Shown piece after piece: positions 1-64,000 of a DNA stretch of 64,000 bases. The stretch lies in the NCBI RefSeq assembly GCF_965240435.1, contig NZ_CBDEKO010000003.1; one strand, given 5' to 3'. Under the pieces are notes generated by a model that had not been told where the DNA came from, made no database searches, and saw only the letters and a program-made list of their open reading frames with translations. The first letter of the stretch is position 1. Each line of letters starts with the position of its first letter. Origin of the DNA: Moorena producens (GTDB lineage Bacteria; Cyanobacteriota; Cyanobacteriia; Cyanobacteriales; Coleofasciculaceae). The translations under genes were made by a program, and so were the position numbers.

Positions 1-375
1 TGTAGTAAAGCCAGAAACTAAATTCGCCTCAATGGTGTGAACATGATAACAAGCTTTAGCATCTGGGAATAAAGAGTAGATACTTTGATCAATGCTTGTT
101 TCAGCTCAAGGACGAGATTCAGGTGATGTTTTTTCTACCACCCTGCCATCAGTGGCTATGGGAATAAAGTCTTTGCTGCCTAGCTGCCCTTTATGGCATC
201 CACTCGCAGTAATCCAGAAGCTGCCATCGGGCTGTTTAGCAGAGAGGTTACCGGCTGTCCCCACCATCCAACCTAATTGATAGAAGTGACTAGCAGCACT
301 GATTAAGGTTGGTCTTGGATCAATAGCTGAACGTAATTGCTGGTCATTGCCGATTGAGGAGCCATGATTAACCAT
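1..375 (-). pseudogene. mtnB: Methylthioribulose-1-phosphate dehydratase (class II aldolase/adducin family), partial at the window edge, with an in-frame TGA at 106-108
   Basis: ORF 106..420 reads ...TAGNLSAKQPDGSFWITASGCHKG..., which matches the MtnB N-terminus (SGNLS, TASG). After the stop at 106-108 the same frame continues AETSIDQSIYSLFPDAKACYHVHTIEANLVSGF to position 1. That stretch matches the MtnB H-x-H region. The start is probably MVNHG at ~375, 4 nt after the mtnX stop. Confidence 0.6.
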
Positions 376-1024
376 TGTTCCACCGCTGGGATAGCTGTTG
401 TTGTACATCAAAAAAATCATCCCACGGAATGTAGGGCTTTTGGCGCTCCTCCAGGTATTTGCTGAGGCGATCGCGGGCGAATACTACCGGGGCTTTCAGG
501 CTCATATTAAAGTCCGTTACCGAATCTCCAATGGCGATCTGCTCTTGAGCTGGGTGTTGTGCCATAACCCGCACTTTAGACACAAGTTCTGTATCTCCTT
601 CAAACTCAGAGGTTACCTTTAGAAAATTACTGGTAGTTTCCACATCAACAGCATAAATAGCTGCTACCCGCTCAAGTAAGGATTTTTTCCCCGTGCTTCC
701 CTGGCTCAGAACCGTTTCCACCATGCACCGCAAACCACCGGAAACCACAATAAAAGGAACATTCTGAGTTTCAAGAAAGTCTAACAATTGCTCTAAACCA
801 GGCCGAATCGGTTTGGATTCGGCATAGGCAATAATGTCAGGATAGCTGGCTGAAGGAATTGACTCTAGCATCTGGCGCACACCTTCCCTTAGAGTCAGCT
901 TCATACTGTACAGCTGGGGCATAATTTGGGCGGACAACTCGGGAGCAAATTGTTTGAGCATGCCCACAAAGGTTTCAACGGCGGTAATGGTACCGTCGAA
1001 GTCGCAGAATACAACTCGATTCAC
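368..1024 (-). CDS. mtnX: HAD-superfamily phosphatase, 2-hydroxy-3-keto-5-methylthiopentenyl-1-phosphate phosphatase-like
   Basis: N-terminal DFDGTIT HAD motif I and a later GDSVTD motif. It sits between mtnW and mtnB as in Bacillus-type methionine-salvage clusters. Confidence 0.6.
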   Translation of the reverse strand: MNRVVFCDFDGTITAVETFVGMLKQFAPELSAQIMPQLYSMKLTLREGVRQMLESIPSASYPDIIAYAESKPIRPGLEQLLDFLETQNVPFIVVSGGLRCMVETVLSQGSTGKKSLLERVAAIYAVDVETTSNFLKVTSEFEGDTELVSKVRVMAQHPAQEQIAIGDSVTDFNMSLKAPVVFARDRLSKYLEERQKPYIPWDDFFDVQQQLSQRWNNG

Positions 1025-1275
1025 AATGGTATTTAGTCTAAGAGTGCTCAGTCCTGAGTAAGAACTGTCGCTGTTGATGATATGTTCACGATCAATAGTA
1101 TTACTATAGGCATTACTCTAGCATTTATCAAAAAGGTGAGGTGCTTAATACCTTGGGGGTGCGTGGGATTAGGTATTACTGTGTGATGATTACAGAGTAT
1201 GGTAAATAAATCAAAATGTACCCCATAATCATGATAAACACCATCTTGTCATTACCCCATAACCCGATTACCCGA

Positions 1276-2376
1276 TTACCTCCGAGATGAATGTATGGCT
1301 TCAAAAAATGCTTTAACGCCAGCAGCAGGACCATCGGGATGATCCATAATGCCAGTTCCAGCATTAAGAATAACCTCTTGTCCGTAATCTCCTACAACCT
1401 TAGGCACAATCCCGGCATGAATGCCAGCGGAGGGGATAGGAAATACATTACGCGATCGCAAACTATCTCGAATTCGCTTTTCCTCCTCTGGGTCAAAGGG
1501 TAAACTACCATAATGGGCGGGATATAGCACCGCATCTGCCCCACCATGAGCCATCAGGGTTCCCAACACCACTGAGTAAGCCATCCCGTGGTTAGGGGCT
1601 CCACAGAGTGCTCCTGCTAAGGCCGGATGGGCAAAAATCGGTACATTAATCTCTGGATCAGCAGCTAGGGCTTCTAGGACAGAGAAACCGTAGGTCAAGA
1701 CATTCAGCAGCAGGGCATTTGCACCTTCTTTAACCAAGGTATGAGCTTTCTCAAGCAATTTGTCAGCCGAACCAGTTACATTAACGGCATAGAGTACGGT
1801 GCGCCCAGTTTGCTGTTTTATTTCATCGAGTACCTTACGGCAGACTTCTAGACGTTTCAGGGTTGGTGCTATCTCCAAATCCCCCAGAATCTCATCATCT
1901 TTAATAATGTCAAGTCCAGCTCCAGCAACCTCTTGTAAAATTTTCCCATGGTCTTCCGCTGAGAGTCCCAACGCTGGCTTAAAAATTGCCATAATCAGGG
2001 GACGGTCAACTACTCCTAGTCTTTCCCGAATCCCGGTAATTCCGAATTTGGGATGCCTACCGTAGTGTTCTGGCAAGCGCACTGCCATGACTTTAGCTGG
2101 TCCTGCCATGGAGTATTTACCAAAAATCATGGTTAGTAGAGTAGGGATATCGTTTTCCACATTAGCTTCAGGAAAACGGATGGTAGCCAAACCAGAACCA
2201 TCAGGGTTAATGACACCTTGAACAACAGTACCAAGATGGGAGCGAAACACATTTTCGAGATGGGCAAAACGAGCATTCCAGGTGCCTGCGGTTTGCCCAA
2301 CAGCAATCACTTTCGCTTGTTTTTCGACATCAACACCGCGAGGAAAGCGGTAGTCAACTTCAATGGACATATTCAA
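1276..2376 (-). CDS. mtnW: RuBisCO-like protein (form IV RLP) / 2,3-diketo-5-methylthiopentyl-1-phosphate enolase
   Basis: 366 aa with the RuBisCO large-subunit core motif GAGLDIIKDDE (compare GGLDFTKDDE). It lacks a RuBisCO small-subunit partner and sits in the mtn cluster. It is intact. Confidence 0.8.
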   Translation of the reverse strand: MNMSIEVDYRFPRGVDVEKQAKVIAVGQTAGTWNARFAHLENVFRSHLGTVVQGVINPDGSGLATIRFPEANVENDIPTLLTMIFGKYSMAGPAKVMAVRLPEHYGRHPKFGITGIRERLGVVDRPLIMAIFKPALGLSAEDHGKILQEVAGAGLDIIKDDEILGDLEIAPTLKRLEVCRKVLDEIKQQTGRTVLYAVNVTGSADKLLEKAHTLVKEGANALLLNVLTYGFSVLEALAADPEINVPIFAHPALAGALCGAPNHGMAYSVVLGTLMAHGGADAVLYPAHYGSLPFDPEEEKRIRDSLRSRNVFPIPSAGIHAGIVPKVVGDYGQEVILNAGTGIMDHPDGPAAGVKAFFEAIHSSRR

Positions 2377-2398
2377 TAAGTTATGAACTGGGATATTC

Positions 2399-3398
2399 TC
2401 AAACAGCTACTAACGGCTTCATCCGAATTTCCGTACCCGTGTATACCGGAATCCAGCCTTCAGTAGTGATCAAGTAGCGCACAGCTTTAACCCGTCGTGA
2501 TGGTGTCAGATAAAACCAATGTTCAGTATTCGCTGGGACATTAATGTACTCCTGAGGCTGCACACTCAACTCCATTTGGCTGCCATCAGGACGTACAAAC
2601 CCAAAAACCCCAACTCCTGCAAATATGTAGCGCACTTCATCGTCAGTATGGTAGTGACAATCCGTGAAGTACCCCAACCTGCTTAGCTGAGGTTGGGGCA
2701 AACCATTCTCAGTTCAATCAGGGACGGTCTTATTCGTCTTCAGGGCTTCCCGCTTCATCCGCCAATGCCTCAACCAGCGAACTGGAATTGGTCTTACTCA
2801 GCGTCCACAGGCAGACATCCGCCTTCCGCAGACGTATAACTTTTACGACAGACTTACCATGGAATTACAGCTCAATGGCTAACCAGCTGGGGCAAGTCTC
2901 TTCCCTGAGCTCCGCTAGTACTTTGTATACCTAATAGGTCATTAACAACGCGCTTGATATTTAGACGTTTTTTTAGGTAGCCTTTTAGTCGGTCAGGCGG
3001 GTCAGCAACCATCTTCATTATAACCTGAATCCTTTTGAGTTGCAAGTTATCGTTTCGCTATCCATCCCCACCTTGGAAGAAGGTGGGGATGAATAGCGAA
3101 TTTTGTTTCCTTTGGAAAGGAGCTTATCAAGATTAGGTATGTCTGGGTAAAGAACGATTAAGTCACGGGATTGATAGCCAGCGGTTTGCTTAAGTTGTTC
3201 AAAGTAGCTATCTAAAGCTTTCAGTACTTTCTCCTTTTCAATATCACTGAGGGTGTCTTGCTCTAGAAGGCGGTGAATTTCTGGGTTGTCCCCTACAGAC
3301 CAGTGATTTAGCTGAATCTTCAGAGGCGCTAATTCTTGGGCAATATCACTTAGCTCGGTATAGGTTGTACCATCTTCAAGTCGCAAAACCGCCATCAT
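2399..3398 (-). pseudogene. mtnD: Acireductone dioxygenase (cupin), split into an N-terminal ORF (3018..3398) and a C-terminal ORF (2399..2701) by a ~440-bp insertion
   Basis: N-terminal ORF MAVLRLEDGTTYTELSDIAQELAPLKIQ...YPDIPNLDKLL parallels B. subtilis MtnD up to the LDELL position, then diverges and stops. The C-terminal ORF starts at TTG and carries the ARD metal motif HYHTDDEVRYIFAGVGVFGF plus the cupin C-terminus TEGWIPVY. Confidence 0.6.
2676..3116. mobile_element. MITE-like, hairpin-ended, non-coding insertion inside mtnD
   Basis: The sequence between the two mtnD homology blocks has no ORF. A perfect hairpin CATCCCCACCTT-cttcc-AAGGTGGGGATG lies near one end (3056-3084). A second hairpin CCCCAACCT-cagctaagc-AGGTTGGGG lies at the other (2668-2694). 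The boundaries are approximate. Confidence 0.35.
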
Positions 3399-3639
3399 GT
3401 ACCTCCTGTTGGCTGTTCGATCTCCAAAGCCCTATATTATAATATTAAGCATTCATCTAGGTCAACCCACACCAGCCATCCAAACAGTATTATTAGGTAT
3501 CAAAAGGCATAAAACCCTTCCATAAAGGCTGTTTTAGAATAAAGTTCGCCCAGTTTTCCTCAGAAAGGTTAACATAAATTAATATAAGAAGCTAAATTCT
3601 ATATTTGCCACATCCTCGAATCTATGGAGGTAACAACGA

Positions 3640-5481
3640 GTGAATAAAAAGTGGAGAAACGCAGGGCTGTATGCACTCCTAGCCATAGTGGTGATCGCCC
3701 TTGGTACAGCATTTTTGGACAAACCGTCCCCAAGTCGAGATACGTGGCGGTACGACCAGCTGATTAGCCAAGTCGAGAGCGGCAAGGTGGAAACCGTTAG
3801 AATCAGTGCTGACCGCAGTAAAGCGATCGCGATCGCTCAAGATGGTCGTCAGGTAGAGGTCAATCTCCCCAATGACCCACAACTAATCAACCTTCTGAAT
3901 AATAACGGTGTAGATATTTCAGTTCTACCCCAGAGTGATGAAGGCTTCTGGTTCAAGACCTTAAGCAGCTTCTTCTTCCCGATTCTGCTCTTGGTGGGAT
4001 TGTTTCTATTACTGCGGCGTGCCCAGAATGGCCCAGGTTCTCAAGCCATGAACTTTGGCAAGTCTAAGGCTAGAGTCCAAATGGAACCCCAAACTCAGGT
4101 AACCTTTGGGGATGTGGCAGGTATTGAGCAAGCCAAGCTAGAGCTTAACGAAGTAGTAGACTTCCTCAAAAATGCTGACCGCTTCACTGCTATTGGGGCT
4201 AAAATTCCCAAGGGAGTCCTGCTCGTGGGACCTCCAGGAACCGGTAAAACTCTCTTAGCTCGTGCAGTAGCTGGGGAAGCAGGTGTTCCGTTTTTCTCCA
4301 TCTCTGGTTCTGAGTTTGTCGAGATGTTCGTAGGGGTTGGTGCTTCTCGGGTGCGAGACCTATTTGAGCAAGCCAAAAACAATGCTCCGTGTATTGTATT
4401 CATTGATGAAATCGATGCTGTGGGACGTCAGCGGGGTGCCGGTTTAGGCGGTGGTAATGATGAACGGGAGCAAACCCTCAACCAGTTGCTGACTGAAATG
4501 GATGGGTTTGAAGGTAATACCGGTATTATCATTATTGCTGCTACCAACCGCCCAGATGTTCTTGATGCTGCCCTACTACGCCCTGGTCGTTTTGATCGAC
4601 AGGTAGTAGTAGACCGTCCTGATTATTCCGGACGTTTGGAAATTCTCAACGTTCATGCTCGTGGGAAAACCCTGGCCAAAGATGTGGATCTCGAGAAGAT
4701 TGCCCGTCGGACCCCTGGTTTCACCGGAGCAGATTTATCCAACTTGCTCAATGAAGCAGCAATTTTGGCAGCCCGTCGCAACTTAACCGAAATCTCTATG
4801 GATGAGGTGAATGATGCCATTGACCGGGTACTTGCAGGGCCAGAGAAGAAAGACCGGGTAATGAGCGAGAAACGCAAAACCCTCGTAGCGTTTCACGAAG
4901 CAGGTCACGCCCTTGTGGGTGCCTTAATGCCTGATTATGACCCAGTGCAGAAAATTAGCATTATTCCTCGGGGTCGTGCTGGTGGTTTGACTTGGTTCAC
5001 CCCTAGCGAAGACCGGATGGATTCAGGCATGTTTTCCCGTTCTTACCTGCAAAATCAGATGGCAGTGGCCTTAGGTGGTCGGATTGCTGAAGAAATTATC
5101 TTCGGTGAAGAAGAAGTGACCACAGGTGCTTCCAATGACTTGCAACAGGTGACTCGGGTGGCACGGCAGATGGTGATGCGCTATGGTATGAGCGATCGCC
5201 TTGGCCCAGTAGCCCTAGGACGGCAGAATGGCAGTATGTTCCTAGGTCGGGATATTGCCTCAGACCGGGATTTCTCAGATGCCACAGCATCAACCATTGA
5301 TGAAGAGGTTCGCAAGCTAGTTGATGAAGCCTACGAACGGGCTAAGAATGTAATTCTTGGCAATAAGCACATCCTCGATAAGCTTGCTGAAATGCTGATT
5401 GATAAAGAAACCGTAGATGCTGAGGAACTCCAAGAGATTCTAAGCACTAACGATGTCAAGATGGCTGCGATCGCTCTTTAA
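3640..5481 (+). CDS. ftsH: ATP-dependent zinc metalloprotease FtsH
   Basis: 613 aa with N-terminal TM helices, Walker A GPPGTGKT, the SRH region, the zinc motif HEAGHA and the FtsH C-terminal domain. It starts at GTG. Confidence 0.95.
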
Positions 5482-5737
5482 CACAAGGCGATTTGGGCAA
5501 TCACCTAGGTAAATACAATGGTGAATACAATAGCCTCTAGCTATTAATCATCCTTAACAGGATACAGCAACAGGACAGTGTAACTAAGCACTGTCCTGTA
5601 TTATTTTGAGATTAAATCTTAAACAAGCATAACGATATAATTATTTCTGTTAAAAATTCCATAAGCTAATTTAAATAATAAGTCAGGGGATCCTATAATC
5701 CGACTGATTTTATTTGTGATAGTATAATCAAACCAAA

Positions 5738-5818
5738 GCTAGGGGTGCCTGAGCAACCAGGCTGAGATTACACCCTTAGAACCTGAGTCCGGTTAATACC
5801 GGCGGAGGGAAGCTGTGA
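5738..5818 (+). promoter_or_regulatory. TPP (thiamine pyrophosphate) riboswitch, THI element
   Basis: AGGGGTGCCTGAGCAACCAGGCTGAGATTACACCCTTAGAACCTGAGTCCGGTTAATACCGGCGGAGGGAAG carries the THI-box hallmarks (GGGGTGCC, CTGAGA, ACCTGA-CCGG-TAATACC). It sits directly 5' of thiC. A TATAAT lies at 5723-5728. Confidence 0.85.
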
Positions 5819-7207
<1,389 letters not shown>

Positions 7208-7237
7208 TTTAATCATCAATCAACTAAACCTTTTAAA

Positions 7238-7272
7238 AAAACCGGTTTCTGAGCAGAAGCCGGTTTTTTTGA
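7238..7272 (+). terminator. Rho-independent terminator after thiC
   Basis: AACCGGTTTCTGAGCAGAAGCCGGTTTTTTTGA: a GC-rich imperfect stem followed by a T7 run. Confidence 0.7.
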
Positions 7273-7308
7273 CTTTTACTGCCACGTACCTATTAGAGCG
7301 CTACGGGC

Positions 7309-7436
7309 TGGGAATCGGGAATCGGGAATCGGGAATCGGGAATCGGGAATCGGGAATCGGGAATCGGGAATAGGAAATACCAAATAGGAAATAGGGAATA
7401 CGCAATAAGGAATACGCAATTGGGAATAGGGAATAG
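7309..7436. repeat. STRR-like heptamer tandem array (GGGAATC x8, then degenerate GGAAATA/GGGAATA)
   Basis: Direct reading of the sequence. Confidence 0.9.
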
Positions 7437-7655
7437 ACAAGAAGCAATAGAAAAGCCAAGTTACACAGCTTTTAGCAATTATCAGCTCACCATTATTTGT
7501 AAATACATGATCGCGTATTTAGTAAATAACTATATGTAGAATTTATGAAGCTATTTCATATAAACTCGATAATTATAACGCATCTCCTAAAATTAGATGC
7601 TTCACAGCTGATTAACCAGTTGATTTAAGATAAAACTCAGGGAATTTTCAGATGA

Positions 7656-8423
7656 GTGACTGATGGTAGTGATAGAGCTAAGATAAAACACACAAAGGAT
7701 AAAAAAATGACAACTCGTGATGAATTTTGGACTATGGCAGATCATTCTCGACTGGAAGCTGAATATCTAGCTGATGAGAAACTGCAATATTTACAACATG
7801 CCCCACTGGAAGCTTTACAGCAGATATGTATCCAGTACCGTCATTTTACCAAAGAGTTTCCTGATAATCTGGCAATTCTAATTTCAAAAGCTCCTTATGG
7901 AAAATTTAAAAGCTTAACCGCTGAAATACTAGCAGAAGAGTTAGGTGAAGGAGATCATGAGAAGAATCATCTCCAACTCTGGGATAAGTATCTGTTAAGT
8001 ATTGGTCTAAATCAAGAGTTATTTGAGGACTCTCTGAGCGAAGAAAATAATATTTTGCTTGATGAAATAAAGCAACTAACATTAAACAAGCCTACCACCT
8101 ATGTTATTGGATTATGTGGCATGGGTGGAGAGTGTCTTTGCCAAGTTTATCTGTCTACTATGTACAAATATCTTGTCAAAAACCCATACATAAAAGAAAA
8201 CAAACAGATCATTGATTGGGAATTTTGGAACTTTCATGTTGGCGAAGCTGATATTATCCATCGTCAAAAGGTCAGAGATGCCATTAATGAGATAGTTGAT
8301 GCCGATCCATCTACCGTAGATGATTTAACCGCTGGCTATCAGAAAGCCAAACATAATTGGGATACATTTTGGACGAATAACTACAAATTAGCCATGACTA
8401 AGCAGATGGCAGCTGTAAATTGA
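7656..8423 (+). CDS. Heme-oxygenase-like-fold protein (TenA/PqqC/CADD iron-containing redox enzyme superfamily)
   Basis: Helical protein with AEELGEGDHEKNHLQLW and ...QYRHFTKEFPDNLAILISKAP blocks reminiscent of PqqC/CADD/TenA. The start is probably MTTRDEFW (~7707). The call rests on weak motif resemblance. Confidence 0.4.
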   Translation: MTDGSDRAKIKHTKDKKMTTRDEFWTMADHSRLEAEYLADEKLQYLQHAPLEALQQICIQYRHFTKEFPDNLAILISKAPYGKFKSLTAEILAEELGEGDHEKNHLQLWDKYLLSIGLNQELFEDSLSEENNILLDEIKQLTLNKPTTYVIGLCGMGGECLCQVYLSTMYKYLVKNPYIKENKQIIDWEFWNFHVGEADIIHRQKVRDAINEIVDADPSTVDDLTAGYQKAKHNWDTFWTNNYKLAMTKQMAAVN

Positions 8424-8462
8424 GTGAATAATTGAGTGAATAACTGAGTGAATAACTGAGTG
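8420..8462. repeat. Tandem 11-12-mer repeat TGAGTGAATAA x3.5, overlapping the stop codon of the upstream gene
   Basis: Direct reading. Confidence 0.8.
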
Positions 8463-8501
8463 GCATAGAAGTAAGTAGAGTTCATCAATCAAATCACTCT
8501 A

Positions 8502-8556
8502 CTGCTATAAGAAATATCGAATCCTCACAAATTGACCCGATATTTCTTATAGCAGT
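8502..8556. other. Perfect 18-bp inverted repeat (CTGCTATAAGAAATATCG ... CGATATTTCTTATAGCAG) with a ~18-nt loop
   Basis: Direct reading. It lies between the HO-like gene and cysE and could be a terminator or a protein-binding palindrome. Confidence 0.6.
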
Positions 8557-8669
8557 TGGCAATTTAATCAGGTACATCTGAAAACCATGAACGACACACA
8601 GGACAAGGAAAAGCAAAAAAGCCGATGCCTGATAGTTCACTGCTAACTGCTATATTAGCTTGACTCAAA

Positions 8670-9485
8670 ATGAAACAAAAATCAGAAATGAAGCATTCTC
8701 TTGAAGCTTTGGAGAAACATGGCCAAACCACAGCTTCATCTACATTAGGCTTGTGGGATTCTATTCGAGCAGATTTTGAGGCTGTGTTTGAGAAAGATCC
8801 TGCTGCATGCTCTTGGCTTGAGGTGTTAACTTGCTATCCAGGCTTACAGGCAGTTACGGTTCATCGCTTTGCTCATATCTTATATCGCCACCGTTTATTT
8901 TGGCTGTCTCGCTTCGTATCCTACATTGTCCGTTGGCTAACAGGAATTGACATTCATCCAGGTGCTACCCTTGGTCGGGGCATATTTATTGATCACGGTG
9001 CAGGTGTAGTAATTGGGCAAACCGCCATCGTTGGAGATGGAACCTTAATTTATCAAGGCGTTACTTTAGGTGGGACTGGTAAACAACTAGGTAAACGTCA
9101 TCCTACTGTGGGAAAAAATGTAATCGTCGGAGCAGGAGCAAAAATTCTTGGGGACATTGAAATTGGTAACAATAGCCGTATTGGAGCAGGCTCAGTAGTT
9201 TTACGCTCTGTTCCTAGTGACTGCACTGTCGTTGGGATTCCCGGACGGATAGTTAGGCAATTCGCCAAACCGATTAGTCCACTTGCTCACAGTAACATCC
9301 CGGATCCAGTAGCTAATGTGGTTGATAAACTTATCCAAAGGATAGATGAGTTGGAAATCAAACTAAACCAATTGCAGCAGTGTAGAGAAATGCAGTTCAC
9401 CGAAAAGCTGTTGTGTCAAGCTCCAGCTATCAACTTATCTCACAATACTAATTTAGATAGCCGCCAGCTAGCAAAAGTAGATTAA
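8670..9485 (+). CDS. cysE: Serine O-acetyltransferase
   Basis: Left-handed beta-helix hexapeptide repeats (GIDIHPGATLGRGIFIDHGAGVVIGQTAIVGDGTLIYQGVTLGG) and a SATase N-terminal block (DPAA.SWLEVL..YPG). It has a C-terminal coiled-coil extension. Confidence 0.85.
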   Translation: MKQKSEMKHSLEALEKHGQTTASSTLGLWDSIRADFEAVFEKDPAACSWLEVLTCYPGLQAVTVHRFAHILYRHRLFWLSRFVSYIVRWLTGIDIHPGATLGRGIFIDHGAGVVIGQTAIVGDGTLIYQGVTLGGTGKQLGKRHPTVGKNVIVGAGAKILGDIEIGNNSRIGAGSVVLRSVPSDCTVVGIPGRIVRQFAKPISPLAHSNIPDPVANVVDKLIQRIDELEIKLNQLQQCREMQFTEKLLCQAPAINLSHNTNLDSRQLAKVD

Positions 9486-9488
9486 CTA

Positions 9489-11063
9489 TTGTTAATACAG
9501 GAGACAAATGTCTTGGAAATCATAATTGCTACTATGCCTTTGTGGGTAGCCATAGTAATGCTAGTGGTATTGCAGCGACCAAGCCAACAGGCAGGACTTG
9601 CTACTTTGATAGCTGCTATGGGATCAACACTACTATTTCCTGTTTTTCGTTTGTTTCCTGGGCAATTACTACTTGCTTTGGTCAAGGGACTTGCGACATC
9701 ACTATCAGTTTTCTATGTGCTATTTCCCAGTTTGCTACTTTACTATCTGCTCAAGTCTGTAGATGGTATGAGCCTTTTAGGACGGGGTATTGCTCGCTTA
9801 GTTCCTGAGCGAGACTTACAGGTGTTGCTGCTAGTGATTGGGTTCGCTCCTTTTGCCGAGTCAGTTAGTGGATTTGGAGTTGGTACCATTTTAGTAATTC
9901 CACTGTTTCTCGCATTAGGTTATAGTTCTGCTCAGTCAGCTATACTGGGTATTTTGGGTCAAATGGCTGTACCTTGGGGAGGATTAGCCATAGGTACAGT
10001 TCTTGGAGCAGAAATAACTAATCTAGATCCTAGTATTCTAGGTTCGACTACTGCTGTTTTGACTGCTCCTCTGCCCGTAGTTTACGGACTGGTGGCACTA
10101 GCAGTGAGTGGCGGAAAGAAATCCGTGCAACGCCGATGGCCAGAAGCGATCGCTGCCGGAGTGCTTCTTACCATAGGAGTTTGGGGGTTCAGTTGGATTC
10201 CTGGGGTTGAACTTGCCGGTGTACTTGGCAGCACAGTGGTGATGTCATTCTTAGTGGTGTGGGCAAACCGAAAACTATTTCATAAACTATTTCATAAGGC
10301 AAAACGAAAAAGACCAGTAAATCTAGTCAACACTGCCCGTAATAGTTCCGAAAAAACGGCTCATGATTCGGCTAAGTATGGTATTACTAAAGTATCCCTC
10401 TGGCAGGTAATAGCTCCCTACGGAATTCTGACAGCAATTCTGCTGATCTCTCGCTTAGTTGTTCCTCTAAAAATTTGGCTGAAGAGCCATTTTGTGATAT
10501 CAATAGCTGCCATAAATCTAAATCTACCGCTGCTTTACAACCCAGGCTTTTATTTACTTTTGACAGCTTTGGCTACAGTCACAATTTTGGGAACAGTCGT
10601 ACACAAACTGCAAGTGATAACAATACAAGCTTGGCAACAATTTATCCCTGGAGCCATCGCACTCGCCTGTTTTCTAGCAGCCTCTCAAGTTATGCAAGCC
10701 AGTGGCATGATAGCTAGTCTAGGCATGGCCGCAGCAACACTTGGTGACAAGTATATATGGGTTGCACCTTGGTTAGCTGCTCTAGGAGGCTGGATTACTG
10801 GTTCAAATACTGCGAGTAATGCCCTACTTTCCCAATTACAACAAGAGGTAAGCATTCAGTCTGGCTTACCACTAGAGTGGCTGATGGGAGCTCAGAATGG
10901 AGCTAGCGCCCACGCCACGATGATTTCACCTGCTCGCGCTATTATTGCTGCCACTGCTGTTGGGTGGTCTGGAGCTGAAGTCTTCTTGCTCCGGCAGATG
11001 GGACTAGTGGTTCTAGGAGCAGTGGCAGTTATTATGTCACTTCTGGTTTTGGCTGTACCATAA
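9489..11063 (+). CDS. L-lactate permease (LctP) family transporter
   Basis: 524-aa polytopic membrane protein. Blocks GFAPFAESVSGFGVGT and GWITGSNTASNALLSQLQ parallel the LctP signature regions (GFCFGAFLEGAAGFGAP, GVFLTGSDTSSNALFAALQ). Confidence 0.7.
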   Translation: MLIQETNVLEIIIATMPLWVAIVMLVVLQRPSQQAGLATLIAAMGSTLLFPVFRLFPGQLLLALVKGLATSLSVFYVLFPSLLLYYLLKSVDGMSLLGRGIARLVPERDLQVLLLVIGFAPFAESVSGFGVGTILVIPLFLALGYSSAQSAILGILGQMAVPWGGLAIGTVLGAEITNLDPSILGSTTAVLTAPLPVVYGLVALAVSGGKKSVQRRWPEAIAAGVLLTIGVWGFSWIPGVELAGVLGSTVVMSFLVVWANRKLFHKLFHKAKRKRPVNLVNTARNSSEKTAHDSAKYGITKVSLWQVIAPYGILTAILLISRLVVPLKIWLKSHFVISIAAINLNLPLLYNPGFYLLLTALATVTILGTVVHKLQVITIQAWQQFIPGAIALACFLAASQVMQASGMIASLGMAAATLGDKYIWVAPWLAALGGWITGSNTASNALLSQLQQEVSIQSGLPLEWLMGAQNGASAHATMISPARAIIAATAVGWSGAEVFLLRQMGLVVLGAVAVIMSLLVLAVP

Positions 11064-11271
11064 AATCTCTATTTTTAGATAGAGTAAGTATCAAATAAAT
11101 CACTGAACATAAATTATGTTAATTATGTGATTAAGAAAATTAAAGTTGCTCAAACCCTTTCTGTTCCAAGATACCCGATCACCCATCCGAAGTTCCCTGG
11201 TCTGAACAGTCAACTTGAATTATGTCTGGCTACCGACTATGATATGTAAATCCTAGAGATGGTGTAGCCAA

Positions 11272-11643
11272 ATGACCCAGCTGAAATGCCCTAAATGTGA
11301 AGGAACCTTAGAAGCAGTTGTGTATTCAAGGATTCCTGTAGACCGCTGCAGCAGCTGTCAAGGGATCTGGTTTGATTCCATGGAAGCTCAACTGTTGAAG
11401 GACATAAAAGGCTCCGAGATTATAGATACAGGTGACCCGAAAACAGGGAGTAACTTTAATGAAATTAGAGATATTAATTGCCCGAAATGCCAGACAAAAC
11501 TGACCAAAATGGTTGATCTAAAACAGACTCATATTCGGTATGAAAAATGCCCGGTATGCTATGGTATATGGTTTGATGCTGGTGAATTTAAGGATTATAA
11601 GGAAGAGGGAATAGCAGACTTTTTTAAGGATATTTTTAGCTAA
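11272..11643 (+). CDS. Tandem zinc-ribbon (TFIIB-type zf) domain protein
   Basis: Two copies of CPKC-x15-CxxCxGxWFD. Confidence 0.5.
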   Translation: MTQLKCPKCEGTLEAVVYSRIPVDRCSSCQGIWFDSMEAQLLKDIKGSEIIDTGDPKTGSNFNEIRDINCPKCQTKLTKMVDLKQTHIRYEKCPVCYGIWFDAGEFKDYKEEGIADFFKDIFS

Positions 11644-11784
11644 TTAATAGCCTAATTAGCAATTTAAAATTTAAATTAATTGGCTGCGACTGGGAAAACC
11701 TATGGGAAAAGGTAGTAGCTTGACCACGATGCTAATTTCCCTGATCAAGCAGGTTCGAGATGCTCAAGTCCGAAATGATCAACT

Positions 11785-13623
11785 CTATTGGGCTGGTTTT
11801 GGTAAAGTGATGATAAATTCACTATATGCTCCCACTTCAGTTTCCAGCTTCAAGGTTCCTCCATGCTGACCGACGATGATATCATGGGTCATTGATAATC
11901 CTAATCCTGTTCCTTCTCCAGTGGGTTTAGTGGTAAAGAAAGGATGGAAAATTTTATCTTTAATCTCCGGTGGTATCCCTATACCATTGTCACGGATGCG
12001 GATTTCTACCATCTGCTCCAGATTTTGGGTTTTGACCCGCAATGTCGCGGTAAAGGCTTTCTCCACCTGATCTGGATCTGACTGATAAGATTGCTGTTTG
12101 GTTTGAACCGCATAGCAACTGTTGTCAAGTAGGTTAATGAAGGCGCGGCTAAGATCATTTGATACTAGCTCTAATGGTTCAATAGAGTTATCGTAATCTG
12201 TGTCAATGATAATATTGAAGCGATTGTCAGAGGCTCGCTTGCTGTGATACACCAACTGTACTGCTTCGGCTAAAAGTTCATTAAGGTCAGTCAGTTGATG
12301 TTGAGAGCTCTCGGTTCGTGCGTGCAGCATCATACTGCTAATAATGCTATCGGCTCTGTTCCCGTGCTTATTGATAGCTAGGGAATTTTCTTTGATGTCG
12401 GTTAGAATCTCTTTGAGATAGTCTAGAGCGTCTGGATCGAGATGTTGAGATTGGTTGTCAAGTTCTTCAATCGCTTCCTCCACCAGCTCAACGGAACCTT
12501 CAGCATAGTTGTTAACAAAGTTGAGAGGATTTCTGAGCTCATGGGCAATACCTGCGGTTAACGCCCCGAGGGAGGCAAGTTTTTCTTGGACAACAATCTG
12601 CTGTTGAGCAGCTTTTAATTCGACGGTTCTTTGTTCTACTTTCTCTTCTAGGTTGTGGGAATAGTCTTCTAGTTGCCCATTGGCTTGCTGCAAATCCTGA
12701 TTCAGTTGAGAGAGTTCCGCGAGTAATCGCTCCCGCTCGGCTTCGGCTCGTTTACGTTCGGTGATGTCTTGAAAGGCTGCGATCGCATAAGCCACATTTC
12801 GCTCTTGATCATAGATCGGTGTACCCCAAGCTTCTACAGGAATCATCTTATCCCGTTGGCGTATTTCCATATCGTCAACTGCCACACTCTCCCCCTGCAA
12901 CGCCCTCAAAATCGGATTCTGTGCTTTCGGGTAAAGTTGCTCAGTTCCAGCGAGATAAATCTGATAAGTGTCTTGTAACTGTGACTTTTTAGCTGACTCT
13001 ATGATGGCTCTGTCTGAAATCTGCTGTCCAGCTTTATTGATCAAATAAGGCTTACCCTTGGCATCAGTTACACATACTCCCACAGGCATGGCTTCTAAGA
13101 ACTGCCTCAAGCGATTCTCATTTTCATGGAGTTGGGAAATTAAATCAGCTTGTTCGCGGTTGGATTTTTCTAGCGCTTGATTCATTGTCTGGAGTTGAGC
13201 ATTTTTTTCAGCTAGCGCCTTATCCTGAGAATAACTATACAATGCCTCTTTTACAGTGATTCTGAGGTCGTCAGCCTGCCAAGGCTTAGGGATATAACGA
13301 TATAATTTAGCATAGTTAATGACATTTCCCACCGCTTCCAAATCCGCTTGCCCAGTCAACATAATTTTGAGGGTTTTCGGTGAAATAGTATGAATGCGTT
13401 TTAGTAATTCATCCCCTTTCAGATTGGGCATGATGTAATCAGAAATAACCAGGGCAACTTCATAGTCATCCTCTACTAATTCTTCGAAGACTTCTAACGC
13501 TTCTTCCCCACCTTGGGTCATTTCAATCAGATAGTTATCTCCCAAACTAGTTTCTAGCTCTATTTTCAGGCTATCTAGGATGGTTTGTTCGTCATCAACA
13601 CAGATAATGGCAGTTCGATTCAT
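11785..13623 (-). CDS. Hybrid sensor histidine kinase (N-terminal REC, PAS, HisKA, HATPase_c)
   Basis: N-terminal receiver (VCVDDE...ISDYIMP..KGDEL), a coiled coil, PAS, the H-box IAHELRNPLNF and the N/G1/G2 boxes (NLLDNSCYA, DNGIGIP, GTGLGLS). Confidence 0.85.
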   Translation of the reverse strand: MNRTAIICVDDEQTILDSLKIELETSLGDNYLIEMTQGGEEALEVFEELVEDDYEVALVISDYIMPNLKGDELLKRIHTISPKTLKIMLTGQADLEAVGNVINYAKLYRYIPKPWQADDLRITVKEALYSYSQDKALAEKNAQLQTMNQALEKSNREQADLISQLHENENRLRQFLEAMPVGVCVTDAKGKPYLINKAGQQISDRAIIESAKKSQLQDTYQIYLAGTEQLYPKAQNPILRALQGESVAVDDMEIRQRDKMIPVEAWGTPIYDQERNVAYAIAAFQDITERKRAEAERERLLAELSQLNQDLQQANGQLEDYSHNLEEKVEQRTVELKAAQQQIVVQEKLASLGALTAGIAHELRNPLNFVNNYAEGSVELVEEAIEELDNQSQHLDPDALDYLKEILTDIKENSLAINKHGNRADSIISSMMLHARTESSQHQLTDLNELLAEAVQLVYHSKRASDNRFNIIIDTDYDNSIEPLELVSNDLSRAFINLLDNSCYAVQTKQQSYQSDPDQVEKAFTATLRVKTQNLEQMVEIRIRDNGIGIPPEIKDKIFHPFFTTKPTGEGTGLGLSMTHDIIVGQHGGTLKLETEVGAYSEFIITLPKPAQ

Positions 13624-14039
13624 AATTCGACTAAAGCATCCTGAATTGTTAAAATTAATTCCCGAGTATTCCAGGGTTTATGTAAACATCGATATAAGTT
13701 AGCATATTGTTTCGCCCGTTCAACCGCTTCCTCATCAGCTTGTCCCGTTAGCATCACTTTAATAATATCGGGATATTTATGATGGACATTAATCAGAAAT
13801 TGATCCCCTTTCATTCCTGGCATTAACCAATCGGAGACAATAATCAGAATTTGTTCTCCATTATCATAGAGTTCATCAATGATTTCCAAGGCTTCATCAG
13901 CACTTTCAGCAAATTCATAGAGATACTTATCTTCAAAAGCTGCTTGAAGTTCCATCTCCAAGCTTTTCAAAATCGATATTTCATCATCAACACATAAAAT
14001 TACGGCGTCAGACATGACTAGTTCCCTCATTGAATTCAT
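13620..14039 (-). CDS. Single-domain response regulator (CheY-like REC)
   Basis: VILCVDDE...IVSDWLMPGMKGDQF...LTGQAD. It overlaps the downstream kinase by 4 nt (ATGA), which suggests translational coupling. Confidence 0.85.
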   Translation of the reverse strand: MNSMRELVMSDAVILCVDDEISILKSLEMELQAAFEDKYLYEFAESADEALEIIDELYDNGEQILIIVSDWLMPGMKGDQFLINVHHKYPDIIKVMLTGQADEEAVERAKQYANLYRCLHKPWNTRELILTIQDALVEL

Positions 14040-14511
14040 ACCAATTCTGGCCGATTACGGCTACAGATCAATTTCATCTGGCCATCTCCCGATCTGGCGA
14101 TCTCCCGATTTCCCCATCTGCATCTGTAATCCTACTTTGAAAAATTGCTATCAATAGTCAGAGAAACGGTCGAGATGGGTTGAGTAGGCAAGGTCGCGTT
14201 CGCTAGCCAACGCCCTTCGGGCTAATCCCATAAGTAATCTTACGGTCTTGATCGAAGATGACAAGTTTTTGGTAAGCCTCACACACCCCTCGATAAACCA
14301 GGGTTCTAAGGCGCTTAGTAAATTTCCTCAGTGAGCCGATAGCCTGGGAGTGTAATCATTATTGGTTACTATGGATGATTTAATGACATGGACTGCAACT
14401 AGTCACAGTTTTGACACTCCCCGCTCTTGCCTAGACCGGGTTTTTTTTCCTTGGACCATTGTTTATGAACTAGCTAAACTTATAACTAGCTACACTTATA
14501 ACTAGCTACAC

Positions 14512-14553
14512 TTATAAAGTTCCCCAGCAATCCTGTCCAAATAACAGTTTCAG
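14512..14553 (-). promoter_or_regulatory. Copy 1 of a recurring promoter module (minus-strand sense CTGAAACTGTTATTTGGACAGGATTGCTGGGGAACTTTATAAG)
   Basis: -35-like TTGGAC, a 17-nt spacer, then -10-like TATAAG. The same module recurs at 23960, 27043 and 32537. Confidence 0.45.
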
Positions 14554-14563
14554 GTTGATCATC

Positions 14564-16054
14564 TCAATGTACCTCCTCAGCCATCGGCTGTGGCTGCTGA
14601 ATCGGTAAGGAAACTGTAAAGGTAGTTTCACCAGGTACGGACTCCACCTCCATGTGTCCGTGATGTTTCTCTACAATTTTCCTAACAATATCTAATCCCA
14701 AACCACTGCCTTCTCCAGCGGCTTTCGTGGTAAAGAACGGCTGAAAGATTTTGGGCTGAATTTCAGGAGGAATCCCTTTGCCAGTGTCAGTAATGCTGAC
14801 CTTGATTTGGTCATCTTGCTGCCTCACATTAATGGTTAAAGTCCCCTTGTTCTCCATAGCTTGGAGAGCATTGTGAATCAGATTCGTCCAGACTTGATTG
14901 AGTTCATCAGGATAGCACCGGATAACTGGCAAAGAATCATCATAGTTTCTGTAGACGTCTACGCCATGTTTGAGTTGGTTATGATAAAGAGTCAAGACCG
15001 TGTCAATGCCGTCAGTAATCTGTGCATCTATCTTTTCCCCACTAGAGTCATAACGAGCATAAGTTTTCAAGGCAAACACCACTTTTGTGGCTCGTTCCAC
15101 GGCAGTGGTAATGTTGCGAGTACTCGTATAGAGGTTAGCTAACTGATAGGCAGTGGTTAAAATCATTTCGTTGTCTGGGTCTTTCAGGAGAGGCAAAAAC
15201 TCTTCAAAGTCCTCATAAACACCAATTCCCGCCAATAAATTGGCTAGCTTGACTGCTTTATCAATAGCGTAGGATTCCAGTTGGCTTTTCAACCTTCGTT
15301 TGAGTTGACGTTGCTCTCGGGTAGATAGAGGGGTAGTCTGTCGGCTGGAGTATTGGAGTAAGGCCAACACATCGGACTGACGTTCTGGCGAGAGTCCTTG
15401 AAAAAATGAGGGTAATTGGTGGAGGTGGTCGTTGAAGAAGTTAGACAGATTGCCCACACAGGAGCGAATTGCTCCCAGGGGAGTATTGATTTCGTGAGCG
15501 ATTCCTGCAACCAGTTGTCCAAGAGCAGCGAGTTTTTCTTGGGCGATTATCTGGCTTTGGGCAGCTTCGAGCTGTTCTAGGGTGTTTTGCCACCTCGCTT
15601 CTGCTGACCTTCGCTGTTCAATTTCCTCTTTAAGAAGGGCATTTTGCTCCTTGAGGGCCTTTGCCTGACATTGCAGTTGCAAATGGGTTCTAACTCTGGC
15701 TAATACTTCCTCTGACTGAATCGGTTTGGTCAGATAGTCCACTGCTCCGAGAGAAAAACCCTTGACCTTGTTCACGGTCTCGCTCAGGGCTGTCATAAAA
15801 ATCACAGGAATTTCACGGGTTAACGGATTTTCCTTCAGCCGATGGCACGTTTCAAATCCATCAATTCCTGGCATCATCACATCTAACACAATCAGATCTG
15901 GCGGTTTATAGTCAACCTGTTCAATGGCGCTTTCGCCATCAGTGGCGACTGCAACTTTGAAACCAGCACTGATCAATGTTGTGGATAGTACTTCTAAATT
16001 GGTGGCGATATCATCTACAATTAATATTAGTTGTTGATCCTGGCCATTGATCAT
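14564..16054 (-). CDS. Hybrid sensor histidine kinase (N-terminal REC, coiled coil, HisKA, HATPase_c)
   Basis: REC (LIVDDIATN...LDVMMPGIDGFE), H-box IAHEINTPLGAI, G-boxes (DTGKGIP, GSGLGLD). Confidence 0.85.
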   Translation of the reverse strand: MINGQDQQLILIVDDIATNLEVLSTTLISAGFKVAVATDGESAIEQVDYKPPDLIVLDVMMPGIDGFETCHRLKENPLTREIPVIFMTALSETVNKVKGFSLGAVDYLTKPIQSEEVLARVRTHLQLQCQAKALKEQNALLKEEIEQRRSAEARWQNTLEQLEAAQSQIIAQEKLAALGQLVAGIAHEINTPLGAIRSCVGNLSNFFNDHLHQLPSFFQGLSPERQSDVLALLQYSSRQTTPLSTREQRQLKRRLKSQLESYAIDKAVKLANLLAGIGVYEDFEEFLPLLKDPDNEMILTTAYQLANLYTSTRNITTAVERATKVVFALKTYARYDSSGEKIDAQITDGIDTVLTLYHNQLKHGVDVYRNYDDSLPVIRCYPDELNQVWTNLIHNALQAMENKGTLTINVRQQDDQIKVSITDTGKGIPPEIQPKIFQPFFTTKAAGEGSGLGLDIVRKIVEKHHGHMEVESVPGETTFTVSLPIQQPQPMAEEVH

Positions 16055-16363
16055 TGTTACACCTTTTTATAGAGTGGTCGAAGCAAGTAACCAATTAATA
16101 AATCGTTGCTAAACCATCCTGATAACTCCTAATAACCCTAACCATAAATCTATCAGCATTACTTCCTAATAGTTAAACCGTAAAACTAGGATTTTATTAA
16201 TGTTAATCCCATTCCCTAAAACTTTGCTCTCATTATCCATGACTGTTTGCTTAGCCGAAAAGTAGGCTATTGCCTGATCCCTGGCAAGGGTAGCATGGGC
16301 TTAGGGCGTTAACTGACGGCACCTCAAGTAGTGTGGGCGTAGGCGGATAGGCTTACCTCTTAA

Positions 16364-19300
16364 CTAATTACGTTCCAGGTATTGTTTGATGAAATCTTGG
16401 ATTTTTTTAACCTGAAAGCCTTGAGCGAATTGCTGGATATGTTGGACAAAAATCGCAAATTTATCATCGGATTTATCCAGAGTATCCACTTGTTCTAGAA
16501 TTTCGCTGATTAAGCCTGTTCTGGCCAAATCATAGAGCTGAGCAAGTTTTTCAGCTGGGGGAGGGATAATCTCTGTAGTTTGACATGAGATGTTTTCAGC
16601 CATCATCTTTTCTCGTTCTTCTTTTCCTTCATACACCCATTCCAGTCTCAGATGCATCCGTAATATCTCGAATAGTTTTTCTGAATCTACTGGCTTGGGC
16701 AGAAACTCGTCCGCCCCAGACTCAATACTCTTGTGTTGGTGAGTATCAAATACGCTGGCTGAGCAAGCAATCACCACTACTGACTGTAATTGGGGAGATT
16801 CTCGCAGCTGTCGGATCAATTCCCAACCATTCATCCCTGGCATGAGCAAGTCCGTAATAATTACCTCAGGCTGACACTGAGCTTTCTCCAAACCCTCTTG
16901 ACCGTTGGTGGCCTCCACCAGTTCAAACCCAAGGGGGGCAAGCAGATTAACCAAAACCATGCGATTTTCCCATTTATCATCCACCACCAGGATTTTCCGC
17001 CCCTGGCCTTTGAAGCCAATGATCCCTGTTTGAGAAGCCATGGGGGCATGTAAGCTTTCTGTGGCTTCTGGCAACTCCAAATCAAACCAAAACACACTGC
17101 CAATTTCCGGCTGGCTCCTGACTTCTAAGGTAGAGTTCATCATACACAGGAGTTTCTGAGTAATTGCTAATCCCAATCCTGTCCCTTCTGCTTTGCGAAA
17201 GGGATTTCCTACTTGCTCAAAGGGTAAAAAAATCTTTTGTAATTGCTCTGGGGTTATACCAATCCCAGTATCTTCCACTTGAAACCGGATTTTTGTCCTT
17301 TTTTCTTTGTTAAGCTCCCTTGTGAAGGAGGGTGATGGGGAGATATCCTTTTGGGTAGATTCAAGGACACTCACTTTCAAGGTTACTTCCCCAGAGTCAG
17401 TAAACTTGATGGCATTACTTAGGAGATTCATCAGTACTTGTCGTAGGCGTTTCTCATCCCCATAGATGCCATTGGGAAGTTGAGAAAGGGGTTGGTAAGT
17501 AAATACAATGTCCTTCTGATTAGCGCGGATACTGCAGATGTCAACCAGGTTTTCCAGAAAGGAGGAAAAATGAAAATTTCTAGGAACGAGTTCCATTTTC
17601 CTGGCTTCAATTTTGGATAGATCTAGAATGTCGTTAATCAGGGTTAACAAGTGTGAACCACACTGATGAATGATGTGGACGCCTTTGAGTTCCTCAGGAG
17701 TCATGGTTTTGGACTTTTTGAGGATTTGGGTGTAGCCGAGGATACCATTAAGGGGAGTTCTTAGTTCGTGGCTCATGTTAGCCAGGAATTCGCTTTTGGC
17801 ACGATTGGCAACTTCCGCAGCCTCTTTAGCATGTTGCAGTGCGGCTTCCGCTTGGTTGCGAGCAGTGACATCAACCATAACCGCTAGAGACCGAACCACC
17901 TGACCTAACTCATCTTGTTCAGCAATAGCGGAAAGAAGCACGTCAATGATTTCTCCATTCTTGCAAATCACATGATAGGGAACATCCAAGCACATTTCTG
18001 TCTCAAAACATTTAGGCAGAAACACCCCTTGGGTGTACTGGCGTGATTCTGTTAAAAAATCAGTTGATTGTCTTCCAATAACTTCATTACGATCGTAGCC
18101 TAACTTCTTTTGCCAGTAGTTACTGACACTGAGCAATTTACCATTGCTATCAATCGAATGCAGCATAACTGGTGTATTTTGATAGAGCGTGCGAAAGCGT
18201 TCTCTGCTCAGCCGCAGCTCCTCCTCGGCCTGTTTGCGATCGCTAATATCTTTATGGGTTCCTGCCATTCGTTTCGGGTTGCCCTTGTGATCATGAGCCA
18301 CGACTTTACCGTAAATGGCAATCCATTTCCATTGACCAGATTTGGTTCGTACTCTATGGTCACAGGCAAAGAGAACCGAACTATTTTTTAGACAAGCATT
18401 CAGCAACGACTTTACCAAGGCTTTATCCTCTGGATGTATCAGCTTTTCCCAACTGCTGAGGTATCCTGGTAGTTCATCCACATCATAGCCCAGCATTTCT
18501 AACCACCGGGGACTGTAATAAACCTCTCCAGTCATGATGTTCCAGTCCCAGAGTCCATCACCGGATCCTTCTAAAGCTAGCTGCAAGCGTTCCTGACTCA
18601 GTCCCAGTTCCTCTTCTGCGTGCTGATGCTCTACCTTAGCCCGTGCTAGTAAACCAGAACCAATACCAATTAGCACCACTAAACTACCATAAAGCAGCCC
18701 TAGCGGCTTCCAGGAATCACGGGAGCGTTCATTTATCACCTTAGGGGAAATGTAGGTGACAATTTTCCAGGTATCGGAGTTAGCATCGATCGTAGTGGGA
18801 TCAGAAAAACGCTTTTGTACAGGAGTTTTACCTGTTTGCATCTCGTAGAAAGGATGAACAGTGGTAAAGGTAAACTTACCGTTAGTAGTTTCAAATTGCC
18901 CCTGATCAGCCTTAGAAATCCGTTGCCATTCTTTTGGAAACCCCTTGGCAAAGGTACGGTCCTTGCGGTTAGGATACATGAATCCCCATTCATCCTCTGG
19001 CTTGGTTCCCTTCAGCCAAAATCCCTCACCATTCAACAGCATCATTTCCCCTAATGACGTATTATTTTCGGCTTCCAAACTATTGATGAAATGTTTAGGA
19101 AAATAGTTAATCATGACGATGCCCCGTTTCTGACCATAACTGTCAAACACAGGGCTACCAACGCGAATCACTGGCTTCAGGGGGTGTTCAATTTTTCCAT
19201 TTTCGACATTCAGGTCTAGGGGAGAGACAAACATTTCTCCCTTTGGCAAAGCTAAGGTTTTTTGAAACCAGTAACGATTTGCCTTGACTTGCAGTTGTTC

Positions 19301-19744
19301 CTCAGGCACAATAACCGGCTGACCTTGGTTAAAGTTGACTCTAACAATTTCTTTACCAGTTGTATCCAGAAAGCGAATTTGGTCATAAAGCCCTTTCTCT
19401 CGAACCAGGATCAGATATTCTTGAGTAAGGGCCATGCGCCACCTTTCAGTTTCTTCGGTAGCATCACTGGTGCTATCTAACATTGCCCGTAACTCATTTT
19501 GATTGGCTAGGAATCTCAAGTCTGATTCAATGACATGGAAATCACTAGCTGCTCCTTGAGCTGCCATCTCAACATTACGAATTTCATTAAGGTTGACTTC
19601 TGTTGTGTCAACCTTAACCTCGGTGCGATGCATGAGCACTAGAAAACTTCCTATCCCTATCGTTAAAGGTATAAAAATAGCTAAAAAGTAGTTTAATTCG
19701 GCTATAGGGCTAATTTTTTTGATAGTTTTCATTGCTCCGATCAA
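16364..19744 (-). CDS. Sensor hybrid histidine kinase paralog A (TM, periplasmic Cache-like domain, TM, 2x PAS, HisKA, HATPase_c, REC, conserved C-terminal tail)
   Basis: 1126 aa. H-box [20 protein letters not shown]-boxes, REC ([12 protein letters not shown]...TDLLMPGMNGWE). The tail is ...LYDLARTGLISEILEQVDTLDKSDDKFAIFVQHIQQFAQGFQVKKIQDFIKQY. Confidence 0.9.
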   Translation of the reverse strand: MIGAMKTIKKISPIAELNYFLAIFIPLTIGIGSFLVLMHRTEVKVDTTEVNLNEIRNVEMAAQGAASDFHVIESDLRFLANQNELRAMLDSTSDATEETERWRMALTQEYLILVREKGLYDQIRFLDTTGKEIVRVNFNQGQPVIVPEEQLQVKANRYWFQKTLALPKGEMFVSPLDLNVENGKIEHPLKPVIRVGSPVFDSYGQKRGIVMINYFPKHFINSLEAENNTSLGEMMLLNGEGFWLKGTKPEDEWGFMYPNRKDRTFAKGFPKEWQRISKADQGQFETTNGKFTFTTVHPFYEMQTGKTPVQKRFSDPTTIDANSDTWKIVTYISPKVINERSRDSWKPLGLLYGSLVVLIGIGSGLLARAKVEHQHAEEELGLSQERLQLALEGSGDGLWDWNIMTGEVYYSPRWLEMLGYDVDELPGYLSSWEKLIHPEDKALVKSLLNACLKNSSVLFACDHRVRTKSGQWKWIAIYGKVVAHDHKGNPKRMAGTHKDISDRKQAEEELRLSRERFRTLYQNTPVMLHSIDSNGKLLSVSNYWQKKLGYDRNEVIGRQSTDFLTESRQYTQGVFLPKCFETEMCLDVPYHVICKNGEIIDVLLSAIAEQDELGQVVRSLAVMVDVTARNQAEAALQHAKEAAEVANRAKSEFLANMSHELRTPLNGILGYTQILKKSKTMTPEELKGVHIIHQCGSHLLTLINDILDLSKIEARKMELVPRNFHFSSFLENLVDICSIRANQKDIVFTYQPLSQLPNGIYGDEKRLRQVLMNLLSNAIKFTDSGEVTLKVSVLESTQKDISPSPSFTRELNKEKRTKIRFQVEDTGIGITPEQLQKIFLPFEQVGNPFRKAEGTGLGLAITQKLLCMMNSTLEVRSQPEIGSVFWFDLELPEATESLHAPMASQTGIIGFKGQGRKILVVDDKWENRMVLVNLLAPLGFELVEATNGQEGLEKAQCQPEVIITDLLMPGMNGWELIRQLRESPQLQSVVVIACSASVFDTHQHKSIESGADEFLPKPVDSEKLFEILRMHLRLEWVYEGKEEREKMMAENISCQTTEIIPPPAEKLAQLYDLARTGLISEILEQVDTLDKSDDKFAIFVQHIQQFAQGFQVKKIQDFIKQYLERN

Positions 19745-19916
19745 CTAGTTTAGTTTTTGCTAGTTTTTAAAAAGTATTCTGTTCACTGTTACCCTTTAAT
19801 TGTTCCCTTTAATTACAAAAAAACTGTAGTCTTATTTTTTTTGTTAAAAAAATAGTCACTACTTCTGCTGCCGCAACTATATATATTGTGTATAATTTAG
19901 TTATGACTCAATCCTA

Positions 19917-19982
19917 TAGCAAAGGGAACAGGAAGCAGGGAGTAGGGACCATGGACCATGGACTAGGAACTAGGGAACAAAA
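19917..19982. repeat. Heptamer repeat block (GGGAACA/GGGAGTA/GGACCAT) forming an inverted partner to the array at 20108-20182
   Basis: Direct reading. Confidence 0.8.
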
Positions 19983-20107
19983 ATTATCAAAATTATTACA
20001 CAGATTGCTATACACAATATAGAGTTTTATGCCTGGTTTTATGGTTTTTTAATTAACAAATTAATTTATAGTTTTTTTTAGCCTAATGAGTTACACAGGA
20101 TTTTTTC

Positions 20108-20182
20108 CCTCTTCCCTACTCCCTACTCCCTACTCCCTACTCCCTACTCCCTACTCCCTACTCCCTACTCCCTGCTCCCTTT
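20108..20182. repeat. STRR-like heptamer tandem array CTCCCTA x10
   Basis: Direct reading. Confidence 0.9.
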
Positions 20183-20192
20183 GCTATAATAA

Positions 20193-22760
20193 TTATTGCT
20201 CCCGATATTGCTGAATAAACTGTCGTATTTTCTTGAGTTTAAAGTCTTCGGCTAATTGACGGAGATGTTGACTGAATGGGATTAACTTATCATCCGTTTT
20301 TTCCAGGATTTCCACTTGTTTTAAAATGTCGCTAATTAAGCCAGTCTTCGCCAAATCGTACAGGTGGTCTAGTGCTTCTTGTGAGGGCGGCACCATCGAC
20401 TTTTTAGTTTTGAGGGGGGATGGTGGCTGGGTCGTGACGTTTTTATCTTTATCTTCTTCTTCTTCTTCATAAACCCATTCTAGTTTCAGATGTACCCGTA
20501 ACTTCTCTAATAGCTTTTTTGACTCTACGGGCTTGGGCAAAAAATCATCTGCTCCCGCCTCACTACTTTGGTTCTGGTGATCATCAAACACACTGGCTGA
20601 ACAAGCGATCACTGGCACTGATGAGAATTGGGAGGATTCTCGCAACCTTTGAATCATCTCAAAACCATCCATCTGTGGCATCAATAAGTCAGTAATAATC
20701 AGATCCGGTTGGAAGTCTGTGGCTTTCTCTAAACCCTCTTTACCATTGCTCGCTTCTTTTAGTTCAAAGCCAAGGGGAGCTAACAGATTCACTAGTACCC
20801 AGCAATTTTCTGGTTTATCATCCACCACCAGAATTTTGCGCCCTTTGCCTGACAAACCAATGATTGTCTTGTCAGGAGCGATCGCATCAGTTACCCCTGT
20901 CGCTTCTGGCAACTCCAAATCAAACCAAAATACACTGCCCACACCCAGCTGGCTTTGCACTTCCAAAGTAGAGCCCATCATCTCAAGCAGTTTCTGAGTA
21001 ATGGCTAATCCCAATCCGGTGCCTTCGGCTCGAGTTAAGGCATTCCCCACCTGCTCGAAGGGCAACACTATGCGTTCGATGTGTTCCGGACTCATACCAA
21101 TACCGGTGTCTTCAATTTCAAACCGAATTGTTCTGATCAGTCCATGGTTGTTTTGTTTTTTGTCTTTCTCCTTTGTTAAGGGCTTTGACTCGATGACATT
21201 TACCTTCAAGGTCACAATTCCCGTGTCAGTAAACTTAATGGCATTACCCAGTAAGTTAATTAGTATTTGTCGCAGCCGTTTTTCATCGCCATGGATGTGA
21301 TTGGGAAGTTGATTCTGGGGTTGGTAACTAAAGAAAAGGTCTTTCTGATCAGCCCGGATGCGACAGATGTCAACTAGATTTTCTAGAAAGGAGGGAAAAT
21401 GAAAATTCCTTGGGTACAGTTCCATTTTCTTGGCCTCGATTTTAGAAATGTCTAAAATATCGTTAATCAGGGTGAGTAGGTGGTTGCCACATTGGTGGAT
21501 AACACGGATGCCCTTGAGTTCCTCAGGGGTCATGATTTTAGAGCGTTGGAGGATTTGGGTATAGCCGAGGATGCCATTGAGGGGAGTGCGCAGTTCATGA
21601 CTCATATTGGCCAGGAACTCACTTTTAGCACGGTTGGCAATTTCAGCGGTTTCTTTAGCTGCTTGTAATTCTTGGCTGAGGAGCTGTTGACGTTGGACTT
21701 CTGCTTCTTTGGATGCTAAAAGATGCTTTACTTGTTTAATCAGATGATTCAAAGAAGTACCTAAGACTCCTATTTCATCTTGGGATATGATCGGGGCTTG
21801 TAGAGTAAAATCATCATCTTTAGTGACGCGCTGGGCTACCTCTGTTACTTGTTTAATGTTACGGATAATCAACAACGTGACCCTGTTGGCAACTAAGCTG
21901 GTAATTGCGGACCCCAGCAAGCACAAAGCACTGATACTTAACCACAACTGTCCCTGCACCTGCTCGAGAGGTGCGGCGGAGTAAAGTAAAACCAGTTTGC
22001 CCCCCTTGCCATTGATCCCAGTGATCTCTACAGTTTTGGCAATGTAGTTTTTCTCGGCAATAGTGACCTGCACTGGTAGGGATTGGATTGGCGGTGGCTG
22101 CCAAGGAGTGTTTTTAGCATCGGTTAAGGTAGAGGCAGTAACCTCAGAATCGTAGAAGGTAACCAGGTGATGGTGCCTATGGGGGCGTAATTGTTCGAGC
22201 CATTCATCGCTAATGGTAATGCCAACGATTATTCCCCCTAAGATTTCCTGGGCAGACTTCACCGAGGTTAGACCGACTAGAAGCGATGCTGTATTGTCTT
22301 CAGCTGGCAGGAAATCGAACAAATCCATGCCAATGCTTGCCGCTTGGTTGAGTGTCTCGTCAATTAGCTCAACTTGGTTAAGGTCTGCCTGCCGCAGTTC
22401 CAGCAATACAGACCCGTTCTTGTCTACGAGTTTAAGCAGATCGAGCTGATAAGATAACTGTATCGGCAGTAAATACTGAAATAGCTTTTCCCGGTTCCCT
22501 GTCGCAACCAATGTGGAAACTTTCTGTTTGTCAGCTATCCACCTTGCTTTCAGAAATAGAGTTTCTTTTTCCTGTTCAAAGGCATGCAATTGTACGGATG
22601 AGAAGTTCTCGATCTTATTTTTCAGTTGCAGTTCTATACGCTTAGTGAAAAAATAGCCCAAACTAAAGGTTCCTACTATCCACATGCCCAGGAACACAGA
22701 GAGCATCGGCCATAGTATTTTTGCTCTGAGGGAAAGTTTCGAGTACATCTGTCGGAACAT
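20193..22760 (-). CDS. Sensor hybrid histidine kinase paralog B (TM, periplasmic domain, TM, HAMP, HisKA, HATPase_c, REC, conserved C-terminal tail)
   Basis: The track ORF runs 20193..22955, but the likely start is [11 protein letters not shown] at 22760, 7 nt after the stop of the upstream PstS-like gene. The transmitter and receiver are ~90% identical to paralog C. Confidence 0.9.
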
Positions 22761-22767
22761 GTCACTA

Positions 22768-23628
22768 CTACTCCTGTTCCTGGCTAGATGGTATAAACCC
22801 TGATTCGAGCAGATGGTTGCCTCCTTCTTTGCTAAAGGCGAAGTCAATAAAGGTTTCGGAGATATCTGAGGGGGTCTGGCGATAGACGATGCCAAGACGA
22901 CGCACCATTGTATACTTACCTGACTTAATGTTTTCGGGGGTGGGTTCCACGCCATCGAGGCTGAGGCGGTTCACAGGTAGCTGATTAGCGATCGCATAGG
23001 CCAGGGAAAAAGCACCGATGCTGTAGGGTGTACTCTGAACTGCTGCAATTAAATCAGCTTCGTGGCGCAAAATCACTGCTTCTGGAGCATTCTTGAGGTC
23101 TGACCCAAGGTAATATTTCCGCAATAGTTTCTTGGCTGACTCATCCTCATGTCGATCCAGCACGATAATTGTTGCGTCTGGTCCCCCTACCTTTTGCCAA
23201 TTGGTCACCTTGCCGCTGTAGATTGCCTTGAGTTGTTCGGTTTGCAAGTTGGTCACTCCTGCGACACTAGGGTGAGTTGCTACTACTAAACCATCTTTAG
23301 CGATTTCCCGATATACTAAAGAGCCATCATCCTCCTCTGGTTTCAACGTTCTGGTAACAGTACCAAGATCAACCAATTTGTCTTTAGTGCCAGCGATCCC
23401 ACCAGGGGATTGACTTTTTGGCAAAAAGGTAATGACTGTGTTTTCAGTCTTGGCTTCATAGGCAGCAGCTAATACCTTCATGGCTGGATAGGGACTCCCT
23501 GCCCCAGTAATCTTGATTTCCTGCTGGGCTTGTTGGAGATTGGTGGCTTGCTTGCTGTTGGGGGTGCAGCTTACCAACATGGCTAGGCTCGTCCCTAGAG
23601 CTAGAGTAAACCAGGTATTTAACTTCAT
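22768..23628 (-). CDS. Periplasmic substrate-binding protein, PstS/PBP-like-2 family
   Basis: Lipoprotein-like signal peptide (LAMLVSC) and an ITGAGSPYP...GGIAG...IGAFSLAY pattern typical of phosphate-binding-protein-like PBPs. It lies immediately upstream of kinase B and is probably co-transcribed with it. Confidence 0.65.
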
Positions 23629-23959
23629 TAGACATCTCCAATAAACTATTAATTTTACTCTTGATAATCACGAGTTTTTGGTGAGCCTCAGACATGCCTT
23701 GAGCAACTTAGGTTCTAGTGCCAGAGTCAATGCCATAAAGGTGCAACACGACCCTTTTTGAAGGAGACAAGGGAGCCTGTTAAAGGTTTGAATGAATTGA
23801 TTGAAACCGTCTTTGACAATCACGATTGATTGGTTAAGTTCATTTTTAATCTAGTCATAGAATATCCTCCTCAAGAGAGATGCAGCCATTGTCTTTTATT
23901 ACTATTATATTTAAACTATTGCGAATACTTTCCAGTTATGGTATTCTACAATAGCCATA

Positions 23960-24001
23960 TTATAGAGTTCCCAGCTAATCTTACCAAATAACAGTTTCAG
24001 C
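23960..24001 (-). promoter_or_regulatory. Copy 2 of the recurring promoter module (CTGAAACTGTTATTTGGTAAGATTAGCTGGGAACTCTATAAT)
   Basis: -35 TTGGTA, a 17-nt spacer, -10 TATAAT. It is followed by a conserved leader and a 12-codon relic ORF. Confidence 0.5.
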
Positions 24002-24092
24002 TTAATCTCTAGTTTATTTCATTACTTTTTCCATGGGATATCATTGGTTATACTCAGATATTGCACAAAGTTTAAAATTTATCTGTAAAGGC

Positions 24093-24192
24093 AGGGAACA
24101 GCGGATCTGGGAACAGCGGATCTGGGAACAGCGGATCTGGGAACAGCGGATCTGGGAACAGCGGATCTGGGAACAGCGGATCTGGGAACAGA
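24093..24192. repeat. Tandem 15-mer GGGAACAGCGGATCT x~6.7
   Basis: Direct reading. One inverted copy (CCAGATCCGCTGTTCCC) lies at 24474-24492. Confidence 0.9.
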
Positions 24193-24461
24193 CTATTTTT
24201 GGTTTTGTACAAAAAATTATTTTTAGTTAGCAAATTATGTAAAAATTTTCAAAGGTATGTGAAGCGTTAAAATTTACTAACCCAAAATAATCTTGTGGAT
24301 TTGTTATTAATATTTAATTGTGATATAGCATTGATTATATGCTTATACTTATAAGCTACATTTAATTTTATTACCTATACTCCCTACTCCCTACTCCCTT
24401 TACTATATAGCGTTTATCATAGCTATGAGGTACAGATATTTTTTTTACTTATTACCTATTC

Positions 24462-24565
24462 CCTGCTCCCTGTTCCCAGATCCGCTGTTCCCTGTTCCCT
24501 ACTCCCTACTCCCTACTCCCTACTCCCTACTCCCTGCTCCCTACTCCCTACTCCCTACTCCCGTT
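24462..24565. repeat. STRR-like heptamer arrays (CTCCCTA/CTCCCTG), the 3' flank of kinase C
   Basis: Direct reading. A smaller block lies at 24379-24405. Confidence 0.9.
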
Positions 24566-24575
24566 GCTATAATAA

Positions 24576-26903
24576 TTATTGCTCCCGATATTGCTGAATA
24601 AACTTTCGGATTTTCTTGAGGTTAAACTCTTCGGCTAATTGACGGAGATGTTGGCTAAATGGGATTAATTGATCATCAGATTTTTCCAGGATTTCCACTT
24701 GTTTTAAAATCTCGCTAATTAAGCCAGTCTTCGCCAGATCGTACAGCTGGTCTAGTGCTTCTTTTGAGGGGGGCACTATCAAGTTTTCAGTTTTGAGGGA
24801 GGATGGTGCCTTGGCCGTGACGTTTTTATCTTTATTTTCTTCTCCTTCATAAACCCATTCTAGTTTCAGATGTCCCCGTAACTTCTCTAATAGCTTTTTT
24901 GACTCTACTGGCTTGGGCAGAAAATCATCCGCTCCCGCGTCAATACTGTGATGCTGGTGATCATCAAACACACTGGCTGAACAAGCGATCAATGGCACTG
25001 ATGAGAATTGGGAGGATTCTCGCAACCGTCGGATCATCTCAAAACCATCCATCTGTGGCATCAACAAGTCAGTAATAATCAGATCCGGTTGGAACTGTTT
25101 AGCTTTGTCCAAACCTTCTTTACCATTGGTTGCTTCTTCGAGTTCAAAGCCAAGGGGAGCGAGCAGATTCACCAATACCCAGCGATTTTCTTGTTTATCA
25201 TCCACCACCAGAATTTTGCGCTCAATGCCAAGGAAACCAATAATTGTCTGATCAGGAACAATCACATCAGTTACTTCTGTAGCTTCTGGCAAGTCCAAAT
25301 CAAACCAAAATACACTGCCCACACCCAGCTGGCTTTGCACTTCCAACGTAGACCCCATCATCTCAAGTAGTTTCTGAGTAATGGCTAATCCCAATCCGGT
25401 GCCTTCGGCTCGACTTAAGGCATTCCCCACCTGCTCGAAAGGCAACACTATGCGTTCGATGTGTTCCGGACTCATACCAATACCGGTGTCTTCAATTTCA
25501 AACCGAATTGTTCTGATCACTCCATGGTTGTTTAGCTTTTTGTCTTCCTTTGTTGTTAAGGGCTTTGACTCCAGTACATTTACCTTGAAGGTCACTGCTC
25601 CAGTGTCAGTAAATTTAATCCCATTACCGAGTAAGTTGATTAGTATTTGTCGCAGGCGTTTTTCATCGGCATGGATGTGATTGGGCAGTTGAGCAAAGGG
25701 TTGGTAACTAAAGGAAATTTCCTTCTGATCAGCGCGGATACAGCAGATGTCAACTAGGTTTTCTAAAAAGGAGGGAAAATGAAAATTCCTTGGGTACAGT
25801 TCCATTTTCTTGGCCTCGATTTTAGAAATGTCTAAAATATCGTTAATCAAGGTCAGTAGGTGGTTGCCACATTGGTGGATGACACGGATGCCCTTGAGTT
25901 CCTCAGGACTTATGATTTTAGAGCGTTGGAGGATTTGGGTATAACCGAGGATGCCATTGAGGGGAGTGCGCAGTTCATGACTCATATTGGCCAGGAACTC
26001 ACTTTTGGCACGGTTGGCAATTTCAGCGCTTTCTTTAGCCCCTTGTAATTCTTCCCTCAGGAGCTGTTGACGTTGAATTTCTACATCTTGAGCTGCTAAC
26101 AGTGTTTTACTGGTATAGAAGGCTAATAAGGCTGCGGTTGAAATTGATGCAATCATGCTAATCAAAATGATTCGAGTCCGAAGCCTTTCAGAAGCCTCTA
26201 GGACAGCTTTGGCATGTGGTCTTTCCTCCTCAACCTCCTCTATTATTTCCTCAAGATCATAGACGAAACTCCTGAGGTTTAGCCCTAAAGGACTCTTGCT
26301 TAAATCTAAAAACTTTTTTTGGGCTTTCTCGATGTGTTCTGGGGTCAAATTCGACGGATCAATTTGCCGCAATAGTGCCTCTATACGTTGGGTGTATACT
26401 TGTATTAGGCTGTCATAATTTTTGATAAGGTTATTTAAAAGTTCAAGTTCCTCTGCTAGCTCATCCACCTCTGGATTTTTGTAAGAGTCTTTTAAGGCCA
26501 ACCAGTTTTGCTGGGCTAATCTGGAATGCTTTTTAAAACGAGAATACTCTTCATGAAAAATCTCTGGTTGCTGGAACAAAACAGCAAAGTATTGATGGTG
26601 TATTTGTACTTCCAGCAGGTAACGTTGCAAGTCCATGAGAAGCTCGCTTTCTTCTAAGGTATCTTCTCTTAAGTTCTGAGCATAGTTTTGGTAGTTATTG
26701 CCAATAAGGAGTCCAACTGTTGTTCCCAGGACAGCAATCCCAAGGGCAATACCATACCCATAGGCAATCTTTTGAGTGATACTAAGGCGATTTAGCTGCT
26801 TTCTGAACCAAACAACAGGAGCTGTTAAGGGATGGGATGAGTTGGTTGAAACCATATTTGACAATGAAGATGTGGTGCTTGGGTCTGTTTTTAATTTAGT
26901 CAT
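24576..26903 (-). CDS. Sensor hybrid histidine kinase paralog C (TM, helical sensor region, TM, HisKA, HATPase_c, REC, conserved C-terminal tail)
   Basis: The track ORF starts at 26933. The start MTKLKTDP at 26903 is preferred because a GAGGAGGA RBS lies 6 nt upstream of it. Confidence 0.9.
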   Translation of the reverse strand: MTKLKTDPSTTSSLSNMVSTNSSHPLTAPVVWFRKQLNRLSITQKIAYGYGIALGIAVLGTTVGLLIGNNYQNYAQNLREDTLEESELLMDLQRYLLEVQIHHQYFAVLFQQPEIFHEEYSRFKKHSRLAQQNWLALKDSYKNPEVDELAEELELLNNLIKNYDSLIQVYTQRIEALLRQIDPSNLTPEHIEKAQKKFLDLSKSPLGLNLRSFVYDLEEIIEEVEEERPHAKAVLEASERLRTRIILISMIASISTAALLAFYTSKTLLAAQDVEIQRQQLLREELQGAKESAEIANRAKSEFLANMSHELRTPLNGILGYTQILQRSKIISPEELKGIRVIHQCGNHLLTLINDILDISKIEAKKMELYPRNFHFPSFLENLVDICCIRADQKEISFSYQPFAQLPNHIHADEKRLRQILINLLGNGIKFTDTGAVTFKVNVLESKPLTTKEDKKLNNHGVIRTIRFEIEDTGIGMSPEHIERIVLPFEQVGNALSRAEGTGLGLAITQKLLEMMGSTLEVQSQLGVGSVFWFDLDLPEATEVTDVIVPDQTIIGFLGIERKILVVDDKQENRWVLVNLLAPLGFELEEATNGKEGLDKAKQFQPDLIITDLLMPQMDGFEMIRRLRESSQFSSVPLIACSASVFDDHQHHSIDAGADDFLPKPVESKKLLEKLRGHLKLEWVYEGEENKDKNVTAKAPSSLKTENLIVPPSKEALDQLYDLAKTGLISEILKQVEILEKSDDQLIPFSQHLRQLAEEFNLKKIRKFIQQYREQ

Positions 26904-27042
26904 ATATATCCTCCTCAAGGGAGATGTAGCCATTATTTTTTAGTACTATTAAAAACTATTGCGAATTATTTAATAATTGTGGGGTTGTACATACCGGGGT
27001 TGTAGATACAATTGTAAATAAAGTGGTAAATACAATAGTTAT

Positions 27043-27085
27043 ATTATAGAATTCCCAACCAGTCTTACCCAAGTAACAGTTTCAG
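27043..27085 (-). promoter_or_regulatory. Copy 3 of the recurring promoter module
   Basis: Minus-strand sense CTGAAACTGTTACTTGGGTAAGACTGGTTGGGAATTCTATAAT. Confidence 0.5.
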
Positions 27086-27156
27086 TCTCCTATCAATTAC
27101 CCTTGCTTCTTTCGTTTGGTATTTATAGTGTTAGTCACCAGGTTGATCTAATTACT

Positions 27157-29382
27157 TTACAGGTATTGTTTGATGAATTCTCGAATTTTTTTGATTTGAA
27201 ATTTTTCGGATAATTGACGGATAGCTTGGGAAAATGGTATAAATATATCATCATTTTTTTCTAGCTCATCGACTTCCTCTAAAAGGTCATTGATTAAGCC
27301 TGACATAGCCAGATCGTAGAGGTAGACTAGTTTTTCTTTTGGAGGACTAACAATTTGTGTTGTTTGAAGTGATATGTTTTTATAATTATGATTTTTTTGT
27401 TCTTGACATTCAACAACTTTTTTATGATTTTTGTGAAAATTTATTTCATGGTATTCTGGATAAGTTTGTACGTCTAAATCTATAGTAAAAATACTCCCTT
27501 TGCCTGGTTTACTCTCGACATTAATGTCACCTCCCATCATCTTGACAAGTTTCTGGGTAATTGCTAAACCCAGTCCAGTACCTTCCACATAACCAGAGAT
27601 ATTTTCTAGCTTTTCAAAGGGCAAAAATAGTTGAGATAATTGCTCGCTATTCATCCCAATACCGGTGTCTTTTACTTCAAAGCGAATAGTGGTAAGATGT
27701 TGGAGTTTATTTGTTATTTCATCTTTAGCATTTTTCCTTGATTCAAGGACACTAACCTTAAAGGCTACTCCCCCTGTTTCAGTAAATTTAATGCCATTGT
27801 CGAGTAAGTTAATCAGCACTTGTCGCAAGCGTTTTTCGTCAACAGTAATTGCTCTAGGTAGTCGAGAAGTCGCTTGGTAACTATAGGAAATACCCTTTTG
27901 GTCTGCTTTCACCTGACAAATTGCCACGATGTCCTTCAAGAAGGTACCAAAATCAAGCGTTTGGGGGTGGAGTTCTAATTGATCAGCTTCAATTGTACAG
28001 AGGTCTAAAATCTCATTGATCAGGCTGAGCAGATTAGAGCCGCACTGCTCGATAATATCAATACCTTTTTTGTCGTTAGCAGTTAGACTAGTTGATTTTT
28101 TCAGGATTTGAGCGTAACCCAAAATACCGTTGAGGGGAGTACGGACTTCGTGGCTGATGTTGGCAAGAAATATACTTTTAGCACGGTTAGCAGCTTCACT
28201 TTCCACTGCTGCCCGAACTGCTGCTTCTTTAGCTTTCTGGAGTTCCACTGTCCGTTGCTCAACTCGCTGTTCTAGCTGTCTTTCACTCTCCACCAGTGCT
28301 GCTACTGCTGAGATGCGATCGCTAATATAGATAGCTAGCAATATGGTCAGTAATAGTCCCCCCAAGGAAACAGTCCAGGGATACCAGGTTCTTCGACTCG
28401 CTATATATTCGGAATTGGGCTTAGACAGAATCAACCATTTCTGTCCTGAGACATCAAGAATTACAGTATGGTGTAACCCATTTCTGAGGGTAGCAAGGTT
28501 TTCGTCCTTCAAGTCCTTTGATGCTTTGGGTGTACTAGATGAATAGGTATAGAGCAATCGCTCGTCTGTTGGCGCAGATTCGTGAAACAGATAAACATCA
28601 ATCCCCCTCGGTTGTCGATACTTTAAAGCCCTGTCTACAATGTCTCCAATCAAAAACGCACTTGAGGCAAAACCTTCCAGATTTTGGCGACGGGATATAA
28701 CTGAATTAGTAGGTGTATTTTGTCGATAAATTGGCCATAAAATTAGGAATCCTAGTTGGTGCTGGGTGTTTTTATGCATTAATTTCATCGGTGCAGTTGC
28801 GATCGCTTTGCCACTATCCCGTGATAATTCCAAAGCTTCTAAACTTAGAGAATTCGAGGCTAGGTCAAATCCCAACATTGTCTCATTATCGTGGTATGGC
28901 TCAAGAAAATAGACCGGAAAATATTCTTCTCTGGGTTTAGCCTTAATCAGCTCTCCCTGAGGATTCTTTTCTGTAATTTTAAAGTTAGGAAAATCCTCTT
29001 GTTTGGCAGCTTGTTCGTAAGCGGATCGTTGCTCATGGGGTACCCAAGGAATCCACTGTAGGGCTTGAATATCTGAATGATTTGACAAGTAAGGCTTGAC
29101 AAACGTCCGAAATTCCTGACGAGTCACTTTTTCGGAGGCAGCATAGACCCCAACAATCGATTCCAGTTGGTGTAGATTTTTCTCAAGGCTTCTTTGGAGC
29201 AAGGAAACAATATCCTTGGCATCTTGTTCAAACTCTTTTTCGATGGTTTTGTTTTCCAAATTCCAAGTTCCCATGAACGTTAGTAGGGAAAACATAACCC
29301 CTGTAAAAATAGTTATTGCTAGGGGCAGAGAATGGACTGTTTTTTGGAGATTTATTAGAGTATTAAGTAGTTTGTTATTCAT
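27157..29382 (-). CDS. Sensor histidine kinase paralog D (TM, CHASE domain, TM, HisKA, HATPase_c, conserved C-terminal tail, no REC)
   Basis: The periplasmic region (EFRTFVKPYLSNHSDIQALQWIPWV...YFPVYFLEPY...LGFDLAS) is CHASE-like. It has an H-box and G-boxes, and the tail is ...LYDLAMSGLINDLLEEVDELEKNDDIFIPFSQAIRQLSEKFQIKKIREFIKQYL. Confidence 0.85.
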   Translation of the reverse strand: MNNKLLNTLINLQKTVHSLPLAITIFTGVMFSLLTFMGTWNLENKTIEKEFEQDAKDIVSLLQRSLEKNLHQLESIVGVYAASEKVTRQEFRTFVKPYLSNHSDIQALQWIPWVPHEQRSAYEQAAKQEDFPNFKITEKNPQGELIKAKPREEYFPVYFLEPYHDNETMLGFDLASNSLSLEALELSRDSGKAIATAPMKLMHKNTQHQLGFLILWPIYRQNTPTNSVISRRQNLEGFASSAFLIGDIVDRALKYRQPRGIDVYLFHESAPTDERLLYTYSSSTPKASKDLKDENLATLRNGLHHTVILDVSGQKWLILSKPNSEYIASRRTWYPWTVSLGGLLLTILLAIYISDRISAVAALVESERQLEQRVEQRTVELQKAKEAAVRAAVESEAANRAKSIFLANISHEVRTPLNGILGYAQILKKSTSLTANDKKGIDIIEQCGSNLLSLINEILDLCTIEADQLELHPQTLDFGTFLKDIVAICQVKADQKGISYSYQATSRLPRAITVDEKRLRQVLINLLDNGIKFTETGGVAFKVSVLESRKNAKDEITNKLQHLTTIRFEVKDTGIGMNSEQLSQLFLPFEKLENISGYVEGTGLGLAITQKLVKMMGGDINVESKPGKGSIFTIDLDVQTYPEYHEINFHKNHKKVVECQEQKNHNYKNISLQTTQIVSPPKEKLVYLYDLAMSGLINDLLEEVDELEKNDDIFIPFSQAIRQLSEKFQIKKIREFIKQYL

Positions 29383-29504
29383 AATATTACCTTTGCTTAG
29401 TCACTTATGACATCAATCTTAATGTTTGTAATTAGTCATTATCTGAAATCTAAAAAATAGGCTACAGATAACTTGTTATGAAATCAACAAGGCATAGTCT
29501 GAAT

Positions 29505-32336
29505 TCACTGAATATAGTCTTTAATAAAATTTCTAATTTTTTTCAACTGAAAATTTTGAGCTAATTCACGGATATGTTGGACAAAATCACTAGTGTTTGG
29601 ATCAGATTTTTCTAGGTTATCGATTTGTTTTAAAAGGTCATTGATTAAGCCTGCCCTAGCCAGATCGTAAAGTTGGGAAAGTTTCTCGACTGGAGGAGTC
29701 ACAATCTCTAGGGTTTGAGATGAGATGTTTTTCTTCTTCCTACTTCCTCCTTCCTGCCTTGCTTGATAAATCCATTCCAGTTTCAGATGCACTTGTAACA
29801 TCTCTAGTAGCTTTTCTGCCTCTACTGGTTTAGGCAAAAAATCATCCGCTCCAGCCTCACTACTTTTTTCCTTGTCGGTGTCAAATACACTAGCCGAAGA
29901 CGCAATCACTACTTTTGAGTGCAATTGGGGGGATTGTCGCAACTGTCGGATCATCTCAAAGCCATCCATCTGTGGCATCAACAAGTCAGTGATAATCAGG
30001 TCTGGTGGAAATGCTGTGGCTTCCTCTAAACCCTCTTGACCACTGCTAGCCTCCACTAGTTCAAATCCCAGGGGAGCCAGCAGATTTACAATCACCCAGC
30101 GATTTTCTTGTTTATCATCCACCACCAGAATTGTGGGTGGCTGACCTTTGAAGCCAATAATCCCTCTTTGAGGAGTCATGGGTTTGGATGCAGCTGTGGT
30201 TTCTTTTAACTGCAAATCGAACCAAAACACAGTGCCAATGCCCAACTGGCTGCTTACTTCTAACTTAGACCCCATCATCTGAACCAGTTTCTGAGTAATG
30301 GCTAATCCCAATCCGGTCCCTTGTGCTTTATTTAAGGGATTCCCCACTTGCTCGAAAGGCAAAAATATCCGTTCGATTTGTTCCGGACTCATGCCAATAC
30401 CCGTGTCTTCAATTTTAAATCGAATTGTTGTTAACAGTTCTTGGCTATTGGTCATGTGTCCATTCTCCTTCTCCCTTGATTTAAGGACACTTACTGTAAA
30501 CTTAACGTCTCCAGTGTCAGTAAACTTAATCCCATTACCCAGTAAGTTAATCAGCACTTGTCGCAGGCGTTTTTCATCAGCGTGTATGCCGGTGGGAAGT
30601 TCAGAAAGGGGTTGGTAAGTAAACAAAATGTCCTTGTTTTGAACTCTGATTTCGCAGATGTCAATCAGGTTCTGAAGAAAAGATGGAAAATGAAAATCTG
30701 TCCGGTAGAGTTCCATTTTACCTGCTTCAATTTTGGACAGGTCTAAAATGTCATTAATCAGGGTTAGCAGATGATTACCACATTGATGGATAATGTCAAT
30801 CCCCTTGAGAGACTGATCAGACAAGCTTTTGGAGCGTTTCAGGATTTGGGTGTAACCGAGGATGCCATTGAGAGGGGTGCGCAGTTCATGGCTGATGTTG
30901 GCGAGAAATTCGCTTTTGGCACGGTTGGCCACTGCGCTTTGCGCCGCAGCGCGAACGGCTGCTTCTTTTGCCTGTTTGAGGTCTTCCTCAGCTTGTTTGC
31001 GATCGCTAATATCGGTTCTGATCGCCAAATACTGGTAAGGTTTGTCTCTATCATCCAAGAACGGTACAATGGTGGTATCGACCCAGTAATAGGTGCCATC
31101 TTTCGCTTGATTCTTAATTTCTCCCTGCCAAACTTGACCACTAGCAATAATTGACCAGAGGTTTCGGAAGAATTCCTTGGGGTGGTAATTGGAATTGATC
31201 AATAGATGGCTTTGTCCAATCAGTTCTTCCCTAGAATATTTAGAGATATGACAGAACCGATCATTGACATAGGTAATTACCCCTTTTTGGTCAGTAATAG
31301 CTAGGATTGAACCTTGATCTAAAGCATACTTGAAATCTGATAATTCTTTGACTGACCTTTGCAGTTTTTCCTCTGTTTCTTGTTGTTTAGCAATCTCTAA
31401 GACCAGACGTTTATTCACATGTTCTAGTGTACAATAGGTACGCTGATAATCCAGTATTAATCCTACTAGGGGGATCAGGTAGGCAATAATTTTGAGGAAA
31501 TGGGCGATATGGAAATGACTGTCGAAGAGTGCTTGTGAACCAAAAGCCATGTGGAGTTGGGCGACTGTATCGGGAATAGTACTCACAATTAAGGAGTAAG
31601 AGAACAGACTGGGATACCGTTGGTGAAAGCTTGGGTAAATAAAAATGCCAGCAGCAATAAACAGAAGCAATGGCAGGATGTCCCATGGTCGGGGGATAAT
31701 GAAGTTGGGAAATGTTGTTTCCGGCAGAAGCTCCCTGGTTGCACAGATGTGAATTATGCCATAGGCAATCAACCCAAACCCCAAGCTGACAATAATGACA
31801 AAACCCAAGCTGCTGGTTTGGTTTTTTTCTACCCAGCTTCTCCTTGAGAAAAGGCTAGTTCCTAGAATTAGGATTAGTGCATTGAAAAGCCGACAGAGTG
31901 TCCAGGTAAATGGAATTAAATTCCGATTATCGGCGACAGCATCAATTAAGTGCTCAGCAGCCACAGTATTAAAGGTATCCATCACACCAGCAAAAAAAAG
32001 TGATAGGCCGATGATAGGAACGATTGGGTCTTTGGTGATACTATAGTTTGTGAAGGCTAAGCAAACCGTAAAAACAGCCGTACAGACAGCACTCCACTCC
32101 AGGAGTGTGTGTACAAAACTTCCGGACAGGACGGAGTGCATGGCATCATGAAGTTCATGGGGTTCCCATTCAGAGGCTGCCGAGAGGTCAAACAGTTCCT
32201 GATGGGTACTAAAATCAACCCCTAATTGATGCAGAAGATAGGGTAAAATGCAGATAAAAACCACTGTCCAAACCAATGGTTTGGGGAATCTAGTTTGGCC
32301 GACAAGCCTGGCTTTTATCATAGTTTTCATTCCCAA
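29505..32336 (-). CDS. Sensor hybrid histidine kinase paralog E (multi-TM MASE1-like membrane domain, PAS, HisKA, HATPase_c, REC, conserved C-terminal tail)
   Basis: ~300-aa polytopic N-terminus, PAS (VNDRFCHISKYSREELIGQ), H-box [22 protein letters not shown] (ILVVDDKQENRW...[12 protein letters not shown]) and the tail. Confidence 0.9.
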   Translation of the reverse strand: MGMKTMIKARLVGQTRFPKPLVWTVVFICILPYLLHQLGVDFSTHQELFDLSAASEWEPHELHDAMHSVLSGSFVHTLLEWSAVCTAVFTVCLAFTNYSITKDPIVPIIGLSLFFAGVMDTFNTVAAEHLIDAVADNRNLIPFTWTLCRLFNALILILGTSLFSRRSWVEKNQTSSLGFVIIVSLGFGLIAYGIIHICATRELLPETTFPNFIIPRPWDILPLLLFIAAGIFIYPSFHQRYPSLFSYSLIVSTIPDTVAQLHMAFGSQALFDSHFHIAHFLKIIAYLIPLVGLILDYQRTYCTLEHVNKRLVLEIAKQQETEEKLQRSVKELSDFKYALDQGSILAITDQKGVITYVNDRFCHISKYSREELIGQSHLLINSNYHPKEFFRNLWSIIASGQVWQGEIKNQAKDGTYYWVDTTIVPFLDDRDKPYQYLAIRTDISDRKQAEEDLKQAKEAAVRAAAQSAVANRAKSEFLANISHELRTPLNGILGYTQILKRSKSLSDQSLKGIDIIHQCGNHLLTLINDILDLSKIEAGKMELYRTDFHFPSFLQNLIDICEIRVQNKDILFTYQPLSELPTGIHADEKRLRQVLINLLGNGIKFTDTGDVKFTVSVLKSREKENGHMTNSQELLTTIRFKIEDTGIGMSPEQIERIFLPFEQVGNPLNKAQGTGLGLAITQKLVQMMGSKLEVSSQLGIGTVFWFDLQLKETTAASKPMTPQRGIIGFKGQPPTILVVDDKQENRWVIVNLLAPLGFELVEASSGQEGLEEATAFPPDLIITDLLMPQMDGFEMIRQLRQSPQLHSKVVIASSASVFDTDKEKSSEAGADDFLPKPVEAEKLLEMLQVHLKLEWIYQARQEGGSRKKKNISSQTLEIVTPPVEKLSQLYDLARAGLINDLLKQIDNLEKSDPNTSDFVQHIRELAQNFQLKKIRNFIKDYIQ

Positions 32337-32536
32337 TATGGCTTTCGGTTTGATGAGTGATCAAGATGAGGAAGGTCTTTAGGTAAGACTTGGCTAAATC
32401 ATCCATGGCACCAATAGGCAATACCAAGTAGGGTTCTAGTGCTAGATTCGATTGACTCAGTGATGGGATAGCCTGGAGCTGTAATCATTTAGGGTTATAC
32501 TCATTGAACAATATGGACTTCTGTGAGGCCAGTTAC

Positions 32537-32575
32537 ATATAGAGTTCCCGGCTAATCCGACCCAAATAACGGCGT
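32537..32575 (-). promoter_or_regulatory. Copy 4 of the recurring promoter module (partial)
   Basis: Minus-strand sense TTATTTGGGTCGGATTAGCCGGGAACTCTATATG. It lies upstream of kinase E with the conserved leader between them. Confidence 0.4.
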
Positions 32576-32621
32576 TGTATAGGGGTTTTAAATTGGGTGA
32601 GGTACAGATTCCTCGGTTTTA

Positions 32622-32773
32622 GGGAACAGGGAACAGGAAACAGGGAACAGGGAACAGGGAACAGGGAACACAGAACACAGAACACAGAACACAGAACACA
32701 GAACACAGAACACAGAACAGGGAACAGGGAACACAGAACAGAGAACACAGAACAGAGAACAGAGAATAGGGAA
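32622..32773. repeat. Heptamer tandem array (GGGAACA / CAGAACA, ~21 units)
   Basis: Direct reading. Confidence 0.9.
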
Positions 32774-33076
32774 AAAATTATTTGTACCTCATAGCTATGA
32801 AAAACGCTAGACTTGTAGGGGGATGATTGATGGAGATTGGGAAGAGACCCGAAGTGGGGGAGGAGACTGCAAGAAGGGGAAGTAAGCTGTGAGGCATCTT
32901 ATCTGAATTAGCACTATGAATTAGCACTATGAATTAGCACTATGAATGCTACAAATGATTTCTTTGATTGAATCGGCAAGGGGGCAGGGGCGATCAGGAA
33001 AAAGGGAGAAAACTTTCAAGTTTTCCCCCTTACTCAAAAATAGACAAAAAATAGAGAATTTAAGTGCGCGACATCG

Positions 33077-33556
33077 TCAATTAATCGGTATCCACTGGGA
33101 AAACGTAGCCCCTTGACCACAATAGTTATTTTCCTCATCAATGAGATTCCAGACGATAACATCTGAAATCTGGAACCGTTTACCAGTGCTAGAAATGCGG
33201 ACACCTTGATAGTTGCTAATATAGCCCTGGCTTGTCACTTGGTTAAGCAGGCGTAAGCGCTCCTCCCTTTCCATTGGCTCAGCTGAATATTTCGAAGGCA
33301 TCTGAGTCAATTGGTTCCAATCCATTTCCCACAATTCTAAACCTTTCCGATTGCCATAGTTGTAAATGGGGTCTGATTCAGTGTTGTGAGAGAAGACGGC
33401 AAAGGGCGCTTCAAATAGTGCCTGTGCAATTTCGATAGGTGAGCCACTAGTATCGATTAGAGAACGCCCTGTCCAATGATGAAAGCTATTGATTAGACGT
33501 TGGCTCTGGCGAATTACTGCGTCTTGTTGCCAAGGAAATTGGATCTCAGTATTCAT
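33077..33556 (-). CDS. PAS-like / MEKHLA-like small sensor domain protein (tentative)
   Basis: 159 aa, called from overall impression only. It sits directly downstream of the tnpB-only IS. Confidence 0.3.
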   Translation of the reverse strand: MNTEIQFPWQQDAVIRQSQRLINSFHHWTGRSLIDTSGSPIEIAQALFEAPFAVFSHNTESDPIYNYGNRKGLELWEMDWNQLTQMPSKYSAEPMEREERLRLLNQVTSQGYISNYQGVRISSTGKRFQISDVIVWNLIDEENNYCGQGATFSQWIPIN

Positions 33557-33559
33557 CAG

Positions 33560-35160
33560 TTTATTATTGTGTACAGATTTATCACGCTGATGGAACTATA
33601 GTAATCGTGACGCTCCTACACTCTCCTAACGGGTGAGTGTAGGCTTCTAGCACTCCTTAGAGCTACTAGAACTTGCTTCAAGGTACTATTAGTTAGAGAA
33701 CTATCAACAACAGGATTCCCTCTACGCCGTTTTATAGTGGGGAACACGCCCAGCCCCACTCGTTTTAGGTTGATTGCGGCATTGATATCGCGATCGACCA
33801 TCAGCATTTCTTGCTCATCCCAATACTCGCGGATAGAGCAGTCAGTAAATACAAACTCGTCTCGATAGCTCAACAGTTGAGAGGTATAGACAGGGTTACA
33901 CTTTTTCGTTACTGCTCCAGCTTTTCCAGCTATGTAGGCCAGTATCTCAAAGAACTGTCCAAACCCTGCATCCGACCAAGACTTGTTTAATCCCGATTTT
34001 GCGGACTGTCCATTAGGCAAATATCCACCATTAGTATCTGGCTTGGGTTTATTTCGTTTCTTTAAACCAGAAAGGTTCAAATTTTCATAATAGAAAACTT
34101 TTTTTCCGGTTCTAACCAGGAGATGAGCTGTTTTATAGGCATGATCCTTTCGGCTCCTAGCGATCCGTTGATGTATTCTCCCTTCACGCGATTGCAGCTT
34201 CCTCCGAGCTTTACTCCCTTTTTTTCTGGCATTCTTTTTGGTTTCTACCTTTTTGATAACAGCCTGATTTTTGCGGTAAGACTTAAGTGAGGGTAGCTTA
34301 GTATTTTCAGATGTCGCCAGATAATCATCTCCGTACAGGACTGCATCCAATCCCATGGTATTATTCCAAGTAGGAGTAACACTTTCTGGTTTAAAAGTTG
34401 GGACTGTAGGATCCTCTAAACATAAGGTCGTGTACCAACCATCGGCTTTTTTGGTTATTAGGATATTTTTGAGTTTAAACCCGTCAGGTAACGGACGATG
34501 GAGTCGGACTTTAACCCACCCTTTGAGCTTTGTTATCTTCAGCCATATCCATTTATTCTCGATTCTGGCTACAGTAAAAGAGCCTTTACCTTCTATTTTT
34601 AAAGTTCTGTATCTAGCTTGATTTTTGAATCGAGGTTTTCCGCTACGAGTACCCGTTTTATCGCCCTTGATGAATCGATTGAAAGCTAGGTCTGCTCTTT
34701 TACATACGTCCTGTAAAGTATTTGCCGGAACTCGGGTAAAGTCCAGCAATTCCCATGAGTGGACAACTGTTACCAAATCTTTTTTCCAGATTGGCAGAAG
34801 CTTTTTTTGACTAAAGTAACTGGGATTATCTCTAAGCTCTGGGAGGTAAGTAATCAACGGACAAGAATTAACACCAGTACGGTTTTCATTCCACCACCGC
34901 CAGCGATCGCCTAACTGCCAGTTATACCAGTAACGACAAATTCGTAGCCAATCGTTTAGTTGTAATTTTTGTTGAGTAGTTGGATCAGCTCGGTATTGGT
35001 AGTTGAGCAGTATAACAATCACCTCTTGGCTTTTATTGCGCTTTCATATATATAGATAATAACAATCTTTCCGAAAAGTTTCAGCATCTGTGTTTACTCC
35101 CATAAAAAGCTTTTATGATTTACTTATGCCCGCGTTCCAGCTGAACTCCTGCAACTGCTT
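33560..35160 (-). mobile_element. IS200/IS605-family non-autonomous element (tnpB only, no tnpA)
   Basis: A single TnpB ORF wedged between the CHAT gene stop (35163) and the start of the 159-aa gene (33556). A hairpin CCTACACTC-tcctaacgg-GTGAGTGTAGG sits at the tnpB stop, which is a typical omega-RNA / right-end position. Confidence 0.65.
33616..35022 (-). CDS. tnpB: TnpB (IS200/IS605 OrfB, RuvC-like RNA-guided nuclease family)
   Basis: 468 aa. RuvC-I (GLDAVLY), RuvC-II (YYENLN) and RuvC-III (DRDINAAINL) are present. The zinc-ribbon position reads TSQLLSYRDEFVFTDCSIREY, so the canonical CxxC...CxxC is lost. Confidence 0.85.
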   Translation of the reverse strand: MIVILLNYQYRADPTTQQKLQLNDWLRICRYWYNWQLGDRWRWWNENRTGVNSCPLITYLPELRDNPSYFSQKKLLPIWKKDLVTVVHSWELLDFTRVPANTLQDVCKRADLAFNRFIKGDKTGTRSGKPRFKNQARYRTLKIEGKGSFTVARIENKWIWLKITKLKGWVKVRLHRPLPDGFKLKNILITKKADGWYTTLCLEDPTVPTFKPESVTPTWNNTMGLDAVLYGDDYLATSENTKLPSLKSYRKNQAVIKKVETKKNARKKGSKARRKLQSREGRIHQRIARSRKDHAYKTAHLLVRTGKKVFYYENLNLSGLKKRNKPKPDTNGGYLPNGQSAKSGLNKSWSDAGFGQFFEILAYIAGKAGAVTKKCNPVYTSQLLSYRDEFVFTDCSIREYWDEQEMLMVDRDINAAINLKRVGLGVFPTIKRRRGNPVVDSSLTNSTLKQVLVALRSARSLHSPVRRV

Positions 35161-35162
35161 GA

Positions 35163-38100
35163 TTACTCCGCTTCCCCAATCAGGGTAAAAGCTGCCCATT
35201 CCACTGGATTTGGGTACTGTTTAAGAGTCGTAAGCATCGCTTGACGCAGAGCAACTGCTTTGTCAGGTGTTTGTTGTAGCTGGCGATAGAATTCAATCAT
35301 CAGGTCAGCTGTGGAGTCATCAGGTACTTTCCAGAGGGAAACAACCACACTAGGTACACCAGCAGCAACTAAAGAACGGGATAATCCAATCACGCCATCA
35401 CTGGTAACTCTACCTCTACCAGTGTTGCAAGCGCTTAAAACTACTAACTCAGCACTAAGCTTGAGGTCGAGTATTTCACTAGCGCTGAGAAAACCTTTAT
35501 CTGTTTTAGTCGGAGCAAGGGCGATCGCTCCTGGTAAACCTAATCCCTGGAAGTCATTGAGTAAGCCGTGAGTAGCTAGATGTATGATCTTTGCCTTTGA
35601 CATTTGCTCAACTACTGCTGCCTTAGTGGCTTGATTGCCAATCAGGGCTTGAGTATTGAACATCTCAGCGATCGCTAGCGCTTCTGTTTCTGTTCCAGGA
35701 AGAGGGGGCAAACCTTGAGGCATAGTGGGATTACCAATTACTAGCATCTCTTCTCCTGAAACCTGTTGCCGTTGCTGGTTAGTTAAATCCAGCACCTGAA
35801 TCGAGGGAGCAGTGAGCATAGTATGTTTTTCGATCAGGTATTGACCAGAAGCGTCTTGTAGTGCTGGGAAAGGTACTAGAAACAAGGATTCGTGGGGAAT
35901 AAAGGTTACACGAGCTTCGGGATTAGTAGGTAAGAGTTCGGCAATTGGTTCAATGAGCAGTTGATGCAGTTGTTTTAATCGTTCAGTTTGACCAGCTCTC
36001 TCTGTTTTAGTCAATCTTTCACTGGGAACTAAATCAACTAGGGATGGGCTTCTTCTGAAAAAAATCGATTTACGAGTGATACCAACCAATTTGTCAAGAG
36101 ATGTATCCAGATTAGTTAAATCAACCTGACGAAAAGCGATTTTACCTGTAGGTTTAATTACCCAAATGTAAAGCTCTTTGTCTTGAAGTTGCCGCACACC
36201 TTGGGCTTCGACAACTTCTTTGATAATCGAGTATAAAACTATTGTCGAGTTTTGTTTTTCAGTAATTTTTTTAATTTGTTTGATCTTCGGAGGAGCAATC
36301 GGTTTGTGATTTTTGAGGTTTGGTTCAGACTCTGATAAACCTCTCGCTAATAGTTCAACAAAGGCTCTTGCTCGTCCTCTTTCAGTAATTTCTAGGGCTT
36401 GATTGAATTGTTTTCGTTCTACTAAATACTCTTGTAAAGTGCTATAAGTTGTTTCATGAGTTTCAAATATTGATACTCTCTCAAGGTCATTGCTGCCTAA
36501 GTTTGACCGCAAAGACTCCCAAATTTCAATGGCAGCAAAGAGAGCCTCATTTGCTTCTTGAGGATTTCCGGCTTGATAGAGAGCATCACCTAAGTTACTC
36601 AAAGCTCGTCCCTTGGCGTGGCGATCACCTAGTTGCTTGGCAATTTCTAAACTCTGGCGTTGGTAGTTTACTGCTTGGTTGTAGTCTTCTAGAGCATGGT
36701 AAATTATTCCCAAATTTTCTAGGGCTACTAACTCTCCATAGTTATCTTGCAGTTTTTGTGCGATCGCTAAACTCTGCTGAGAGTATTCAATTGCTTGGTT
36801 ATAGTCGGTCAGAGTATAGTACACCAAGCTCAAATTAGATAATGCTCTTGCCTTTCCAGGTAGGTTATCGGATGTTTTAGCGATCGCTAAACTTTTTTCT
36901 TTGTATTCAAGTGCTTTGGTATATTCCTTCTTAGCGTAGTAAGCTAATCCGATATTGCTTACTATATTCCTTTCCCACTCAGACTCATTGGTTGAGTTTA
37001 ATAGTTCTAGACCCTGTTTATAGTATTCAATAGCTTTGTCATAGTTTCCTATTGCGCCATAAGCGGCTCCTAAGCCACTTAATGCTTGCCTTTTTCCTAT
37101 TAAGTTTTTCTCTGATTTGGCAATAGTAAAATGCTGTTTATGATAGTCTAGAGCTTTGCCATAGTCTCCCAAGATATAGTGAGTAACTCCGAGGTTATGT
37201 AGAGCTTTTACTTCTCGCAATTGATCGCCAAATTTTCGTGCAAATTCTAAGTTTTTATGATAGCATTCGGCAGCTTGAGTGTAATCTTTAGCAGCCACTT
37301 GTAAGGAAAATCCTTGAGAATTTATGAGTAATTGTTCTTCTTCCAGACACTCTGTAATTTCCAGTACCAGGATTGTCAGTCGTTCTAGTTCAATTGCTTG
37401 AGTCTTGTTTGACCTCTTGCTCTGATTGACCGCCAAATCTGATCGATTAACCTGGGTTGGCAAGGCAGAGTTTTGATGGTCTGACCTTGGTGATGGTGTT
37501 GTTGGGGAAGAATTGGGAGGATTTCCATAATTTACAGGTGCAGGAATTACTCTTATTGGAGGTTCAGGTGGTAGTAGTGGTGGCTCTAGATCTAAAAAAG
37601 GTGGAGCTTCAGGTGCTAGTAAGACTTGAGATTCTGGACTTTGTATAGTGATATTCTGGTTTCTGAAACCTAGAATGGAAGTAATAGTAGAAGTAGCAGT
37701 AACATTTTCTGCATTGATGTCACGACCAGCAACAAGAGTAACGTTGCCACTCTCACCATTACTACTAGCAGCATTTATATCCCCAGCATTAATACTTCCC
37801 TCGGTAGCGAATAATTGAACCTCTCCTCCTTTACCTTCCACAGAGGAAGAATCAACTACCCCAGCACTAGTATCAATACTTCCTCTATCGCTAACGGCAG
37901 TAATATCACCACCATTACCATTATTACTGGAAGCATTGAGACTCCCGGTAGTGATATTACCTTCTGCTCTCAGGTCAATATTTCCACTATCACCACTTAC
38001 CGCCGTTGAATCCAGTGTGCCACTACTAGTATCAATTTCTCCTTGTCTACTATTGAGGAAAATTCTGCCACCATCGGAAGTAATTGATGCTGTCCGAAGA

Positions 38101-39065
38101 TTACCTTCTGCTTCAATAACTACTTGCTTACCAGCACTGATATCCTGCACTACTACATCACCATCTTCGACCTGGATACCAGAACCGATCAGTTGTACTG
38201 TACCCTCACGATTTACCTCAATTCCTGTAGCATCACCGCCGCCAACTGTCAGCAGTTCGGGTAGGGAAAGGGGAGTGAAGGGAACAGTGGCAGAGGGGGA
38301 AACTTCTAAACTGAGAATATTACCTCGCTGGGAAATACGGAGTAAATTTTCTCCAGGCACAGCCTCAATAGTAACTTGACCACCAGGGGCAGTAAGAGTG
38401 CCATTACTGATCACAGTACCACCTACTAAGGTTAAATTCTGCCCCTCTTTAACTGCTAAATCAGCTAAATTGATGATCCCACCTGGTTGGGAAACAGCAA
38501 AATCAAAAGTATTGGGCTTGCCTACCAAGGAAGCATAGTCATTGCTACCAATGGCATTAAACCATCCGCCATCAAAACCAATACCAGTAGCAGTGGTGGC
38601 GGTAAAAGAAGCAGGTAAATCGATGCTGGCACCAGCACCAAAGACAATCCCAGCGGGGTTAATCAGGAATAAATTCGAATTACCCCCTGTAACCTGGATT
38701 AAGCCATTAATTACAGAAGCATCACCACCAGTGACTCGCCCTAGGATATTTTCGATATTAGGATTAGAGAGAAAGTTGGCAATCTGACCTTCACTCAGAC
38801 CAAATTTCTGGAAGCTATGAAAGAGATTCGCACCATCTCCCGACAGCTGACCGCCATCAATGTTGAATTGGTTACCCTCAGGGTTGACAACAGTACCAGT
38901 ACCATCGTTGGCTTCAACTATCGGTTGCGCCTGCACAGGGGTTGGCAACGGGCAATAGGTCAAATAGGTTGAAGAACAAACAAGCAGGAAAAACTTAGTA
39001 GCTGCTGATCTTCCCTGACCAATGATCTGGCTCAACAGGTGAAGACAGCTCAATATTAGTCTCAT
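35163..39065 (-). CDS. Secreted filamentous-hemagglutinin-N-terminal (TPS) domain, Gly/Ser-rich beta-helical repeats, Pro-rich linker, TPR repeats and C-terminal CHAT protease domain
   Basis: 1300 aa. Signal peptide, then TPS domain ([12 protein letters not shown]...LFHSF..F...[34 protein letters not shown]). Linker [13 protein letters not shown]. About 8 TPR units (AxxYYxQxLxIAK-type). CHAT His/Cys dyad ([10 protein letters not shown] ... [11 protein letters not shown]). Confidence 0.8.
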
Positions 39066-39640
39066 CAGTGATAGAATTCATAGGGAATCTGGGTCGAATA
39101 CACCCTTTTCAAGAAAGTAGACCTAGATTTAACAGGGGGTTACTAGAGCGGATTTGGTATCAAAGCTCTACTGCTTAATTATTTGTTTTTGAGAAATCCC
39201 CCTTGGGATGAGGACACTTGGTTTAATCTTTGGGAAATATCGAGCATGTCAGTTTCCTTTAAACTATGTATTTATCAGGGCTAATTCCTCCGTTTTATGC
39301 AGATTGTTGGTTTTTGTTACAAAACTTAACATAATGGACTTTACATACTTGACTTTAGATAATTGACTGTAAACACATACTCTAGGGCGTGTCTGCTTGC
39401 CTCAATAGCCCATGGCACTGAGAGTGGGATCGAGACAAAAAAGCGTTCGCGTAGCGGCTTGTACCGAGCATCGCCCTTTGTCATGATCGATCTGAGGGGG
39501 TGACAGGTCGGCTATAGTCCTGTTGAATATGAATGCCATAGCCAGAGGGCAAATCTCTCCACGGTGCCCCTGTTCTCAACATCCCGAGCATGCCCTAAAC
39601 CAATAATTCCTCCACCTCCTGTTAGTTTAAAAAATCTTAG

Positions 39641-41716
39641 TTAACTTGGATTACCTAGCAGTTTATGTCGGAGCTGCTTAATGCGATCGCGTAACTTTGC
39701 TGCGGTTTCAAATTCCAAGGTCTTTGCTGCTTCCTTCATCTGTTCTTCTAACTGATTAATCAACTCCGGAATCTTCTCCAAAGGTACATCATCCACCTGT
39801 TCAAACACCGCTTCCAACTGTTGGGAATTCAACCGTCGGGAGACATCCAAAAATGTTAAAATCGGGTTGTTGGCGGTTTTGCGAATCGGCTGTGGTATAA
39901 TGTTATTTTTGATGTTATACTCAATTTGAATCTTACGACGGCGATTAGTCTCATCAATCGCTTTTCTCATGCTTTTTGTAAAGGTATCAGCATACATAAT
40001 GGCTTGCCCTCGGACATGACGTGCTGCTCTGCCTATAGTTTGAATAAGCGATCGCTCTGCCCTGAGGAACCCTTCCTTATCGGCATCCAAAATTGCTACC
40101 AGAGAGACTTCCGGCAAATCCAACCCTTCTCGCAATAAGTTAACTCCAACCAATACATCAAATTCACCCTGGCGCAACGCCTGCAAGATTTCAATCCGTT
40201 CAATAGAGTTAATATCCGAGTGCAAGTAGCTTATCCGAATATCCCGTTCTTGCAGATACTCTGTCAAATCCTCAGCCATGCGCTTGGTTAAGGTTGTTAC
40301 CAGCACCCTTTCCTGACAATCCACCCGCTGCTTAATCTCAGCCAACAAATCATCTACTTGACCTGCTGTAGGACGGACAAAGATTTCTGGGTCAAGCACT
40401 CCGGTAGGACGAATGATCTGTTCCACGACTCGTTCTTGAGATTGTTCCATCTCCCAATCCCCAGGAGTAGCAGAGACAAAAATACACTGATTCACCTTTG
40501 CCCAGAATTCCTCTGCCTTCAGGGGTCGATTATCTGCTGCACTAGGTAAGCGAAAGCCATGGTCAATCAACACTTGCTTTCGAGCGCGATCGCCATTGTA
40601 CATTCCCCGAATTTGCGGCACCGTAACATGGGATTCATCCACTACCAAAAGCCAATCTTCGGGAAAATAATCAATCAAACACTCTGGTGGTTCCCCAAGC
40701 TGGCGTCCAGCCAAGTGACGAGAATAGTTTTCCACACCATTGCAGTAACCAATTTCGAGCAACATTTCCAAATCATAGCGGGTACGCTGTTCCAACCGTT
40801 GCGCTTCTAGCAAGTTCCCAGCTTGCTCCAATTGAGCCAAACGTTCCTCAAGCTCTACCTTAATAGCATTACAAGCTTCTTCTAACCGTTCATCGGGAGT
40901 AACAAAGTGACGAGCAGGGTAAATATTTACTCCCTCTACACTTTGGAAAATTCCACCGGTAACTGGGTCAACGTAGTGAATAGCATCAATTTCATCTCCG
41001 AAGAATTCTACCCGAATAATTCGGTCTTCATAAGCCGGGCCAATTTCTAACACATCCCCCTTCACCCGGAACCGTCCGCGTCCCAATTCTAAATCATTCC
41101 GGGAATACTGTACTGAGACTAAATCCCGTAAGAGTTGGCGTTGGTCAACTTCGGTATTCACCCGCAGAGGAATCGAAGCTTTTAAATATTCTGAGGGGAT
41201 ACCCAAGCCATAGATACAGCTAATGGAAGCCACCACAATTACATCCCGCCGTTCAAAAAGCGATCGCGTAGCTGAGTGCCTCAGCATATCAATTTCATCA
41301 TTAATTGACGCGGTTTTCTCGATGTAGGTGTCAGTGACCGGGATATAAGCTTCCGGCTGGTAGTAATCATAGTAGGAAATGAAATACTCCACCGCGTTAT
41401 GGGGAAAAAACCCCCGCAATTCGTTACATAACTGGGCAGCCAAGGTTTTGTTGTGGGCAAGTACTAGGGTAGGTTTGCCAACTTTTTCAATTACCGATGC
41501 CACGGAGAAAGTTTTGCCTGTTCCCGTAGCACCCAGTAGAGTTTGGATACGGTTGCCAGCCTTGAGGTAAGTGGTGAGTTGGGAAATAGCTTGGGGTTGA
41601 TCCCCTGTTGGTTGAAAAGGGGCTTCGAGGTTAAATAGCATTTTAGACGCTTCTGGCACAGTTAAAAAAAAATCCGTAAAAATACTATCTATAATTTCAT
41701 CATAATTTTTGTACAT
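39641..41716 (-). CDS. uvrB: Excinuclease ABC subunit B
   Basis: 691 aa with Walker A GATGTGKT, helicase motifs, and the C-terminal UVR domain ([17 protein letters not shown]). Confidence 0.95.
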
Positions 41717-42180
41717 TTATAGGTACTGATGGATAGATTATTACCCAAAGTCATTGTCTTGATGCAGTCGCTCATGGTGGAAACCCCCTGTTCCCTTGCT
41801 GCATCGCTAGATAGTTTTAAGACTTGCCCAAAATCCGGAGGGGAGGATGACAACTATCTGCTTAAATGCTAATTACTGAAATCATAATTATTACGGATAA
41901 ACAATATACTTTAGCGGGAATTAATAACGGTTTATTATTAAGTTTATGACTAGCATAATTTATAATTTTGCATCAAACTTTTCTTTAAAATTAGAGCATT
42001 TTTATAATTTACTTAACCAAGCTTTTTTTGTACTACAGCGTTTTTCATAACTATGAGTAACACAGTTTTTTTTTAAGCACATACACATAATTAATTGCCT
42101 ACTCAAAATCTCTGTAACCCTTCCCCTGCAATGCTTTTATTTTTATACAATGTGCAATTCATTTTGTGTACCTGCTTATG

Positions 42181-42286
42181 TTCCCTATTCCCTATTCCCT
42201 ATTCCCTATTCCCTATTCCCTATTCCCTATTCCCTATTCCCTATTCCCTATTCCCTATTCCCTATTCCCTATTCCCTATTCCCTAA
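42181..42286. repeat. Heptamer tandem array TTCCCTA x15
   Basis: Direct reading. A second block AGTCAGG/AGTTAGG lies at 42502-42539. Confidence 0.9.
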
Positions 42287-42825
42287 AAATTATCAATTTG
42301 TACCTGATATAATTGAAAACCGCTGTAATAATTAATTGATTATTAAATTTATGATTATATCCGGAAAACTATGAAACACTAATCATATATAATATCAAAA
42401 ACTACCCAACAAATAAATGATTGTTAATTTTGGGAATGATTAATCGGTAATTGCGAGGGAGATAAGTAGGGTTTGCTGAAAAAGTCTTTTGGTAAGGGAT
42501 TGAGTCAGGAGTCAGGAGTCAGGAGTTAGGAGTTAGGAGAATTATATAGAAGGTAGGAGGAGGAATTATCCCTTGATTTTTCTGCCCTTGTCTGCCCAAA
42601 ATCCTAACTTTTTGAGCTTTTTGGACTGAAAAGCTTTCACTTTTTTCGACCAAAAAAGGCTAAAACCTTTATCTGTCAATGCTTTGATAGTTAATCAGCA
42701 AGCCCTAATTATTACCGATTATACCTGAAAACGCCCCAATTAATCGAGAATTATATGTAGTCAAAAAAATCAATAAACTCTATAAACGTTTATTAATTTC
42801 ATCTCAAGATAAAAAAATCGTAATT

Positions 42826-43275
42826 ATGAACTATATAAATGCTATTCAGCGGATTGAAATATTGTTAGTCCAAGATAATCATGGGGACTTAGATCTGACC
42901 AAAGCTACTTTAAAAAATAGCAATATTCGCAACAATCTGCAGACGTTTACCAATGGTAAGGAAGCTATGGCATTTCTACGTCGAGAGTCCCCTTATACTA
43001 AGGCACCCCGTCCCGACGTAATTTTGCTGGATTTGAATCTACCAGTGATGGATGGTCGTGAAGTGTTAGCACAGATTAAATCTGATCCAAAATTGAGTCT
43101 GATTCCAGTGATTATTCTCACTTCCTCAGATTCTGACCAGGACATCCTCACAAGCTACAAGCTAAACGCCAATGCCTACGTCACTAAGCCCTTTGAATTA
43201 GAGCAGTTTGTCAAAGTATTGAAGTCAATTGAAAACTTCTGGCTAAGTATTGTTAAACTGCCACCCAAAAATTAA
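42826..43275 (+). CDS. Single-domain response regulator (CheY-like REC), orphan
   Basis: ILLVQDN..D...LDLNLPVMDGREVL...LTSS...KP. Confidence 0.85.
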   Translation: MNYINAIQRIEILLVQDNHGDLDLTKATLKNSNIRNNLQTFTNGKEAMAFLRRESPYTKAPRPDVILLDLNLPVMDGREVLAQIKSDPKLSLIPVIILTSSDSDQDILTSYKLNANAYVTKPFELEQFVKVLKSIENFWLSIVKLPPKN

Positions 43276-43329
43276 CCATTGCCAATTCATGCTATAGCGT
43301 TTGTATCTGGGAATAGGTAATAGGTAATA

Positions 43330-43392
43330 GGTAATGGAGAGTTGGTAGTTGACGATTACCAACTCTCCATTACCTATTACCAAAAATTTTGA
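43330..43392. terminator. 17-bp perfect hairpin (TAATGGAGAGTTGGTA-gttgacga-TACCAACTCTCCATTA) followed by a T/A run. Likely a bidirectional terminator between convergent genes.
   Basis: Direct reading. It is flanked by AATAGGT heptamers. Confidence 0.55.
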
Positions 43393-43396
43393 GACT

Positions 43397-43550
43397 ATGT
43401 CTTGATGCAAAGCGCGAGTGGGGGAAACCACGGCAGCGTGGTCATGGGGGGGACCACGGCAGTCGCTCATGGGGGAAACCCCCAAGACCGCGCTGCCTCC
43501 CCAAGACCGCGCTGCCTCCCCAAGACCGCGCTGCATCGCTTTGATCAGTG
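43397..43550. repeat. GC-rich palindromic element with ends GTCTTGATGCA ... TGCATCGCT and an internal triple repeat CCCCAAGACCGCGCTGCCT. A shorter copy lies at 41757-41810.
   Basis: Both copies share GTCTTGATGCA...GCAGTCGCTCATGG(G/T)GGAAACCCCC...GCTGCATCGCT. Confidence 0.6.
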
Positions 43551-43613
43551 ATTAACCAGATTTGATAGTAATAGTCAATTGGCAATTAAAAATTTTTAAT
43601 TGCTGTTGGTATA

Positions 43614-45836
43614 CTACAAATCTTCACTGAGAACTTCATGGAAAGCAAACCCAGGGGCAGCTAGTACAAAGACAATGGTAGGAAGACCAGCAGTTTTTAG
43701 CTGTAAGCTTTCGTAATATTGAGTAAACTTATCGTCTGGTATAGCCATACCCATAAAGATTAAGTCAGCATCAGCGGATGACTCATTAAGAATAGTATTA
43801 AAAGAACGCCCTTCGGAAACCAGCACCTGACAAATAACCCCAATCCGCAACTGTTTCACCCAATTACTTAGGTTTGCCCGTGCTGCTTGAGCTGCTATTT
43901 CATTAGGAACCACCAACTTGAGGTAAATCTCAGCATTTTGCCACTTCAGGTCGCTGCGCAATAGATAGGCGAGGAGCAACATCAGGCTACCATTGGCTTG
44001 CTTACCGCCCCACCAAACATCAATCCGTTGACGACTACCGAAACCCTGCTCCCGATTTTCCCGCAGAATCACTACATTACGCTTTGCCTGGTGTATGTGA
44101 GTAATCAAGCGACAGTAAGGCTGGCGACGGCTAAGGGTTTCGTTATCCCCGAGTAAAACTGTATTGGGAACTAGTGGTCCTATACCGTAAGTGTCTACCA
44201 GTTGCCGGGCTCCGGTAAAGGGATCCGGTGCTGTTACCAAGCGCACTAGAGCTTGTACACTACGCCGTTCCAGATACTCACTGATGGTTTGTTCTAACTG
44301 TGCCTGCTTAGCAACACTATGGGAACTACTGGGTAAAATACTCGAAACGGTCACTAAACCGCGATTATGGGTCAGAGCATCGGCTAACTCTATCAAAGAC
44401 CATCGTTTAGTGGGAGCTCCTGACAGCACCAAGATGTGGGGTCGCCAGTTTTTCGGATCAGGATGATGACTAATCTGAAAAATACCAGTGCGCAACAGTG
44501 CCATCCAAATACCCCGGCGTACATCCCCCCAAGCCGTGCGCAGTTCCCGCTGCTGTAGCCAAAGGTAAACCCCCAAGACAATAACAGCTGCTGCCACTGT
44601 GGCAAAGGCATTGATCAAAAACATTACGATCAGGCAACCCAATGCCCCTAACAGTGACAGAAACCAGTTAACTTTAAAGGAGGGTCGGAACGAAGGACTT
44701 TGCAAAAAGCCCTCAATGGCAGCTGCTACATTCAACACCAGATAGGTGGTCAGAAAGAACATACTTAGCACTGGTGCAATGATATCTAATTTACCAAGGC
44801 AAACTGCAGCAGTAGCTATTCCCAACGTTACAGCGGTACCAATCCGTGGTTCATCATCTCGTCCACTACCCGTACCTAGGAATCGCATCCAACGGGGTAA
44901 TACCCCATCTCTAGCTAATGCCTGTAAAATCCGGGGAGCACCCAGAATACTGCCTAAGGCACTGCTGAGAGTAGCACCCCATACCCCGAGTAGGATTGAC
45001 GGACCCCAAAATGCCATCTGCCTCATAATCAGAGGATTGGCAATTAGGGCATCTCCCCCCACCCGCATTGATAGAATAATTGGTACGATCATATAAACGG
45101 CATATCCTGTGCCTACTGCTGCCAGAGTACCGATGGGAATGGCGCGGATCGGGTTGCGTAGATCACCGGACATATTCACCCCAGCCATGATACCGGTCAC
45201 GGCAGGGAAGAAGACAGCAAAGACACCCCAGAAGGATTCTTTGGAGGTCACCCACAGCTCAATATTAGCTACATCATAAGGATAATCATGGTTACCGACG
45301 AATAGAGCAATCAGGGATAGCACTATCGCAGCCATAATAAAGTATTGAATGCGGATGGCGAGGCTAGCGGAAGTCAAAGCCAGTATTGCCACTAAAATAG
45401 TAGTAATTAGCGCTACATAAAGCTGGTTGAGGTGGGGAAAGGTCTGAACTACGCTCTCGGCAAAACCAATAGTGTATAAGGCGACTGAGAGAGCTTGGGC
45501 AAAGTAAAGGGGAATTCCTACGGCACCGCCAGTTTCAATTCCTAAGGAACGGCTAATCATGTAATACGCACCACCAGCCCTAACAATGCGGTCAGTTGCG
45601 ATCGCAGAAATAGACAGAGCCGTCAAAAAGGTAATACTGGTGGAGAGGGTAACAATGATGAGGGTACCCACTAAACCAACATTACCAAGTACCCAACCAA
45701 AGCGCAGGTACATAATAACCCCCAGGATGGTGAGAATCGACGGGGTATAGACCCCACCGAATGTTCCCAAACCTGAAGTTTTTTCCTGAGTAGGCTCGAC
45801 AACAGGAGATGAGCGGCGACCAAAGAATAACTTCAT
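43614..45836 (-). CDS. Cation-chloride cotransporter (SLC12/CCC-like, APC superfamily) with a C-terminal cytoplasmic domain
   Basis: 740 aa. The TM1 signature LGTFGGVYTPSILTILGVIMYLRFGWVLGN matches the CCC-family motif. It has 12 predicted TMs and a ~300-aa C-terminal domain. Confidence 0.65.
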   Translation of the reverse strand: MKLFFGRRSSPVVEPTQEKTSGLGTFGGVYTPSILTILGVIMYLRFGWVLGNVGLVGTLIIVTLSTSITFLTALSISAIATDRIVRAGGAYYMISRSLGIETGGAVGIPLYFAQALSVALYTIGFAESVVQTFPHLNQLYVALITTILVAILALTSASLAIRIQYFIMAAIVLSLIALFVGNHDYPYDVANIELWVTSKESFWGVFAVFFPAVTGIMAGVNMSGDLRNPIRAIPIGTLAAVGTGYAVYMIVPIILSMRVGGDALIANPLIMRQMAFWGPSILLGVWGATLSSALGSILGAPRILQALARDGVLPRWMRFLGTGSGRDDEPRIGTAVTLGIATAAVCLGKLDIIAPVLSMFFLTTYLVLNVAAAIEGFLQSPSFRPSFKVNWFLSLLGALGCLIVMFLINAFATVAAAVIVLGVYLWLQQRELRTAWGDVRRGIWMALLRTGIFQISHHPDPKNWRPHILVLSGAPTKRWSLIELADALTHNRGLVTVSSILPSSSHSVAKQAQLEQTISEYLERRSVQALVRLVTAPDPFTGARQLVDTYGIGPLVPNTVLLGDNETLSRRQPYCRLITHIHQAKRNVVILRENREQGFGSRQRIDVWWGGKQANGSLMLLLAYLLRSDLKWQNAEIYLKLVVPNEIAAQAARANLSNWVKQLRIGVICQVLVSEGRSFNTILNESSADADLIFMGMAIPDDKFTQYYESLQLKTAGLPTIVFVLAAPGFAFHEVLSEDL

Positions 45837-46439
45837 ATGTCTAAAACACGAATATAGTGCATTAAGCTAATCTGACTATAGGGAATAGGGAATAGGTAAC
45901 AGAGATTTTCATTGCTTTGGTGTGGGCGAAACGCCCATGGGTTTCTGACTTGAAAAAGCCGTCGAGGCAAGCAAGTGCGAAGCGTCCTCGGTGAAATACC
46001 AGAGATGTTCATACTTTGTTCTTTGTTGTAAATTCATTTTTGATGGGGGTATAGCTGGAAAATTTTTCAAGTCCTTGGCAGACAATGTCAGTTGGTGAAT
46101 TGATCCAGGTCCATGAACAACTCCACCAGTTCTACCCCCAAGCCACCGACATTGCAACTCAAGGATGTTACAACGTTGGTAGCCTGGGCTTTTGGTTCAA
46201 CATTGGATCAATTTCACACCACAGGACTAACTGCTGTCATGGGGTTTTGGGCAAACAAGTAGAAACTGCTAATGAAACGAAGAGAACAGAAACGATAGTC
46301 TTTTAATCTGACAGTCTTTTAAGCTGACTACAGAATTAACTTGCGCGCATTCCCAACTTTATGCACCCCAATCACGAATTTAAGACATTTTTTGCTCAAT
46401 GACCAATTATTCAATATCGGTAATATCAACTCCGGTTAA

Positions 46440-48050
46440 TCACTTCGTTGATCAATCCAGTCATGAAGCTTCCACCACCTGGCTATCGCCGTTCGCGTAG
46501 CGTGGCGATAGCCAGGTGGTGGTGTCTTATACTAACTTATAACTACCCCTAGTCCATAAGTCACACAAGCAAGCCCAGCTTCTAGGCGGTCGTCGAGATC
46601 TTTTGCTGGAACGACCCTCACTGTCATTTCTGCGAGTGAGTTTAAACACACCTCTAGCACCGATGTTGTAAGCGCCGTTTAAGTCTGCATTAAACCGCTT
46701 ACCTGAAGGGAAGGTTGCCAAAGAGTATTTTTTAGAATTTCTCTTAACCGTACCAGAGCCATCAAAAGCCAATTTTGAAGTATAAGCCGCAACGACTTCT
46801 ATCACTTTTCCACCCAATTCAGCCCATTTCATTTCTGTGAAGTCGCGGATTTTTGCCTTGAGCCATCCGTGGAATCTTTGTTTTAAATTAGACCGCTTTC
46901 GTCCACCTTTTGGCTTCCACCCTTTAAGATTCTCGAATACAATGGCTTCCGAGTTGAACTTTTCAGCAATTTCAACAATCCCCTTGGAAACAATATGGCC
47001 AATTTGGTTATTGATTCTTTGGCATTTTTGATAAGTTTTGGAGCAAAAACCTTTATGTAGTTTTCCTCCTTTTCCCATCGTCTTCGATGCTCTTGCTGAT
47101 ACGGACTTTAGTCGTTTGTCCCTGCGGTCTATGTCTCTTCCAAGATGAATAAAATCACGATGGATTACAGTGCCACTATGGGTTACAACTGCTACGGTAG
47201 CGGTAGTATTAATCCCTAAATCTACCGCAGTTATGTTAGCCTCTGGCTTGCGTTTTTCTGGTTTGCAAGTAAACGGAACAGACAGATGACAGTACCTATC
47301 GTTAAAAATCAACGAAGGGGACATCATTTTGTTTGTAGCTATCTTATGACGCTCTCTTAGTCCAGTTATTTGAACTGTAGTCCAAACCCAATCCTTGCCG
47401 TTAAAAACTTTGATTTCGACTTGATCAAAGCCATGTAGTTTATAGCATTGACCCTTGTACAGAGCTGGATAGCAGCCAGTATCAGCGTTTAACCTTGGTG
47501 GCTTGCTATCTTTTCTTTTTCGGACACCAGACTGCCATTCACGGTATCGAGTCACATAACTACTAACCTGCCCAGCGGCAAAGGCGATTGCTGATCGGCG
47601 ATAATAACTGGGAAATTTATAAAAAGCTTTATTGAATTGAGGGTATTTAATTAAGGCTCGCTTGGCCGTCTTATGCATCAGACGCTCGACAGCAGGAGTT
47701 AACTGATCTGCTGTTAAACAACCTAACTCAGACCAATGAGTGTAAATCACACCAAGCAAGTACCGACAAGCGCGGCGATAAACCTTAACCGTTTCCCCAA
47801 ATAGTAGTTTTTGCTCGGAAGTTGGGTTAAGTCGCCACTTGTCTGTTCTTATGACCTTGGTCGGTGTTTTCACGCTTTCTAATAAACTCGTTTATAGTTA
47901 ATATTTTAGCTCACAAAAGGTAATACGGCAATCAAGTAATTAATGTTCCAGGTTTTAAAGTTGGTATCAGCGTGGAGTAACCCCCACCTGAACCTTCGCG
48001 CAGCGTGGCCGTAGGCCAGGTGGGGGAATGCGTCTCACGGCTTGTTCAAG
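46440..48050 (-). mobile_element. IS200/IS605-family non-autonomous element (tnpB only), with subterminal hairpins at both ends
   Basis: Right-end hairpin CACCACCTGGCTATCGCC-gttcgcgtagcgt-GGCGATAGCCAGGTGGTG at 46462-46512. Left-end hairpin CCCCCACCTG...CAGGTGGGGG with a similar TTCGCGCAGCGTGGC loop at 47978-48030. Confidence 0.7.
46527..47873 (-). CDS. tnpB: TnpB (IS200/IS605 OrfB family)
   Basis: 448 aa. RuvC-I AVDLGI, RuvC-II IVFENL, RuvC-III NADLNGAYNIG. The zinc-finger position (YTSKLAFDGSGTVKRN...SLATFPSGKRF) has no cysteines. Confidence 0.85.
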   Translation of the reverse strand: MKTPTKVIRTDKWRLNPTSEQKLLFGETVKVYRRACRYLLGVIYTHWSELGCLTADQLTPAVERLMHKTAKRALIKYPQFNKAFYKFPSYYRRSAIAFAAGQVSSYVTRYREWQSGVRKRKDSKPPRLNADTGCYPALYKGQCYKLHGFDQVEIKVFNGKDWVWTTVQITGLRERHKIATNKMMSPSLIFNDRYCHLSVPFTCKPEKRKPEANITAVDLGINTTATVAVVTHSGTVIHRDFIHLGRDIDRRDKRLKSVSARASKTMGKGGKLHKGFCSKTYQKCQRINNQIGHIVSKGIVEIAEKFNSEAIVFENLKGWKPKGGRKRSNLKQRFHGWLKAKIRDFTEMKWAELGGKVIEVVAAYTSKLAFDGSGTVKRNSKKYSLATFPSGKRFNADLNGAYNIGARGVFKLTRRNDSEGRSSKRSRRPPRSWACLCDLWTRGSYKLV

Positions 48051-48152
48051 AAGAGCGGCAGTATATTGTACTTAACCGGACAATTCTATGTAGAATTCTG
48101 TTGGGCTAGATAGTCAGCCCACAGCCTGCGATACCATTCAACTGTAGCGTGA

Positions 48153-48536
48153 ATGACAATAAGCACTATGGAGCCTGATTCTCTACCGACAGAGTTAATT
48201 TTGACCCACCCACGTCAGACTATTGGCAATGTTCAACTGGATTGGATACCTCAACCCGGTAACTATCTCGACTTTAAAGGTAAAACCTACACAGTTTTAG
48301 AGCGCCACCACCGCTACTGTCTTAAGTCAGGGCGCTATCGTTTGCATAAAATTGCTCTGTATGTGCAGTCTTCTCCACACCCTAGTGAAAAAAGCCTGCT
48401 CCAGGGGCGTTGGGTGATTGGGGATGCCAGCTGCTATTTCAATGCTCACTCTGAATTGATTCGTTGTGCTGTCAATCCAGACGGACCCTGTGATTCTTGC
48501 CGCTTTTATGAACCCTTGAAAACCGGAACTAACTAG
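48153..48536 (+). CDS. Hypothetical protein (127 aa)
   Basis: ORF only. It lies between the IS left end and a clean terminator. Confidence 0.4.
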   Translation: MTISTMEPDSLPTELILTHPRQTIGNVQLDWIPQPGNYLDFKGKTYTVLERHHRYCLKSGRYRLHKIALYVQSSPHPSEKSLLQGRWVIGDASCYFNAHSELIRCAVNPDGPCDSCRFYEPLKTGTN

Positions 48537-48557
48537 GGCTTGCTGAATAAAAGTAGG

Positions 48558-48596
48558 AGGCTTGCTAGATAAGGGTTTCAAGCCTTTTTTTTCCAA
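48558..48596 (+). terminator. Rho-independent terminator (AGGCTTGCTAGATAAGGGTTTCAAGCCT plus T9)
   Basis: Direct reading. Confidence 0.7.
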
Positions 48597-48754
48597 TAAG
48601 TGCCAGGAAAAAGCTTTATTATGCTCAAAACATGAGCACAAATGATGAAAATCACTGCTTGTCTTGCACGGATGAGCACTCCGGAACTATTGCCTCTTGC
48701 CTCTTGCCTCTTGCCTATCCCTACCCAAATACTTTTTCAGCACACCCTAACTAA

Positions 48755-49756
48755 CTAAGGATTACCTAGAACTTCTCCTACTTCTAAACGCATACCATTG
48801 GCAAAATCCCAAGCAGATTGAGCACGTTTGCCAGCTAATTGCACTTGCTGCAACAACAACAGTCCATTTCCAGTTTGAATAATTGGACCGATTCCCTTCG
48901 CAATCTTTACAACTTCTCCAGGACGACCTGAACCAACATCAAGAGTAGACCACTCCTGCGATCGCATTTTTAACTGTGAAGGCAACTCGGATAAGTAAGC
49001 CGAATCTAAGGGAGCAGTGGCACTGATTTTCAGAGATTTACCCCGAAATGAGGTAACGCAGTTTGGGAAAAATCCCCGAATCTGATTGTGTAACTCCAAG
49101 TTAGACCGTGACCAATCTAGGCCATAATCTGACTTTTGAATCAGTGGTGCATAGGTAGCCTCAGAGTGATCTTGAGGAATTGCTTGGATGTCCTGTAACT
49201 CTTGCTTCAGGAGGGTTTCAATCAACAAATCAGCTCCCAAATTGCTCAGAGTTTTTGCCAAATCCTGGGCAGTATCCAATAGTCTGATTGGTGTATATGC
49301 TTTCAAGAGCATTGCTCCAGTATCCATTCCAGCATCCATCAACATCGTCGTGATGCCAGTTTGGGCTTCACCATTATATAGACACCACTGGATCGGAGCT
49401 GCTCCGCGATACTTAGGCAAAATTGAGCCATGTACATTGATACAACCTACCGTAGGCATATCCAGAATCTCTTGGGAGAGAATCTGCCCATAGGCAACCA
49501 CCACAAAAGCATCAGCCTTTACCTGCCTGAGCTGAGTTAGGGTTTCCCTATGCTTTTTCAGGCGCTGCGGTTGCCAAACTGGTAGTTTATGTGCTAATGC
49601 TATTGATTTTACTGGGGAAGGAATCAGCTGGTTACCACGTCCTCGACGCTTATCCGGCTGAGTCACCACACCCACCACCTCAAATTCAGGATGGTTCAAC
49701 AAACCTTCCAAACAAGGTAGAGCAAATTGGGGAGTACCAAAGAATACAACTCGCAT
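48755..49756 (-). CDS. fmt: Methionyl-tRNA formyltransferase
   Basis: Formyl_trans_N (VVFFGTP.FA...VVTQPD...RG) and the C-terminal domain. 333 aa. Confidence 0.9.
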
Positions 49757-49767
49757 CTAGAAATTAC

Positions 49768-49807
49768 CAATGACTAATGACTAATGACTAATGACTAATG
49801 ACTAATC
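49768..49807. repeat. Heptamer tandem array TAATGAC x6
   Basis: Direct reading. Confidence 0.9.
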
Positions 49808-50665
49808 CACAGCAATTTCCACCCGACGATTACGTTGCTGATTAACCTCAGTATCATTAGCGACCAAAGGACGAGTTTCTCCGTAGCCAATAATCAGCCA
49901 ACGGTATGGATCGTCTAAAGCACTACTAAGATACTGCTGAACTGCTTTGGCACGCTTAAATGAAAGGTTTCGATTCTCTTTGGCTTCGCGGGGGTTGTCG
50001 GTGTGGATAGCAATCCGGATTGTACTGCCGGGATAGGCTTGCAAATCTGTGACAATTTTCTCTAGGATCAAACCTGCTTCTGGGCGTAACGTACTTTTAC
50101 TTTTCTGAAATAAAATATCACTGGGCAACGTGACTTTCAACTTGTCGGCAGCCGAGGCAGCTAATCGATTGCCATTGCTATTACCAACTAATGGAGCATC
50201 GCTACTTAGAGTCGATGGTTCCTTGAGGAGCAAAGTGATCCCTTGGATGCGCTTTTCGAGAGATTCATTCCCTCCCGAGGTTCCCAATTGAGTTTCCAAC
50301 ATTGTCACGTCCTCACTCAATCTCTTCAGTCGCTTGTCTAACTCACTTAGCTGAGCTTTGACCTGGACTCTTTGAACCGGTGTCAATTGTTTTAGTAGAT
50401 TGGCTTCCGTTGGTTCCCGAATTGAACTAAAATTGAAAAACCTTGATTCTTGCTTGTTATCCAGATGCTCCAGTAATTTTAATATCAGGGGTTTTTCTGG
50501 ATTCGGGTTAGGGTAAGCATTGGCAACAACAATGCCAAATATCAAGGCCAAGCCACTCCCTACGCCTAGCAGTAGTAGCCTGAAAATTAAGATCAGTAGG
50601 CAGTTCAGTATACTTATTGAGGTTTCAGGTCTGTTATTGGTGTTGGAAGTAGCGGGTTGAGTCAC
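49802..50665 (-). CDS. OmpA/MotB-domain protein (N-terminal TM, coiled coil, C-terminal OmpA-like peptidoglycan-binding domain)
   Basis: C-terminus ...NLSFKRAKAVQQYL...GYGETRP...NRRVEIAV. Confidence 0.7.
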   Translation of the reverse strand: MTQPATSNTNNRPETSISILNCLLILIFRLLLLGVGSGLALIFGIVVANAYPNPNPEKPLILKLLEHLDNKQESRFFNFSSIREPTEANLLKQLTPVQRVQVKAQLSELDKRLKRLSEDVTMLETQLGTSGGNESLEKRIQGITLLLKEPSTLSSDAPLVGNSNGNRLAASAADKLKVTLPSDILFQKSKSTLRPEAGLILEKIVTDLQAYPGSTIRIAIHTDNPREAKENRNLSFKRAKAVQQYLSSALDDPYRWLIIGYGETRPLVANDTEVNQQRNRRVEIAVD

Positions 50666-51152
50666 ACCGAATTTTGTTAGATCTCCTTCAACATAATGAG
50701 GCAGGATTCTCCAATTGTACTCCGTTAGGGGTCAAACGCGGGTATTTAACATTATATAAGAATTCAAGAAAACAAGGTTTAATTAAAAATGATTATCATA
50801 ACACTAAACCCTCCAAACCAACCAGTTAATTCCAATTCCAAGCCTAACAACTTTTAACAACTTTTGTGTGAGGGCTACCCACTTCAGCCAAGACCTCTTA
50901 GGGGAAGGAAAGAGTGTTAATTGTTAATTTTTCCCTGGCTTATTTTCTTTGTCTGCCTTCGGTAGCTTCATAGTGGAGGGTAATGGTAACTGACTGAGTC
51001 AAAGTGTAAGAAACCCCCTCCGTAATGCAGGGTCGGTAGGGCGAGTTGATCACTTTTGAGCCTTTTACACCTAAAGTTAAGGAACTATAGTCTAGTTTCT
51101 TGGGGTTGCTCCTCTAACTAGAAACGCTAATTAGTAACTGAAAGACCAATCA

Positions 51153-52025
51153 ATGTTGAAAAGGCAATTGAGTTTAGCAGGATGGCTTAAAAATCAACCA
51201 CTAGGACTCTTGTTAGCAACTTTGATGTTGATAACATTTAGCCTATCTGCCGAGAAAGCCAAGGCTAATGAATCCTTAGTAGCCAGTCAATCATCGGTGC
51301 TATCTTCCCAGCCTTTAAGGGAAGTAACAGAAGCTATCAAACCTGATCTAACCGAACCATACGTTCAGAGTGACCCACTCAATAGTCCTTATCCTATTCC
51401 TTGGAATTGGGTGTTGGAAACCCACGCTGAACTGGTTGCTAATCAGAGTTTTGGGTCTAGGTACTATCGCAGCCAATCACTAGTGTCTCCCGATGGCAAG
51501 TATGCTGCCTATAGTCGGATTCAACTACAAGCACAGCCGGAACTGTACCGCAGCCGCATCAGTAGTGTGATGTTTATAGAAAATTTGCAGACTGGAGATT
51601 TGCGCATCATAACTGCATCTTCTCCCTTAGCTAACCATATTAATGATGATAAATTAAGCGGGGCGATCGCTATTCTGATTCCGGTGTCTTGGACAGAGTC
51701 AAGCGATCGCCTTCTAGGGCGGCAATTTGAAGGTTTTTTTAATACCTCAGATGCTTCTGATTACGCAGTAATTTGGGATCGGAACCAAAATACTGTCACC
51801 ACCTTGGCTCCTGAGCGCATTCATTATACTAACGCAATGTTGCTAGGCTGGAGTCAAGCTAATCCAGATCAAGTTCTATTTCAGGCTGGTGAGTTGGGCA
51901 ATGAGTATTGGCCAATGTGGTCTGTTAAACCCAATGGTTACACTGCTCTTACCTTTGAGGATGAACCGATGGTTTATGGTGAATCAGTAGAACACATTTG
52001 GTCTGGTTCCCAGGCACGCTGGTAA
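51153..52025 (+). CDS. Hypothetical secreted protein (290 aa, signal peptide)
   Basis: ORF plus an N-terminal hydrophobic signal-like segment. Confidence 0.4.
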   Translation: MLKRQLSLAGWLKNQPLGLLLATLMLITFSLSAEKAKANESLVASQSSVLSSQPLREVTEAIKPDLTEPYVQSDPLNSPYPIPWNWVLETHAELVANQSFGSRYYRSQSLVSPDGKYAAYSRIQLQAQPELYRSRISSVMFIENLQTGDLRIITASSPLANHINDDKLSGAIAILIPVSWTESSDRLLGRQFEGFFNTSDASDYAVIWDRNQNTVTTLAPERIHYTNAMLLGWSQANPDQVLFQAGELGNEYWPMWSVKPNGYTALTFEDEPMVYGESVEHIWSGSQARW

Positions 52026-52039
52026 TGCCCAAGTATTAA

Positions 52040-52103
52040 GGATAAGGATGAAGGATGAAGGATAAATTTTCATAATTCATCCTTCATCCTTCATCCTTCA
52101 TCG
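52040..52103. terminator. Hairpin built from inverted GGATGAA heptamer arrays (GATGAAGGATGAAGGAT-aaattttcataa-TTCATCCTTCATCCTTCATC) between convergent genes
   Basis: Direct reading. Confidence 0.5.
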
Positions 52104-52111
52104 TTTACCAA

Positions 52112-52345
52112 TTATCTTTGGTGTTGTGCTACCAATTTTTTTAGGTAAGAGTAAGCTTCTTCTGGTGAAAGAGTGAAGATTTGACCTTTGCATAGGATTT
52201 CGTACCTTCCTAAGTAATAACCATGTCCACCAATTAAACCCATCTTTGCGGCTTGATTGCCAAGCTTGGTTAATTCCTGTCGAATTGAATAGTCCAATTC
52301 TTCTATTGGTTGATCAATAACTTGATTAATAGTTTGTTCCTTCAT
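52112..52345 (-). CDS. Hypothetical small protein (77 aa)
   Basis: ORF only. Confidence 0.35.
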   Translation of the reverse strand: MKEQTINQVIDQPIEELDYSIRQELTKLGNQAAKMGLIGGHGYYLGRYEILCKGQIFTLSPEEAYSYLKKLVAQHQR

Positions 52346-52416
52346 GTTTGACCGCTCCTCGTTTATTTATAATACTGCTTTATGCACCCCATAACCCATC
52401 GACCTGGCGATAGCGG

Positions 52417-53031
52417 TCAACAAATTGGGCACTTGCCTGGATTAACTGCATGAATGTACTCACTTCCTGATGTCGGCCATCCCCGTTTATAGGATGCTTC
52501 TTCAGGTTTACCCCAACCTAACTGCAATATAATTTCCCAAAAGTTGTAATTCTTATATTCATAGAGATTTGCCCATTCCGTTTTTTGGGCGACCTCTTTT
52601 ACATCATTGGGCATAATTTTTTGATAGTCTTTACCAAAATTAATACTTAGGTATAAGTCCATACCTTGGATGCCTGTATACCAAAACTCTAAGAGGTCAG
52701 CTTTGGCAGCTTTAAGGATTTTCAGGTCACTGTCTAGGGCCGCTAACTGCTCATCAATAGCAGGATAACGTAGAGTCTTTCCTTTCATAGTCAGTTCGCG
52801 CCAAATAATGCCTGAAACTTGGTGTTCCCGTTGGTAGCTGTGAACTGCGGCTTTAAAGTCGTTATAAGCACTGAACTTTTGAATTCCCTCCGGTTTCAGA
52901 AAGCGATCAATCACAGGGTTACCAGACACCGAAGCTGCCAGATTAAGACGTTGCCCATTCATGCACGAACGACGTTCTTGAGCCAAAATTTCGATTAGCT
53001 CCTGTGTGCTGTAAACCTTGGACATCAGCAC
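52417..53031 (-). CDS. Hypothetical protein (204 aa, C-terminal CPIC)
   Basis: ORF only. Confidence 0.4.
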   Translation of the reverse strand: MLMSKVYSTQELIEILAQERRSCMNGQRLNLAASVSGNPVIDRFLKPEGIQKFSAYNDFKAAVHSYQREHQVSGIIWRELTMKGKTLRYPAIDEQLAALDSDLKILKAAKADLLEFWYTGIQGMDLYLSINFGKDYQKIMPNDVKEVAQKTEWANLYEYKNYNFWEIILQLGWGKPEEASYKRGWPTSGSEYIHAVNPGKCPIC

Positions 53032-53187
53032 GGATGTTAACTGTACTTACAAATAGCTTAACCCGTAAACGTGACAAAAAAATAGGGTAAACGCCAATGG
53101 CAGTTCACTCATGACTAAAACAATTTTGTTCATGTTACGTTGTGGGAGTTTGATTGGATGGATGTCTACCGCACTAAGCCAATTAAA

Positions 53188-53802
53188 TCACTCTGATGTT
53201 AACTGAGCATTTATATCATTGACAGTGCGCAGCTTTAACTCTACAGATTCTGAACGGGGCAGTAAGTTAAACACTTCCCGAAACACATCATCTATCTGTT
53301 CATAAGGAACTTGTCCAATTTCGTTGAGTACTACCTCTGCATTTTGGTCAATCAGTACTGTCTGGGGAATTAAATCTTGGTAGTAGTATCCCGCTTCTGT
53401 GGGTGTATAGGTAGCATCGGCTAACAAAGTGTCGATGTTGACTGGAATAAAACTCGCTGCCCTACCATAAGGCTCCTGTAACTTAGAGATAGTCACAGAA
53501 TATAGCTTGCAATCCCTACTGTCATCTACGTAGAACACCAACAAAGCTGGCTTTTTCCTGCGCAAAGAATCTTCTAAGGTAATTCGTGGTGGGACTATAG
53601 AGCCATTACCAGCATACAGAGCAAAAATATTACCATCAAAGCTGTCATCATCGAAACTTGCTAATGCTGATGGTGTTCCCAGTAGATACCAGCAGCTCAG
53701 TAAGCCGACAAGAATCAATAGGCATTTGGAAACAAATCTGCGCCTTACACAGGAACTATATGTAATAGTCCTGTATCGGAATCTTGCTAAACCGTCTATC
53801 AT
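53188..53802 (-). CDS. Hypothetical membrane-anchored protein, possibly thioredoxin-like fold without CxxC
   Basis: N-terminal TM. ALLVFYVDDSRDC resembles a thioredoxin beta-alpha unit but lacks the WCxxC motif. Confidence 0.25.
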   Translation of the reverse strand: MIDGLARFRYRTITYSSCVRRRFVSKCLLILVGLLSCWYLLGTPSALASFDDDSFDGNIFALYAGNGSIVPPRITLEDSLRRKKPALLVFYVDDSRDCKLYSVTISKLQEPYGRAASFIPVNIDTLLADATYTPTEAGYYYQDLIPQTVLIDQNAEVVLNEIGQVPYEQIDDVFREVFNLLPRSESVELKLRTVNDINAQLTSE

Positions 53803-54270
53803 ACCGAATTATTAGCCCTTATCTCAAATCCGAGGTGAATCCAAGTCCAAGGGTTTCAAAAATCGCAACAATCACTATAGCAATTGTAATTCAGTTGTGA
53901 ACCCTAGTGCAGGCATATTGGCTGCACTACCAGCATAACTAGACTTAGGCGTGAGTCAACCGGATGAATGATCAATGGTGACGAGGGTGTTTTCTATCCC
54001 AGCAGAGAAATGCTACGGATGACTAACATCATATACTGCACCCACGCGATCGCATATACTGCACCCACGCGATCGCATTCATCAGTTTATCACTGTCAGA
54101 TCAGCAGGAGCGACCCAAGGGCAGTTTACCTGCCCATTGGAACGCGCGCCTGAGATTTCCGATCAGGGAAAATTATCAAAAATCCTCGGTTGCTGATGCC
54201 CAAGGCACAGCTGATCAGCAGAAGTGATGGGCAACACCACTCCAGCTAAAGGAATTGATAGTCAACTACC

Positions 54271-57200
54271 TCAACCCTTGCTACCACAATATCTAGGAAT
54301 ATACCAATTACTCTTAGGTGTAACATTATTCGGTTCAGCCGTCAGGATAATCGTACCATCCTCCCCAACAGTCCAACCCTGAGCTTCCACAATTTTCTTC
54401 GGACGAGAAGGAGTAGGAGTAGAGGCAGTCCGGCGTTTCCCTCTCATCGGCAAGTAACTGACCTCAGGGGTAGGAGTAGACGTAGCTTCTTCGATGTTCT
54501 CTTCTTCAGTATCAAGGGTGATCCAATCTACCAGTACAGACTGTTGATTGATTGGGTCTAGGGGACTCGGGGGTAAGCCACCTCGTCCAGTAACAATGAA
54601 TTCACCCAGTTCATCTACAGCTACTTTTCCACTCCTGGGACAGTTGGCAACAATTAATGCTGAAGGGTCAACTACTGATGTTGGTAAGTTTTCAGGATCC
54701 TGTGCTGAGTTGGTAATATCCCTGGTCACAGGCCCAGATTGACCGCTGCTAAAGCTAATAGCTGCTATTTCACTATCATTATTCTCAAAAGCAAGGGATT
54801 CGATTATCTTTCCAGATGAGTCTGTAAACGCACTGGTATCTTCCAGTACTTTCATATTGAATAAGCCCTCGAGGGTGATGTCGATTCTTCCACCATCCCC
54901 TTTCTGAGCATTAGCAAATATATCGCTACCTTTCTCATCATTAGTTAAAGGCAGCGCTAGTAATACTCCACCAGAAATATCGATATTTCCACCATCGACC
55001 CCATTTCCTGTAGCGCTAGCCAAAATTAGGCTGTTGTTATCGAGTATGATCACTCCTGGTACATTGATATCGATAGTTGCTGCATCTTTGTCTTCGGTTT
55101 TTTGTCCAGTAGCAGCTATAAGTTGGCCGTTGTCTAGGGTTAGAGAATCAGCCTTAATGGTCAGTTTGCCAGCTACTCCTAGCTCGCTCTCACCCACATC
55201 GGTTTCTGGAAAACCATTCTGAGTTAATGGTACAGCGCTTACTGATATTTTGGCTCCATCTTCCACAGTTAGGTTTTCGGTTGTTACTGTCAAGTCTCCT
55301 GCCTCGCTACCTCCGCTGGCTGCCACCGAAATCCTGCTGTCAGGGTCATCATCAAAGATCACAAGGACTTCATTGGATATGTTCAGTTTGATAACGTTTA
55401 TTCGTTCTTCTATGTCTTGGATTTTTGTCTCTATTTCTTCTATGTCTTCTTCCAGTTTTTTGATATTTGCTTCCGTTAGTTGATTCTGGGTTTCCTGGAG
55501 TTCATCCAGCTTTTTGATTAGTTTACGGTTTTCTCTGTTTAGTTTATTATTTTCGTTATCCAGTTGCCGCTTTTGTGATTCCAGAATATTATTGATAATA
55601 ACAATACGTTGCGAGGAAGAGTCGGGAGCACTACCACTAACAATAACTTGCTCTGAAGCATTAATCGTAATGGTGCCAGCATTGCCAGGATCTCCACCCT
55701 CATCATTTAAGGGTTTAGTCTTAATTTCTCCCCCTTCCGTGATGCCTACTATCTCGACGGGATTACTATTTAAGGCAGTAGAAATAATTTTCCCCCCTTC
55801 AGTGACCTTTACTTCCTTAGCATTGATTGTGATTTCACCGCCTTGAAATTTACCGATGCTGCGAGTGCTTATAAAGGAATCATTGGATACGGTTAATTTA
55901 CCAGTTGTGATATTTATCTTTCCTCCCCGAGGCTCGTTTTCAGCAACACTCTCAGCTCCTAGTCGAGTTTCGGTAACTATGCGATTGGCGTTTTTTCCAT
56001 AAATTTCCACAAAATCGGTAGCATTGACTGTAATATTACCTGCTGGGAGTTTGCCCTGAGTAAAAGCTTCTAATTTACCTCCATTTTTAAGGGATAGAGA
56101 GCGGGCTGTAATGGTAATGTTGCCAACCCCTCCTGGGGTGTTTTTCGCTGTTTCTGGGTTTCCCGCTCCAGCATTTACTACAGCTTGGATGTCGCTGTTG
56201 TTAAGCTCAATCTTATCCTTAGCCATTATCTCAATATTTCCAGGATTTCCCTTAGTGTTCGGCCTAGCCTCAGTACTGATAATGCTTCTGTTGCTTAAGG
56301 AAAGTGAACCAGCTTCAATTATTATGTCGTTACCATTACCTGTAGATCCCTTTTGGGATTGTGCTTCAATTTGGGCTCGGTCTGTCATGATGAAGTCTCC
56401 TTCCACTATGATTGTGATCTTGCCCGCCTTTCCATCTCCTTCTGTATTAGTATTTATACCATCAGAACCTGATCTATTAGGTCCAATCATCGTCAGTGAC
56501 CCAACACGGATGTCTATCGGACCGCCGTCACCGGTAGCTCCTGCTTCAGTCTTAGCCGTAATTTCGACTAGACCTCTCTTAGATTTAGGATTGCTCGGAT
56601 TACGAGAATCAAGCAATAAGGAATCAGCTTGGACCTCAATACCCCCGCTCGATCCTTGAGAGCCTTTTTTAGTGATACTCTCAATTTTGCTGCCGAATTT
56701 AACCTCAACTGCTCCCCCAGCCAAGATCGTAACTTTTCCCCCGGTTCCCTTACCGCTATTTTGGCTCTTAATTCTGCTGTTATCAGCCAGGGTAACATTG
56801 CCATTGACCTTTAATGAAATATTCCCGACACTGCCATTTGTTTTGGAATTACGTTGTTCTGTTTTAATGGTACCCTGCCTTTTCAGGAGTACATCCCCAG
56901 TCACATCGATGGTAATGCTTCCGCTATCACCATCTCCCCCTGTTATTGCCGAAATTCCCGGGTTTTGTCTCCTAGATTCGATCACTAGGGAGCCAGTAGT
57001 AATTTGAATGCTTCCTCCTGGTCCACCTTTTAGTTCACCTTTTTTGTCATCAGTTGTTAAGGTAAAGATTCCATGCTGATTTCCCTGATTAGAAGCAATA
57101 ATCGAAACTGAGTCATCAGCGGTGATGATAATATCACCCCCTTTCTGACCATTTCCCTTAGTTGTGGTCAAGATTCCCTGTTCTCTTCGAGCCGTCTCTA

Positions 57201-58281
57201 CTGTCAACGAGCCAGTATCGATAGTAATTTTTCCGCCTTCTCCACCTTCTTGCTCTGTTGTAGTAAAGATTCCCTGGCGTTTTTCTCTAGCAGTAGACTT
57301 AATTAATACTGAGTTATCAGCACTTATAATAATATCACCACTTTGATGACCATTATTCTCAGTTTTAGTAAAAATTCCCCGGTCTTTCTTATTTTCCGAG
57401 TTTTCTACTTCCAAAGACTCAGCAATAATCCTAATCTCACCACCATCAACCTTGCTATCTTTTGCTACGAAAGTTTCTATAGCGCTATTGGTGATTAAAA
57501 CATTCCCTTTCTTGACAGCATCAGGAAAATCTAAACCCAGCTTGTTACCGTCTCTAGTCAATGCTACTTGTCCTGGTGCGCCCAATCCGGCTAACAGAAT
57601 ATTCCCACCTTGATTGGTGCTAATCTTACTATCTTTAACCTCAACATCACCACCAAGTAACAATAGGTTATTAACCGCCAGCTTCTCTAACTTGGCTTTA
57701 CTAGTGTTAATATCACCCGGAATTTGATTAAAGAAAAACACATTAGGATTAACTCTCAACAATGGCGACGGAGGCTCAGGATTAGAGGCACTAAACACTC
57801 CTTGATTCCCAAACCCAATCCCATCAGCAGTAGTGCCCACAAATGAACCGGATACATCCAGCTTGGCTTTATCCCCAAAGAAAATCCCATTGGGATTAAT
57901 CAAGAACAAATTTGCTCCACCATCGACACCCAAGGTTCCTAAAATATTGGAGGGATTCGCACCAGTTACCCGAGAAATAATATTTTCAATCCCAGCTGGA
58001 TTAGCAAAATAAACTCTTTGTCCATCTGTAACATTAAATTCTAAAAAGCTATGGAACAAGTTGATATCTCGGATTGCTCCTCCTTTAATTAAATCAACAA
58101 TTTTCCCATTTATCTCACCAGAGCCCAGGTCTAGCAAAGACCTTTCGGCTGGTGGTAAAGTAGTATCAGGAGTAATCTGAGCATGAGCTTGGTTTATTGG
58201 AAATGCGTACGCTCCACTAATCCCTAAACATAGCGCTAAACCTAACTGAGTGTTATACCGTTTCAAGACATCTAATGCCAT
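54271..58281 (-). CDS. Filamentous-hemagglutinin-family exoprotein (TPS N-terminal secretion domain plus a long beta-helical repeat shaft with an internal coiled-coil segment)
   Basis: 1336 aa. Signal peptide (AYAFPINQAHAQ). TPS domain (INLFHSF..FNV...NIISRVTGANPSNILGTLGVDGGANLFLINPNGIFFG). G/N/T-rich repeats. A ~90-aa charged coiled coil (QKRQLDNENNKLNRENRKLIKKLDELQE...). Cysteine-containing C-terminal region. Confidence 0.85.
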   Translation of the reverse strand: MALDVLKRYNTQLGLALCLGISGAYAFPINQAHAQITPDTTLPPAERSLLDLGSGEINGKIVDLIKGGAIRDINLFHSFLEFNVTDGQRVYFANPAGIENIISRVTGANPSNILGTLGVDGGANLFLINPNGIFFGDKAKLDVSGSFVGTTADGIGFGNQGVFSASNPEPPSPLLRVNPNVFFFNQIPGDINTSKAKLEKLAVNNLLLLGGDVEVKDSKISTNQGGNILLAGLGAPGQVALTRDGNKLGLDFPDAVKKGNVLITNSAIETFVAKDSKVDGGEIRIIAESLEVENSENKKDRGIFTKTENNGHQSGDIIISADNSVLIKSTAREKRQGIFTTTEQEGGEGGKITIDTGSLTVETARREQGILTTTKGNGQKGGDIIITADDSVSIIASNQGNQHGIFTLTTDDKKGELKGGPGGSIQITTGSLVIESRRQNPGISAITGGDGDSGSITIDVTGDVLLKRQGTIKTEQRNSKTNGSVGNISLKVNGNVTLADNSRIKSQNSGKGTGGKVTILAGGAVEVKFGSKIESITKKGSQGSSGGIEVQADSLLLDSRNPSNPKSKRGLVEITAKTEAGATGDGGPIDIRVGSLTMIGPNRSGSDGINTNTEGDGKAGKITIIVEGDFIMTDRAQIEAQSQKGSTGNGNDIIIEAGSLSLSNRSIISTEARPNTKGNPGNIEIMAKDKIELNNSDIQAVVNAGAGNPETAKNTPGGVGNITITARSLSLKNGGKLEAFTQGKLPAGNITVNATDFVEIYGKNANRIVTETRLGAESVAENEPRGGKINITTGKLTVSNDSFISTRSIGKFQGGEITINAKEVKVTEGGKIISTALNSNPVEIVGITEGGEIKTKPLNDEGGDPGNAGTITINASEQVIVSGSAPDSSSQRIVIINNILESQKRQLDNENNKLNRENRKLIKKLDELQETQNQLTEANIKKLEEDIEEIETKIQDIEERINVIKLNISNEVLVIFDDDPDSRISVAASGGSEAGDLTVTTENLTVEDGAKISVSAVPLTQNGFPETDVGESELGVAGKLTIKADSLTLDNGQLIAATGQKTEDKDAATIDINVPGVIILDNNSLILASATGNGVDGGNIDISGGVLLALPLTNDEKGSDIFANAQKGDGGRIDITLEGLFNMKVLEDTSAFTDSSGKIIESLAFENNDSEIAAISFSSGQSGPVTRDITNSAQDPENLPTSVVDPSALIVANCPRSGKVAVDELGEFIVTGRGGLPPSPLDPINQQSVLVDWITLDTEEENIEEATSTPTPEVSYLPMRGKRRTASTPTPSRPKKIVEAQGWTVGEDGTIILTAEPNNVTPKSNWYIPRYCGSKG

Positions 58282-58842
58282 GGCAATGGTTTCTCCTGCT
58301 CCTGGGTCGGGGGATTTTACTTAGGCACTTAAGGTTAATCAATTTCTTGCCATCGATTACGTTAGTATTAATTAACCTAGTTTTGATTAACCTAGTAACA
58401 GCTAATCAGTTTGATTGATAATGGCTTGAGACTGTTATTCTTTGTGGAAAGAATAATTTTAGTTATTATACACCTATAGGTGGCAGCTATTGATGTAAAG
58501 TTTTGTTAATTCAGATTAACTAGGGCTACAGGGAATGCTGATCCAAAGCGCACCTATCCAAAATTGTTGAAATTTTCGATAGTGAATTAATTGGACTGAA
58601 GTTATATAACCTAGCGCTATAGTTAATAGCCGCTTAATAATTAGCGCTATAGTTGCTGAATCAGATGCTTCAACGGAGCAGCTGTGGGATTGACCGTTCG
58701 CACAGCGTTGGGCTTTGCCCGTGCATGTCACGCTACGCGATAGAAAGCAAACGCGATCGCAAACACTCAGTCTCGATACTGTGATCAGTTGTTAGTTGTA
58801 ATAACAACTAATACCCCATAGAGGCGGCAAGCAAGAAAAATA

Positions 58843-59610
58843 ATGATGACTCGTAATTTACTATTAAGTTTGGGAGTGTCAGCACTAGGACTAGCTTTTA
58901 CTCCCTTTGGAGCCAGTGCGTTTACGATTGTTGGTGAGCTCAGTGAAACAGAGTTCCAGAACCTAGCTCCCGAGATATCCCTGTCTGCCGAGAGTCGTTT
59001 TGGATCTGGAACAATAGGAGGAAACACCTTCGAGCTAGATATCCACAAGGTTAACGCTAGTGGTGGTTTTACTAACTTAGATCAGAAAGAATTTAATTGG
59101 GTCAGTGGTGAAGCCGTTGATTTCTTACTGGAGTTCGATGGTATTTCTCAACTTACCTATACCGTTGGTGAGGTGGTTCTTTCGTCTACAGTTACAGAGG
59201 ATAACTTCTCAGATTTGTTTCTACGGACTAGTGCTCGTAAGGATAACAGCAGCATTGTACTGAGCAACTTGATGTTAACCGATAGTGCGATGTCTGCTAG
59301 TCTTCCTGACGCATCCAATGTTTGTAGTAATCCTAATGATTGCGGTTTTTTTGATGCACAGTATTTACACATCAGTAACGTTTTAGGTGCTTTCAGCCTC
59401 ACTGGTCAATCAACTATGACCTGGTCAGAAGAGAATCGGCCCACACAATCTCGACTAGCGTATCAGGTTAAATTAGTGGCTGGTGAGCCCGGAGACAAGC
59501 CCCCTGTTGATGTACCAGAGCCAGCTACGATGTCTGTGTTTTCCCTAGGTGTTATTGGTTTGGTTCTAACTGGTAGTCGTCGCCGCCATCAGCTTGGAGT
59601 TCAGCAATAA
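58843..59610 (+). CDS. PEP-CTERM sorting-domain protein (exosortase substrate)
   Basis: Signal peptide, then C-terminal VPEPATMSVFSLGVIGLVLTGSRRRHQ (PEP motif, TM helix, Arg cluster). Confidence 0.75.
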   Translation: MMTRNLLLSLGVSALGLAFTPFGASAFTIVGELSETEFQNLAPEISLSAESRFGSGTIGGNTFELDIHKVNASGGFTNLDQKEFNWVSGEAVDFLLEFDGISQLTYTVGEVVLSSTVTEDNFSDLFLRTSARKDNSSIVLSNLMLTDSAMSASLPDASNVCSNPNDCGFFDAQYLHISNVLGAFSLTGQSTMTWSEENRPTQSRLAYQVKLVAGEPGDKPPVDVPEPATMSVFSLGVIGLVLTGSRRRHQLGVQQ

Positions 59611-60169
59611 TTTTTTCGATCTTTTTCTTAGCATGATCTTGGCTGTACAACCTAGGAGAGAATGACTTGACAATAGCAATAAAATCCTGCATCAACTCGT
59701 CTTTAGAATTATCCACTTGGTTGACAATTTCTAACTGAATACCTAAACGAGACAGCAGAATCTCCAAGTAATTAATGCCGAATCTACCCAGGCTGTCTTT
59801 ATGCTCTACTAGTAAAATGTCGTAGCCATCAGAATTCAGAAGAGTCGCTAATTGTTGACGATTATCGTTGAGTCCACTTCCTACTTCTTTGATAATTTTG
59901 ACAATCGTGTAACCTTTAGCGATCGCATACTGTTGAAGACGTTGGACTTGAAGCTCAACCTCTGACTTATGCTCAGCAGAGGAGACTCGCCCATAGATAG
60001 CAACTCGTTTGGTGTTTGATGGCTGGGTTTTCTGTTGAGGGAAGTACTCAACGATCACTGAGCCACTTTCAGTTTGGAATGCTGGATGAGGCAACTTACC
60101 TGCCTTCCACCATCTCCAAGCGGTCTGGTAGCTTACTCCCATGTGTTTGGCATAGTCTTTGAGTCGCAT
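59552..60169 (-). CDS. tnpA: IS607-family serine recombinase transposase TnpA (MerR-like HTH plus resolvase catalytic domain), solo
   Basis: N-terminal HTH (YAKHMGVSYQTAWRWWKAG), then VAIYGRVSSAEHKSE with the catalytic Ser. No tnpB partner follows. Its 3' end overlaps the PEP-CTERM gene's 3' end by 59 nt. Confidence 0.75.
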   Translation of the reverse strand: MRLKDYAKHMGVSYQTAWRWWKAGKLPHPAFQTESGSVIVEYFPQQKTQPSNTKRVAIYGRVSSAEHKSEVELQVQRLQQYAIAKGYTIVKIIKEVGSGLNDNRQQLATLLNSDGYDILLVEHKDSLGRFGINYLEILLSRLGIQLEIVNQVDNSKDELMQDFIAIVKSFSPRLYSQDHAKKKIEKIIAELQADGGDDYQLEPNQ

Positions 60170-60870
60170 CTGTGGTAATCACCTCCCTTGTGAGAGATTA
60201 CCACAGATGTTTGCTTATGACTATATTTTATGAATATATGTTTATGACTATACAATCAAGACAAATAGATAGAATCATCAACAGTAGCCAAAATAGTCTG
60301 CCCAATCAGGAAAATTGGCCATGAGTAGAAAACCATTTCAAATCCGCTTTCGATAAGGTACCAATAGAGGGGCGGTCTGGTGCTTTCGATATGGATTTTG
60401 TAGGAGTATGGCTGGTCAGCTCACTGCTGAGAACAGATCCTCTTGGCTTTCATCTGTTCGGTGATGCTTATCTTCCTGTTGGTCTGCCTAGTTACAGGAG
60501 TCGTGTTATTATACACCAATCAGGCTCAGAGTTTAGGGTAGTGGGGTGTGCGGTTACCTTGATTCTCGAGGTGAGATTCGTTACCCTGGCACCGCTTACT
60601 GACTCTAACTAAACCGGAGGGAATGCTTGGCTTCGCTGCACTAAAGCGCTTCGGATTGGCTTAAACATTGGTCTATCTAAAAGCATTTCAAGGATACTGC
60701 TGTGGCCTCCCCTTGTCACTGGATGGCCCTGCACGATCATGGTGCCAACAAGGGGTGAGGTTTTTCCCGAGACTTGAGCAATTTTGCATCTACTTGATAG
60801 ACTGGGGGATCCCATGAGATAATAGTAAATTGTGTTTAATTGTAATATTTGAGTTCTTAGAAAAAAAACT

Positions 60871-61065
60871 ATGGCAAGTAAGAAAGGTGTCCGAATCGTT
60901 ATTACTCTAGAATGTACGGAATGTCGCAGTAACTCCAATAAGCGTTCGGCTGGTGTTTCCCGCTATACCACTAGGAAGAATCGCCGTAACACAACATCAC
61001 GTCTGGAACTGAAGAAATTTTGCCCCCATTGCAACAAGCACACAATTCACAAAGAAATCAAGTAG
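60871..61065 (+). CDS. rpmG: 50S ribosomal protein L33
   Basis: 64 aa with a CxxC...CxxC zinc ribbon, [18 protein letters not shown].... Confidence 0.9.
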
Positions 61066-61200
61066 ATTTGGTCCTTGGTCATTTGTGAATTGAATTTTTT
61101 AATGGAAAATGGACTATTGACAAAGAACAAGGACCAAAGAACAAATGAGTATAATCAGTAACCAGTAACCCAAATAACCAATAACCAATCATAACCAATC

Positions 61201-61416
61201 ATGACTTACTTTCGTAAACGTCTCTCTCCGATCAAACCCGATGAACCGATCGACTATAAAGATGTTGAGTTGCTGCGCAAGTTTATCACTGAACGGGGAA
61301 AAATCCTACCCCGCCGCATTACTAATCTAACGACTCAACAACAACGAAAGCTAACCACAGCCATTAAGCGAGCAAGGTTCTTGGCTTTGCTACCCTATAT
61401 TAATAAAGAAGGTTAA
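61201..61416 (+). CDS. rpsR: 30S ribosomal protein S18
   Basis: 71 aa, ...[44 protein letters not shown]. It follows rpmG, as in the cyanobacterial and plastid rpl33-rps18 arrangement. Confidence 0.9.
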
Positions 61417-61626
61417 GGTGAACAATCACGGTCTTCCTCTGGGATATTTCCCGTGTGAAGAATGAAATATCAAATAAGAAGGATGAAGGATGAAGTATGA
61501 GGGATGAAATGGGGTGATCGATGCCTAAGGAGCGGGATGCAGCAGTGGCCTCACGGGGATTTACCCCACTCGCGCTCTGCATTAAAACATGGTTAACTGA
61601 AAACTTGCGACCCAACCAGGAGTTAC

Positions 61627-61716
61627 ACTGACCACTGACCGCTGAGCACTGACCACTGACCACTGACAAATTCAGACTTCAGACTTCAGACTTCACACTT
61701 CAGAGTTTAGACTTGA
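61627..61716. repeat. Heptamer arrays (CTGACCA x~6, then CAGACTT x~5)
   Basis: Direct reading. Smaller arrays lie at 61145-61200 (TAACCAA) and 61478-61512 (GGATGAA). Confidence 0.9.
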
Positions 61717-61804
61717 CCCCGTCTGCCGAGTTGGGCATCTCAACAACACAGGATAGACTGGGGGGAGGTGGATTTGGTAAACGCTACCCGGGTTATCAGA
61801 ACTG

Positions 61805-63862
61805 GTGGAAAAGGGAACACTAATCGAATTTCGCTTACAAGGAGAACGCCATCTCGCCGTTGTCGATCGTCCAGAAGGCAAGAACCACTTGATTGCTTTG
61901 GATCAACGGGGGAAACTGCACAAGCTCCATCCTCGACAAGTCACCTACGCAGTGGCAGATTCTACTTATAAGCCATCAGAAATACCAGAGTTTCTCGCTC
62001 AAGTACAACCCTATCTAGACCCAGATAGCTTAGAATTAGCCTGGGAATTACTGGTGGAAGAAGGAGAGGCGGTTACCTGTGCTGACATGGCACAGTTATT
62101 ATTTTCTGAGCAAAGTCCACCCCAGTGCTATGCGGCACACTGTATTCTCTTTGAAGACAAAATCTATTTTAAACAAAAAGCACAAATCTATGAACCCCGC
62201 TCCGCTAGCATGGTGGCTGAAATCAAGCATCAACTGGCAGCGGCTCAATCAAAGCACCAGGAACAAGCAGAATTTTTGAAGCGAGTACAACAAAAGCTAG
62301 GGGGTGAGGAAGTAGAGTGGCTTGATAGCGATCGCACTCGCTTTGATGCTCTAGAACGGTTCGTGAGTGAACCAGATAAACCCTCTCGTGCAGTTCAGGA
62401 AACTCTGGAAGCACTAAAACGCCATCAAAACCCAGAAAATGCCTTCGATTTGTTGATAAATCTGGGTTTGTGGCGTCCTCACCAAAAGTACTTGCTGCGT
62501 CATAAAATCCCAACTCAATTTCGTCGTGAGGTACTCGAATTGACCCAGCAATACCTGGCAAATCCTCCTACTGACCCAGATTCAGATCGTTTGGATTTAA
62601 CTCATCTGAAACTCTACACCATAGATGATGAAAGTACCCAAGAAATAGATGATGGGTTGAGTATAGAAGATCTAGAGGATGGCACTCAGCGTCTATGGAT
62701 TCACATCGCTGACCCAACCCGCTTGGTAATGCCAGGGGATAACCTTGACCTAGAAGCACGACGGCGTAGTACCACCATATATCTACCCACAGGCATGATT
62801 CCCATGTTCCCATCGGAACTGGCAACTGGTCCGATGAGTTTAGTTCAAGGTAAAGTCTGTGGGGCACTCAGTTTTGGCGTGATCTTGGATGAAGATGGTG
62901 CCATCTATGACTATCAGATTCACCCCAGCCTGATTAAACCTACCTATCGCCTGACTTATGAAGATGTAGATGAAATGTTGCAGTTAGGGGTACAGGCAGA
63001 AACAGAACTGTTTGCGATCGCTAACTCGGCTGTGCGTCGGCAAAAGTGGCGCAAGTCTCAGGGGGCGATTAGCATCCATATGCCAGAGTCGGTAATCAAG
63101 GTGGGAAATGATGAGCAAATTACCATTGAGGTGTTAGAAGATTCACCATCACGGCAAATGGTGGCAGAAATGATGATTCTGGCAGGTGAAGTGGCTGGAC
63201 GCTATGGTCAACTGCATCAAATTCCCCTACCATTCCGAGGACAACCCCAGCCAGAACTTCCTTCCCAAGAAGAACTACTGCTATTGCCAGCCGGTCCAGT
63301 GCGGTTCTGTGCCATGCGTCGGTGTATGCCTAGAAGTGAAATGAGCATTACCCCAACACGCCACGCTAGTTTGGCTTTGGAAACTTACACCCAGGTAACC
63401 TCTCCGATCCGCCGCTACACTGACTTAATGACTCATTTCCAGCTGAAAGCTCATCTACGGGGTGACCCCCTACCCTTTGAAGCTGAACATTTGCTCGAAA
63501 CGATGCAGAGTGTAACCAGAACAGCTAAGGACGCTAGTGAAGTAGAACGTGATACCAACAAATATTGGGGATTGGAATATTTACGGCGTCACCCAGATCA
63601 GGTTTGGCAAGTATTAGTACTCAGTTGGTGGCGAGAAAACGAGAATAAGGGCAACATTCTCCTAGAAGAGTTAGGTCTAGAATTGCCCATGCGTTTCCAG
63701 CGTTCGGTTCAATTAGGCGATCGCTTACACGTCAAAGTCAGTCACGCTGATCCCCGTAAAGAAGTTATTCATTTTCAAGAACTAGCGAACTCAGAGGCTC
63801 AACTTGCTTTTAACTCAAAGCTAGAAGAGGGCTCAGCTTCTGCTGTGAACAGGTTCGCGTAA
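61805..63862 (+). CDS. rnb: RNB-domain exoribonuclease (RNase II/R family)
   Basis: 685 aa. RNB catalytic block (LYTIDDESTQEIDDGLSIE) and a C-terminal S1-like region. It starts at GTG. Confidence 0.8.
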   Translation: MEKGTLIEFRLQGERHLAVVDRPEGKNHLIALDQRGKLHKLHPRQVTYAVADSTYKPSEIPEFLAQVQPYLDPDSLELAWELLVEEGEAVTCADMAQLLFSEQSPPQCYAAHCILFEDKIYFKQKAQIYEPRSASMVAEIKHQLAAAQSKHQEQAEFLKRVQQKLGGEEVEWLDSDRTRFDALERFVSEPDKPSRAVQETLEALKRHQNPENAFDLLINLGLWRPHQKYLLRHKIPTQFRREVLELTQQYLANPPTDPDSDRLDLTHLKLYTIDDESTQEIDDGLSIEDLEDGTQRLWIHIADPTRLVMPGDNLDLEARRRSTTIYLPTGMIPMFPSELATGPMSLVQGKVCGALSFGVILDEDGAIYDYQIHPSLIKPTYRLTYEDVDEMLQLGVQAETELFAIANSAVRRQKWRKSQGAISIHMPESVIKVGNDEQITIEVLEDSPSRQMVAEMMILAGEVAGRYGQLHQIPLPFRGQPQPELPSQEELLLLPAGPVRFCAMRRCMPRSEMSITPTRHASLALETYTQVTSPIRRYTDLMTHFQLKAHLRGDPLPFEAEHLLETMQSVTRTAKDASEVERDTNKYWGLEYLRRHPDQVWQVLVLSWWRENENKGNILLEELGLELPMRFQRSVQLGDRLHVKVSHADPRKEVIHFQELANSEAQLAFNSKLEEGSASAVNRFA

Positions 63863-64000
63863 ATGCCTTTCCTTGTATAAGGCTTAGATGTCAGCAGTTA
63901 ATGATGTGACGAAACATCATATAGTGTGATTTAACAGTGTAATTTAATAGTGTTATGTAAGTATGTCAACCTACTTACCAGTTGGAAATTCACTTCTACT

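Follow-up and report, generated by a model that had tools for sequence, protein, structure and literature searches.

The locus described here lies on the minus strand of the window (the whole 64-kb stretch of DNA that was analysed) and consists of a tnpB gene, the right end of an insertion sequence (IS) and a candidate omega-RNA scaffold. The features of the gene and its product are the following:

33616-35022 (-), tnpB open reading frame (ORF), 468 codons counted from the GTG at 35022
35011-35013 (-), ATA at the family-canonical start of tnpB, with an AAGAGG Shine-Dalgarno sequence upstream
35023-35056 (-), short 5' leader in common with the Moorena paralogue, left over from the spacer between tnpA and tnpB (Shine-Dalgarno sequence, -10-like TATATA)
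34345-34347 (-), RuvC-I catalytic Asp D226 (GLDAV), invariant, aligned to the ISDra2-type catalytic Asp
34084-34086 (-), RuvC-II catalytic Glu E313 (YYENLNL) at the canonical position, invariant, with vhEDLN lying opposite avEDLN of an ISDra2-like TnpB in the profile alignment
33787-33888 (-), TNB segment Y379-D412 (YTSQLLSYRDEFVFTDCSIREYWDEQEMLMVDRD) replacing CxxC...CxxC, free of His and with one Cys, which is not a ligand
33787-33789 (-), RuvC-III catalytic Asp D412 (VDRDINAA), invariant, aligned to hDRDeNAA

The encoded protein is a TnpB. It contains the Pfam domains HTH_OrfB_IS605, OrfB_IS605 (RuvC) and TNB, all scoring above gathering (PF12323 40.6 bits, PF01385 39.0, PF07282 32.3), and matches NCBIfam NF040570 with 171.3 bits (cutoff 100). 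An AlphaFold2 model built on a 98-sequence alignment (mean pLDDT 69.5) has as its best Foldseek matches ISDra2 TnpB (8h1j_A, E 1.4e-18), ISFba1 TnpB and Cas12f; 8iaz_A is matched with E 6e-18. The three RuvC motifs reported in an earlier note on this DNA are confirmed, since D226, E313 and D412 are intact, correspond to the ISDra2-type catalytic residues and are invariant in family alignments of 31 and 98 sequences. An exact-protein lookup returned no identical copy of the protein on record, and the label "copy 1" previously attached to it is misleading: the other TnpB of the window (46527-47873, minus strand) belongs to another clade and has essentially no similarity to it, the best local BLASTP match being 25 bits over 38 aa.

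The loss of the canonical zinc-finger cysteines claimed previously holds, as all four ligand positions are occupied by other residues in the alignment to ISDra2-type TnpB. C331 and C334 of ISDra2 map within L384-D388, and C351 and C354 align to D402 and E405, so that the zinc-ligand positions correspond to L384 or S385, R387 or D388, D402 and E405, with neither Cys nor His at any of the four. It is extremely unlikely that zinc is still bound through cysteines that have shifted or been replaced by His. Although the conserved C395 sits between the two former CxxC positions, residues 379-412 hold this one Cys and no His, in ISDra2-type TnpB a Leu lies opposite C395, which some family members replace by G, S, R or L, and the placement of D402 and E405 on C351 and C354 was obtained in two independent alignments. 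The check for cysteines that are present but shifted, based on this Cys/His content and on the alignments, thus gave no support for them.

The region is not "degenerate", as it had been called, but carries a strongly conserved substitute motif, fixed clade-wide under purifying selection (family pairs have a dN/dS of 0.06-0.11): YTSQLLxYRDEFVFTDCxIRxYWD..VDRD occurs in 117 of the 117 homologue clusters in which the motif could be located, from a sample of the 120 closest clusters at 90% identity. The Cys ligands are also lost in representatives at 50-67% identity and are kept in sister representatives at 43-47% identity. Judged from these alignments, zinc-finger loss is a trait of the whole cyanobacterial clade. 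An Arg/Asp/Glu network together with hydrophobic packing may stabilise the TNB fold in place of zinc; the AlphaFold2 model is uninformative on the replacement of the zinc site because pLDDT in the TNB region falls below 50 (378-398 and 404-407). Such proteins are not as under-described as was suggested, since loss of the zinc finger in large TnpB branches, including clade RIIIr-4, is already on record, in a study which termed the function of the TnpB/Cas12 zinc finger unclear (Altae-Tran et al., 2023, PNAS; PMC10691335).

The element family comprises hundreds of loci. Complete relatives are about 2.0 kb long and encode a Y1 TnpA (PF01797 141 bits, NF033573 127.7 bits), a divergent Y1 tnpA being found in about 32 of 80 related loci (~40%). 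TTAGC/TCAGC stands before their left ends and is followed by a hairpin. These relatives are mobile, and copies that are 100% identical occur within some genomes. The 64-kb window contains no tnpA (best tblastn match E 4.8), and neither a left end nor a TAM is found upstream of the window copy, where 35057-35165 is unlike the family left ends. Homology to the Moorena paralogue begins at about 35056, within the former tnpA-tnpB spacer, and the right end is complete, with the terminal hairpin P4 followed by TCAC at 33607. The locus is thus very probably a stranded copy of a cyanobacteria-wide IS200/IS605 (IS605-group) IS that has lost tnpA and its left end and retains tnpB and its right end intact; lacking the former two, it is probably immobile. 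Of the previous description as a tnpB-only IS without tnpA, the absence of tnpA from the window stands, but the family is an ordinary IS605-group one with Y1 TnpA, of which the window copy is a remnant.

The right end, the adjoining flank and the scaffold comprise the following features:

33607-33762 (-), omega-RNA scaffold, 156 nt with six helices, lying almost wholly in the last part of the tnpB coding sequence and running up to the right end
33736-33760 (-), P1 hairpin (AGUGGGG / CCCCACU) inside the RVGLGVFPT codons, with covarying third-position changes
33675-33727 (-), long-range junction helix (33726-33727 with 33675-33676; 33719-33721 with 33681-33683) enclosing P2
33692-33711 (-), P2, with two non-canonical pairs in the window copy
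33645-33671 (-), P3 hairpin (UUCUAG...CUAGAA), also present in the single-sequence MFE fold
33615-33643 (-), P4 terminal hairpin CCUACACUC / GAGUGUAGG, including the stop codon (33616-33618) and also serving as right-end subterminal hairpin of the IS
33607-33614 (-), 3' tail AGCGUCAC, with the last element base at 33607 and TCAC invariant in 67 sequences
33587-33606 (-), presumptive guide GAUUACUAUAGUUCCAUCAG, flanking DNA, positioned from the right-end boundary

The paralogues and 75 family members are homologous up to and including GTGTAGGAGCGTCAC, the homology breaking off precisely at 33607, 9 nt past the stop codon, and identical elements within one genome part directly after TCAC. The earlier note had misplaced this end by about 50 nt, setting it some 60 nt past the stop codon and directly against the 159-aa gene; as homology ends at 33607, 50 nt of non-element DNA separate it from the ATG at 33556. 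The idea that a guide would point into the upstream region of the neighbour gene remains sound, since the presumptive guide, running from 33606 to about 33587 (its length of 20 nt being assumed by analogy with ISDra2), falls in the spacer that precedes the MEKHLA gene. Allowing up to 3 mismatches, the guide 16-mer matches only its own locus in the 64-kb window, where no TAM-flanked target occurs. A search of 2.9 M viral contigs gave 26 exact matches; none follows TTAGC/TCAGC and none extends by more than 1 nt, so that they look like chance matches, an estimate made with no expected count.

The omega-RNA candidate noticed previously at the 3' end of tnpB is substantiated by a covarying six-helix scaffold, and its expression is predicted. 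Covariance model R1, from which Moorena sequences had been left out, matches the window scaffold over model positions 1-160 with 149.5 bits (E 6e-45); full-length matches in the family score about 98-176 bits, mostly 118-176, and the Moorena paralogue 144 bits. Among 67 elements the structure of 43 pairs has 91.8% of cells paired, against 40-48% for slid partners, with compensatory changes in 26 pairs and a covariation score of 0.400, against 0.08-0.11 (slid) and 0.16 (shuffled, 0/500). P1 (helix 1) is paired in 98.7% of cells, with pair types such as CG:27 AU:25 UA:10 and UA:29 GC:26 CG:11; P3 (helix 5) in 93.8%, with 6 pairs changed on both sides and many G-U pairs; and P4 (helix 6) in 94.7%, with compensatory changes in 9 of 12 pairs. 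The covariation of P4 could, however, stem from a DNA hairpin used by TnpA instead of from RNA. The hairpin CCTACACTC/GAGTGTAGG reported over the stop codon is real, its arms (33635-33643 and 33615-33623) forming this terminal stem; inverted repeats of at least 9 nt within 60 nt number only two in 33500-35250, P4 and a short AAAAGCTTTT palindrome at 35105-35114. At its 3' end tnpB is dual-coding, in that RNA structure shapes protein sequence, as seen in the third-position covariation within RVGLG.FPT and in the first junction pair, where the compensatory change from C-G in the family to G-C in the window copy accounts for the replacement E450Q. Rfam, searched with gathering thresholds and again with E values up to 10, gave only noise, with no omega-RNA, IS605-orfB or RAGATH match to the scaffold, and model R1 detected no further scaffold copies in the 64-kb window.

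By analogy with IS608/ISDra2 biology, the Y1 TnpA of complete elements would excise and insert the top strand by means of the subterminal hairpins of the left and right ends, with insertion 3' of TTAGC/TCAGC, the presumptive TAM (the alignment alone does not separate a TAM from the first left-end bases). Towards its 3' end the tnpB transcript would fold into an omega-RNA of ~160 nt whose last hairpin is the right-end hairpin and which would extend into the flank by an assumed 16-20 nt, the guide. TnpB and omega-RNA would then cleave the joint of TAM and flank that excision leaves behind, and recombination would restore the element. The window copy is most likely an idle yet intact nuclease-RNA pair kept at a fixed Moorena site, with predicted nuclease activity.

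The window copy might instead be a functionally dead relic in which ORF and RNA are intact for lack of time and neither is used, a reading that is doubtful but deserves weight. It would fit with the absent tnpA and left end, the two broken P2 pairs, five lineage-specific changes at sites conserved to 90% or more and the window-specific replacements Y13D, F41W and G90W at near-invariant sites, as well as with the fate of the other Moorena copy, whose orthologue in SIO3I8/SIO3I6 has gained 96 nt by insertion and is frameshifted at its C-terminus. The weak ATA at the canonical start points the same way, but ACG, ATT or ATA starts are found in 22% of family members (among 54: ATG 20, TTG 13, GTG 9, ACG 8, ATT 3, ATA 1). 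In the three Moorena genomes that carry the same insertion (that of M. producens PAL, CP017599.1, was found through the 99% protein variant P0001), the element shows 2-6 differences per 1450 nt, and its substitutions are 6 nonsynonymous and 0 synonymous; this excess is compatible with recent relaxed selection but does not depart significantly from neutrality (P about 0.2). Disuse is further argued against by the 468-codon ORF with every catalytic residue present, by a dN/dS of 0.157 to the Moorena paralogue (0.15-0.18 among orthologues of this tnpA-less paralogue), by a dN to outgroups not above that of the paralogue, and by the score of the omega-RNA, which is within the family range and higher than that of the paralogue.

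A further reading, quite improbable, is that of a fixed-guide TnpB domesticated and kept by the host, which would act at or near the MEKHLA gene or on another target, or spread from one Moorena lineage to another by homing-like gene conversion. The insertion common to the three Moorena genomes is in line with it, and so are the lack of synonymous differences in the element as against a pS of 0.024-0.099 in the flanking genes, a tract of low divergence between PAL and PNG (about 35156-33575) that nearly coincides with the element, and four substitutions clustered at guide positions 14-21. However, the locus is a mosaic of blocks of 82-100% identity, so that a chance recombination tract is possible; the left junction has no TTAGC/TCAGC, hence an empty allele would be without the family TAM; and the guide has no second match in the window. 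The intact RuvC triad also differs from known TldR proteins, which are nuclease-dead TnpB-like repressors with inactivated RuvC catalytic residues. Two bolder readings are also rather unlikely. The clade may be naturally zinc-independent, a conserved network of Arg387/Asp388/Asp402/Glu405 standing in for Cys4-Zn with full nuclease and homing function kept; and the near-lack of synonymous divergence in the stranded element among the Moorena genomes, along a tract that ends 13-33 nt beyond the right end, could be a footprint of TnpB/omega-RNA homing. If true, the former would be the first case in which a zinc-free TNB solution is defined for an IS605 lineage that is actively transposing, and the latter would imply spread between lineages by recombination, without a transposase.

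The window copy itself is of low practical value, being one immobile member of a large family. If active, the clade would provide compact nucleases of ~460 aa whose fold is independent of the Cys4 zinc site, as well as a 160-nt scaffold, defined and with its helices mapped, that could serve engineering, and would bear on the purpose of the TnpB/Cas12 zinc finger.

Among known systems, TldR and Cas12k resemble the window locus in that a TnpB-derived protein with a fixed guide is encoded at one chromosomal site, without transposase and adjacent to a host gene; in the window copy, unlike in these, the triad is intact and the only target found is the element's own flank. TldR identity does not fit with this triad. 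Cas12k (8axb) is a weak Foldseek match to the model (E 7e-6, rank 47), and the sequence search with the window TnpB returned no Cas12k or TldR entries. The Pro-Fanzor/Fanzor lineage likewise includes cyanobacterial TnpB-family proteins, but Pro-Fanzors are IS607-associated and have DPG, a relocated glutamate and CxxC...CxxC kept (Yoon et al., 2023; PMC10711439). The window TnpB has GLDAV, a glutamate at the canonical EDLN/ENLN position and relatives with Y1 TnpA, which rejects this identity; the relevance to Fanzor evolution put forward previously found no link.

Lineage-wide C4 loss in catalytically plausible TnpBs is a trait in common with RIIIr-4 and other zinc-finger-less branches, and the cyanobacterial clade may be one of the branches in SI Fig. 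S3 of the same survey; unlike RIIIr-4, with its rearranged RuvC-III, the window TnpB has a canonical DRD.NAA (VDRDINAA) (Altae-Tran et al., 2023; PMC10691335). From IS200/IS605 elements of the ISDra2/IS608 type the locus differs in the missing C4 zinc finger, in a RuvC-I with D-A-V in place of D-hydrophobic-G, in a conserved insertion of ~15-20 aa (KPKPDTNGGYLPNGQSAKSG) after the catalytic Glu, in a tnpA that is divergent in relatives (IS605/IS606 layout) and absent from the window copy, and in a scaffold covered by no Rfam family. With the same elements it shares the domain order HTH/WED-REC-RuvC-TNB and the D-E-D triad, an omega-RNA (reRNA) that shares sequence with the 3' end of tnpB and extends as far as the right end, the flank supplying the guide, and relatives with Y1 TnpA, end hairpins, a conserved left-junction pentanucleotide and the invariant right-end tetranucleotide TCAC; the window locus is a clean example of this known kind, not a new system.

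The protein encoded by the element belongs to the TnpB family by domain content, catalytic triad, fold and associated RNA. It lies above the gathering score for HTH_OrfB_IS605, OrfB_IS605 and Cas12f1-like_TNB (Pfam) and reaches 171 bits (cutoff 100) for NF040570, "RNA-guided endonuclease TnpB family" (NCBIfam). ISDra2-type TnpB structures were aligned to it by both phmmer and a 98-sequence profile, and the best Foldseek match of its AlphaFold model (mean pLDDT 69.5) is ISDra2 TnpB 8h1j (E 1.4e-18). The catalytic residues are D226 (GLDAV), E313 (YYENLNL) and D412 (VDRDINAA), which do not vary in family alignments, in agreement with the RuvC D/E/D described in an earlier note on this DNA.

33616-35022, minus strand: tnpB ORF, 468 codons, GTG start

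The zinc ligands of ISDra2 TnpB are C331, C334, C351 and C354 (PMC10097598), which correspond in the window protein to the L384-D388 stretch plus D402 and E405. Non-Cys residues occupy all four positions, and the earlier observation that the canonical cysteines are missing thus holds on alignment. Residues 379-412 contain no His and a single Cys (C395), placed opposite Leu at a variable position, which rules out shifted cysteines or a His substitution. Among the 120 closest 90%-identity clusters (62-99% identity), a motif search found the conserved replacement YTSQLLxYRDEFVFTDCxIRxYWDxxExLxVDRDINA in all 117 in which the segment was located (in 3 it was not). When representatives at the 50%-identity level were searched exhaustively, cysteines proved absent also from full-length relatives at 51-67% identity, and CxxC/CxC pairs kept in the next relatives (43-47%); in a hand alignment the cysteines of a 47% relative stand opposite window L384, R387, D402 and Q404/E405.

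Zinc-finger loss is a trait of the clade rather than decay of the window copy. The clade extends across cyanobacteria (Nostocales, Moorena, Symploca, Crocosphaera, Prochloron, Xenococcus and others), and a scan of species-representative genomes returned 440 stretches encoding relatives. dN/dS between family pairs is 0.06-0.11, and the zinc-free TnpB is therefore under normal purifying selection. An Arg/Asp/Glu network and hydrophobic packing may replace the metal site; the replacement segment of TNB, the domain normally holding the zinc finger, is exactly where the AlphaFold model is unreliable.

When 67 distinct elements were aligned over their final 215 nt, an omega-RNA structure of six helices emerged: P1, which lies inside the RVGLG.FPT codons; a long-range junction helix in two parts, each counted separately, that encloses P2; P2 itself; P3; and the terminal hairpin P4. 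P4 is the hairpin previously spotted at the tnpB 3' end, and its proposal as part of an omega-RNA is supported by this covarying structure. Standard pairs occupy 91.8% of cells over 43 pairs, as against 40-48% after a shift of the 3' partners by 1-3 columns, and changes occur on both sides in 26 of the 43; the covariation score is 0.400 versus 0.08-0.11 after such shifts and 0.16 after shuffling of the partners (0/500 shuffles reach 0.400). In P1 the third position of a Val codon covaries with that of a Pro codon (UA 29, GC 26, CG 11), and the numerous G-U pairs of P3 argue for selection on the RNA of the tnpB strand. P4 is able to fill two roles, that of the DNA hairpin recognised by TnpA and that of the final stem in the RNA.

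A covariance model trained on 63 sequences, Moorena excluded, matches the window once, at 33762-33607, over all 160 model positions (149.5 bits, E 6e-45), inside the range of full-length family scores (~98-176 bits, mostly 118-176) and above the Moorena paralogue (144). At junction-helix positions 33675-33676/33726-33727 the window has G-C versus C-G in the family; this compensatory change forces the replacement E450Q, a case in which protein conservation yields to RNA structure within a dual-coding region. P3 and P4 reappear in a single-sequence fold (z = -1.9 for the whole fold), and an Rfam search returned no family matching the scaffold.

Homology of the window copy to the Moorena paralogue extends from ~35056 to exactly 33607. 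The right-end sequence shared by 75 family loci is ...GGTGTAGGTAGTTCAC (variant GGAGCGTCAC in Moorena and Prochloron), beyond which the DNA is unrelated, and 99-100% identical copies in one genome diverge right after TCAC. The element therefore ends 9 nt past the stop codon rather than about 60 nt, and instead of abutting the 159-aa gene, which encodes a MEKHLA-domain protein, it is separated from that gene's ATG by 50 nt of non-element DNA. The only paralogue lineage in Moorena (loci L002, L003 and L005) consists of mutual orthologues 87% identical to the window copy. Tandem CCATCTCC octamer arrays of variable length occur just upstream of this second Moorena tnpB copy:

L002, 3830-3940: CCATCTCC array
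L005, 3820-3950: CCATCTCC array
L003, 60-110: CCATCTCC array

Complete family elements are ~2.0 kb long, and a divergently transcribed Y1 transposase gene lies directly upstream of tnpB in about 32 of 80 related loci (PF01797 141 bits, NF033573 128 bits). Complete copies 100% identical to each other occupy separate sites within one genome in three cases (L006/L069, L016/L018, L035/L037). Their left junction is always TTAGC, TTTAGC or TCAGC followed by the left-end hairpin; by analogy with IS608 and ISDra2 the pentanucleotide is presumptively the target and target-adjacent motif (TAM), the alignment being unable to split TTAGC/TCAGC from the first left-end bases. No tnpA was found throughout the 64-kb window and no left-end-like sequence upstream of the window copy, whose 5' homology boundary falls within the tnpA-tnpB spacer of complete elements. 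The window copy is a stranded remnant: it lacks tnpA, as previously noted, but does not represent a separate "tnpB-only" IS type. Copies of 1.82 kb in the Scytonema HK-05 chromosome and plasmid and in Scytonema NIES-4073 (L021, L022, L025), 99.2-99.7% identical, keep the left end with no TnpA match; they have presumably lost tnpA by deletion and been mobilised in trans.

Pointing to function of the window copy are the intact ORF and catalytic triad, the complete RNA scaffold, a dN/dS of 0.157 against the Moorena paralogue and a dN to outgroups that is not in excess. Pointing away are ATA at the family-canonical start (35011-35013), five window-specific changes at positions at least 90% conserved and mismatches in P2 (two non-canonical pairs). 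Canonical starts in 54 relatives, behind a conserved AAGGAGGTGAT Shine-Dalgarno, are ATG (20), TTG (13), GTG (9), ACG (8), ATT (3) and ATA (1), so that 12 have ACG, ATT or ATA; weak or non-NTG starts seem customary in the family and may restrict how much TnpB is translated. The presumptive guide is the flanking DNA beyond the right end:

33606 to ~33587: presumptive guide, GAUUACUAUAGUUCCAUCAG

It has no second match in the window, and the 26 viral-contig sites that match a 16-mer of it exactly, all without TAM, look like chance. No natural target was found in either set, and excision is not possible.

The same insertion occurs in M. producens PAL (CP017599.1, L107) and M. bouillonii PNG (L001). 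Among the three Moorena genomes the element differs at 2-6 of 1450 positions, with 0 synonymous differences over 318 synonymous sites and 6 nonsynonymous ones, while pS of the flanking CHAT and MEKHLA genes is 0.024-0.099. Whichever two of the genomes are compared, divergence is 5-10 times lower in the element than in its flanks. Since the locus is made up, mosaic-like, of blocks with 82-100% identity, a chance recombination tract is possible; an alternative would be that the element spread recently from one lineage to another. The low-divergence tract between PAL and PNG runs from ~35156 to 33575, with edges near those of the element. Four window substitutions relative to both other genomes fall within 8 nt (33586-33593), at presumptive guide positions 14-21; ISDra2 TnpB cuts its target at a distance matching these positions. 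In L001 the stretch separating the element from the CHAT gene contains a 45-nt insertion (3845-3889, at window 35133/35134) with inverted-repeat ends ATTCCTCTCACG...CGTGAGAGGAAT, which looks like a miniature palindromic element.

Other features of the window include:

46527-47873, minus strand: second TnpB, 448 aa, unrelated to the first
5731-5827, plus strand: TPP riboswitch RF00059 (71.7 bits), directly upstream of a 457-aa ORF (5834-7207)
32621-32773: GAACAGA heptamer tandem array, ~20 copies, 21-nt super-period

The second TnpB has Pfam TNB and OrfB_IS605, is also without CxxC pairs (AAYTSKLAFDGSGTVKRNSKKYSLATFPSGKRFNADLNGAYNIG), scores under the NF040570 cutoff (86.8 bits) and carries an NADxN RuvC-III motif, a mark of the "derived" TnpB clade (Altae-Tran 2023, PMC10691335). 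The heptamer array, in the spacer from the MEKHLA gene to a histidine kinase, yields spurious low-complexity ORFs on both strands.

In its predicted anatomy the window copy matches the ISDra2/IS608-type TnpB-omega-RNA module, the zinc finger being the one typical TnpB feature absent from its protein. Large TnpB branches without the zinc finger are already on record (Altae-Tran 2023, PMC10691335). In RIIIr-4, a clade of this sort named in that study, RuvC-III is rearranged, unlike in the window TnpB. Identity as a TldR was rejected because the triad is intact. A relationship to pro-Fanzors was rejected because those are IS607-associated, carry DPG, have their Glu relocated and keep CxxC (PMC10711439), which leaves the suggested relevance to Fanzor unsupported. 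The feature is real, well supported and ordinary in kind; its useful details are the clade-level replacement of the zinc finger and the mapped scaffold.

Follow-up and report, generated by a model that had tools for sequence, protein, structure and literature searches.

The gene at 35163..39065 on the minus strand of the window, a stretch of 64,000 nucleotides of Moorena producens DNA, is intact and conserved and probably (about 0.7-0.8, judged from sequence and predicted structure) encodes a type Vb substrate whose passenger ends in a predicted TPR-CHAT protease of the caspase fold. Two-partner secretion is known mainly for proteobacterial adhesins, cytolysins, and CDI toxins, while TPR-CHAT proteases are known from separase in chromosome segregation, from Csx29 in CRISPR immunity, and from DdvA, one periplasmic anti-sigma factor. 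Filamentous cyanobacteria appear to be a large meeting point of these two systems, with many TPS and TPR-CHAT domains fused or encoded side by side. Should this link be functional, type Vb secretion would gain a new class of cargo or partner, and caspase-like proteases would be placed in a new compartment and under a new regulatory logic.

The gene consists of a single ORF with an ATG start that encodes 1300 aa (WP_424095450.1); the NCBI version starts four codons later and is 100% identical over its 1296 aa. ORF list and NCBI record agree with the original prediction of one intact 1300-aa ORF, and the predicted domain order of TPS domain, beta-helix, Pro-rich linker, TPR, and CHAT proved to be correct according to Pfam, NCBIfam, and AF2 models. 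A scan of the gene region for promoters and terminators gave signals at or below chance, and no tRNAs were found in a scan of the window. The sole Rfam match is a TPP riboswitch located far from the TPS-CHAT gene.

The N-terminal 46 residues (38928..39065, minus strand like all features below) form a putative export signal, in which a basic residue and a hydrophobic core are followed by PVQA before and QP after the presumed processing site. The consensus of the fusion family at this site is AxA followed by Q, corresponding to VQA and Q in the window protein; all signal-peptide calls, for this protein as well as for its relatives, are based on a crude hydrophobicity heuristic. The TPS secretion domain extends over aa 54-291 (38193..38906) and contains both TPS motifs. 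A match of the N-terminal region to TPS profiles had been named beforehand as a decisive check, and it lies well above the cut-offs, with 145 bits against 33.5 for PF05860 (E=4.6e-42) and 75.8 bits against 29.1 for TIGR01901. In addition, the NCBIfam model adhes_NPXG matches at aa 82-159. The NPNL-like and NPxG motifs are invariant in 34 aligned family sequences across genera, and the NPxG-type motif aligns with NPNGVLFG of EtpA. In an AF2 model of aa 41-600, the TPS domain and the beta-helix reach a pLDDT above 90, and disorder is predicted at aa ~479-559. The best PDB matches of this model are the secretion domains of EtpA, HMW1, HxuA, FHA, and HpmA (Foldseek, probability 1.00), so that the predicted fold of the N-terminus matches all solved TpsA secretion domains.

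The TPS domain is followed by a short right-handed beta-helix rich in Gly, Ser, and Asn (aa 292-480, 37626..38192; 14% Gly and 14% Ser), which is modelled as an all-beta stalk. This is the region of greatest length variability, and relatives have on average about 200 aa of extra repeats. A disordered Pro-rich tether (aa 481-545, 37431..37625; 26% Pro) leads over to the C-terminal half. It is only 13% identical to the linkers of relatives and variable in length, and a conserved autocleavage site in this linker is unsupported as there is no conserved candidate motif.

The C-terminal half begins with a TPR superhelix at aa 596-870 (36456..37280), of which aa ~597-862 are covered by TPR_12, TPR_1, and related Pfam models. 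The AF2 model of aa 561-1300 (pLDDT 84.9, pTM 0.86) contains about seven TPR helix pairs followed by an alpha/beta CHAT domain; the predicted TPR array was thus confirmed, while the count of about eight repeats was slightly high. A connector of helices and beta-sheet (aa 871-1027, 35985..36455; AF2 model), which is 42% identical in relatives, leads into the predicted CHAT cysteine protease domain at aa 1028-1298 (35172..35984; PF12770, E=9.9e-73, 245 bits against a cut-off of 24). The alignment of the CHAT dyad was the second check named in advance. Both putative catalytic residues, His1166 in HLATHG (codon 35568..35570) and Cys1213 in LSACNTG (codon 35427..35429), are intact and invariant in the 34 aligned members, and their codons were verified. 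Among fusion relatives, CHAT is the most conserved region with 66% identity and the TPS domain reaches 63%, whereas the body is variable.

With the known TpsA exoproteins FhaB/FHA, HMW1, EtpA, HxuA, ShlA/HpmA, and CdiA, the window protein shares the putative signal peptide, the TPS domain with its NPNL-like and NPxG motifs, and the right-handed beta-helix. It differs from them in its very short beta-helix, in the lack of a linked tpsB gene, in its filamentous cyanobacterial host, and in a passenger ending in TPR-CHAT, which is undescribed for any TpsA in the searched literature. Among solved structures, the CHAT closest in sequence belongs to the periplasmic TPR-CHAT part of the Myxococcus xanthus anti-sigma factor DdvA (PDB 8ROT). 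In contrast to the window protein, DdvA has a transmembrane helix as its anchor in the inner membrane and a cytoplasmic zinc anti-sigma domain, and it possesses neither a TPS domain nor a beta-helix; it is dimeric and has no three-helix motif. An anti-sigma factor of the DdvA type was rejected because the window protein has a putative signal peptide, a TPS domain, and a beta-helix at its N-terminus instead of a zinc domain and a transmembrane helix. Separase is more distant, being a eukaryotic, nuclear or cytoplasmic, securin-regulated protease with 12-13% identity. Gingipains and clostripain, which are secreted clan-CD proteases, differ in their secretion route (T9SS or Sec), in their lack of TPR, and in their family.

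The TPS-TPR-CHAT family is large and already annotated. About 6,300 clusters at 50% identity match the CHAT region of the window protein at E<=1e-30. Among the 150 closest representatives of these clusters, a TPS domain occurs in 20 and an N-terminus resembling a signal peptide, according to the heuristic, in 92, and most of these closest relatives are probably exported. At cyanobacterial TpsB loci, a recurrent module consists of the membrane sensor CHASE2, DUF928, TPR-CHAT, TpsA, and TpsB, an annotated example being located on pNFSY04 of Nostoc flagelliforme (WP_100903417.1 and neighbours). In a census of 33 TpsB loci with at least 8 kb of flanking sequence on both sides, TpsA was present at 29, CHAT at 22, DUF928 at 16, and CHASE2 at 10; modules with TpsB and CHAT and without an adjacent TpsA also exist (L095, L031). 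All full-length split TPR-CHAT proteins have an N-terminal signal or anchor by the hydrophobicity heuristic, and the TpsA proteins of split modules have a conserved C-terminal motif, '...GDPIVEPQGVYRLPNGKLVLSREC'. Like the gene in the window, the split module of N. flagelliforme combines a TPS-domain protein with an exported TPR-CHAT in the same phylum. There, however, TpsA and TPR-CHAT are separate genes adjoining tpsB, whereas the window encodes a single polypeptide with tpsB unlinked, and the partners DUF928, CHASE2, and DUF1822 of the module were not found in the window. From the co-location of TPS and TPR-CHAT at TpsB loci and the export of the split forms, we infer that the gene is an orphan and fused representative of a partnership between TPS and TPR-CHAT, which has its site of action outside the cytoplasm. 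Fusions occur in three forms with divergent domains, namely in the clade of the window protein, in Acaryochloris (L013), and in Moorena (L069). This suggests more than one fusion event, and TPS and CHAT thus appear to have been fused repeatedly.

The original prediction had also claimed that no TpsB transporter lies in the window, and this was borne out. A Pfam scan of all 31 ORFs of at least 150 aa gave no TpsB match, a phmmer search with TpsB seeds among all ORFs of at least 100 aa found nothing, and tblastn with Moorena TpsB over the 64 kb gave no match to a gene or remnant better than E=0.47. The missing nearby transporter is not an anomaly, though. TpsB proteins of the ShlB/POTRA_2 type that are 96-98% identical occur in M. 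producens, M. bouillonii, and many Moorena MAGs, and TpsB is likewise absent within 10 kb of the fusion gene at all six relatives' loci that were examined. The TpsB of M. bouillonii at locus L069 has ShlB and POTRA_2 domains and is encoded 2 kb from a TPS-CHAT paralogue, the TPS domain of which is 54% identical to that of the window protein. The M. producens TpsB WP_424101828.1, which is tied to the window gene by the species name and nearby RefSeq accession numbers, is 98% identical to the L069 protein. In Microcoleus sp. B3-D7, a fusion and a TpsB co-occur in the same strain on different contigs (P0022 and L023). We infer that the transporter of the window gene is unlinked and encoded elsewhere in the species rather than absent. 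Because the TPS and CHAT domains of the window protein have diverged from the TpsB-linked versions (60-120 bits in comparison to 270-330 bits within the fusion clade, with a CHAT identity of about 25%), use of the M. producens TpsB by this protein is presumptive. Selection on transporter recognition is nevertheless indicated by the 63% identity of the TPS domain across genera together with its invariant motifs. According to a review on two-partner secretion, some TpsBs export more than one TpsA. An 'orphan' tpsA gene therefore does not imply a transporter-independent route in this case.

Export would begin with Sec-dependent transport into the periplasm via the putative N-terminal signal peptide. 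There, the TPS domain would dock on a ShlB/POTRA_2 TpsB encoded elsewhere in the genome; such a transporter is present in the species and may serve this protein. The predicted beta-helix would then thread outward and fold into a short surface stalk. The Pro-rich tether would join this stalk to the TPR-CHAT part, a putative regulated and substrate-specific protease with the dyad His1166/Cys1213 that would act outside the cytoplasm.

On which side of the outer membrane the protease would act is less certain than its export from the cytoplasm. The topology favoured here, which we regard as having about an even chance of being right, is that TPR-CHAT is kept tethered on the periplasmic side and carries out processing or signalling in response to events on the filament at the surface. 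It is on the periplasmic side that the prodomain of FhaB and the C-terminal half of CdiA remain; by analogy, folding of an alpha-helical TPR-CHAT of about 80 kDa within the periplasm could bring export to a halt. Periplasmic action is further supported by the fact that unfused CHAT relatives carry a Sec signal only.

The original prediction had instead proposed an extracellular protease. In such a case, the whole passenger including TPR-CHAT would cross the outer membrane via TpsB and act, freely secreted or surface-bound, on proteins of the sheath, the surface, or neighbouring cells. This is a possible reading to which we give some credence. It is consistent with the TpsA-type architecture with CHAT in terminal position, with the low number of cysteines in the mature protein (three in total, including the catalytic one), and with the existence of TpsA passengers with enzymatic C-terminal domains, as covered in the two-partner secretion review. 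It is, however, not the sole reading, as the nearest CHAT relatives have only a Sec signal that would deliver them to the periplasm. Moreover, the CHAT protease of the split modules is not a TpsB substrate, and the stalled export considered above would leave the protease of the fusion on the periplasmic side.

Both topologies presuppose a working TPS domain. If this domain were vestigial, the protein would be a periplasmic TPR-CHAT exported by Sec, its beta-helical N-terminal extension would be inert, and TpsB would play no part. The lack of TpsB beside the window gene and at the six relatives' fusion loci would fit such a scenario, as would the prevalence of members with a signal peptide alone, called heuristically, within the CHAT clade. 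It is improbable in view of a TPS domain that is about as conserved as CHAT and has motifs invariant across genera, of the TpsB that exists in the genus and in the species, and of the TPS-CHAT paralogue next to TpsB in M. bouillonii.

Even less probable is a polymorphic toxin similar to CDI systems, in which CHAT would be delivered into neighbouring cells upon contact and an immunity protein would protect kin. The combination of TPS domain, beta-helix, and C-terminal enzymatic domain does resemble CdiA, and caspase-like domains have been described as toxins in polymorphic toxin systems (Zhang et al. 2012). The same study lists Tox-Caspase with delivery by T2SS, T6SS, T7SS, and PVC and not by T5SS. 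Furthermore, there is no adjacent CdiB, and CHAT is not a variable tip, as it is the body that varies. The gene located 3' of the TPS-CHAT ORF is the IS605-family transposon gene TnpB (Pfam), and the downstream neighbour differs between the six relatives' loci. Because conservation is highest in the C-terminal CHAT and no conserved immunity-type gene follows it, the contact-dependent effector of the original prediction is unlikely.

A cytoplasmic CRISPR- or defence-associated protease such as Csx29, which is bound to Cas7-11 in craspase of type III-E CRISPR systems and cleaves Csx30, has next to no probability here, since the score for the NCBIfam Csx29 model NF041237 is 18.9 bits where 300 are required, sequence identity amounts to 13-14%, a putative signal peptide is present, no cas, gRAMP, Cas7-11, or Csx30/31 families were found by Pfam among the window ORFs of at least 150 aa, and PADLOC defence families gave generic TPR matches only. 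The suggested kinship with Csx29 is refuted at the level of family membership, and an analogy in function would presuppose an RNA-guided partner, of which there is none in the window.

A more far-reaching proposal, which is speculative and rather unlikely to hold in full, extends the favoured periplasmic topology to the whole group. Exported TPR-CHAT proteins would be integral parts of a type Vb module for secretion and signalling specific to cyanobacteria, and the window protein would be its self-contained fused version, with a beta-helical surface filament that is connected through the pore of TpsB to a caspase-like protease in the periplasm. In multicellular cyanobacteria, this protease would answer surface events such as contact, damage, or an attack by phages or grazers with proteolytic signalling or with decisions on cell fate. 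If this is true, periplasmic TPR-CHAT signalling would be an envelope counterpart of the separase/securin or Csx29/Csx30 logic. No paper in the searched literature describes a link between CHAT and two-partner secretion; the paper that introduced the CHAT domain (Aravind & Koonin 2002) was outside this search. The sole mention of the pairing that was found is a passing remark in a Trichodesmium preprint. Tractable test cases are available because the module is carried by Nostoc, Leptolyngbya, and Acaryochloris, with some copies located on plasmids.

The TPS-TPR-CHAT fusion encoded in the window belongs to a big, annotated cyanobacterial family and is nothing unusual within it; the absence of a neighbouring TpsB transporter is explained. 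What deserves attention is a widespread, apparently undescribed coupling of two-partner secretion (TPS) with exported TPR-CHAT caspase-like proteases, which takes two forms: separate genes, together with DUF928 and CHASE2, and fusions such as the window gene.

The gene at 35163-39065 (-) is one uninterrupted ORF with an ATG start encoding 1300 aa. All elements named in the original prediction are real, with E-values far past chance. In a heuristic reading of the N-terminus, a hydrophobic core precedes an AxA-type site before QPIV, and AxA|Q at this putative signal-peptide site is also the consensus of the fusion family. The TPS domain (aa 54-291; Pfam E=4.6e-42; 145 bits, gathering score 33.5) contains the NCBIfam haemagglutinin N-terminal domain 'adhes_NPXG' (aa 82-159). 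The best PDB matches of the N-terminal model are exclusively secretion domains of TpsAs, the substrates of TPS (EtpA, HMW1, HxuA, FHA, HpmA), and the sequence alignment with EtpA spans aa 54-433 including the NPxG motif. The Gly/Ser-rich segment (aa 292-480; 14% G, 14% S) is predicted by AlphaFold2 as the proposed beta-helix with pLDDT >90, followed by the proposed linker (aa 481-545), which is 26% proline and disordered in the model. Several Pfam TPR models match aa ~597-862; the AlphaFold2 model of aa 561-1300 (mean pLDDT 84.9, pTM 0.86) has about seven TPR helix pairs, compared to about eight repeats predicted, and then an alpha/beta domain. The latter corresponds to the CHAT domain (aa 1028-1298; Pfam E=9.9e-73, 245 bits against 24), whose dyad of His1166 (HLATHG) and Cys1213 (LSACNTG) is invariant across 34 aligned family members, with both codons verified in the DNA.

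The protein is 100% identical to WP_424095450.1, 'CHAT domain-containing protein [Moorena producens]', encoded on a 516-kb contig. TPS, TPR and CHAT occur together in 119 of the 120 best database matches, the remaining one being a partial sequence; thus, the architecture is no one-off but a large, already annotated family. Named organisms among these 120 are cyanobacteria throughout, mostly of filamentous genera, including Moorena, Microcoleus, Oscillatoria, Kamptonema, Trichocoleus, Coleofasciculus, Symploca, Phormidium and Leptolyngbya. Conservation relative to 29 non-Moorena relatives is 63% for TPS, 26% for the beta-helix, 13% for the Pro-linker, 46% for TPR and 66% for CHAT, and the beta-helix of these relatives has on average ~200 aa of extra repeats. 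Constraint is strongest at both ends, and lengths of stalk and tether are free to vary.

The predicted lack of a TpsB in the window holds: a Pfam scan of all 31 ORFs of at least 150 aa revealed no ShlB, POTRA_2 or Omp85 domain, phmmer with cyanobacterial and E. coli TpsB seeds found no match among all ORFs of at least 100 aa, and the best tblastn hit of the Moorena TpsB was no better than E=0.47. The same applies to six relatives (Microcoleus, Kamptonema, Trichocoleus, Oscillatoria princeps, Phormidium ETS-05 and a JGI contig), none of which has a ShlB/POTRA_2 gene within 10 kb of the fusion gene. A cyanobacterial TpsB was reached in two steps: the window TPS domain matched TPS genes on cyanobacterial plasmids, and E. 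coli EtpB then matched an annotated ShlB/FhaC/HecB gene on the Nostoc flagelliforme plasmid pNFSY04. Its product defines a clade with 70-90% identity across orders (Nostocales, Oscillatoriales, Leptolyngbya-like taxa), in agreement with the report of Hmw1B-type TpsBs in many cyanobacteria (Heinz & Lithgow 2014), and a scan of species-representative genomes yielded 80 TpsB loci. These proteins (e.g. at loci L015-L033) are unusually conserved for a TpsB and several copies are plasmid-borne, which suggests strong constraint, horizontal spread, or both.

In Moorena bouillonii PNG5-198 (locus L069), a 605-aa ORF has ShlB, POTRA_2 and Omp85 domains. With this protein as query, WP_424101828.1 ('ShlB/FhaC/HecB family hemolysin secretion/activation protein [Moorena producens]') was found, which is 98% identical and groups with copies from numerous Moorena MAGs; its gene lies on a 554-kb contig. 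Its accession and that of the window protein are both new and ~6,400 numbers apart, suggesting that they stem from one assembly. Two observations connect the TpsB with substrates of this kind: at L069, a gene for a TPS-CHAT paralogue is only 2 kb away from the TpsB gene, the TPS domains of this paralogue and the window protein sharing 54% identity over 271 aa, and Microcoleus sp. B3-D7 encodes a TPS-TPR-CHAT protein (P0022) and a TpsB (L023) on separate contigs. As some TpsBs secrete more than one TpsA according to a published TPS review, and given this co-occurrence and the TpsB within the species, the 'missing' TpsB is best explained as unlinked and shared. At L069 6105-9707, directly upstream of the TpsB start and overlapping it, lie a gene for a DDE transposase and an ORF of 732 aa without Pfam match, possibly the remnant of an IS-disrupted TpsA.

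On pNFSY04, the genes are ordered response regulator, CHASE2, DUF928, TPR-CHAT (divergent), TpsA (2288 aa) and TpsB, with confirmation by Pfam. This arrangement recurred at many of the 33 loci with at least 8 kb on both sides to which counts from a phmmer-seeded census of the 80 TpsB loci were limited: TpsA was present at 29/33, a CHAT protein at 22/33, DUF928 at 16/33 and CHASE2 at 10/33. TpsA and CHAT genes are also adjacent at the further plasmid loci L010, L011 and L009. An ENA metagenome scaffold (L095, 1-21722) encodes TpsB, response regulator, CHASE2, DUF928 and TPR-CHAT with no TpsA anywhere on the scaffold, its TpsB being 96.5% identical to that of M. producens; Capilliphycus salinus (L031) likewise has TpsB with CHAT and without TpsA. 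The substrates of such TpsBs must therefore be encoded at other sites. At least three forms of fusion exist, namely the window clade, an Acaryochloris gene (L013) that has a module-type CHAT and follows a DUF928 gene, and the TPR-less Moorena paralogue at L069; as their domains are divergent, fusion probably happened more than once. Recurrent adjacency combined with such fusions is standard evidence that two components are functionally linked. In the open-access literature searched, no paper describing the link was found; a Trichodesmium preprint lists proteins annotated as CHAT, haemagglutination-activity and TPR as enriched in one clade, with nothing further on it.

All full-length split TPR-CHATs, i.e. 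those encoded by separate genes, in TpsB or fusion loci carry an N-terminal basic and hydrophobic signal or anchor (e.g. MPSRYRKFRVRRFLVVIFFSSLTFFLWL...ATAQS and MLSAKLFAALLFALALPAGT...AIAQP), including both TPR-CHAT paralogues on either side of the Trichocoleus fusion gene, which are of the same CHAT clade as the window protein. Searched exhaustively with HMMER, the window CHAT region gave 6,268 50%-identity clusters at E<=1e-30. Among the closest 150 of these, 20 have a TPS domain and 92 a signal-peptide-like N-terminus by a crude heuristic, and several of the other 38 resemble mis-called starts. The nearest solved CHAT by sequence (E=2e-5) is the periplasmic TPR-CHAT domain of the Myxococcus xanthus anti-sigma factor DdvA, for which signal-induced proteolysis has been proposed. 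Export signals, the periplasmic DdvA relative and the presence of only three cysteines in the mature window protein, the catalytic one among them, argue that this CHAT lineage would act outside the cytoplasm.

The window protein would be exported by Sec, its TPS domain recognized by the unlinked TpsB, its stalk folded at the cell surface, and its protease would act in the envelope. The favoured topology, with a probability of about 0.5, keeps TPR-CHAT periplasmic, the Pro-rich segment tethering it through the pore. Retention of the C-terminal region is common among large TpsAs: FhaB has a periplasmic prodomain, and the C-terminal half of CdiA stays in the periplasm until receptor binding. Furthermore, the unfused relatives have no export signal other than that for Sec, whose destination is the periplasm, and their likely partners, DUF928 (with signal peptide) and the CHASE2 sensor, are presumably located in the envelope. 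Export of the whole passenger as an extracellular protease, in line with the original prediction, whose observations were correct and whose interpretation was right in part, is a somewhat less probable alternative. The conservation of the TPS domain makes it unlikely to be vestigial. A CDI-type toxin is also unlikely because the C-terminus is the conserved part, the gene that follows belongs to a transposon in the window and differs between relatives, and the delivery systems given for caspase toxins by Zhang et al. are T2SS, T6SS, T7SS and PVC, not T5SS. The suggested likeness to Csx29 and separase holds as a fold-level analogy of TPR-CHAT, whereas Csx29 family membership is rejected (NCBIfam 18.9 bits against a cut-off of 300) for this exported protein; no cas genes (Pfam, all ORFs of at least 150 aa) and no PADLOC defence match were found in the window.

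TpsAs adjoining cyanobacterial TpsBs on the upstream side (L016-L092; e.g. L019 752-5302, L024 6113-9985) share a strongly conserved C-terminal tail of ~70 aa, 'F.ITG.GGLP.RPGDA...RPW[QK].GDPIVEP[QST]GVY[RK]L.NG.LVLSREC', with the stop 0-3 residues on. This tail, not found in the window fusion protein, may serve in retention or processing, and the TPR-CHAT encoded next to it may cleave it as a substrate. The window also encodes another orphan TPS-domain protein (54271-58281 (-); 1336 aa, TPS E=5e-42), likewise with no TpsB nearby, which has a long beta-helix and an internal coiled-coil stretch and ends in '...IVEAQGWTVGEDGTIILTAEP...YC', a variant of a C-terminal motif common to cyanobacterial TpsAs.

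DUF928 module proteins (L014 4734-5516; L013 13859-14764; L095 15168-15890; 18 further loci) have ~260 aa, a signal peptide and the conserved N-terminal motif 'Y.P...PP...S..G..RGC.G...PLTVLAP...VG.T.S..PTFAWFVP'. Their genes usually adjoin the TPR-CHAT gene directly, a pairing that, speculatively, recalls protease and dedicated-substrate pairs such as Csx29/Csx30. On L095 the module lies directly downstream of genes for a MacB/FtsX-HlyD-ABC exporter, a VKOR protein and PqqD/Asn-synthase-like (lasso-peptide-like) proteins. DUF1822 proteins recur near the loci (L002 6711-9587, Kamptonema; L010 23292-24209, Nostoc plasmid); in Kamptonema, divergently from the TPS-TPR-CHAT gene, DUF1822 is paired with a 478-aa protein that matches sigma-70 region 4 weakly, which may hint at transcriptional output. 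On Acaryochloris marina pREB7 (L008 8054-15780), the genes for a TPS-domain protein annotated DUF4347 and for an inverse-autotransporter beta-barrel protein are divergently oriented, with NB-ARC and TIR genes nearby; the TPS domain shares 59% identity with that of the window fusion protein.

In the window, uvrB (39641-41716) lies upstream of the fusion gene, and an IS605-family TnpB (OrfB/Cas12f-like TNB) gene (33616-35022 (-)) directly downstream, with a MEKHLA-domain gene (33077-33556) beyond it. A second such TnpB gene and a serine resolvase gene account for 46527-47873 (-) and 59552-60169 (-); the region is punctuated by mobile elements. Upstream of the MEKHLA gene, 11785-32336 (-) holds seven sensor histidine/hybrid kinase genes in a row, whose sensor domains include PAS, HAMP, CHASE, MASE3 and Cache-like ones, and a phosphate-binding-protein-like gene, all on the same strand. 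An ordinary TPP riboswitch (5731-5827 (+), 71.7 bits) directly precedes thiC (5834-7207). The 366-aa RuBisCO large-subunit-like protein encoded at 1276-2376 (-), next to a HAD hydrolase gene, has a partial catalytic-domain match and is probably not a carboxylase but a RuBisCO-like protein.
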